Virus record (IMG/VR): IMGVR_UViG_3300040758_000220 | Source: an uncultured virus (IMG/VR IMGVR_UViG_3300040758_000220) | Taxonomy: Duplodnaviria > Heunggongvirae > Uroviricota > Caudoviricetes | Length of the DNA stretch: 20,000 nt | Strand: one strand, 5' to 3' | Part shown: positions 1-20,000 of the stretch, piece by piece | Layout: each line of letters starts with the position of its first letter | How positions within the stretch are numbered: the first letter of the stretch is position 1 | Translations under genes and position numbers: made by a program | Notes under the pieces: generated by a model | What the model saw: only the letters and a program-made list of their open reading frames with translations | What the model was told of the DNA's origin: nothing | Databases searched by the model: none

Positions 1-134
1 CGCTTGCTGCGTTTCGCGGCACGCTTCTGGCGGTATGCTGCCGCAACAGCTTGCTTCGCGGGGCGCCCCGACCGAACCATTTCCCTCACGTTGGACCGGA
101 AAGTGGCATCCGATGAGCCGGTTTTCAGCGGCAT
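1..134 (-). CDS. Small basic phage protein (runs off the left edge of the window)
   Basis: ATG at 134 with AAGGT upstream; translates MPLKTGSSDATFRSNVREMVRSGRPAKQAVAAAYRQKR..., resembling the 'MPLKKGxS...NIREL...GRPxKQAVA' small proteins common in tailed phages. Absent from the ORF track because it is partial. Confidence 0.7.
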   Translation of the reverse strand, partial: MPLKTGSSDATFRSNVREMVRSGRPAKQAVAAAYRQKRAAKRSK

Positions 135-140
135 AGCACC

Positions 141-380
141 TTACCCCGCAGGCGGCTGTGTCGGCGTCAGCGAATATGTTTCGCCGGCGTGCGACTTGGT
201 GAGCCGCGCCTCCAGCGCCGCGATCTCCGCCGTGAAGTGGGCGAAGATCGCCTCGAACGGGTTTACCGCGCCGTGCCAGGGGCGAGCTTCGTCGGCCGGC
301 GCCTCGGGCGCCGGCTCGGCGGGCGGCGTTGGTTCGCCCGCCACTTCCGGCAATGCCCCGGCTTCCTCTGTCCCGCTCAC
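141..380 (-). CDS. Hypothetical protein, Pro/Glu/Ala-rich N-terminus
   Basis: 79-aa ORF whose GTG start overlaps the stop of 377-589 (GTGA); same-strand operon packing. Confidence 0.6.
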   Translation of the reverse strand: MSGTEEAGALPEVAGEPTPPAEPAPEAPADEARPWHGAVNPFEAIFAHFTAEIAALEARLTKSHAGETYSLTPTQPPAG

Positions 381-589
381 GGCGTCACCGCCGGGGCTGG
401 GACCGGCAGCAGATACGCCTCGACCTCCCCGGCTCCCTTCACGATATCCGCAACCGAAGGCGGCGGCGTGGTCGGGATGCGTTCGATCACCTTCAGCATG
501 TATTCCAGCGCATACCGCCGGCGTTCCTCATCGACCGTTACCGGCGTCGGCGGGGTTGCCGGGGCGTCTCCGAACAAGGCCATTTTCAT
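377..589 (-). CDS. Hypothetical protein
   Basis: 70-aa ORF, AGGAG RBS just upstream of ATG, coupled to the downstream gene. Confidence 0.65.
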   Translation of the reverse strand: MKMALFGDAPATPPTPVTVDEERRRYALEYMLKVIERIPTTPPPSVADIVKGAGEVEAYLLPVPAPAVTP

Positions 590-610
590 TCTCCTGTTTC
601 AGCCGTTCCG

Positions 611-1183
611 TCATACTCCAACCCGCGCGCCCGGTTCCACCATCCCGCGCAGCCGGTAGACCGAGGACAGCCCCACGCCCAGTTCCCGGGCCGCGATCGC
701 GGGGCCGAATTCCGCCGCCATCTCGCGCACCCGCGCCGGGTCGATCGATGGCTTCCGGCCCTTGTATTTGCCCTCGCGACGCGCCTTGGCAACGCCCTCG
801 CGCTGGCGTTCCAGCATGATATCGCGCTCGAAAGCCGCGATCGCCGCGAGTACGGTGAGTAGCAGCCGGCTGGTCGGATTCCGGGTATCTAGTCGCTCTC
901 CCCCCATCGACAGCAGGATCAACCCGACACTACGGCGCGTCAGGTCGTCGATAATGGTCAGCAGGTGCGCCGTGCTCCGCGCCAGCCGGTCCGGCTTCGT
1001 CACCACCAGCACGTCGCCCGACGCCAGCGACGCCAGGCACGCCTCGAACGCCGGACGCTTGCCGACCGAGGATGCCTGTTCGGAGACGATCCGCTCGGCG
1101 CCGGCGGCGCGCAGGTCGCGCTCCTGCGCCGCGAGGCCGGCAATCTGGTCCTGGGTGCTCGTCCTGGCGTAACCGATAATCAT
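611..1183 (-). CDS. Small serine recombinase (resolvase/invertase family)
   Basis: GYARTST catalytic Ser motif, VVTKPDRLARS, helix E (AAFERDIMLERQREG), GRKP arm and C-terminal HTH (ARELGVGLSSVYR). Confidence 0.96.
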   Translation of the reverse strand: MIIGYARTSTQDQIAGLAAQERDLRAAGAERIVSEQASSVGKRPAFEACLASLASGDVLVVTKPDRLARSTAHLLTIIDDLTRRSVGLILLSMGGERLDTRNPTSRLLLTVLAAIAAFERDIMLERQREGVAKARREGKYKGRKPSIDPARVREMAAEFGPAIAARELGVGLSSVYRLRGMVEPGARVGV

Positions 1184-1186
1184 GCT

Positions 1187-1372
1187 TCACCACCGTAAAT
1201 CCGCCGGCAACAGTCTTGGCCTCACGGATGGCCGCGTCGCAGCCGCGCGCTCCTCCGGGGTCGCGGCGCGCGGCGGGTGCAACCATCTGGAAATGCGGCC
1301 ACCGGGGTCGGTCGCCACATACCAGACCACGAGGCCGATCCACAGACCGAGAGCATATCCCAGGGCAATCAC
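1187..1372 (-). CDS. Small membrane protein
   Basis: GTG at 1372 overlaps the stop of the upstream gene (GTGA); N-terminal hydrophobic helix IALGYALGLWIGLVVWYVA; ends 3 nt before the recombinase ATG. Confidence 0.6.
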   Translation of the reverse strand: MIALGYALGLWIGLVVWYVATDPGGRISRWLHPPRAATPEERAAATRPSVRPRLLPADLRW

Positions 1373-1704
1373 GCCGCCCGCCTCTCCGCCGCCATGATGC
1401 GGTAGACCGTCGTCCGCGATACTCCGAGCGCCACCGCTGCGGCCTCCGGGCCGATCTGTGCCACCTTCGCCTTCACGTCCGGGCGGCTGATGGTCGGCTG
1501 CCTTCCCTTCATCCGCCCCTCGGCGCGCGCCGAGGCCATGCCGCGGCGGACGTTCTCGGAACGGATCGCGCGGAGTTCGTCCTGCATGGCGCGGACCAGC
1601 GCGAGGCAGCCGGCGGCGCAGTTGGGGCATGGCGGCGTGTTCGGACAAAGCCGCGTGGTGGCGATCCTGGCGGCGAGGCGGAGGTCGATGTCGTTCGTGG
1701 TCAT
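1369..1704 (-). CDS. Resolvase-type HTH protein with Cys4 N-terminus and no catalytic domain
   Basis: ATG 1704 preceded by AAGGGA; C-terminus RRGMASARAEGRMKGRQP...ALGVSRTTVYR matches resolvase helix E, arm and HTH; N-terminus CPNTPPCPNCAAGC. Confidence 0.8.
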   Translation of the reverse strand: MTTNDIDLRLAARIATTRLCPNTPPCPNCAAGCLALVRAMQDELRAIRSENVRRGMASARAEGRMKGRQPTISRPDVKAKVAQIGPEAAAVALGVSRTTVYRIMAAERRAA

Positions 1705-1770
1705 GCGTCCCTTATGACGTTGCGTTGGGTGGGTGTCAAGGGGTATCAGATACTCCAAAGGAGACCGCTG

Positions 1771-1782
1771 ATGGCTGGATTG
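1771..1782 (+). pseudogene. 5' fragment (MAGL) of a phage gene split by transposon 1
   Basis: AAGGAG RBS at 1758-1763, ATG 1771. Removing the transposon and one duplication copy joins ATG GCT GGA TTG in frame to CCC GAC ATG... at 7251. Confidence 0.8.
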
Positions 1783-1807
1783 CGGTATTATGTAGCAACG
1801 GGCACCA
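1783..1807 (+). repeat. Left terminal inverted repeat of transposon 1
   Basis: 25/25 match to the reverse complement of 7218-7242; preceded by target duplication copy CTGGATTG. Confidence 0.96.
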
Positions 1808-1861
1808 AATCGGATTGGGCCGGATCGGCCCTAATCCCCACCTACTTCTGGTAGGTGCGCC

Positions 1862-2380
1862 GTGAGCGAGAGGGGGCTTGTTCCAGGGCAGGTTGACCGA
1901 CCCACTGCCAGAATTTATCCATTCCCCCGCATGGCAGCGCCTCAACCCTCTGCGACGGAGGAAGCCGGGAGCACCCCTGTGTCGGCCTCGGCGGCGCTTG
2001 TCGAGACCGCGAGGGAACCCGCGAGAGGCTTTTTGATAGCGGCGCGGCGAAACTTGACTGAACAAGACTTGGACACCCCCGCGGCGCGTCGATTCCTCAT
2101 CGCCGAAATCGAGCGGTTGGATCAAATTTGTTCGGAGCACGGGGAGCTGACTACCAGATTTCACAACCAGAGGGTCCAAATTGCGGAACTGCTGGCAGAC
2201 GGCAAGGCGCAGCGGAAAACCGATTTTCTCTCGAATGTCTGTCTTGCGGCGGGGTTCACCGGCATGGGCGCGGCGCCCGCTTATCTTACCCTAGCGGGCG
2301 GGGTTGTGTATGGTGTGGTGATTCTCCTGGGATCGGCCTGCTTGGCGGCGGCCAGTATTATCTCGAAAGTTCGGAAGTGA
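1862..2380 (+). CDS. Passenger protein with helical region and two C-terminal TM helices
   Basis: 172-aa ORF; hydrophobic segments VCLAAGFTGMGAAPAYL and VVYGVVILLGSACLAAASII; stop overlaps the next start. Confidence 0.75.
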   Translation: MSERGLVPGQVDRPTARIYPFPRMAAPQPSATEEAGSTPVSASAALVETAREPARGFLIAARRNLTEQDLDTPAARRFLIAEIERLDQICSEHGELTTRFHNQRVQIAELLADGKAQRKTDFLSNVCLAAGFTGMGAAPAYLTLAGGVVYGVVILLGSACLAAASIISKVRK

Positions 2381-2757
2381 CGCTCGCGTTCATCAGGATT
2401 GAGGACGCGGGCGATCTTCCTCGTGAGCGCGTCATTTTGAGGGCGCAGGCAGACGTTGACGTTGGGATGTACGCCCTCCTCCAAGGCGCCGCGATTAAGG
2501 AGGATAGTAAGCCGGACAACACGGCGGTTTATGCAGGCGCGCAGGCGAACGCTTTTTGGTTTCCCCGCAAGGAGATAAAGAAAAGCGATTGGGTTGTCGT
2601 TTATACAAAGGCAGGCGATCGGAGCGAGAAGGCCGCCGAAAACGGCCCTACCTCGCACTTCTACTATTGGAGGAAGGGCCGAGTGATCTGGTCTCCTGGA
2701 ACGGCGGTGATAGTTTTATACGCTCCGTCCTGGGAAATAGGGCCGCCGGTTCCGTAA
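2377..2757 (+). CDS. Passenger beta-rich protein, possibly lamin-tail (LTD)-like
   Basis: GTG 2377 overlaps the upstream TGA; pattern ERVILRA...FWFP...DWVVVYTKAG...HFYYW...IW recalls LTD-like domains. Confidence 0.7.
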   Translation: MTLAFIRIEDAGDLPRERVILRAQADVDVGMYALLQGAAIKEDSKPDNTAVYAGAQANAFWFPRKEIKKSDWVVVYTKAGDRSEKAAENGPTSHFYYWRKGRVIWSPGTAVIVLYAPSWEIGPPVP

Positions 2758-2761
2758 TCGG

Positions 2762-3004
2762 CTAAAGGTCCGCCAGCGCCAGCACCGTGATTCCAAGCAC
2801 GGTCAGGCAGGCCAGGAAGAACGTCACGGAGAAGGTTCCGCGCGCCAGTTTGGCCGTAACCGATCCCTCCGTCTCCCCCTCGAATCCGTGCTCCCGGAGC
2901 CGGCGGGCAAGCTCGGCATAGGTCACGTCTGCCCGCTTTAGCTCGGCCTTGAGCAACCGACGCGCCTTGTCGGCCCACTCCTTCTCTTTGGTTGCAAGCC
3001 CCAT
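2762..3004 (-). CDS. DUF6471-like HTH regulator divergent from the transposase
   Basis: W...LLKAELKRADVTYAELARRL...ETEGSVTAKLARGTFS..FFL.CL pattern; GAGGT RBS; such genes are often seen beside IS1595 transposases. Confidence 0.85.
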   Translation of the reverse strand: MGLATKEKEWADKARRLLKAELKRADVTYAELARRLREHGFEGETEGSVTAKLARGTFSVTFFLACLTVLGITVLALADL

Positions 3005-3032
3005 CTGGCTACCTCACTTTTCTGTCCGGACC

Positions 3033-3113
3033 CTGACTAATATGTCAGTTTCCTGTTGACAAAGCAAGGTCAGCATCCTTATATATCTGTCAGCAAGCAG
3101 ACGGATATGTAAG
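3033..3113. promoter_or_regulatory. Divergent promoter region with three 16-bp operator-like boxes
   Basis: TTGACA at 3056-3061 with TTATATAT about 17-18 nt downstream; boxes CTGACTAATATGTCAG (3033-3048), CTGACAGATATATAAG (reverse complement of 3078-3093), CAGACGGATATGTAAG (3098-3113). Confidence 0.6.
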
Positions 3114-4100
3114 ATGTCCCAACACTTCCTCCTCTCCGCCGCCGCTCGCACCCTCTCCCTGGGCGCCGTGCTTCGCATGACCCCCGAGGAAGCCGAGGCG
3201 GCTTTCCGGTCGATCCGCTGGCATGACACAGATGGCAAGCCGGTGTGCCCGCACTGCGGCTGCCCCACGGTATGGGACTGCCGCAAAGCCAATGGCGCCC
3301 CGCGCTGGCGTTGCAAGGCGTGCCGCAAGTGCTTCTCGGTCACGTCCGGGACGCTGTTCGCGTTCCACAAGCTGCCCATCCGCGATTACCTCGCGGCCAT
3401 CGCCATCTTTTGCAACGAGGTGAAGGGCAAATCGGCCCTGGCGCTGTCCCGCGATCTGGGGACACAGTACAAGACCGCTTTCGTCCTAGCGCACAAGCTG
3501 CGCGAGGCGATGGCGTCGGAACTCAAGGGCCTGATGGTGGGCGGACCCGGCAAGGTCGTGGAAACTGACGGCGGCTATTTTGGCGGCTACGTAAAGCCGG
3601 CCAACTACAAGGAGAACCGCCGCGACCGCAGGCTGGCGCAGAACCAGAACGGCAAACGCCAGGTCGTGGTGGTGGTCCGGGAGCGGGATGGGCGCACCCT
3701 GCCGGCCGTGTTCAAGTCCGAGGGCGCCGCGCTGGGGTTCATAACGTCCCGCGTTGCCAAGGGCACCGAGCTTGTGGCCGACGAAGCCGCGTCGTGGAAT
3801 GACCTACAGGCCCGGTTCGCCATGCAGCGGATCGACCACGGGCAAGCGTACTCGGATCGCGGCGTCTACTCGAATGGCGCCGAAGAGTTCTTCTCCCGGA
3901 TGCGCCGGGGCGAGATCGGGCACCACCACCACGTCGCCGGGCCGTATCTGATCCGCTACGCGCAAGAGGCGTCCTGGCGCGAGGATCACCGGCGGGTGGA
4001 CAACGGCCGGCAGGTCCAGGGCGTGATGGGGCTGGCGATGGCTTGCCGGCCGAGCGTGGACTGGTGTGGGTACTGGCAGAGGGCGCAGAAGGCGGCGTAG
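3114..4100 (+). CDS. tnp: IS1595-family DDE transposase
   Basis: N-terminal zinc ribbon CPHC...CKAC, SVTSGTLF, HTH region, catalytic VETDGGYFGG / ADE / NGAEEFFS motifs. Confidence 0.96.
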   Translation: MSQHFLLSAAARTLSLGAVLRMTPEEAEAAFRSIRWHDTDGKPVCPHCGCPTVWDCRKANGAPRWRCKACRKCFSVTSGTLFAFHKLPIRDYLAAIAIFCNEVKGKSALALSRDLGTQYKTAFVLAHKLREAMASELKGLMVGGPGKVVETDGGYFGGYVKPANYKENRRDRRLAQNQNGKRQVVVVVRERDGRTLPAVFKSEGAALGFITSRVAKGTELVADEAASWNDLQARFAMQRIDHGQAYSDRGVYSNGAEEFFSRMRRGEIGHHHHVAGPYLIRYAQEASWREDHRRVDNGRQVQGVMGLAMACRPSVDWCGYWQRAQKAA

Positions 4101-4106
4101 CGCCAC

Positions 4107-4592
4107 TCAGGCCGCTTCCGAGTATTCCTTCACTGGGCCGGGCTGATTGTCCACTAGCGCATCAAATTCCGCGTCTCTCCGTTTCCGAAGCATTTCGGTG
4201 GCCCACCGCATCAGACTGGTGGATGGCGCCCCACGCTTGCGCATCATCTCCAGTTGGGGGGGCACATAAAGGAGTGACTGAGTATGGCGCTCGGCAAGTC
4301 GTCCAAGCGCTTCGCCGCGCCCGGTGTTGGCCCAGGCCCACTCGAAATCGTCCTTGAGGAATTCAAACGGCGTTGCTAATCTGTCCCGCAGGACGCGCCC
4401 CACGAGCCCAGCCTCTTGCTCCTTGAGACGGACGCGGGCGATCAGTCCCAAAACGCGTACAGGACCGTATGTCATCTCGGCGATGACGCCGAGAGGGATG
4501 ATGTGGCCGGCTTCCCGTTGCAGATCGCAATGGTACACGATGCGCGACAGGGTGAGGCGACCCGGCCGGATCGCTACCACGTTGTCGGTCAT
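4107..4592 (-). CDS. Kinase-associated protein (possibly remote DUF3037-like)
   Basis: ATG 4592 with AAGGAG RBS overlapping the kinase stop; beta-rich N-terminus RIVYHCDL...IPLGVIAE and SLLYVPP, reminiscent of partners of HipA-like kinases. Confidence 0.7.
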   Translation of the reverse strand: MTDNVVAIRPGRLTLSRIVYHCDLQREAGHIIPLGVIAEMTYGPVRVLGLIARVRLKEQEAGLVGRVLRDRLATPFEFLKDDFEWAWANTGRGEALGRLAERHTQSLLYVPPQLEMMRKRGAPSTSLMRWATEMLRKRRDAEFDALVDNQPGPVKEYSEAA

Positions 4593-4605
4593 CAAACGCA
4601 CTCCT

Positions 4606-5406
4606 TCAGACGCCCAACACGGCCCGAAGGCCGGTCCTTCGGGCCAGCAGGTTACCTAGTATGTTCGCTCGGAATGGCTGTGGCAAGTAGAACATAGGGA
4701 GTCGGTTCACCAGCCTGGCAATCTCCCCTTCGGGGAGAGCGCATATCCGATCGGCTGTTTCGGCCATCACGTCGGCGTGATCCGCTCCCGGCAGCCCAGG
4801 TCCCAGGAGCGCGACCGGGCTGGTTGGCCCTTTCCAGCTATAGGACATGGAGTGGCCATGATCGTAAAAACCGGTCTGACCTTCCTCGTCAGGGCTGTCT
4901 AAGTTGAAATTGACGTGATCGAGCTTCCGGTCGCCATCGCCGATCCAAGTGTGGAACACCCGCATGGCGGAAAATGTCGGCAGGGCGCCAGACGCCTGCT
5001 GCCCCGAGATAAGGTTCCGCTTGGCAGCCTCATTCCATTTCATCGACTGATGAAAGGCCCAGGCGGATATTGATCGCCCCAGCTTGTATTGTCCTGGCGC
5101 AGATGCGCCCCAAAGGACAACAGGACAGACCGGGAGAGCGAGTAGATAGGCCAAATCGAACGCCAGTTTCTCGTGGGCCGCTCGACAATGTCCGGTCTCG
5201 CCGCCCTTGTTTGGCCCCGGCTTAGCGACGCCGCGCACCCCGCTAATCTTGTTAACGACATTGATGGATTGGGATTCCCCTTCCGGGAGAGCCGCCCCCT
5301 CTCTCCACTCATCAGGTGATGTCTCAATCGTCGCAAACCACTCATCTCGGAAGGACCGTTGAACTACCGAAAATCGTACTGCGGCCGCTGTGCGCCGACC
5401 ACTCAT
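4606..5406 (-). CDS. HipA-like / PI3-4K-fold Ser/Thr kinase
   Basis: VAKP (ATP-binding Lys), AHEKLAFDLAYLLALPV (helix-C Glu), FHTWIGDGDRK (catalytic loop), FYDHGHS (Mg-binding); GGAG RBS. Confidence 0.85.
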   Translation of the reverse strand: MSGRRTAAAVRFSVVQRSFRDEWFATIETSPDEWREGAALPEGESQSINVVNKISGVRGVAKPGPNKGGETGHCRAAHEKLAFDLAYLLALPVCPVVLWGASAPGQYKLGRSISAWAFHQSMKWNEAAKRNLISGQQASGALPTFSAMRVFHTWIGDGDRKLDHVNFNLDSPDEEGQTGFYDHGHSMSYSWKGPTSPVALLGPGLPGADHADVMAETADRICALPEGEIARLVNRLPMFYLPQPFRANILGNLLARRTGLRAVLGV

Positions 5407-5576
5407 GGCAATTCACTCCAATAAAGTGCCCCACGGTGGCATCCCCGGATGTGACAGAAGATAGGTCCCACGCGAGGCACTTCGTCAACTAGATATGGGC
5501 GCGTCTTGCCCTGGTTACCCCCAAGATACGCGATTGTGGCCGACTCGGCACAATCGGACGAGTCGGTCGCCTGATT

Positions 5577-6347
5577 TTAGGCAGCGCCGTCGGACGGGAG
5601 CAGAGAAGCGGCTAGGCGGCTGCGAGCAAGGCCCGCTTCTGCCCTATCGAGGTCGCGTCCGATTTTCGACCGGCACTGAGCCAGAAGGCGCCCGTCAACG
5701 CTTGACGGTAGGCCCCGCCCCATCTCCCACATATCATGAACGGCCGCGACATCGGACGGGGTTAGTCTGGGGGCAAACTGAGAGACGACATCGTCTATGG
5801 CGACTTGGACATCCGTGGCCTGTTTCGTCGTCCCGTCGATCTCGCCCTCCGTGATTTCTGATGTCGAGTAGATGCCCTTCTTGGTGGGAACCGCAAACAA
5901 CATGCCCTTCTGCACCATTCGATAAAGCTTTGATGTCAACTGGTTACGCTTGTGTATTTCCTTAGTGGCCTTGTACAACCCGATCAATATCCTATCCAGC
6001 GATAGGATGCCCCCCGCCTCATTGATCAGATTGAGAATGGCGAACTCAAGCTTGTCGGCGTTCGACACGCTCAGCTCAGCCAACAGTTCCTCGGGAAGGT
6101 CTGCGACGTCCTCCGGTGTCAGTGTCAGCCGCTGGGCCAACCCAGGGCGAACGGCGGCGTGGCCGGCCGTTGCGGCGTCTAGCTCCCTTTGTGCGGCCAC
6201 CAAGCTATCCGCGAGGTTAGCGAATTGACTTGCTGACTGAATATGACGATCATGACGCCACGGCTCCCCCGCATAGCGGTGGGCTAACTTCTCGTGAACT
6301 CCCTGTTGTTCCTTGACAAAAGGGAGATAGCTAACTAGATTGCTCAA
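5577..6347 (-). CDS. Winged-helix-like DNA/RNA-binding passenger protein
   Basis: TTG start at 6347, 7 nt after AGGAG; LTPEDVADLPEELL...GGILSLDRILIGLY...KLYRMVQKGMLFAVPTKKGIYS resembles a winged HTH. The longer ORF-track start runs through the tRNA and is rejected. Confidence 0.8.
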   Translation of the reverse strand: MSNLVSYLPFVKEQQGVHEKLAHRYAGEPWRHDRHIQSASQFANLADSLVAAQRELDAATAGHAAVRPGLAQRLTLTPEDVADLPEELLAELSVSNADKLEFAILNLINEAGGILSLDRILIGLYKATKEIHKRNQLTSKLYRMVQKGMLFAVPTKKGIYSTSEITEGEIDGTTKQATDVQVAIDDVVSQFAPRLTPSDVAAVHDMWEMGRGLPSSVDGRLLAQCRSKIGRDLDRAEAGLARSRLAASLLPSDGAA

Positions 6348-6367
6348 GCTCAGTCTCCTAGATTGAG

Positions 6368-6461
6368 TGGCGGAAGGGGCGGGATTCGAACCCGCGGTAC
6401 CCCGGCTAGGGGGTACGAGGTGTTGGTAGCACCCCGGCATAGGCCGCTCGCCCACCCTTCC
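6368..6461 (-). tRNA. Class II tRNA with serine-type body and ACC (Gly) anticodon
   Basis: Cloverleaf: acceptor GGAAGGG/CCCTTCC, G73, encoded CCA; D arm GGC-GAGCGGCCTAT-GCC; anticodon arm GGGTG-CTACCAA-CACCT; 7-bp variable stem GTACCCC/GGGGTAC; T arm GCGGG-TTCGAAT-CCCGC. Confidence 0.93.
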
Positions 6462-6537
6462 ACGATGCACCGGCACCATTGCCGGCATGTCTTCGTCTTC
6501 TTCCTCTGCAGAACCACACACACTTCCGTATCAATAT

Positions 6538-6615
6538 CGCGAAGGGGCTTGTGCCGTAGCGGTGCAGGCCCCTTCCGCGTTACGAATTATAGGCGAAGAC
6601 GAACCGAATTGTAAG
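6538..6615 (-). promoter_or_regulatory. Putative sigma70 promoter and leader hairpin for the tRNA operon
   Basis: TATAAT on minus strand at 6586-6591, weak -35 (TTACAA) 17 nt upstream; GC-rich inverted repeat 6538-6579 at the predicted 5' end of the transcript. Confidence 0.55.
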
Positions 6616-6756
6616 TAGAGGCGAGCCGGCTCGTGGCCGGCGCGTGAGTAACGCGAATTTGTTCGCATTCCGTCCCATGACGCGCGACTAGATTGGTTTG
6701 AGTCGCAATTATGCGACGCGCCGAAAATGGGAGCGGGGCGTCCGCGAAATGGCGCC

Positions 6757-7173
6757 CTACACCAGCGCGCGCCGCGTCGCCTTCCCCATCCCCACCGTCC
6801 GCGCCATGCCCCGGGCCTGGAGCTTGCCGAACGTCTCCCGGAGCTTGGTCCGCGTCCGCTTCATGGTGTGCCGATCCGGGAACCGGACACCCTTCGCCCG
6901 GAGCGCGCCCAGCGCCATGTCCCGAATCGCCAGCGGCTTCTCGGCCTCGCGGAGCATGTCGATCGCCAGCCGGCGTAGCTCGCCCCGCTTGAAGATCGGG
7001 TTGGGCTTGTGGAACCGGGGCGGCAGCTTGAGGTCGGGGGCGATGGCCTGGATGCGGGCTTCTAGGTCCGCTAGCTTGTCGCGGTAGCCCTGAGCGAGCG
7101 TCTCGGCTTGCTTCAAGGCAAAGTGGCAGCGGGTCCGGGCGCGGCGGAGCTTGGTTAGGTCTGTGTCTTTCAC
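6757..7173 (-). CDS. Basic coiled-coil plus winged-helix-like passenger protein
   Basis: 138-aa ORF; FKRGELRRLAIDMLREAEKPL motif recalls small proteins seen near ends of alphaproteobacterial IS1595 elements. Confidence 0.75.
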   Translation of the reverse strand: MKDTDLTKLRRARTRCHFALKQAETLAQGYRDKLADLEARIQAIAPDLKLPPRFHKPNPIFKRGELRRLAIDMLREAEKPLAIRDMALGALRAKGVRFPDRHTMKRTRTKLRETFGKLQARGMARTVGMGKATRRALV

Positions 7174-7217
7174 GCCGGATATGCTAGAGAATCAGCGGCT
7201 TGGAGGCTTTGGCCTTG

Positions 7218-7242
7218 TGGTGCCCGTTGCTACATAATACCG
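7218..7242 (-). repeat. Right terminal inverted repeat of transposon 1
   Basis: Reverse complement of 1783-1807; followed by CTGGATTG. Confidence 0.96.
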
Positions 7243-7520
7243 CTGGATTGCCCGACATGGACCTGTTCTCCTACGCCCCACCCACCTCCCCGACCCCACG
7301 CGAGGAACCCTCCGCCGCCCTGTTCCCGGATGCCACGCCGCCAGAGCAGGTGCGGTGCTCCGGTGATTGCGTCTGGATCGAGTTTGGGCTGGCAACGGCT
7401 GAGAGCGGGTGCGAGATGTGCCGGGCGATTGATCTGGCGTCGGGGGTGTACGTGCCGTTTGCGGTTACGGTGCGGGAGGTGTTTGGGGAGGCGGTTGACG
7501 ACGCGGCTATGTCGGGCTAA
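7243..7520 (+). pseudogene. 3' part of the transposon-split phage gene (Cys-containing small protein)
   Basis: Continues frame MAGL|PDMDLFSY...CSGDC...CEMC...; an internal ATG at 7257 could restart translation. Confidence 0.7.
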
Positions 7521-7553
7521 TGTTGTGGGAACGCCGCCATAAGGGGTCCGCCC

Positions 7554-7772
7554 ATGCCTTCCGATCAATTCCGCGTGAGTGTTTACCTACCCCGGGATGC
7601 GGAAGCGGTGGTCCGCAGCATTGCAGCGCGGCGCGGGATAGGTGTCAATGCCGTGTTCCGGCTGGCGCTTGGTGTTCTCCAGGCCCATGAGGATGCGCGG
7701 GAAGCTGGGCAGTATGTCGGCACGACGCGGGTGCGGGAGCATTTGGAACAAGTGATCGTGGCACCGCTCTGA
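7554..7772 (+). CDS. Ribbon-helix-helix-like small DNA-binding protein
   Basis: FRVSVYLP strand followed by two helices (AEAVVRSIAARRGIGVNAVFRLAL); AAGGGG RBS. Confidence 0.7.
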   Translation: MPSDQFRVSVYLPRDAEAVVRSIAARRGIGVNAVFRLALGVLQAHEDAREAGQYVGTTRVREHLEQVIVAPL

Positions 7773-7791
7773 CGCCTCACTCGGCAGTGCC

Positions 7792-8337
7792 GTGATCCCC
7801 CCAATCGAGACTCGGTATAATGGCTATCGGTTCCGCTCGCGGACCGAGGCGCGCTGGGCTGTGTTTTTCGATGCCGCTGGCATCCAATACGAATATGAAA
7901 AGGAGGGTTACGCTCTTCCGTCAGGGTGGTATCTTCCTGATTTCTGGCTACCCGATTTCAAGTTGTGGTTTGAGGTGAAGGGGCAGCGGCCGACGCCGGT
8001 TGAGGCTCGGCTCTTGTCCGAACTGGTCTTCGCGAGCGGGCACACAGGGCTTCTCGCTACGGGTGCGCCTCAGCCCGTCGCCCAGATTCTCCATTTCATT
8101 CCCCCGCGCCCGGGCGACTTCGATGGCTGGGACGCTGGGACGCAGTGGTATCTGTGTGATGACAGGCGAGACGACGGCCAGTTTTGGTTAATGAACGACG
8201 ATTGCGGCGCCTTCCACATCGGCCCTGACGATTGCCACACCAACTCGACGCCCGACCACCGGAAATACCCGGCCGTTCACTCAGCAACCGCCCGCAGCTA
8301 TAGAGCCGCCCGGTCTGCGCGTTTCGAGCGCCACTGA
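7792..8337 (+). CDS. Phage PD-(D/E)xK-like nuclease
   Basis: IETRYNGYRFRSRTEARWAVFFD...YEYE...YLPDFWLP...FEVKG motif set. Confidence 0.85.
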   Translation: MIPPIETRYNGYRFRSRTEARWAVFFDAAGIQYEYEKEGYALPSGWYLPDFWLPDFKLWFEVKGQRPTPVEARLLSELVFASGHTGLLATGAPQPVAQILHFIPPRPGDFDGWDAGTQWYLCDDRRDDGQFWLMNDDCGAFHIGPDDCHTNSTPDHRKYPAVHSATARSYRAARSARFERH

Positions 8338-9170
8338 TGGCGATCCCAGACGAGATCGAGCGCGTTGCGTTGCTCGGGTGGCACATCTACCCACAATCGA
8401 ACTATGGGCGCAGCGCGTGTTTCGAGGGTGCTCACTCGGCGGCGACGGCCGATCTTGATGTGATCGCCAACTGGTGCCGAGCTTATCCGAATTGCAACTG
8501 GCGCGTCGTCTGTGGTCCCTCGCGTATTTGGGGTTTGGACCTCGATGTGCCCCCTTTGCATTTACATGACGGCGTATCTAACTTCGCCAAGTTGGCAGCC
8601 GAGCGTGGGGGTCTGCCGGCGAGGCCGGCAATGCGCTCGGGTGGGGGTGGCCTAGCCATCTTCTTCGCGCACAGCGGCGAGCCGATCCGCGGTAAGGCCG
8701 GTGTCCCGGTTCCCGGTTCCGACCCTCGGCGCGGCCAGCAAACCCAAACGATCCCACCATCCCGCCACCATTCGACCGGCAAACCCTATAGGTGGATCGC
8801 CGCGCCTTGGGACACTTCGCCACCCCCGGCGCCGGGGTGGTTGTTGGAATTGGTCAAGCCCCCGCCCGAGCCGGAAGCCAAGGCCCCGGCGCGGCTAGCG
8901 AGCGGCGACCAAGCCCGGAACTATGCCGTTGCGGCATTACATCACGCAGTTCGGCGGGTGGGCGCGGCCGGCAAGGGTGGCCGCAACGACACTCTAAACC
9001 GCGAAACCTTTTCTTTGGCCCGGTTTGTCCTCGCCGGCGCGTTGTCCGAAGCGGAAGTCCGGGACGCCCTCTTTGCCGCCGCACATGCGAACGGTATGAC
9101 CGGCGATGACGGTGCCCGCGCCGCGCTGATGACGATTGAGAGCGGGTTGAAATCCCGGCGGCCGGCATGA
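8337..9170 (+). CDS. Bifunctional DNA primase/polymerase (prim-pol) with C-terminal helical domain
   Basis: GWHIYP, AATADLDVIANW, LDLD catalytic motif, SGGGG, IPPSRH...YRW, C-terminal GGRNDTLN. Confidence 0.9.
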   Translation: MAIPDEIERVALLGWHIYPQSNYGRSACFEGAHSAATADLDVIANWCRAYPNCNWRVVCGPSRIWGLDLDVPPLHLHDGVSNFAKLAAERGGLPARPAMRSGGGGLAIFFAHSGEPIRGKAGVPVPGSDPRRGQQTQTIPPSRHHSTGKPYRWIAAPWDTSPPPAPGWLLELVKPPPEPEAKAPARLASGDQARNYAVAALHHAVRRVGAAGKGGRNDTLNRETFSLARFVLAGALSEAEVRDALFAAAHANGMTGDDGARAALMTIESGLKSRRPA

Positions 9171-10630
9171 CGCTGCCATTCGACCCGGCTCAGGTGGCGA
9201 GAGCGGCGCACGAACGGGCGGAAGCTTCTCCTGTCGAGACGGTCGAGGTTGTCCCGCGGTTCAACGGCGAGGCGATAGCCGAGGCACTCACCGAGATTGT
9301 GCCTCCTGAGTTCGCGGATGATAGCCTTGGCCTGGAGTTCAGCCGACGATTCAGCCCGGCCCTCCGATATGTGGACAAGTGGGGTAAGTGGATGGCGTGG
9401 GACGGGAAGGTGTGGCGGCAAGACAATACCTTGCGGGTCTACGATCTGGTGCGTCGGGTGTGTCGCGTCGCAAGCGCGGAAGCGAAAGGCGCCGTGCGCC
9501 AGCGCCTTGCGTCCGGCAAGACCATCGCTGCGGTCGAAAAGCTGGTCCGGTCAGACCGCCGGCATGCCGCCACCGTCGAACAATGGGACTCCAACCCTTG
9601 GTTATTGAATACCCCCGACGGGGTGCTGGACCTGAAGACTGGAGAGACAGGGCCGCATGAGGCGGACCATCACATGACCAGGATTACCGCGTCATCCGTG
9701 GGCGGGGAGTGCCCGCTATGGCTGGCGTTTCTCGCGAAAGTCACAAACAAGAGCACCGAACTTTGTGAGTATTTACAGCGCGTTTCTGGGTATTGTTTAA
9801 CCGGCCTGACAACCGAACACGCGATGTTTTTTGCCTACGGGACAGGGCGCAACGGGAAGGGTGTGTTCCTGAACACCCTCGCGGCGATCATGGGCGACTA
9901 TGGCCGCATTTCGCCAGTCGGGACCTTTACCGCAGCAACCTATGATCGCCACGACGCCGAGCTTGCTTTTTTACAGGGCGCCCGGCTGGTGACGGCACAG
10001 GAAACCGAAGAGGGCCGGCAGTGGGCCGAAGCACGTGTCAAATCCCTGACTGGCGGCGACCCGATCACCGCGCATTTCATGCGCCAGGATTATTTCACGT
10101 TTATCCCACAGTTCAAGCTGTTCATCGCCGGAAACCACAAGCCAGGCCTTCGCAATATCGACGAAGCGATCAAGTCCAGGTTCAACCTGGTGCCGTTCGA
10201 GGTGACAATCCCGAAGAACGAGCGCGACATCGAGTTGCCCGAAAAGCTAAGGGGCGAGTGGCCCGGTATCCTACAGTGGGCGGTTGATGGTTGCCTTGCG
10301 TGGCAGAGATCGGGCCTACAGGCCCCGGATGTCGTCCGGAAGGCGACCGACAATTACTTTGAGGCGGAAGACTCGATGGGGCTGTGGATCGCGGAAGCCT
10401 GCCTCACTGGCGAATGGCGTTGGGGGTCGAGTGCCGAGTTGTTCAAATCGTGGAGCGCCTGGGCGCGGACCGCTGGCGAACCCGCCGTCTCGCAGAAGCG
10501 ATTCGGGGATGCGCTGGAAAGCCGCGGCTTCCCCCGGAAGCGCAAGCCCGGCACCGGCGACCGGGGCTTCGAACGGATTTGCCTGAACGTCAAGCCGCCC
10601 GTCACCGACCCGCCGGCTGATTGGGAATAG
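9167..10630 (+). CDS. P4-family / D5-like primase-helicase (SF3)
   Basis: D5_N-like region (WDGKVW, LLNTPDGVLDLKTG), Walker A GTGRNGKG, KSLTGGDPITA, GNHKP; ATGA overlap with the prim-pol gene. Confidence 0.95.
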   Translation: MTLPFDPAQVARAAHERAEASPVETVEVVPRFNGEAIAEALTEIVPPEFADDSLGLEFSRRFSPALRYVDKWGKWMAWDGKVWRQDNTLRVYDLVRRVCRVASAEAKGAVRQRLASGKTIAAVEKLVRSDRRHAATVEQWDSNPWLLNTPDGVLDLKTGETGPHEADHHMTRITASSVGGECPLWLAFLAKVTNKSTELCEYLQRVSGYCLTGLTTEHAMFFAYGTGRNGKGVFLNTLAAIMGDYGRISPVGTFTAATYDRHDAELAFLQGARLVTAQETEEGRQWAEARVKSLTGGDPITAHFMRQDYFTFIPQFKLFIAGNHKPGLRNIDEAIKSRFNLVPFEVTIPKNERDIELPEKLRGEWPGILQWAVDGCLAWQRSGLQAPDVVRKATDNYFEAEDSMGLWIAEACLTGEWRWGSSAELFKSWSAWARTAGEPAVSQKRFGDALESRGFPRKRKPGTGDRGFERICLNVKPPVTDPPADWE

Positions 10631-10648
10631 GGCCGATGCGGACCTATC

Positions 10649-10761
10649 GTGACGCTGTGACGGATAATGACGGGTTCCCCTATTATGACGTGTTCGCGCA
10701 CACGCGCACGCGCGATACACGTCATAATAGCGATATGCGTCATAAAGCGTCACAGCGTCAC
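10649..10761. repeat. Nested inverted repeat with TGACG units, putative replication origin
   Basis: GTGACGCTGTGACG (10649-10662) pairs with CGTCACAGCGTCAC (10748-10761); CTATTATGACGTGT (10680-10693) pairs with ACACGTCATAATAG (10717-10730); starts 18 nt after the helicase stop. Confidence 0.8.
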
Positions 10762-10878
10762 ACCCCACCCCAAGGACCCCTATGCCCCAGCCCAAAACGC
10801 AAATCTTCCCTGGGGGGCAAAGGGTGGGGTGGCCATGATTCCGTCGCCGCCGCGTCCCGGTGCCCGGCCGAGGGGGCG

Positions 10879-10905
10879 GCTGCCGACGCTGCCGACGCTG
10901 CCGAC
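10879..10905 (+). repeat. 9-bp tandem repeat (GCTGCCGAC)x3
   Basis: Three exact adjacent copies. Confidence 0.8.
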
Positions 10906-11120
10906 GCCGCTCCCACTGGCGGAATCGCGGCGGATGCTGCTATTAGGGCAGGGTCTAATGAGAAACACCGGGTATGCGGATGGTGCATACCGTCGCCCTG
11001 AGCTAACGCTTTGATATTGCTGTAAACCTATGTCGCGTGCCGCTAATCTGGCATGCCTGGCGGCGGATCGGCGCGCAATTCTCGCGTGCGCCGACTGGGT
11101 AGGCGCGATAAAGGGCGCCT

Positions 11121-11546
11121 ATGAACAGCGGGACGCCACCAGATCGGCCGGACGTTATAGGCGATCCAGTCGGCCACATTTCCACTTTTCTCAAATTGAG
11201 CGCACCAAAGGTAACGACTGGGCGCGACGATTGGCTTATTCGATCAAGCGATTGGCTTTTTCTATGGCGCCGGTGGGACTACCCTGGCCGGATTGCTGGT
11301 TTTTTGAGCGTTCTACCGCCCGGCTTGTCATGGAACACCGCGAAGGGCTGGCTTAGCGGCCGCCGCCGTCCGCCAGCATGGGCACTGGAGGCCGTAGGAG
11401 ACGCCCTGGAGGCTCGCATCCGCGAGGGGCAGGAAATACTGGCCGGCGTGCGCGAGGCCGCCAAGCAGGCTTCTGAACGGCCGCGTCGGGGCAATTTCGT
11501 CGATCCGGAGACTGGGCGGAGCAAGCGGGGGCATTGGCGCCGCTAG
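11121..11546 (+). CDS. Putative HTH-containing protein (start uncertain)
   Basis: LSWNTAKGWLSGRRRPP resembles an XRE-type recognition helix; followed by an amphipathic helix. Confidence 0.55.
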   Translation: MNSGTPPDRPDVIGDPVGHISTFLKLSAPKVTTGRDDWLIRSSDWLFLWRRWDYPGRIAGFLSVLPPGLSWNTAKGWLSGRRRPPAWALEAVGDALEARIREGQEILAGVREAAKQASERPRRGNFVDPETGRSKRGHWRR

Positions 11547-11715
11547 GCGTCCCGCAAACGCAACCCCATCGACGGGGCGGTGCTGGTGCTGGTCTGGTGG
11601 TGCGGTGCTGCATAGCTGCCATGCAGAGAAAACGTAGCACGTAGCGGATAACTTACCTTATATGTGACGTGCGCCCGGTGTTGGATCGGCCGGGAGCGGC
11701 GAGGGAGCCGGGAGC

Positions 11716-12618
11716 ATGAGACAATATCAACAGGTCACTGACCGAATCGTGGCGATGCTGGAAGCCGGCACGCGCCCGTGGAATCAGGATTGGAGCGCAG
11801 GCGGCGGGCGTCCGTTGCGCCACGACGGCACGCCATACCGCGGCGCCAACGTCCTGAACCTATGGGCGGCCGGCATGGCGCGCGGCTTCGCTTCCCAGCA
11901 TTGGATGACCTACAAGCGGGCGGCGGAACTGGGTGGCCAAGTGCGCAAGGGCGCGCGGTCGGAGTCGGCTTTTTATGTCGGCACCGTCACGCGCACCGAG
12001 GAACGCGACGGCGAGGAGATCGACCGCACGATTCCTTTCCTCAAGGCTTACTGCGTGTTCAATGCCGACGAGATCGAGGGGTTGCCTGGGCAGTATTATT
12101 TCAAGCCCGAGGCGCATCCCCTGGCCGATGGCGAGCGGTTGCCGGCGGCGGACGACTGGATTGCGCGGACGGGCGCGCGCATCGTGCACGGCGGCGGCCG
12201 TGCGTATTACCATCGGCTGGCCGATCAGATTCACTTGCCAGACTTTGCCAGTTTTGTTTCCGGCGCGGGGTACTACAGCACGGCCTTGCATGAACTGACA
12301 CATTGGAGCGGCGCTGAAAAGCGGCTGGATCGTACCAAGGGCAGGGTCTTCGGTGATCCTGAGTACGCCTTCGAGGAACTGGTTGCGTGGCAGGAGGAAC
12401 CGACTATGGACACCACCTATGAATTTTTTTTCACCGGTGCGGACGGCGCAGAGTTTGGCCTGTCCTACGGCTACGGCTCCGAGGCGGAGGCGCAGGCTTC
12501 CGCAAGCCGGCTTGGGTGCGCCTTCCGGGCGGCAATCACGAAGCCCGCGCGATATGTGCGCGATCTTTCTGGCCTCTTTGATCTGCGCCCCGGCCAGCTC
12601 ATCCAGCGGGATGCCTGA
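11716..12618 (+). CDS. ardC: ArdC-family ssDNA-binding antirestriction protein, C-terminally truncated and fused to an unrelated ORF
   Basis: VTDRIVAMLEAGTRPW, YRGANVLNLW, WMTYK...GGQVRKG, VFNADEIEGL, AYY..LADQIHLP, HELTHW zincin motif, YAFEELVA; the resemblance stops abruptly after EELVA. Confidence 0.88.
   Translation: MRQYQQVTDRIVAMLEAGTRPWNQDWSAGGGRPLRHDGTPYRGANVLNLWAAGMARGFASQHWMTYKRAAELGGQVRKGARSESAFYVGTVTRTEERDGEEIDRTIPFLKAYCVFNADEIEGLPGQYYFKPEAHPLADGERLPAADDWIARTGARIVHGGGRAYYHRLADQIHLPDFASFVSGAGYYSTALHELTHWSGAEKRLDRTKGRVFGDPEYAFEELVAWQEEPTMDTTYEFFFTGADGAEFGLSYGYGSEAEAQASASRLGCAFRAAITKPARYVRDLSGLFDLRPGQLIQRDA
12406..12618 (+). CDS. Small hypothetical protein in frame with the ardC tail
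   Basis: AGGAGG RBS at 12392-12397 ahead of ATG 12406. Confidence 0.55.
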   Translation: MDTTYEFFFTGADGAEFGLSYGYGSEAEAQASASRLGCAFRAAITKPARYVRDLSGLFDLRPGQLIQRDA

Positions 12619-12797
12619 CCATGCGCTTCGCCGATCGGCTCAATGCTTGCTTCGGTCGCCACCCTGGTCAAAGCGGCACGTCCTGCGCCGAGTTGGGCGC
12701 GGAACTTGATGCCGCGTATGCCAGCATCCAGGCCGAGACGGGCGTTAATGTCGCGGTGATCAAGAGTGCTTTCTATAATGCTTGGGAGGGCTGACAG

Positions 12798-12998
12798 ATG
12801 CACAAAGAAGATTTCTGTACGGCTCTCATTTTGATGGCGGCCGGCATCATCGGCGCCGTTGCTGGCGGGCAGTATCTGCTCAAGCCGGATAGAACAGGAA
12901 AACGGTGGGTACTCGTCCTCATACGCATAGGCGTCGTCATCAGCGTGCTCGCAGTAAATCTTGCCGTTGTAGGGCTGCGGATGGTTTTCTGGGGTTAG
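12798..12998 (+). CDS. Small two-TM membrane protein
   Basis: GGAGGG RBS; two hydrophobic helices separated by KPDRTGKR. Confidence 0.6.
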   Translation: MHKEDFCTALILMAAGIIGAVAGGQYLLKPDRTGKRWVLVLIRIGVVISVLAVNLAVVGLRMVFWG

Positions 12999-13056
12999 GA
13001 CGGAGCGGAAGTCGAATAGCCGCGTCAAAGACACACAAACCAATGGAGTGCAGACC

Positions 13057-13461
13057 ATGACAAACTACCACCGCGAACTGAGCGTGTTCCGTTACCGGAT
13101 GCGGAGCCGCATCTCCCGCGTGCGACGGGCAATCCGTTACGCTCTCGGGCGCGCAACGACCGAGGACGGGTGGCAGCTATTCCGCGACGCCGAGGACGTG
13201 ACGGGCTTCTATTGCCTCGAAGGGATCGGCGTTGACGACGTGCTGACGGACGCCATCGAACGCTACGGCGACATGCCTGAATTGCCCGAATTGGCGCGGC
13301 GAGCCTGCCGGCGCGTGTACGACAAATGGAACAGCACGGGCGACACGCAAAGCGCGGCGGAGGATTGGGCCTTCGACATGATCCGCGCCTATGCCGATGA
13401 CGCCGGGCTGACGCTGATCGATTCGTGGGATGCGGCGCCGGCAGACACAGAAGTCGCTTGA
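13057..13461 (+). CDS. Hypothetical protein
   Basis: GGAG RBS before ATG 13057; protein-like composition, GC-rich third codon positions. Confidence 0.75.
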   Translation: MTNYHRELSVFRYRMRSRISRVRRAIRYALGRATTEDGWQLFRDAEDVTGFYCLEGIGVDDVLTDAIERYGDMPELPELARRACRRVYDKWNSTGDTQSAAEDWAFDMIRAYADDAGLTLIDSWDAAPADTEVA

Positions 13462-13487
13462 CACGTCCCACCGACTACCCCTAAAAT
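13458..13487 (+). promoter_or_regulatory. Putative sigma70 promoter upstream of the ParB-like gene
   Basis: TTGACA (13458-13463), 18-nt spacer, TAAAAT (13482-13487). Confidence 0.6.
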
Positions 13488-13536
13488 CCACCCACGCCCG
13501 GCAATGAGGCCGGACGCCAACGGCAGGGAGCCGACA

Positions 13537-14379
13537 ATGAAACTCAAGGACCTTGTGAAGCAAAGCGGCGGCAGTGGTTCCGACCTGTGGAACGTGCCGG
13601 TCGAACTGCTGGACGTTAACCCCGGCAATATCCGCTTGGACGGGCCGGCGCTGCGCGAGCACATCGCGGGGCTGGCCGAGTCGATCATGGCGCAGGGCTT
13701 TCTGCGCTCGCGCCCGTTGACCATCCGCCAAGGCGACGACCGGCTGATCGTGGTCGATGGCAACTGCCGGCTGCTGGCGGTCAAGATCGCGATTGAGAAA
13801 GGGGCGCCGATCAAGAACCTGCCGTGCCTCTCGGAAGCGCCGAACACGTCCGAGGCCGACCGGACGCTCAACATGCTGCTGGCAAACTCAGGCTTGCAGC
13901 ATACGCCGGTGGAGTACGCTGCGGCGATCAACAAGCTGCTGTCCTACGGTTGGACGGATACCGACATCGCCAAGAAGCTCGGCCGATCGCGGCAATGGGT
14001 GACGAACACGCTGGAGACGGCGGCGCTGCCGCCCGAGGCGCATGCACTGATCGCGGCGGGCACGGCTTCGGCGACGACGCTGCGCCAGGCGGTGCGGCAG
14101 GGCGGAACGGAAGCCGTGGGGCGGATTGCCCAGGTCGCGGCGGACACGGGGCGGAAGCACGTCACGGCGCGACATCTCAGGACGGTCGTGATCGAGGCCG
14201 GGCCTGTAACCGAGGTACAGGCGGAGCCGGCGCCCGTCGTGGCGGCGCCGGAGCCTGATGCCATACAGGATGAACTGGTCACACTGCGGCAGGCGGTGCG
14301 GGCGTTCCTCGCGGCGTGGGACGATCCGAACAGCGGGCGCGTCAACGAGACCGTGGCGGCGCTGCGGGAGGCCGTGTGA
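13537..14379 (+). CDS. ParB/Spo0J-like protein (ParB N-terminal domain plus HTH)
   Basis: NIR...LAESIMAQGFL..PLTI...VVDGNCRLLA; HTH TDIAKKLGRSRQWV; GGGAG RBS. Confidence 0.88.
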   Translation: MKLKDLVKQSGGSGSDLWNVPVELLDVNPGNIRLDGPALREHIAGLAESIMAQGFLRSRPLTIRQGDDRLIVVDGNCRLLAVKIAIEKGAPIKNLPCLSEAPNTSEADRTLNMLLANSGLQHTPVEYAAAINKLLSYGWTDTDIAKKLGRSRQWVTNTLETAALPPEAHALIAAGTASATTLRQAVRQGGTEAVGRIAQVAADTGRKHVTARHLRTVVIEAGPVTEVQAEPAPVVAAPEPDAIQDELVTLRQAVRAFLAAWDDPNSGRVNETVAALREAV

Positions 14380-14996
14380 TGTCGATTTGGGACATGACCG
14401 ACGCCGAACTCGCGCAAGCCTGCCAGGCGCCCGCTGGCGGTGCCGTGGTGCCGGCCGCACCACAACCCTATCCCGGCGCCTCGCCTGCCCTGGGCGCCGT
14501 GCTGGCGTCGATCACGGCGCTGTCTGCTACCGACCAAGCAAAACTCGCCCGCGCGTTCCGCAAGGCGGCGGCACCGCTCCGCTTGCCGGGATCGGCGTTC
14601 CGGTCGTGGGACGAATGGTGGCCGGTATGCCGTACGGCGCGCGCTGCTGCGGCTGCCGAACTAGGCGAGCGGTGGCACCTTGACGCCAGCACGTTGAATG
14701 CCCGCATCCCGGCCGCGTGGGCGAACATCAAGCTGCCGATCGGGGGCACGAAGCACGGGCCGCGCGACATTCATTGCCCGGCGGCGCGGTTCTGGCCGGG
14801 TGGCGTGCTGCCGTCTGGGGTCGAGTACGCCGAGCGGGGGGCGGTGGATGCGGCGGCTGGTATCCCGGTCACGGATAGTGAGCGCGTCGTGCGACTGCGT
14901 CGCCGGCAGGCGCCCAACGGCTGGGGCGTGCCAACGTTCGAGATGGAGCCGACGCCCGAGGATATTGACGGCGATCTGGCGGACGCGGCGGACTAG
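14379..14996 (+). CDS. Hypothetical protein
   Basis: ATG overlaps the ParB-like stop (TGATG); GGGAGG upstream; 205 aa. Confidence 0.7.
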   Translation: MSIWDMTDAELAQACQAPAGGAVVPAAPQPYPGASPALGAVLASITALSATDQAKLARAFRKAAAPLRLPGSAFRSWDEWWPVCRTARAAAAAELGERWHLDASTLNARIPAAWANIKLPIGGTKHGPRDIHCPAARFWPGGVLPSGVEYAERGAVDAAAGIPVTDSERVVRLRRRQAPNGWGVPTFEMEPTPEDIDGDLADAAD

Positions 14997-14998
14997 CC

Positions 14999-15205
14999 AT
15001 GTCCGCCCTCTGGCCCCTCCTCACCACGATCGGCTGGACGCCTCGCGTCTTGGCCGAAAAGCTGGAGATCAACCAGCGCAAGGCCGAACGCTGGGCCAGC
15101 GGGACGCTGACGGCGCCGGCGCATGTCGTGGCGTGGCTGGAACGGGTGGCGGCCGGCGTCGAGGCCGAGGGGTTGCCGGAGGGGTGGATGAAACGGGAGG
15201 GGTAG
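14999..15205 (+). CDS. Small XRE-like HTH protein
   Basis: IGWTPRVLAEKLEINQRKAERWASG..AP..VVAWL pattern. Confidence 0.8.
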   Translation: MSALWPLLTTIGWTPRVLAEKLEINQRKAERWASGTLTAPAHVVAWLERVAAGVEAEGLPEGWMKREG

Positions 15206-15218
15206 GGTGGCGCTCCAG

Positions 15219-15872
15219 TTACACCGCCGCCCCGCTGATCCGCCAGCTCCACCGATCCTCGACCCACCATTCCAGCGTCCCGTCGGCGTTGCGGGTCAGC
15301 CGCCCGGCGTAGCGCGCGGTCATGTCGAGGATAGTGTGGCCAATCAAGCTTGCCGTCTCGACTGCCCATTCCATGAATGCAATCGGCTTCGGGCACGGGT
15401 GGTCGTTGCCAATCACTTCGCCTGTCACGTGCATCCCAGGGTGCCAAATGGCGCGGGCAGTCGGCCGTGAACCCATGCCGTTCGCGAGGTAAGGAGACGT
15501 TCCGTAGAACAGAACGGGATGGTAGCAACCGAACCCCCAAGGCGATCTACCCCCCCCGTTTGGGCACACGATTCCGCCAATATCTCGCGCCCTAGGATAC
15601 TCCTGTAGCCAGCGCACACCTGAGAAAATCAACGCCCTACCGAACATGGAAAGGCACAGGCGAACCGCTGGCAGCACGACTTCATAGATCAAAGTTTCGT
15701 CGTCTTGGTAAGTTATTTCTGGTCGGTTAATAGTGTGCTTTGTTACTTTCCCAAGCAGATCGACTCCGTAGGGCGGATCGGTCACCACCACATCGACTTC
15801 GGAGAGCGTCGGCAGCACTTCCCGGCAGTCGGCCAACCAAAGCTCAGCGTTTCCGATCCGCTCCACCCTCAC
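15219..15872 (-). pseudogene. Beta-class N6A/N4C DNA methyltransferase lacking the C-terminal SAM-binding motif
   Basis: LWLADCREVL...VVVTDPPYG and HPCPKP...TILD are present, but the expected PFxGSG after ILD is replaced by unrelated sequence. Confidence 0.8.
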
Positions 15873-15925
15873 CCCACCCTCCCCGCCGGCACCACGGGCG
15901 CGATCTCGGCGAAGAGGCCGGTCAT
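15869..15925 (-). CDS. 18-aa mini-ORF bridging the two methyltransferase genes
   Basis: MTGLFAEIAPVVPAGRVG; its ATG overlaps the upstream stop (ATGA) and its stop overlaps the downstream GTG (GTGA). Confidence 0.45.
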   Translation of the reverse strand: MTGLFAEIAPVVPAGRVG

Positions 15926-16494
15926 GGTAACCTCCGAAAGATCGTGGCCGACCGGAACCGATGATTGGTCGAGCGCCGCACGCCGATATCGGCCTCGCAC
16001 TTCCACTGATTCTTCCGGTACATGGGGAGGGTCATATCGAGCCAGACAAGATGCGTTCCCGGTCGGCAGCGCGCCAGAGCCTTCACCACGGCATTCCGCC
16101 TGACCATCGTTGTGCCATAATGGTCGGCGTCTTCGTTCGAGTAGGGCGGATCGGCCAGCACTATGTCATAGTGCTCCAGCGGAACCTTTGCGAGCGTTTG
16201 GCAATCGTCAACGAACGTAGGGCAAAGCTCCGGGAGAATATCCACCGTATCGCCGGGCCACGCTTCCAGGTCCACCATCCCACTGAAGACGTGCAGCGCG
16301 CGGTATTTGTCGGGGAACAACGCGCGCATCCGGCGCAGGTAACTATTTGGGTAGGCGCCGTGATAGCGGGTCTTGTTCTTATAGTCGTTTCCCACAACCC
16401 ACATCCCAACTACTCCACCGCCGTCCATAACAAATGTATTGCGAGGGAAGGGGAGCGTCGCAACAAGATTGTCGATTCGTTCCTGCCAGGTCAT
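15922..16494 (-). CDS. Small phage-type amino-methyltransferase (probable N6-adenine)
   Basis: Motif I-like LHVFSG precedes DTVDI and motif IV DIVLADPPY; ATG 16494 overlaps the endonuclease stop. Confidence 0.82.
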   Translation of the reverse strand: MTWQERIDNLVATLPFPRNTFVMDGGGVVGMWVVGNDYKNKTRYHGAYPNSYLRRMRALFPDKYRALHVFSGMVDLEAWPGDTVDILPELCPTFVDDCQTLAKVPLEHYDIVLADPPYSNEDADHYGTTMVRRNAVVKALARCRPGTHLVWLDMTLPMYRKNQWKCEADIGVRRSTNHRFRSATIFRRLP

Positions 16495-16985
16495 ACCCAT
16501 TGATTACGTCCCAACAAGCTTTTCCGCGATAACGCGGCGGTTGCTCGGCGCCAAGTGTGCCGCGCCCGGATTCCGCAAATTGTGCCTAATGAAACACGAT
16601 AGCGAGCAGCAAGAACGTCTCGGCGATCTGTGGACAAAAAAATGTCCTGGACCGCCGCCACATCGAGCCGCGCATGACCGGCGGATTCTCCGAATGCTAT
16701 TGTATCGTTCGAGGCAGCGTCCGAGACGTTCTCTCCGTGCAGAATACACAAGACGTTCTCTGGCGCGTACGGTCCGGCGTCTCCCCGTCGCGCCATGCAA
16801 TACTTACCTTTCGAGCAACCGCGCCTTGCCAGCCAATCCGGTCCAAGCGCGGCGACCCACCACGCCACCCACTCATCATACGAAAACGTGAATAGGATGC
16901 CGCGCCGCGCCGCATTGGCTTTATGTTCGCCGTATTTACGCTTAGCCACGCGGACCATGTTGTCGATGCGGTCTTGCCAGTTCAT
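16491..16985 (-). CDS. HNH/His-Me-like homing endonuclease with C-terminal DNA-binding HTH
   Basis: KANAARRGILFTFSYDEW...KYCMARRGDAGPYAPENV...EN core and GE..GHARL...LAARYRVS..TI..IR...TW tail typical of phage free-standing endonucleases. Confidence 0.8.
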   Translation of the reverse strand: MNWQDRIDNMVRVAKRKYGEHKANAARRGILFTFSYDEWVAWWVAALGPDWLARRGCSKGKYCMARRGDAGPYAPENVLCILHGENVSDAASNDTIAFGESAGHARLDVAAVQDIFLSTDRRDVLAARYRVSLGTICGIRARHTWRRATAALSRKSLLGRNQWV

Positions 16986-17224
16986 GGCTTCTCATCCAAC
17001 GCCAGCGACATCCCGCGCCACGACTCCTCGCTGAACGCCGGCAGCGGCGGACGTTCGGCAAACGTCGGCGCGCGATACCGGCCGCAGCGCTTCAACGGAC
17101 GCAACCGATCGGCCGTGCGCAGCGCATCGAGCGTCACCAGCGCCACGTCCAGGCTGGCACGCAATTGCTCGACCACGCGCTCCTGGTCGGTGATTGCGGC
17201 GGTGAGGGCGTCGCCTTGGGTCAC
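16982..17224 (-). CDS. Hypothetical protein (coiled-coil N-terminus)
   Basis: GTG 17224 overlaps the SLOG stop; its stop overlaps the endonuclease ATG. Confidence 0.6.
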   Translation of the reverse strand: MTQGDALTAAITDQERVVEQLRASLDVALVTLDALRTADRLRPLKRCGRYRAPTFAERPPLPAFSEESWRGMSLALDEKP

Positions 17225-17589
17225 CGCAAATCCCAAACCACCACGCCAGCCGCCTTTGCCAGCTCGACCATCCCGTTCGTGCCGCTCCCGCCGGGAAACG
17301 CCACACACCCATCCGGCACCCAGTCCTTGAGCATCCGCTGGTTGCGCAACGGCCCAGCCGCGTTGCTCTCGCTCGCCCAACGCGCCGGCACGCCAATGTA
17401 GGGCACCTCGCGCGCGATGGCCCATTCTTCCGCCCAACGGTCGGCGCCCGTCAGCAGCTTTGATTTCTTGTCGCAGCAGGCGCCGTGGATCAGCAATGTG
17501 ATCGGCTTTCGGGCGTGCGCCAGGTCGAGCACTTCGAAGACGCGGCGGCGGTCGGTGTAGGCGCGGCCTCCGGTTACGACTAGCTTCAC
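17221..17589 (-). CDS. YspA/DUF2493 SLOG-family protein
   Basis: LVVTGGR, LIHGA...GADRWA, AGPLRNQRML, VAFPGGSGTNGM motifs. Confidence 0.92.
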   Translation of the reverse strand: MKLVVTGGRAYTDRRRVFEVLDLAHARKPITLLIHGACCDKKSKLLTGADRWAEEWAIAREVPYIGVPARWASESNAAGPLRNQRMLKDWVPDGCVAFPGGSGTNGMVELAKAAGVVVWDLR

Positions 17590-17933
17590 CCCATCAACTC
17601 CCCCGGCGCTTCGCCGGGCCGCACCCCACCCCGAACAACAACCAAAGCCCGGTCAACCAGTTCCGACACCTGCGCCTCCTTCATCTTCAAAAACGCCGGC
17701 ACATGCGCCAAATCGGCCACGATAATCAACACCGGAAACGCATCCTGGCCCGGTGAAATGTCATCTCCGTCGATCTCATAGCTGCCGCTTTCCTCGATCG
17801 GGACCATCAGCGGCGCTTGGCCGCGCACCAGCATAACAAAGCGGCAGCCGTCCGGCAGGACCGCATGCGCAACCTGCTTTTCGCGTTCGATGACATAGAC
17901 ATTTGCGCGGTGTAGTTTGTTGGGCAGGGTCAT
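17586..17933 (-). CDS. Hypothetical protein
   Basis: 115 aa, AGGAGAAGG RBS, stop overlaps the SLOG start. Confidence 0.7.
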   Translation of the reverse strand: MTLPNKLHRANVYVIEREKQVAHAVLPDGCRFVMLVRGQAPLMVPIEESGSYEIDGDDISPGQDAFPVLIIVADLAHVPAFLKMKEAQVSELVDRALVVVRGGVRPGEAPGELMG

Positions 17934-17965
17934 CGCACCTTCTCCTGAAGGCGATTATCCGGGAC

Positions 17966-17994
17966 TTGACGAATGGCTCCGGACGTGCCATATT
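17966..17994 (+). promoter_or_regulatory. Putative transposase promoter with -35 inside IRL
   Basis: TTGACG, 17-nt spacer, CATATT. Confidence 0.55.
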
Positions 17995-18007
17995 CCTGTC
18001 GTCAGGC

Positions 18008-18928
18008 ATGAAGGCACCCCCGATGGGCCAGATCAAGTTCACCAAGCAGATGACCGTCCCCGAGTTCGATGCTCTGTTCCCGGACGATGATGCCTGCAAG
18101 GCTTACCTCCGGGATCGCCGGTGGCCCGATGGCGCCATCAAGTGCCCGCGCTGCGGATCGGCTGAGCGGGTGTTCGCCCTCAAGACGATGCCCTTCAAGT
18201 GGGAATGCATGGCGTGCGGCAAGAGTACATCCTACCGCTTCTCCGTCACTGCTGGTACCGTATTCGAGAACACCAACGTCCACATGCTGGCGTGGTTCAA
18301 GGTCATCTATCTCATGCTGACCAGCAAGAAAGGCATGAGCGCCCTGCAAATCCATCGGATGATGGGTTTCGGCTCCTACTCGACCGCGCATTACATGTGC
18401 CATCGCGTCCGGGCCGCGCTGATCGATCCTGACTTCCGCAAGTTGATGGGGATCGTAGAAGTTGATGAAACTTACGTTGGCGGAAAGAACAAGAACCGTC
18501 ATCGGGACAAGCGCACCCCCGGCACCGGCGGGTCCGGCAAGGAAATCGTGATCGGCGCCGTCGAGCGGCAGGGGTCGGTTGTCGCGCGCGTGCTGCGCGA
18601 GGCCAACATGCAGACGATGGGCCATTTCGTCCGTGCGGCTGTATCCGACAAGGTCAGTCTGGTCGCTACCGATGAACACAGCGGATACCTCGGACTGGCA
18701 CCCGACTACATCCACGAGTCGGTGCGCCACGGCCAGGGCGAATATGTGCGCGGGGTGGTTCATACTCAGACCATTGACAGCTTCTGGTCCCTCTTGAAGC
18801 GCGGCATCATGGGTAGCTTCCACCATGTCAGCGCCAAGTACCTGCCGTTCTATGTGGCCGAATTTGAGTGGCGTTACAACAACCGGAAGAACCCCGACAT
18901 CTTCGGGGAGGCCGTAGGAAGATGCTGA
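18008..18928 (+). CDS. tnp: IS1595-family (ISXO2-like domain) transposase
   Basis: CPRC...CMAC zinc ribbon, FSVTAGTVFE, VEVDETYVGG, TDE, HTQTIDSFWSLLKRG, EFEWRYN; start could be 18008 or 18023. Confidence 0.96.
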   Translation: MKAPPMGQIKFTKQMTVPEFDALFPDDDACKAYLRDRRWPDGAIKCPRCGSAERVFALKTMPFKWECMACGKSTSYRFSVTAGTVFENTNVHMLAWFKVIYLMLTSKKGMSALQIHRMMGFGSYSTAHYMCHRVRAALIDPDFRKLMGIVEVDETYVGGKNKNRHRDKRTPGTGGSGKEIVIGAVERQGSVVARVLREANMQTMGHFVRAAVSDKVSLVATDEHSGYLGLAPDYIHESVRHGQGEYVRGVVHTQTIDSFWSLLKRGIMGSFHHVSAKYLPFYVAEFEWRYNNRKNPDIFGEAVGRC

Positions 18929-19090
18929 GACGGGCAGACTGGCGGCCGGTCCAGCCAGGGCCAGTGCCGCCAGCGAACGACAATCGGCCGAGGCAGTTAG
19001 AGTTGCCATTCGTCTAGCTTCTGCTGGCGGAAGTAGCAGATTACTCGCCATGCGCAGTAGCCACACCATGCCAACAAGGCCAGCGCAGAT

Positions 19091-19660
19091 ATGAACATGA
19101 TCGACCACGCCGCCAGCATCCCAAGCCTCAGCGAGAGATTGACGGTACCGTTATCGAAGGAGATAGCCGAACCGCTGTTATTCTGGGGCGAGCTTGGCCT
19201 TGTTGTGTTCGGGCTAGCGGTCGCTGTCGGGATTATTGGGGAACACGTTTCAGAAAAACGCCACGACAAGTGGTTACCGGCCCACCTCCGACCGCACGGA
19301 TGGAATTGGCCGTTCATCTGGCTTGCGGTCGTTGTCATAGGCGTAGGATTGGAATTCGTGTGCGACGCCGCTATCTGGGAGTCGTCTGCTTCTCTCCAAG
19401 CGACCGCGGATCGCGAGACGGCCGCGCTCACGGAGAAAGCCAAACAACTAGAAAGCGACGCCGAGACCGCCAAGAAACAAACGGCCCAACTCCAACAAGA
19501 CAACCTCGTTCTGCAAAAGCAAGTTGCTGACGCCCAGAAGGCCGCAGCAGATGCCCAGGCCGAAGCCGCACGGGCGAAGGCCCTAGCAATCATCGGAGGC
19601 ACTGGCGGACTTCGCAACAGCCTGGGGGGCGGTCCACTCGGCGGCGGCGGCCTTCCATGA
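19091..19660 (+). CDS. Passenger two-TM protein with coiled coil and Gly-rich tail
   Basis: Two hydrophobic helices ending VGIIGE and IGVGLE, then a long A/Q/K-rich coiled coil. Confidence 0.7.
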   Translation: MNMIDHAASIPSLSERLTVPLSKEIAEPLLFWGELGLVVFGLAVAVGIIGEHVSEKRHDKWLPAHLRPHGWNWPFIWLAVVVIGVGLEFVCDAAIWESSASLQATADRETAALTEKAKQLESDAETAKKQTAQLQQDNLVLQKQVADAQKAAADAQAEAARAKALAIIGGTGGLRNSLGGGPLGGGGLP

Positions 19661-19686
19661 TTCTGTTCGCGAGAAGAGAGGGCAGC

Positions 19687-19893
19687 ATGACCACTGAGGT
19701 AATCGAAACCAAGCGCCGCCCGCCGATCTGGTCCGTGAAGGTCGGGAACCGATACAAGGCTGACTTCTCCGGCAATGGTGCCAGGGAGAAGGCCGAGGCG
19801 TTCGCTCGGGAGAACTTCGGCACATTCACGGTCAGGGAGAAGCCGGCGCTGGCGCATCCGCGATATGTGCCCGAACCAGCTTCCCCGAAGTGA
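19687..19893 (+). CDS. Small hypothetical passenger protein
   Basis: GAGGG RBS before ATG 19687; 68 aa; ends inside the element before IRR. Confidence 0.6.
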   Translation: MTTEVIETKRRPPIWSVKVGNRYKADFSGNGAREKAEAFARENFGTFTVREKPALAHPRYVPEPASPK

Positions 19894-20000
19894 CGCGCCG
19901 GCCTGTCGAGAAAGGGACTTGCACCCCCCGCGGCTATTCGTCAAGTTCCGCATATTCGCCGTCTGATGATCCGGAACACTTCGTCGACATCCATAGGGCC

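Follow-up and report, generated by a model that had tools for sequence, protein, structure and literature searches.

A mobile unit pairing a serine-type tRNA of varying anticodon with a winged-helix protein

Here, we describe a mobile genetic unit in which a tRNA gene with a serine-type body and a non-serine anticodon lies directly upstream of the gene for a winged-helix protein. The unit was recognised in a 20,000-nt stretch of DNA from an uncultured virus (IMG/VR IMGVR_UViG_3300040758_000220; hereafter the window), and comparison with related loci establishes the unit itself, its conservation, the selected fold of its tRNA, the variation of the anticodon and the adjoining transposases. We draw a distinction between this unit (Module A, 6615-5577, minus strand) and a kinase gene with its partner (Module B), which is separate from it: these are two modules and not one operon. 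We propose, believing it slightly more than we doubt it, that the tRNA of Module A is mobile and under a regulator's control, receives serine and misreads a codon that is minor locally, and that the two modules are independent.

Only a handful of natural tRNAs are known to violate the genetic code deliberately, and most of their biology awaits explanation. The unit gives such odd tRNAs a fixed context, consisting of a nameless protein family, a conserved leader and two transposase families, and it can be cloned as a piece of about 1 kb, which makes effects on translation, toxicity, regulation and mobility directly testable.

Layout and mobility of the unit

All reported parts of both modules lie on the minus strand (Table 1). 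Module A is a single transcription unit made up of a promoter, a 5' stem-loop, a small hairpin, the tRNA and the winged-helix gene. The TATAAT promoter, hairpin leader and tRNA of the original prediction all stand, and the AGGAG ribosome-binding site is found where it had been placed after the CCA (6359-6355). Promoter-like boxes occur in the same place in related loci, and positions 4000-6800 hold 4 promoter-like sites against 0.8 expected from shuffles. In the related loci compared, a leader hairpin of the same kind, variable in its inner pairs, occupies the equivalent position; no U-tract follows the hairpin in the window. As for the small hairpin, 79.7% of cells pair across 14 loci, a figure that drops to 14-56% once the partner is slid, and both sides have changed in three of its six pairs. 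Upstream of the promoter, ATTCG forward repeats number 23 in 2357 nt (background 0.8 per kb) and are present in 9 of 14 loci. The winged-helix protein, P0001, begins 20 nt after the tRNA at a TTG codon (6347), a start confirmed by aligned homologue N-termini. In the window, the P0001 frame has no stop as far back as 6521, but in most relatives it is closed, so we take the open frame through the tRNA as chance. A contig from an RNA library matches 6357-6535 exactly, ending 11 nt past the CCA, with the rest of the 5 kb compared uncovered in that run; it is a hint of expression and may reflect DNA carry-over.

Table 1. Features of the two modules and their neighbours in the window
Feature	Position	Strand	Remarks
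DUF6471 protein, 80 aa	2762..3004	-	PF20075 E=2.7e-23; divergent from transposase
IS1595/ISXO2-type DDE transposase	3114..4100	+	PF12762 E=6e-34, PF12760 E=4.3e-07; convergent with module
P0003, 164 aa, kinase partner, no known family	4107..4601	-	27 homologues
P0002, 266 aa, kinase, HipA/CtkA/PI4K-like fold	4606..5406	-	model pLDDT 91.8
Spacer between modules, 170 nt	5407..5576	-	no terminator-like site found by scan
P0001, 256 aa	5577..6347	-	helical hairpin residues 4-65; winged helix 96-161; C-terminal extension of ~80 aa
RBS AGGAG	6355..6359	-	begins 8 nt past tRNA CCA
94-nt class II tRNA, tRNA-Ser-like body, anticodon ACC (reads GGU, Gly), G73, encoded CCA	6368..6461	-	ARAGORN tRNA-Gly(ACC)
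Small hairpin, CCGGCA / AUGG loop / UGCCGG	6470..6485	-	8 nt ahead of tRNA position 1
Long 5' leader hairpin	6541..6575	-	few nt past -10 box; base GAAGGGG...CCCCUUC
Sigma-70-type promoter	6586..6615	-	-35 CTTACA 6615-6610, 18-nt spacer, -10 TATAAT 6591-6586; 10/12 consensus matches
138-aa protein upstream of tRNA	6757..7173	-	kept in IS1595-type elements; no Pfam match

P0001 had been described as winged-helix-like, and its fold confirms this. The modelled domain has three helices and a beta wing and superposes on WHB, Z-alpha, PadR, IclR and MecI domains with VIA Z scores of 9-11 (rmsd 1.4-2.5 Å over 62-69 residues), the best Foldseek match for the protein having an E-value of only 0.0097. 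The N-terminal helical hairpin is antiparallel and modelled at a pLDDT of about 98; the C-terminal extension belongs to the window protein only. Because the winged-helix fold likewise matches RNA binders (SelB-SECIS, Z 9.0, and Z-alpha domains), DNA binding by P0001 is left as putative. Searches of Pfam, NCBIfam and PADLOC gave no match for P0001 and the ESM Atlas held no named relative of P0001 or P0003, while the P0001 family profile gathered 188 clusters at E<=1e-30 and, with the looser limit of E<=0.001, 997.

A DDE transposase adjoins the module in 12 of 16 elements, 6 of them IS1595-type and 6 IS1-like; in 3 elements there is no transposase in the sequence examined. The transposase of the window is ISXO2-like with an N-terminal zinc ribbon, and its convergent layout recurs in L012, L014 and L015, the transposase being upstream in L001 and L017. 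The DUF6471 gene is kept beside the transposase in L001, L006, L012 and L014, and the 138-aa protein has homologues in L001, L012/L013 and L014, the last of these weakly matching a winged-helix family (PF08461, E=0.0028). Elements of the IS1-like group run tRNA, winged-helix gene, transposase along a single strand, and the gaps measure 10-36 nt in L003 and L019. In L021, an ORF, the tRNA, the winged-helix gene and the transposase are enclosed by a 15-nt inverted repeat (93% complementary), right next to where a housekeeping gene ends; this IS1-like element was the only one seen with such a bracketing repeat, and no convincing terminal inverted repeats of the IS1595-type unit were seen in the window, L012, L014 or L001. 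Set against transposase type, the tree of the winged-helix protein is star-like. Neither the IS1595-type/IS1-like transposase link nor the likeness to allo-tRNAs discussed below was part of the first reading of this DNA.

The window as a whole is a mobile element with a resolvase, Prim-Pol, D5 primase, ArdC and a ParB-like protein, and both modules sit within this larger element. In 4 of 4 genomes there is a single copy. At class level and at order level alike, genome surveys found the full-length family in 1 of 401 genomes, each time the seed genome, together with 5 partial C-terminal matches that have no tRNA beside them. A search of 72,556 plasmid records returned 1 weak partial match, and the viral contigs searched held no winged-helix relative.

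A serine-type body with changing anticodons

The tRNA had been called mismatched, and it is: a glycine anticodon sits on a tRNA-Ser-like body. Its region scores 43.8 bits against Rfam RF00005 (cut-off 29) when searched alone, having been missed by the whole-window gathering scan with Rfam. The predicted fold has a minimum free energy of -52.4 kcal/mol (z = -2.67); a covariance model of the family (R1) scores the tRNA at 84 bits and finds no further copies in the window or L004, and the exact sequence has 0 matches in the genome contig collection. There are 7 acceptor and 5 T-stem pairs (7/5), with U8 and G9 unpaired, and the variable-arm stem is 7 bp long. The long variable arm, class II frame, G73, G2-C71 and A3-U70, below a G1-C72 pair, are those of tRNA-Ser; the anticodon is ACC and not the NGA or GCU of serine. 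Glycine identity does not fit: tRNA-Gly has a class I body with a short variable region, U73 and C2-G71, whereas the window tRNA is class II with a long arm, G73 and G2-C71, and only its C35 and C36 suit glycine. The tRNA-Ser genes of a related Marinobacter host (G002) share the architecture of the module tRNAs and its Leu and Tyr genes differ; apart from the module tRNA, this host yields 52 tRNA matches, a full set of its own. According to the available part of the source, the variable arm decides serine identity and the anticodon is irrelevant, tRNA-Ser anticodon variants mistranslate, and A73 favours leucine identity in E. coli (PMC9976931).

A scan for tRNAs upstream of P0001 homologues, as the original prediction had proposed, found one on the same strand and directly upstream in 21 of 22 related loci, or 15 of 16 distinct elements, with 6-74 nt between the tRNA end and the start codon. 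In an alignment of 14 family tRNAs there are 23 cloverleaf pairs, 18 of which show compensatory changes; the tRNA fold is under selection. By eye, the same alignment has U33 in 13 of 14 sequences and a 7-nt loop with a purine at 37 in all 14. Of the serine-type features, G2-C71 and the long variable arm occur in 14/14, A3-U70 in 13/14 and G73 in 11/14, three family tRNAs having A73, and the serine-type variable arm is retained in 14 of 15 distinct elements. L021/L022 have a 73-nt class I tRNA with no long arm and retain the P0001-type protein, and the L018 tRNA, with C33 and acceptor-stem mismatches, looks decayed. An ordinary tRNA-Arg lies near the module in L007.

Ten anticodons occur in the family (ACC, UAC, UAU, CAA, UGG, UAG, AUC, UAA, UUA and CGC), so that in relatives the shared scaffold bears anticodons for Val, Ile, Leu, Pro, Asp, Ala or ochre, the UGG (Pro) version in 3 elements. 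None has G34, and the base at 34 is U or A in 13 of 15 distinct elements. By crude ORF sets, the codon that pairs with the anticodon by Watson-Crick rules ranks at most loci as a minor synonym among local ORFs (GGT 16%, GTA 8-10%, ATA 11%, CTA 5%, TTG 3%). The window tRNA and that of its closest relative are identical in the acceptor, D and T arms and different in the anticodon and variable arms. Anticodon swapping on a serine scaffold has thus occurred repeatedly in nature.

The module's own coding sequences were inspected for use of these codons. A "private code", in which the module's cognate codons would stand where relatives have Ser, is out, the cognate codons being found at the standard residue. 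In the module's own genes they fall at positions where Leu, Pro, Asp and Val are conserved, and efficient Ser insertion would therefore harm the module's own proteins. In L018 and L019, whose anticodon is ochre, in-frame TAA or TAG is absent from both winged-helix genes and from the L019 transposase. GGT makes up 1 of 61 Gly codons in the core genes and 34 of 236 in other window genes, a comparison in which the raised GC3 of two of the core genes is a confounder, leaving a weak hint of GGT avoidance.

Possible functions and the neighbouring kinase pair

With such a tRNA placed beside a winged-helix gene, what might the role of the unit be? On the reading that we favour, the seryl-tRNA synthetase would charge the module tRNA with serine, because SerRS does not read the anticodon, and the serylated tRNA would insert Ser at GGU as an encoded missense suppressor or mistranslator. 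P0001 would be the module's DNA-binding regulator, probably repressing its own promoter and so keeping a potentially toxic tRNA under control. The module would travel with the DDE transposase and might benefit the element by addiction, defence or a stress response. Counting against serine mistranslation are the cognate codons at the module's own conserved positions, A73 in 3 tRNAs, the class I tRNAs of L021/L022, the L018 tRNA and the inactivity of allo-tRNA(UAU) variants. We also entertain, as a doubtful proposal, a transposon-borne "codon-rewriting" device, in which a repressor-controlled serine-charged tRNA has an anticodon for a host-minor codon and, when derepressed, would poison genes rich in that codon, serving as an addictive RNA toxin or as a barrier to DNA of other codon usage. 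If true, this would be the first case of a tRNA serving as the toxin or defence effector itself.

A different explanation is that the tRNA is a cis-acting processing or stability element only: cuts by RNase P and at the 3' side would set the 5' end and the level of the winged-helix/transposase mRNA, and the excised tRNA would take no part in translation, leaving its anticodon to drift. The constant co-orientation and short spacing of tRNA and gene fit this, as do the tightly spaced single-strand order of the IS1-like elements, the RNA-library contig that stops just past the CCA and the conserved leader hairpins, which suggest control at the RNA level; the inactivity of allo-tRNA(UAU) variants in E. 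coli translation, in the part of that work available, points the same way. Such an element would require only the acceptor/T domain, yet the pairing of the anticodon stem has been kept through many double changes, U33, the 7-nt loop and purine 37 are retained in 13-14 of the 14 tRNAs, and the serine-type variable arm persists. The anticodons, moreover, are non-random, with no G34 and mostly locally minor codons, and we consider this explanation unlikely.

Less probable again is that P0001 binds the tRNA, its N-terminal helical hairpin gripping the variable arm, which would make it a putative antitoxin or chaperone in an RNA-toxin/protein-antitoxin addiction pair serving the transposon. SerRS holds the variable arm of tRNA-Ser with a helical arm. 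The P0001 family is strictly paired with class II tRNAs, the confidently modelled hairpin and the match of the winged helix to the SelB-SECIS RNA complex would suit RNA binding, and two allo-tRNA variants are lethal to E. coli in the available account. However, the protein is still present in L021/L022, whose tRNA has no long arm, and the ATTCG repeats at the promoter suit a DNA-binding regulator.

The original prediction had envisaged a single operon of four genes, with the tRNA acting together with a HipA-like kinase as antitoxin, ligand, Gly-decoding rescue or effector. The kinase, P0002, is HipA-like at the level of fold and through its relatives: its model has a HipA/PI3-4-kinase-like fold (Foldseek against CtkA, E=1.8e-5, TM 0.54; HipT, E=1.7e-4, 0.52; HipA 3dnv, E=3.6e-4, 0.45; 68 matches at E<=0.001), 24 sequences of its family all keep D159 and D182, and 6 of 24 relatives match PF20613 HipA_2 (best E=5e-09). 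By its own sequence P0002, which has 78 homologues, matches no Pfam HipA model (HipA_C/HipA_N, HipA_2 PF20613) even at E<=10 and nothing in the PDB, and neither P0002 nor P0003 drew anything useful from Pfam, NCBIfam or PADLOC. The kinase does have a conserved partner, as had been claimed, P0003 having homologues of its own that occur paired with the kinase: one homologue pair has adjacent locus tags (KGJ53_10975 and KGJ53_10980), and 5 further pairs are matched by the size of the longest contig. The genome survey gave 1 weak kinase match in 401, and the viral contigs hold one kinase relative without a recognisable partner.

A single operon is in keeping with the shared strand, with the absence of a terminator-like site from the scanned gap before the kinase, which is real and as long as predicted, and with the third-position GC of P0001, P0002 and P0003 (0.64-0.69), which lies below that of the transposase (0.85). 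Within the gap, a promoter-like pair (TTGACG, 19 nt, TATCTT) that is absent from the scan list can be seen by eye. Against the operon, tblastn matches to P0002 and P0003 are confined to the window and two copies identical to it, L005 and L006, the 20 other related loci having none, so that the proposed co-occurrence with the kinase is lacking there; kinase and partner pair up elsewhere; and the anticodon varies, so there is no Gly specificity and a rescue of GlyRS or tRNA-Gly does not hold. We judge the operon very improbable, and the caveat attached to it, that there may be two independent modules, is borne out. Because it is absent from the other related loci, we regard the kinase pair as cargo, placed by insertion between P0001 and the transposase; Module B is probably a toxin-antitoxin-like or defence-like pair. 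Finally, it is barely credible that an ordinary host tRNA gene has served as an integration site here, its adjacency to P0001 a by-product of island insertion, as the mobile character of the window and the normal tRNA-Arg near the L007 module would allow, since the body and anticodon of the tRNA disagree, strand and spacing are alike in 21/22 loci, the leader is conserved, the L021 tRNA lies within inverted repeats and Marinobacter holds a full tRNA set besides the module tRNA.

Comparison with known systems

To go by the available parts of the relevant papers, the closest known systems are the allo-tRNAs (Mukai 2016/2017, NAR, PMC5389517; reviewed in PMC7609411). Both groups of tRNAs combine serine identity features with non-serine anticodons (including UAU, Leu and ochre) and both come from soil, peat and sediment metagenomes and from Proteobacteria. 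The same portions of these papers note allo-tRNAs near toxin-antitoxin systems and a transposon-related ORF, and report that some allo-tRNAs insert Ser in E. coli (PMC5389517; PMC7609411), that six allo-tRNA(UAU) variants made into amber suppressors were inactive there, and that two allo-tRNA variants killed E. coli (PMC5389517). The allo-tRNAs have a 12-bp acceptor branch arranged as 8/4 or 9/3, whereas the module tRNAs show the canonical 7/5 pattern. A co-transcribed winged-helix protein, a conserved leader and an IS1595/IS1-like link go unmentioned in the available text on allo-tRNAs, while the module has all three, and the available supplement of the allo-tRNA paper contains nothing under the words helix, transposase, HipA or antitoxin.

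Other mistranslating tRNAs share part of the design, as far as the available portions of the sources describe them. The tRNA-Ser anticodon variants of yeast (tRNA-Ser(UGG)) and the Candida CUG-Ser case follow the same principle of an anticodon-blind SerRS (PMC9976931, PMC11415595), but are chromosomal eukaryotic genes or laboratory constructs, whereas the tRNAs described here are bacterial, mobile, protein-linked and of many anticodons. The tRNA-ProX/ProRSx system of Streptomyces and other bacterial mistranslating tRNAs likewise encode a mismatch of anticodon and identity (PMC11415595); tRNA-ProX-type tRNAs have a dedicated synthetase, whereas the module has no linked synthetase and is partnered by the winged-helix protein and a transposase.

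For Module B, P0002 resembles HipA, HipT and CtkA in its fold, in its catalytic aspartates (D159, D182) and in belonging to a two-gene pair. It differs from HipA in its small size, in being without the HipA N-terminal region and in having no Pfam HipA match, and P0003 found no HipB- or HipS-like match in family and structure-atlas searches.

As in IS1 and IS1595 family elements with passenger genes, DDE transposases (PF12762/PF12760 or PF03400) adjoin the module. The IS1-like group has a small DNA-binding-type gene ahead of the transposase, an arrangement that presumably resembles insA-insB of IS1. In the literature, we found neither a tRNA gene as part of an IS1/IS1595-type element nor a description of a unit of tRNA, winged-helix protein and transposase.

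A conserved unit of tRNA and winged-helix gene

The tRNA and the winged-helix gene that follows it form one conserved unit. The original prediction had looked to a tRNA upstream of homologues of P0001, the 256-aa winged-helix protein, and ARAGORN places one on the same strand, directly upstream, in 21 of 22 loci (4 from species genomes and 18 from metagenomes), with 6-74 nt between the tRNA end and the homologue's start codon. When identical copies are merged, 16 distinct elements are left, 15 of them with the tRNA. The one locus without it, L004, encodes a protein with a different N-terminal part, whose similarity to the family begins only at residue 55-72. The search patterns came from N-terminal and central motifs of the family, so that the sample is restricted to full-length members; five weaker matches in small genomes, to the C-terminal domain alone, have no tRNA. 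Two partial matches from small genomes (L036 and L038) are proteins of 111-153 aa limited to the 'LPxELxxEL plus winged helix' half, and no tRNA lies near them.

All the minus-strand features that had been listed for the window are found in its sequence (first table), and a promoter scan of 4000-6800 gave 4 promoter-like sites against 0.8 expected from shuffles. Searched alone, the segment 6200-6700 scores 43.8 bits with the Rfam tRNA model (cut-off 29). The same tRNA was missed by the whole-window Rfam scan at the gathering threshold with fast filters, which can therefore hide long-arm tRNAs. Folding of the tRNA gives an MFE of -52.4 kcal/mol (z = -2.67). Read by hand, it has acceptor, T and variable-arm stems of 7, 5 and 7 bp, the pairs G1-C72, G2-C71 and A3-U70, discriminator G73 and the anticodon loop C-U-ACC-A-A. 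Bacterial tRNA-Ser, unlike tRNA-Gly, is built in this way, and the word "mismatched" was well chosen, since a body of tRNA-Ser type carries the Gly anticodon ACC. L005, a copy from another sample, is identical but for one base, a T to A change in the variable-arm stem of the tRNA that breaks one pair. The P0001 frame stays open upstream across the entire tRNA, and an ATG inside the small hairpin's loop is in frame with it; we take this extension as chance, since most relatives have no such open frame.

In the loci compared, the leader consists of a -10-like box, at once a long hairpin, a spacer and a small hairpin that precedes tRNA position 1 by 8-10 nt. The base of the long hairpin is usually GAAGGG...CCCUUC, and its inner pairs vary. 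The small hairpin pairs in 79.7% of cells, against 14-56% with the partner slid by 1-3 columns, and has changes on both sides at three of six pairs; because, in most measures, 12-34 of 500 shuffles do as well as the real alignment, its support is moderate. In the 170 nt upstream of the long hairpin, forward ATTCG repeats are about 12-fold enriched: 2357 nt contain 23 of them, where the rate elsewhere is 0.8 per kb per strand. Nine of 14 loci have them, and a single copy stands in reverse orientation. In L012, three copies stand at 11-nt spacing. These repeats are candidate binding sites of the winged-helix protein or of a 138-aa protein encoded upstream.

A word-indexed search returned 38 homologues of P0001, mostly of 165-225 aa and, where annotated, called 'hypothetical protein', with Rhizobium, Mesorhizobium and Burkholderia as named sources. 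P0001 itself had no match in Pfam, NCBIfam or PADLOC. The family profile, run on 1.84 billion cluster representatives, matched 997 clusters at E<=0.001, of which 629 reach E<=1e-10 and 188 reach E<=1e-30. The alignment with homologues extends from the TTG start to residue ~175, and the last ~80 residues are peculiar to the window protein among those aligned. In the AlphaFold model (mean pLDDT 82), residues 4-65 form a long antiparallel helical hairpin (pLDDT ~98), which a linker joins to the winged helix at 96-161. Foldseek gave no match below E=0.0097 with this model. An exhaustive aligner (VIA) matched the winged helix at Z up to 11 (rmsd 1.4-2.5 A, 62-69 residues) to cullin WHB, Z-alpha and the regulators PadR, MarR, IclR and MecI, and at Z 9.0 to SelB bound to SECIS RNA. 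The predicted fold class is confirmed by these matches to many kinds of winged-helix domain, and the ligand may be DNA or RNA.

Positions of features in the window and in related loci
Feature	Sequence	Position	Strand	Remark
Resolvase	window	611-1183
DUF6471 gene	window	2762-3004
IS1595/ISXO2-type transposase	window	3114-4100
Kinase partner P0003	window	4107-4601	minus	164 aa
Winged-helix gene (P0001)	window	5577-6347	minus	AGGAG, first base 8 nt past CCA; TTG start at 6347
Open P0001 frame with upstream extension	window	5577-6521		to GTG at 6521
Metatranscriptome contig match	window	6357-6535		tRNA and 74 nt of leader
tRNA	window	6461-6368	minus	94 nt; tRNA-Gly(ACC) by ARAGORN
Small second hairpin	window	6485-6470	minus
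Long GC-rich hairpin	window	6575-6541	minus
Sigma-70-type promoter	window	6615-6610, 6591-6586	minus	-35 CTTACA, 18-nt spacer, -10 TATAAT; 10/12 consensus positions
ATTCG sites	window	~6587-6660	minus
138-151-aa protein gene	window	6757-7173
Prim-Pol and D5-type primase-helicase	window	8337-10630
ArdC anti-restriction and zincin peptidase	window	11716-12618
ParB-like protein	window	13504-14379
SLOG (YAcAr) protein	window	17221-17589
Second IS1595-type transposase	window	17903-18928		PF12762, E=1.1e-37
Inverted segment	L001	3300-6000
tRNA with T to A change	L005	4745-4838
tRNA (UAC)	L007	2928-3023
ATTCG sites	L012	~2010-2040
Region with palindromes	L012	3974-4049
Region with palindromes	L014	2753-2845
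Second tRNA	L017	5587-5674		UGG (Pro)
Class I tRNA (CGC)	L021	4898-4970
Class I tRNA (CGC)	L022	807-879
Inverted repeat arms	L021	4367-4381, 6863-6877
Partial match	L036	1465-1926
Partial match	L038	1474-1809

Kinase pair and surrounding mobile element

The kinase P0002 (266 aa) and its partner P0003 do not belong to this unit. The four-part operon that had been predicted, with co-occurrence of kinase and winged-helix gene, is not supported: tblastn finds P0002 and P0003 in the window and its identical copies L005 and L006 only, with neither in the other 20 loci; it is the attached caveat, of two independent modules, that is upheld. In L012 and L014, a convergent transposase directly follows the winged-helix gene, and the same gap in the window is taken by the kinase pair. 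The pair is conserved elsewhere, as the P0003 homologue KGJ53_10975 is the locus tag beside the kinase homologue KGJ53_10980 and, in five further homologue pairs, the longest contigs of the source assemblies are equal in size. P0003 has 27 homologues and matched no known family. P0002 had no Pfam match and no PDB match by sequence; of its 24 aligned homologues, six match PF20613 (HipA_2) and one PI3_PI4_kinase, and D159 and D182 are invariant across the family. With Foldseek, its model (pLDDT 91.8, pTM 0.91) matches H. pylori CtkA (E=1.8e-5, TM 0.54), HipT of Legionella (E=1.7e-4, TM 0.52), HipA 3dnv (E=3.6e-4) and PI4KII-alpha, among 68 matches in all at E<=0.001. Given the matches to CtkA, HipT and HipA, the description "HipA-like" holds at the level of the fold and not as HipA Pfam membership of P0002 itself.

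A DDE transposase adjoins the unit in 12 of the 16 distinct elements, as called by all-against-all ORF clustering and Pfam (Pfam on 7 proteins, the rest by BLASTP clustering at 1e-6). Six are of IS1595/ISXO2 type (window, L001, where it is frameshifted into two overlapping frames, L012/13, L014, L015 and L017) and six IS1-like (PF03400; L003/16, L011, L018, L019, L020 and L021/22). No transposase was found in the flanking DNA examined of L002, L007-9 and L010. The IS1-like group has tRNA, winged-helix gene and transposase in that order on one strand. In L021, the stretch from a small ORF through tRNA and winged-helix gene to the transposase lies between the arms of a 15-nt inverted repeat (93% complementary), and the left arm falls where a CDP-alcohol phosphatidyltransferase gene ends. 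The IS1595-type elements, in which no convincing terminal repeats were found, share the 138-151-aa protein gene upstream of the tRNA and a DUF6471 gene divergent from the transposase. Relative to L012, L014 and the window, the tRNA-winged-helix segment of L001 is inverted with respect to the 138-aa, transposase and DUF6471 genes. Between transposase and DUF6471 gene, L012 and L014 have near-perfect palindromes of 18-28 nt that look like operators.

The unit is present once per genome (4 of 4 genomes). The entire window is itself a mobile element, and its gene content looks like that of an integrative or conjugative element; neither a tRNA nor a winged-helix gene adjoins its second IS1595-type transposase. 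This DNA recurs in metagenomes: 19 runs from peat, wetland and soil hold more than half of its words (18 studies, with P9 counted twice), and 10 of these entries are flagged as possible sources of the DNA itself.

A changing anticodon on a serine-type scaffold

Class II tRNAs of 93-98 nt occur in 14 of the 15 distinct elements with a tRNA. The exception, in L021/L022, is a 73-nt class I tRNA without G3-U70 and without an encoded CCA, so the P0001 family is not strictly bound to class II tRNAs. Across the 14 aligned class II tRNAs, 18 of the 23 consensus pairs have changed in a compensatory way; G2-C71 is kept in all, A3-U70 in 13 and G73 in 11 (A73 in L012, L018 and L019); by eye on the alignment, all have a 7-nt anticodon loop and purine 37, and 13 have U33. 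The L018 tRNA, with C33 and a mismatched acceptor stem, looks decayed. Marinobacter iranensis (L002), the sole isolate genome, has 52 tRNA matches; its three long-arm tRNA-Ser genes have the layout of the module tRNA, and its Leu and Tyr genes differ from it.

The anticodons vary widely (second table). L007 is the closest relative of the window (winged-helix proteins 67% identical), and their two tRNAs are identical in acceptor, D and T arms and wholly unlike in anticodon and variable arms, which looks like cassette exchange rather than point mutation. L017 has a second odd tRNA directly 3' of the winged-helix gene, of 86-88 nt with a long variable arm (44 bits with R1, a covariance model of the module tRNA family), possibly a tandem of irregular tRNAs comparable to the polycistrons in Mukai 2016.

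Anticodons of the module tRNAs and share of the Watson-Crick codon among its synonyms (crude local ORF sets)
Anticodon	Loci	Codon	Share
ACC	window, L005, L006	GGT	0.16
UAC	L001; L007-9	GTA	0.10 and 0.08
UAU	L002	ATA	0.11
CAA	L003/L016	TTG	0.03
UAG	L012/13, L015	CTA	0.05
UAA	L017	TTA	0.10
UUA (ochre)	L018, L019
AUC	L014	GAT	0.33 (exception)
CGC	L021/22	GCG	0.31 (exception)
UGG	L010, L011, L020	CCA	0.25-0.33 (exception)

Possible role and relation to allo-tRNAs

In light of this architecture, what might the tRNA do? Serine identity resides in the variable arm and tertiary frame, with contributions from G73 and acceptor pairs, and does not depend on the anticodon; mistranslation by tRNA-Ser anticodon variants is known (PMC9976931). 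Owing to this independence, the serine scaffold is the one bacterial scaffold that can be charged with any anticodon. The relatives retain the serine scaffold and the anticodon-loop features required at the ribosome, and the anticodon changes. The most economical reading is that the tRNA would insert serine at a non-serine codon, GGU in the window. Judged from these loci, the anticodon set is non-random: G34 is absent throughout, U34 or A34 is found in 13 of 15 elements, and, in crude local ORF sets, the codon that pairs by Watson-Crick rules ranks as a minor synonym at most loci.

Efficient misreading is argued against by the cognate codons in the modules' own genes, which stand where Leu, Pro, Asp and Val are conserved. 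It is also argued against by Mukai's experiments in E. coli, in which six allo-tRNA(UAU) variants gave no suppression and two variants were lethal (PMC5389517). A private code in the module genes was rejected, as cognate codons at conserved standard residues give no sign of one. As for expression of the window tRNA, one metatranscriptome contig matches tRNA and adjoining leader exactly, and the rest of the compared 5 kb is uncovered in that run; contigs being no proof of transcription, this is a weak hint.

What remains of the proposed operon is a conserved mobile unit of tRNA and putative regulator, whose function we infer. Of what has been described, the allo-tRNAs come closest. They have serine identity and 35 different anticodons, come from soil and sediment metagenomes, and lie 'often in the vicinity of' toxin-antitoxin systems and a transposon-related ORF (PMC5389517, PMC7609411). 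A literature search of text found no paper on a tRNA-winged-helix-transposase unit, and section 18 of a 2024 JBC review (PMC11415595) lists none. The defining mark of allo-tRNAs is an acceptor branch of 8/4 or 9/3, absent from the module tRNAs. Co-transcription with a winged-helix gene, the leader and the IS1595/IS1-like linkage are not described for them in the passages covered of PMC5389517 and PMC7609411, and a word search of the PMC5389517 supplement returned nothing. With this unit, the allo-tRNA phenomenon reaches canonical tRNA-Ser scaffolds in Proteobacteria and gains a defined genetic context.

Follow-up and report, generated by a model that had tools for sequence, protein, structure and literature searches.

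The window, by which is meant the whole 20,000-nucleotide stretch of DNA that was analysed, contains an IS1595-family transposon of 5.46 kb that encloses a tRNA gene; the source of the transposon is described as a peat-soil bacterium. The element is bounded by two terminal inverted repeats of 26 bp, the left at 1782..1807, preceded by (GC)TGGATT at 1774..1781, and the right at 7218..7243, 100% complementary to the left and followed by TGGATT at 7244..7249. The flanking direct repeat TGGATT is unambiguous over 6 bp and becomes GCTGGATT (8 bp) if the right repeat is taken 2 nt shorter, 8 bp being the usual length of the target-site duplication made by the IS1595 family. Between the repeats, at 3114..4100 on the plus strand, lies a transposase with the Pfam domain DDE_Tnp_IS1595 (E = 6e-34) and an N-terminal zinc ribbon (E = 4.3e-7). 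The sequence-only reading had called the tRNA transposon-borne, and the perfect inverted repeats, the direct repeat and the enclosed transposase of IS1595 type bear this out. The transposase is 62-64% identical to those on Skermanella and Rhodovastum plasmids, where related IS copies have the first 16 nt of the left inverted repeat at their ends, with 15/16 matches; these copies are simple elements of ~1.7 kb, in which no tRNA was found.

The left-hand cargo is a small helix-turn-helix-like protein, DUF6471 (2762..3004, minus strand; Pfam E = 2.7e-23). ORF256, a winged-helix protein gene identified from homologues, an AF2 model and fold matches, is located at 5577..6347 on the minus strand. 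It is followed 170 nt downstream, on the same strand, by ORF266 (4606..5406), a HipA/CtkA-like kinase gene with 78 homologues, PF20613 HipA_2 being matched by 6 of the 24 aligned members. The ORF266 protein of the window itself has no Pfam match; its AF2 model (pLDDT 91) gives Foldseek matches to CtkA, PI4K, HipT and HipA. No antitoxin partner was identified for it, plasmid tblastn gave no match, and it was not found in 401 alphaproteobacterial genomes (a set that includes one unpublished genome, G242), a search run without a positive control genome. ORF164 (4107..4601, minus strand), which has no assigned function, starts 5 nt past the end of the kinase gene, and exact 151-nt contigs within both ORF164 and ORF266 are present in RNA run X20, contigs which do not prove transcription. 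Inside the transposon and upstream of the tRNA promoter, ORF138 (6757..7173, minus strand) encodes a small basic protein with no family match.

A class II tRNA gene with the anticodon ACC

A single tRNA was called by ARAGORN in the whole window, a class II gene of 94 nt at 6368..6461 on the minus strand, with the anticodon ACC located at 6426..6428 in plus-strand numbering. In a search of a 451-nt region, the Rfam tRNA model RF00005 reached 43.8 bits (E = 3.5e-8; its gathering score is 29) and was the best model of the tRNA clan there; a window-wide Rfam search at gathering thresholds gave no entries, which is taken to be a filter miss. Read from the sequence, the acceptor stem is GGAAGGG/CCCUUCC, including the pairs G1-C72, G2-C71 and A3-U70, and the 3' end consists of G73 and an encoded CCA. 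The D stem has 3 bp, the anticodon stem 5 bp with the loop CU-ACC-AA, the variable stem 7 bp with a loop of 6 nt, and the T stem 5 bp with the loop UUCGAAU, so that the fold is 7/5 (7-bp acceptor, 5-bp T stem). The 3' end, the first three acceptor pairs, the variable stem and the anticodon loop are as the sequence-only reading had given them; its description of the cloverleaf as fully paired stands in that all stems are intact and needs correction in that the anticodon stem has one G.U pair. The minimum free energy fold recovers the acceptor, anticodon, variable and T arms, with z = -2.36 relative to shuffled sequences.

The body is that of a serine tRNA. According to the available text of PMC9976931, bacterial tRNA-Ser carries the discriminator G73 together with G1-C72 and G2-C71; all of these are present here, along with a paired long variable arm. 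A Ser-type body joined to ACC, the combination first proposed, is thus confirmed. The anticodon is ACC where a tRNA-Ser would have NGA or GCU, and it stands 2-3 substitutions from any Ser anticodon, in line with the earlier estimate of at least two. For bacterial tRNA-Gly, the same available text gives U73, C2-G71 and, as Gly identity elements, C35 and C36. Both cytosines are contained in ACC, and a disguised glycine tRNA, charged by GlyRS via C35/C36 and supplementing GGU decoding for the mobile element, would also suit the carrier PrimPol gene, in which 12 of 29 Gly codons are GGT. Such an explanation is nevertheless very improbable: tRNA-Gly is a class I molecule whereas the variable arm here is long, G73 stands in place of U73 and G2-C71 in place of C2-G71, every sequence relative is a tRNA-Ser, a sister tRNA described below combines this body with a Leu anticodon, and the adjacent ORF256 has no GGT codons instead of many. 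A tRNA-Sec identity was rejected, as it needs a 13-bp acceptor/T branch (8/5) and UCA, against 7/5 and ACC here. The possibility that ACC is edited to a Ser anticodon after transcription was considered and found without support; in E. coli, an ACC tRNA was free of inosine (PMC11066159).

Two further metagenome contigs, L017 and L029, have the same anticodon, and the tRNA sequence of the window was also recovered in contigs from DNA runs of the years 2014, 2020 and 2025. The L029 copy is identical to that of the window, and the L017 copy has one U-to-A change that breaks one variable-stem pair. Because the anticodon is identical across independent assemblies, a sequencing error at this place, for which the sequence-only reading had allowed, is excluded. 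A restrictive class-II/ACC pattern matched six loci in genome_contigs, two of them tRNAs, both from archaeal MAGs; no bacterial class-II ACC tRNA was returned there, in agreement with the claimed rarity of ACC tRNAs in bacteria. The general class-II/ACC pattern gave 31 loci in a metagenome scan, with a tRNA only in L017 and L029, that is, in the window's own element, and with approximately 22 of the 31 representing a tRNA-derived repeat not called by ARAGORN. It gave 0 matches in viral contigs, as did an exact 24-mer spanning the anticodon and variable region in genome_contigs. Against plasmids, no match was obtained with the whole window or the 5400..7800 region, and the tRNA itself gave only a 33-nt T-arm/acceptor match, in Acetobacter tRNA-Ser(UGA).

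A match to the tRNA was present in 252 of the 401 alphaproteobacterial genomes. Thirty-nine matching loci were read, comprising 37 tRNAs, 36 of them class II, and all 36 are tRNA-Ser. Judged by sequence comparison, the full-body relatives of the ACC-tRNA are tRNA-Ser genes only, the best full-length identity to any of them in the genomes searched being 69% and none lying above it. The likeness to alphaproteobacterial tRNA-Ser (GCU, CGA, GGA, UGA) is observed in the length (88-93 nt, against 94 nt here), the acceptor end GGA.../...UCC-G-CCA, the D-arm layout and the variable stem of GUAC...GUAC type, and in some of them the T arm is identical. The differences are that the anticodon stem is unrelated and that the ACC gene is located on a transposon, not at a chromosomal tRNA locus. 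Since no tRNA-Ser is more than 69% identical in the genomes searched, the ACC-tRNA is not a recent host copy. An origin as a pseudogene copied from a host tRNA-Ser, whether decaying or hitch-hiking, or as an artefact of assembly, is largely refuted and retains hardly any probability. It would fit the broken pair in L017 and the fact that no divergent homologue with the same ACC anticodon was found in the searches made, whereas the identical sequence in the dated runs and in L029, the intact stems and 15 compensatory changes relative to the sister tRNA speak against it. The same observations uphold the initial argument against simple decay.

Coupling to the winged-helix gene and a second locus

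The start codon of ORF256 is TTG at 6347-6345, with AGGAG at 6359-6355 as the ribosome-binding site, and the spacer from the tRNA CCA to this start is 20 nt. No clear intrinsic terminator was found between the two genes. The model of ORF256 (AF2 pLDDT 84) displays a long helical hairpin and a winged-helix domain, for which the fold matches are weak but consistent (E 0.01-0.07). Its N-terminus is common to the homologues, the C-terminal ~70 aa have no counterpart, and the family, represented by 968 cluster representatives, is unannotated. Upstream, a sigma-70-like promoter, CTTACA-18 nt-TATAAT, is located at 6586..6615 on the minus strand, ~125 nt from the tRNA 5' end; it agrees with the consensus at 10/12 positions, a level reached by 4 sites where shuffled sequence predicts 0.7, and is a consensus match only. 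Just 3' of the promoter lies an imperfect palindrome or leader hairpin, GAAGGGGCC...GCCCCTTC (6541..6575, minus strand), a candidate operator or RNA structure. A second leader hairpin, GCCGGCAATGGTGCCGG (6464..6490, minus strand), is placed directly 5' of the tRNA.

A comparable arrangement was observed in L083, a prophage-like contig, where a 95-nt tRNA with the anticodon UAG (Leu) is located 22 nt before an ORF256 homologue. The L083 tRNA also has G73, CCA, the GGA/UCC acceptor end and a 7-bp variable stem; its full-length BLAST matches in five genomes are only tRNA-Ser(GCU) and tRNA-Ser(GGA), and on the tRNA-Sec model it scores 34 bits against a gathering score of 47. The second leader hairpin and the spacer can be aligned between the window and L083, and an element similar to the palindrome, AAGGAGCC...CTCCTTC, is present at the matching place. 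Comparison of the two tRNAs over 26 stem pairs gave 11 identical pairs and 15 in which both bases differ; no pair differs on one side only, and none is broken. The anticodon and variable stems keep perfect pairing across 10 compensatory changes, and both tRNAs have U33 and A37. At the acceptor end, both begin with the three pairs GGA/UCC, which 35 of the 36 tRNA-Ser genes also have, and pairs 4, 5 and 7 differ. The tight coupling of the ACC-tRNA to a winged-helix gene is a new observation, and the tRNA would appear to be a working Ser-type molecule, carried as transposon cargo and forming one unit with ORF256. A remnant of an integration site was rejected as its origin, the tRNA being complete, inside a transposon and without an adjoining integrase; the L083 tRNA sits between portal and terminase genes.

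A tRNA is present at 2 of 11 distinct ORF256-family loci with readable upstream DNA. ARAGORN found none at the other nine (L112, L113, L120, L121, L122 group, L123, L124, L125 and L130), the near-identical loci of the L122 group being counted as one, and Rfam at E up to 1 found no tRNA at the tRNA-less family loci (10 loci given). The nine loci of 11 without a tRNA count against the reading preferred below. Three upstream regions, those of L130, L120 and L122, were inspected and contain plain hairpin leaders with no tRNA. A profile search with ORF256 through 401 genomes from the order to which G002 belongs, run without a positive control genome, gave no match; plasmid tblastn gave one partial Zymomonas match without tRNA context, and the single-protein query P0096 found nothing in viral contigs. 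Of the 11 loci returned by a junction-motif scan of viral contigs, one is L083 and the other 10, which lack a tRNA, match by chance.

Depletion of the cognate codon was observed in both partner genes. None of the 17 Gly codons of ORF256 is GGT, compared with a T in the third position of 25 of 120 codons from its remaining four-fold boxes (p = 0.019), and in the L083 homologue CTA+CTG account for 2 of 13 CTN codons against 36 of 72 (p = 0.011). The cognate box is the most depleted of eight in each gene, and the combined p is ~0.002, a post hoc value from small genes. The L083 gene is of foreign composition, with a GC3 of 0.49 against 0.82-0.84 in its neighbours. The transposon kinase gene keeps four GGT codons, and these few sites fall on columns that are not conserved Gly; this count and the 12 GGT codons of PrimPol weigh against a missense reading. 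A decoding role gains indirect support at the sequence level from the UAG homologue in L083, the 15 of 26 covarying pairs and the depletion of cognate codons.

The coupling to the winged-helix gene also turns a leader or processing element into a serious rival, the main one. Here, the cloverleaf would be kept because cleavage by RNase P and 3' processing at a tRNA shape determine where the ORF256 mRNA starts, how stable it is or how it is translated; the excised RNA would play no part in decoding, and the anticodon would drift freely. Consistent with this, the distance from the tRNA 3' end to the start codon is 20-22 nt in the window and in L083 alike, the three inspected tRNA-less loci carry structured hairpin leaders at the same place, and the anticodons ACC and UAG are unrelated. 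The features recognised by bacterial RNase P are the acceptor/T arm and the 3' RCCA, and this recognition alone could account for the retention of the CCA end and position 73. RNA run X20 has no exact contig across the tRNA, and contigs there cannot show absence; it contains 33-35-nt T-arm pieces with 2-3 differences, from the tRNA-Ser of other organisms. A leader element nevertheless leaves unexplained the codon depletion in two partner genes, the pairing of the anticodon and variable stems through 10 compensatory changes with U33 and A37 kept, and the constancy of the GGA/UCC pairs, seen in 35 of 36 tRNA-Ser, while pairs 4, 5 and 7 change, and on balance it is a doubtful explanation.

An off-ribosome role is unlikely. 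In it, the tRNA would be charged, or at least bound by SerRS or some other tRNA-binding protein, and would act as a decoy, sensor or cofactor; its partner could be the winged-helix protein, the HipA-like kinase or a tRNA-targeting toxin. HipA-family kinases target aminoacyl-tRNA synthetases, and the kinase gene follows ORF256 at close range on the same strand. The available text of PMC5389517 further reports that allo-tRNA genes are often near toxin-antitoxin systems and that some allo-tRNAs are charged and unused in translation. Against such a role, the kinase is not a constant partner, since ORF256 homologues occur without it and no kinase homologue is present in the L083 record or the L082 provirus record, and codon depletion in the partner genes is not predicted.

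Predicted charging and decoding, and known systems

The best reading, to which a probability of roughly 0.45 is given, is that of a Ser-charged missense tRNA with the winged-helix protein as its predicted regulator. The unit would be ordered as promoter, palindromic leader, tRNA, 20-nt spacer with the ribosome-binding site and winged-helix gene; transcription would proceed from the promoter at 6615-6586, and the tRNA would be released by RNase P and 3' processing. Charging by the host SerRS would be expected because this enzyme recognises its substrates by the long variable arm, G73 and the first pairs of the acceptor stem and makes no use of the anticodon. G73 is also an antideterminant against LeuRS and TyrRS, according to the available text of PMC9976931. 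Unmodified ACC would then read GGU and, weakly, GGC and GGG, resulting in low-level Gly-to-Ser substitution. In E. coli, an ACC anticodon without inosine gave reassignment of 1.3% at GGU, 0.4% at GGC and 0.33% at GGG (PMC11066159), and this weak decoding counts against the preferred reading. The winged-helix protein, the gene of which lacks GGU, may control the unit, and would then bind either the tRNA or the palindrome that separates it from the promoter. Such a unit may represent a regulated miscoding or "toxic tRNA" cassette on transposons and prophages, with a switchable target codon (ACC, UAG). In its fullest form, the proposal is of a programmable miscoding cassette, in which a tRNA-Ser of canonical fold with a swappable non-Ser anticodon, working as an RNA effector, mistranslates one codon, and the winged-helix protein, made immune by the purging of that codon from its own gene, restrains it; this is possible, though doubtful.

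The E. coli tufB operon offers a parallel in layout, where tRNA genes immediately precede a protein gene, share its transcript and are released by RNase P. The tRNAs of such co-transcripts differ in being ordinary isoacceptors with cognate anticodons. In Streptomyces, tRNAProA is reportedly a mistranslating tRNA-Pro variant, and the variants are said to come with a dedicated synthetase. The Streptomyces tRNAProX family (available text of PMC10404621) resembles the present case in its naturally encoded bacterial body/anticodon mismatch and in the regulated mistranslation proposed for it; the variants differ in their Pro identity and class I fold, and they are not known to be carried on IS elements. 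The Ser-tRNA(CAG) of CUG-clade yeasts and anticodon variants of human tRNA-Ser are likewise serylated and insert Ser at a foreign codon, and they differ in being eukaryotic, chromosomal and one point mutation from a Ser/Leu anticodon lineage (available text of PMC6041473 and PMC12993449).

The closest conceptual likeness is to the allo-tRNAs of Mukai et al. 2017, as originally suggested. According to the available text of that paper (PMC5389517), they derive from soil, sediment and peat metagenomes, are often near toxin-antitoxin genes or transposon-related ORFs, and, where Ser identity is combined with a Leu anticodon, are toxic to E. coli, in which they insert Ser. The ACC-tRNA corresponds to them in its Ser-like marks, its non-Ser anticodon and its location on an IS1595 transposon with a HipA-like kinase gene. 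Their acceptor/T arms are 8/4 or 9/3 and their D arm is tRNA-Sec-like, whereas the present tRNA has a normal 7/5 fold and a tRNA-Ser D arm; an allo-tRNA proper was rejected on this ground. Within the available text, a conserved winged-helix partner gene is not reported for allo-tRNAs, and the supplementary table includes the Gly anticodon GCC; ACC is absent from it as an anticodon, 12 of 12 occurrences of "ACC" standing in the codon column.

tRNAs with a mismatch between body and anticodon are raw material for genetic-code change and deliberate mistranslation, the bacterial cases known being the odd-shaped allo-tRNAs and the Streptomyces tRNA-Pro variants. If the preferred reading is true, miscoding tRNAs can spread horizontally as self-contained units and need no unusual fold, so that they pass unnoticed in ordinary annotation as "tRNA-Gly" or "tRNA-Leu". 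The ORF256 family, with ~1,000 clusters, could then be a search handle for more missense tRNAs. Should the doubtful cassette proposal hold, many family members could mark further missense tRNAs or tRNA-like effectors that lie hidden on transposons and prophages, and the function of the cassette would be in addiction, in phage defence or in diversifying the proteome under stress. At ~1 kb, the cassette would also be a natural scaffold for codon reassignment work.

The window tRNA and its serine-type body

The sole tRNA called by ARAGORN in the window is located at 6368-6461 on the minus strand, is 94 nt long and was labelled 'tRNA-Gly (acc)'. When the local region was searched, the Rfam tRNA model matched it with 43.8 bits (gathering score 29, E 3.5e-8); a search of the whole window at gathering thresholds reported none, which was read as a filter miss. 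As read from the sequence, the tRNA has a 7-bp acceptor stem (GGAAGGG/CCCUUCC), U8, a 3-bp D stem, a 5-bp anticodon stem including one G.U pair, the anticodon loop C-U-A-C-C-A-A, a variable arm with a 7-bp stem and 6-nt loop, a T arm with a 5-bp stem and the loop UUCGAAU, and G73 followed by an encoded CCA. A thermodynamic fold recovered the acceptor, anticodon, variable and T arms. ARAGORN, Rfam, the sequence and the fold thus bear out the class II tRNA with G73, CCA and ACC described by the sequence-only reading. The same element was present in two further metagenome contigs, L029 (99.99% identity to the window across 12,069 bases) and L017 (99.94% across 6,829 bases), the tRNA of the latter having one change in the variable stem, with the ACC anticodon unaltered in both. 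Furthermore, the region 4100-7250 was found (at least 0.74 of sampled words) in 19 DNA runs dated 2014-2025 from metagenomes of peat, wetland and soil, ten of them flagged as possible sources of this DNA, and contigs of three runs, X1 (2014), X9 (2020) and X19 (2025), span the tRNA with 0 differences. A sequencing error in the anticodon is ruled out, since ACC is identical in L017, L029 and these three sets of contigs, and decay or error is the least probable account of the tRNA. The observation is therefore confirmed and extended.

The window tRNA was compared by BLAST with 401 alphaproteobacterial genomes, one of which (G242) is unpublished. Matches were obtained in 252 of them, the alignments covering only the 3' part of the tRNA, from nt 44-66 (mostly 60-66) to nt 94. 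Among 39 matching loci read, 37 tRNAs were called by ARAGORN, and those of class II were tRNA-Ser in 36 of 36 cases, with 0 Leu and 0 Tyr. The top global identity was 69%, to tRNA-Ser(GCU) and tRNA-Ser(CGA) types, and the global alignment with tRNA-Ser was gap-free in the D and anticodon arms. In the available text of PMC9976931, most bacterial tRNA-Ser keep G1-C72 and G2-C71, G73 is an antideterminant for LeuRS and TyrRS, and bacterial tRNA-Gly is marked by U73, G1-C72, C2-G71, C35 and C36. From these relatives and identity rules, the window tRNA passes all tested tRNA-Ser marks but the anticodon, and it fails the tRNA-Gly marks apart from C35 and C36. The tRNA-Ser-only class II relatives and the identity marks thus uphold the proposed Ser-type body with a Gly anticodon; a Gly-charged supplement, to which C35 and C36 would correspond, is very improbable.

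ORF256 and a second tRNA-gene unit

Behind the tRNA lies ORF256, the true start of which is a TTG at 6347-6345, 20 nt past the CCA and with AGGAG 7 nt upstream; a longer ORF only appeared to overlap the tRNA, and the N-terminus at the TTG is common to all 26 aligned homologues. A sigma-70-like promoter (6615-6586), an imperfect palindrome (6575-6541) and, directly 5' of the tRNA, a second hairpin precede the unit, and no clear terminator was found between the tRNA and ORF256. The protein gave no match in Pfam, NCBIfam or PADLOC and no clear PHROG match. In its AF2 model (mean pLDDT 84), a long hairpin of helices leads into a domain of three helices and two strands, the PDB matches of which are weak (E 0.01-0.07) and consistently winged-helix domains. 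The family-named language-model neighbours, which are leads only, are HTH-type (scores 0.83-0.85). With the family profile, 968 cluster representatives were collected at an E-value cutoff of 0.001, and 627 at a cutoff of 1e-10. The window protein also carries a C-terminal extension of approximately 70 aa (5577-5786), present in 0 of 26 aligned homologues, which may stem from the loss of a stop codon or from a fusion, or may be a genuine additional domain.

Scanning the viral collection with the ORF256 family alignment gave two loci, L083 and L082, the record of the latter starting exactly at the start of the family gene, with no upstream sequence to read. L083 is a 31-kb contig classified as virus, in which a class II tRNA of 95 nt (3659-3753) is located 22 nt before the ORF256 homologue (3776-4357). 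It possesses the acceptor GGAGAGA/UCUCUCC, G73, CCA and a 7-bp variable stem, and its anticodon loop is A-U-U-A-G-A-C, the anticodon therefore being UAG, for leucine. In five alphaproteobacterial genomes its full-length matches were tRNA-Ser(GCU) and tRNA-Ser(GGA) only, and the remaining matches were T-arm stretches of class I tRNAs. The unit lies on the opposite strand to the two genes that flank it, those for the phage portal and the large terminase, and its composition is foreign. In the window and L083, the hairpin 5' of the tRNA and the spacer 3' of it are alignable, and a similar palindrome follows the promoter region. Across 26 stem pairs of the two tRNAs, 11 are identical and 15 changed on both sides with pairing kept, with 0 one-sided changes and 0 broken pairs, which is strong evidence from sequence comparison for selection on the cloverleaf itself ever since the two lineages separated.

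When the viral collection was scanned with a degenerate motif, 19 loci were obtained, again including L082 and L083, all encoding ORF256 family members (hmmsearch, E 1e-69 to 4e-16). ARAGORN found no upstream tRNA at motif-scan loci other than L083, nor did Rfam (E up to 1) at 10 of the tRNA-less loci. Thus, a tRNA precedes the family gene at two of 11 distinct loci with readable upstream DNA, the window and L083, and GC-rich hairpin leaders take its place in L130, L120 and the L122 group, so that the tRNA belongs to one sub-lineage. The family generally has structured leaders. These proportions and the hairpin leaders of tRNA-less relatives keep alive the main rival, doubtful as it is, that the cloverleaf serves as a tRNA-shaped leader or as an element for processing.

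The leader of L130, L120 and L122, some 300 nt before the family gene, comprises two conserved hairpins without a tRNA and may act as an operator or a regulatory RNA; L130 and L120 have the motif ...CAGGGACGTTTAAC...GGCCAGCCCTG... in common. Just downstream of another family gene, L123:1682-1749 gave a weak match to the tRNA-like mascRNA/menRNA model (27 bits, E 0.18), perhaps by chance.

Codon use and the likely role of the tRNA

Codon use bears on decoding. In ORF256, GGT accounts for 0 of 17 Gly codons, whereas T ends 25 of the 120 codons in its other four-fold boxes (p 0.019), and in the L083 homologue CTA and CTG account for 2 of 13 CTN codons, whereas A or G ends 36 of the 72 codons in its other boxes (p 0.011); the combined p is 0.002, post hoc and in small genes. 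In both genes the most depleted of eight boxes is the cognate box. Such depletion is a hint, from codon counts, of a decoding role of the tRNAs. GGT makes up 36 of 303 Gly codons over all 15 genes, with 8 of 118 in transposon genes versus 28 of 185 outside (p 0.03). The kinase gene ORF266 retains 4 GGT codons, and in the PrimPol gene (8337-9170), outside the transposon, GGT represents 12 of 29 Gly codons, a share well beyond that of the neighbouring genes; these counts speak against a strong effect across the whole element. The GGT richness of PrimPol is odd for a replicon with a tRNA able to misread GGU. An off-ribosome role of the tRNA, set against the depletion in the two partner genes, is rather unlikely.

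According to the available text of PMC11066159, an orthogonal tRNA studied in E. coli, its anticodon likewise in a CU-ACC-AA loop, had no inosine modification. Its reassignment reached 1.3% at GGU, 0.40% at GGC and 0.33% at GGG, and was below detection at GGA. If Ser-charged, the window tRNA would cause low-level Gly-to-Ser substitution, mainly at GGU. The nearest known kind is the allo-tRNAs, described in the accessible part of PMC5389517 as Ser-like, with anticodons for 35 codons, from soil and peat metagenomes, often adjoining toxin-antitoxin genes or transposon-related ORFs; certain of them are toxic in E. coli, inserting Ser at Leu codons. The text of the supplementary table in that source contains Gly GCC anticodons and no ACC. 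The window tRNA is allo-tRNA-like in working, on paper, but is not classed among them because it lacks their defining 8/4 or 9/3 fold. In the openly accessible literature, no report was found of a bacterial tRNA-Ser combining the 7/5 fold with an anticodon for Gly or Leu, nor of a tRNA as IS1595 cargo. The most likely reading, with a probability of roughly 0.45, is that a Ser-charged missense tRNA would form one unit with a putative winged-helix regulator, ORF256. This reading is directly testable.

Two archaeal MAG contigs (Aenigmatarchaeota, Promethearchaeota) carry 84-nt tRNAs called Gly(acc) by ARAGORN (L003:3990-4073, L005:3990-4073), with a class-II-like extra arm, an acceptor stem poorly paired at its outer end and sequences unrelated to the window tRNA; archaea are said to be without A34 tRNA genes, in the available text of PMC11066159. 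Approximately 22 contigs from two metagenome samples (L010-L014, L021, L022, L024-L028, L030, L031, L033-L038) contain a tRNA-derived repeat of about 70 nt (GTGGCCGAGTGGTTAGCG...TTACCAAT...GGTTCAAATCC), not called by ARAGORN, which looks like a SINE-type family of some eukaryote.

Transposon, cargo and carrier

The transposon-borne position was borne out by perfect 26-bp inverted repeats (1782-1807 and 7218-7243), flanked by TGGATT or, on one reading, by GCTGGATT, which enclose an IS1595-type transposase (3114-4100). The nearest transposases, 62-64% identical, are on Skermanella and Rhodovastum plasmids, in IS copies of approximately 1.7 kb with terminal 16-mers equal to the window repeat at 15 of 16 positions. 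No tRNA was found inside the copies examined, so that the window element, 5,462 bp long, is a relative that carries cargo. An alphaproteobacterial host is probable, as judged solely from the relatives of the transposase and of the tRNA.

The cargo includes ORF266, a member of a family of 78 homologues, the model of which (pLDDT 91) matches CtkA, PI4-kinases, HipT and HipA. Pfam HipA_2 matched 6 of 24 aligned family members, the window protein itself being without a match. An ORF266 homologue is absent from the L083 record and the L082 provirus record, and the kinase is no constant partner of the tRNA unit. Exact 151-nt contigs of a wetland metatranscriptome (X20) at 4161-4311, 4854-5004 and 5082-5232 fall in ORF164, the next cargo gene, and in the HipA-like kinase gene; they are consistent with transcription of the transposon cargo, and DNA carry-over is possible too.

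Outside the transposon are a resolvase, PrimPol, D5-type helicase, ArdC, ParB and a second, distant IS1595 transposase, together a mobile backbone of plasmid-like or integrative type. Directly after the helicase gene, a 45-nt inverted repeat (10649-10761, 82% complementary) contains many short repeats of the GTGACG/TGACG type and may represent the carrier's replication origin or iteron region. The second transposase (17903-18928) is just 29% identical to the first, and of the two arms of a 36-nt inverted repeat (81% complementary), one (17947-17982) falls within the start of its gene and the other (19928-19963) 1.9 kb further on.
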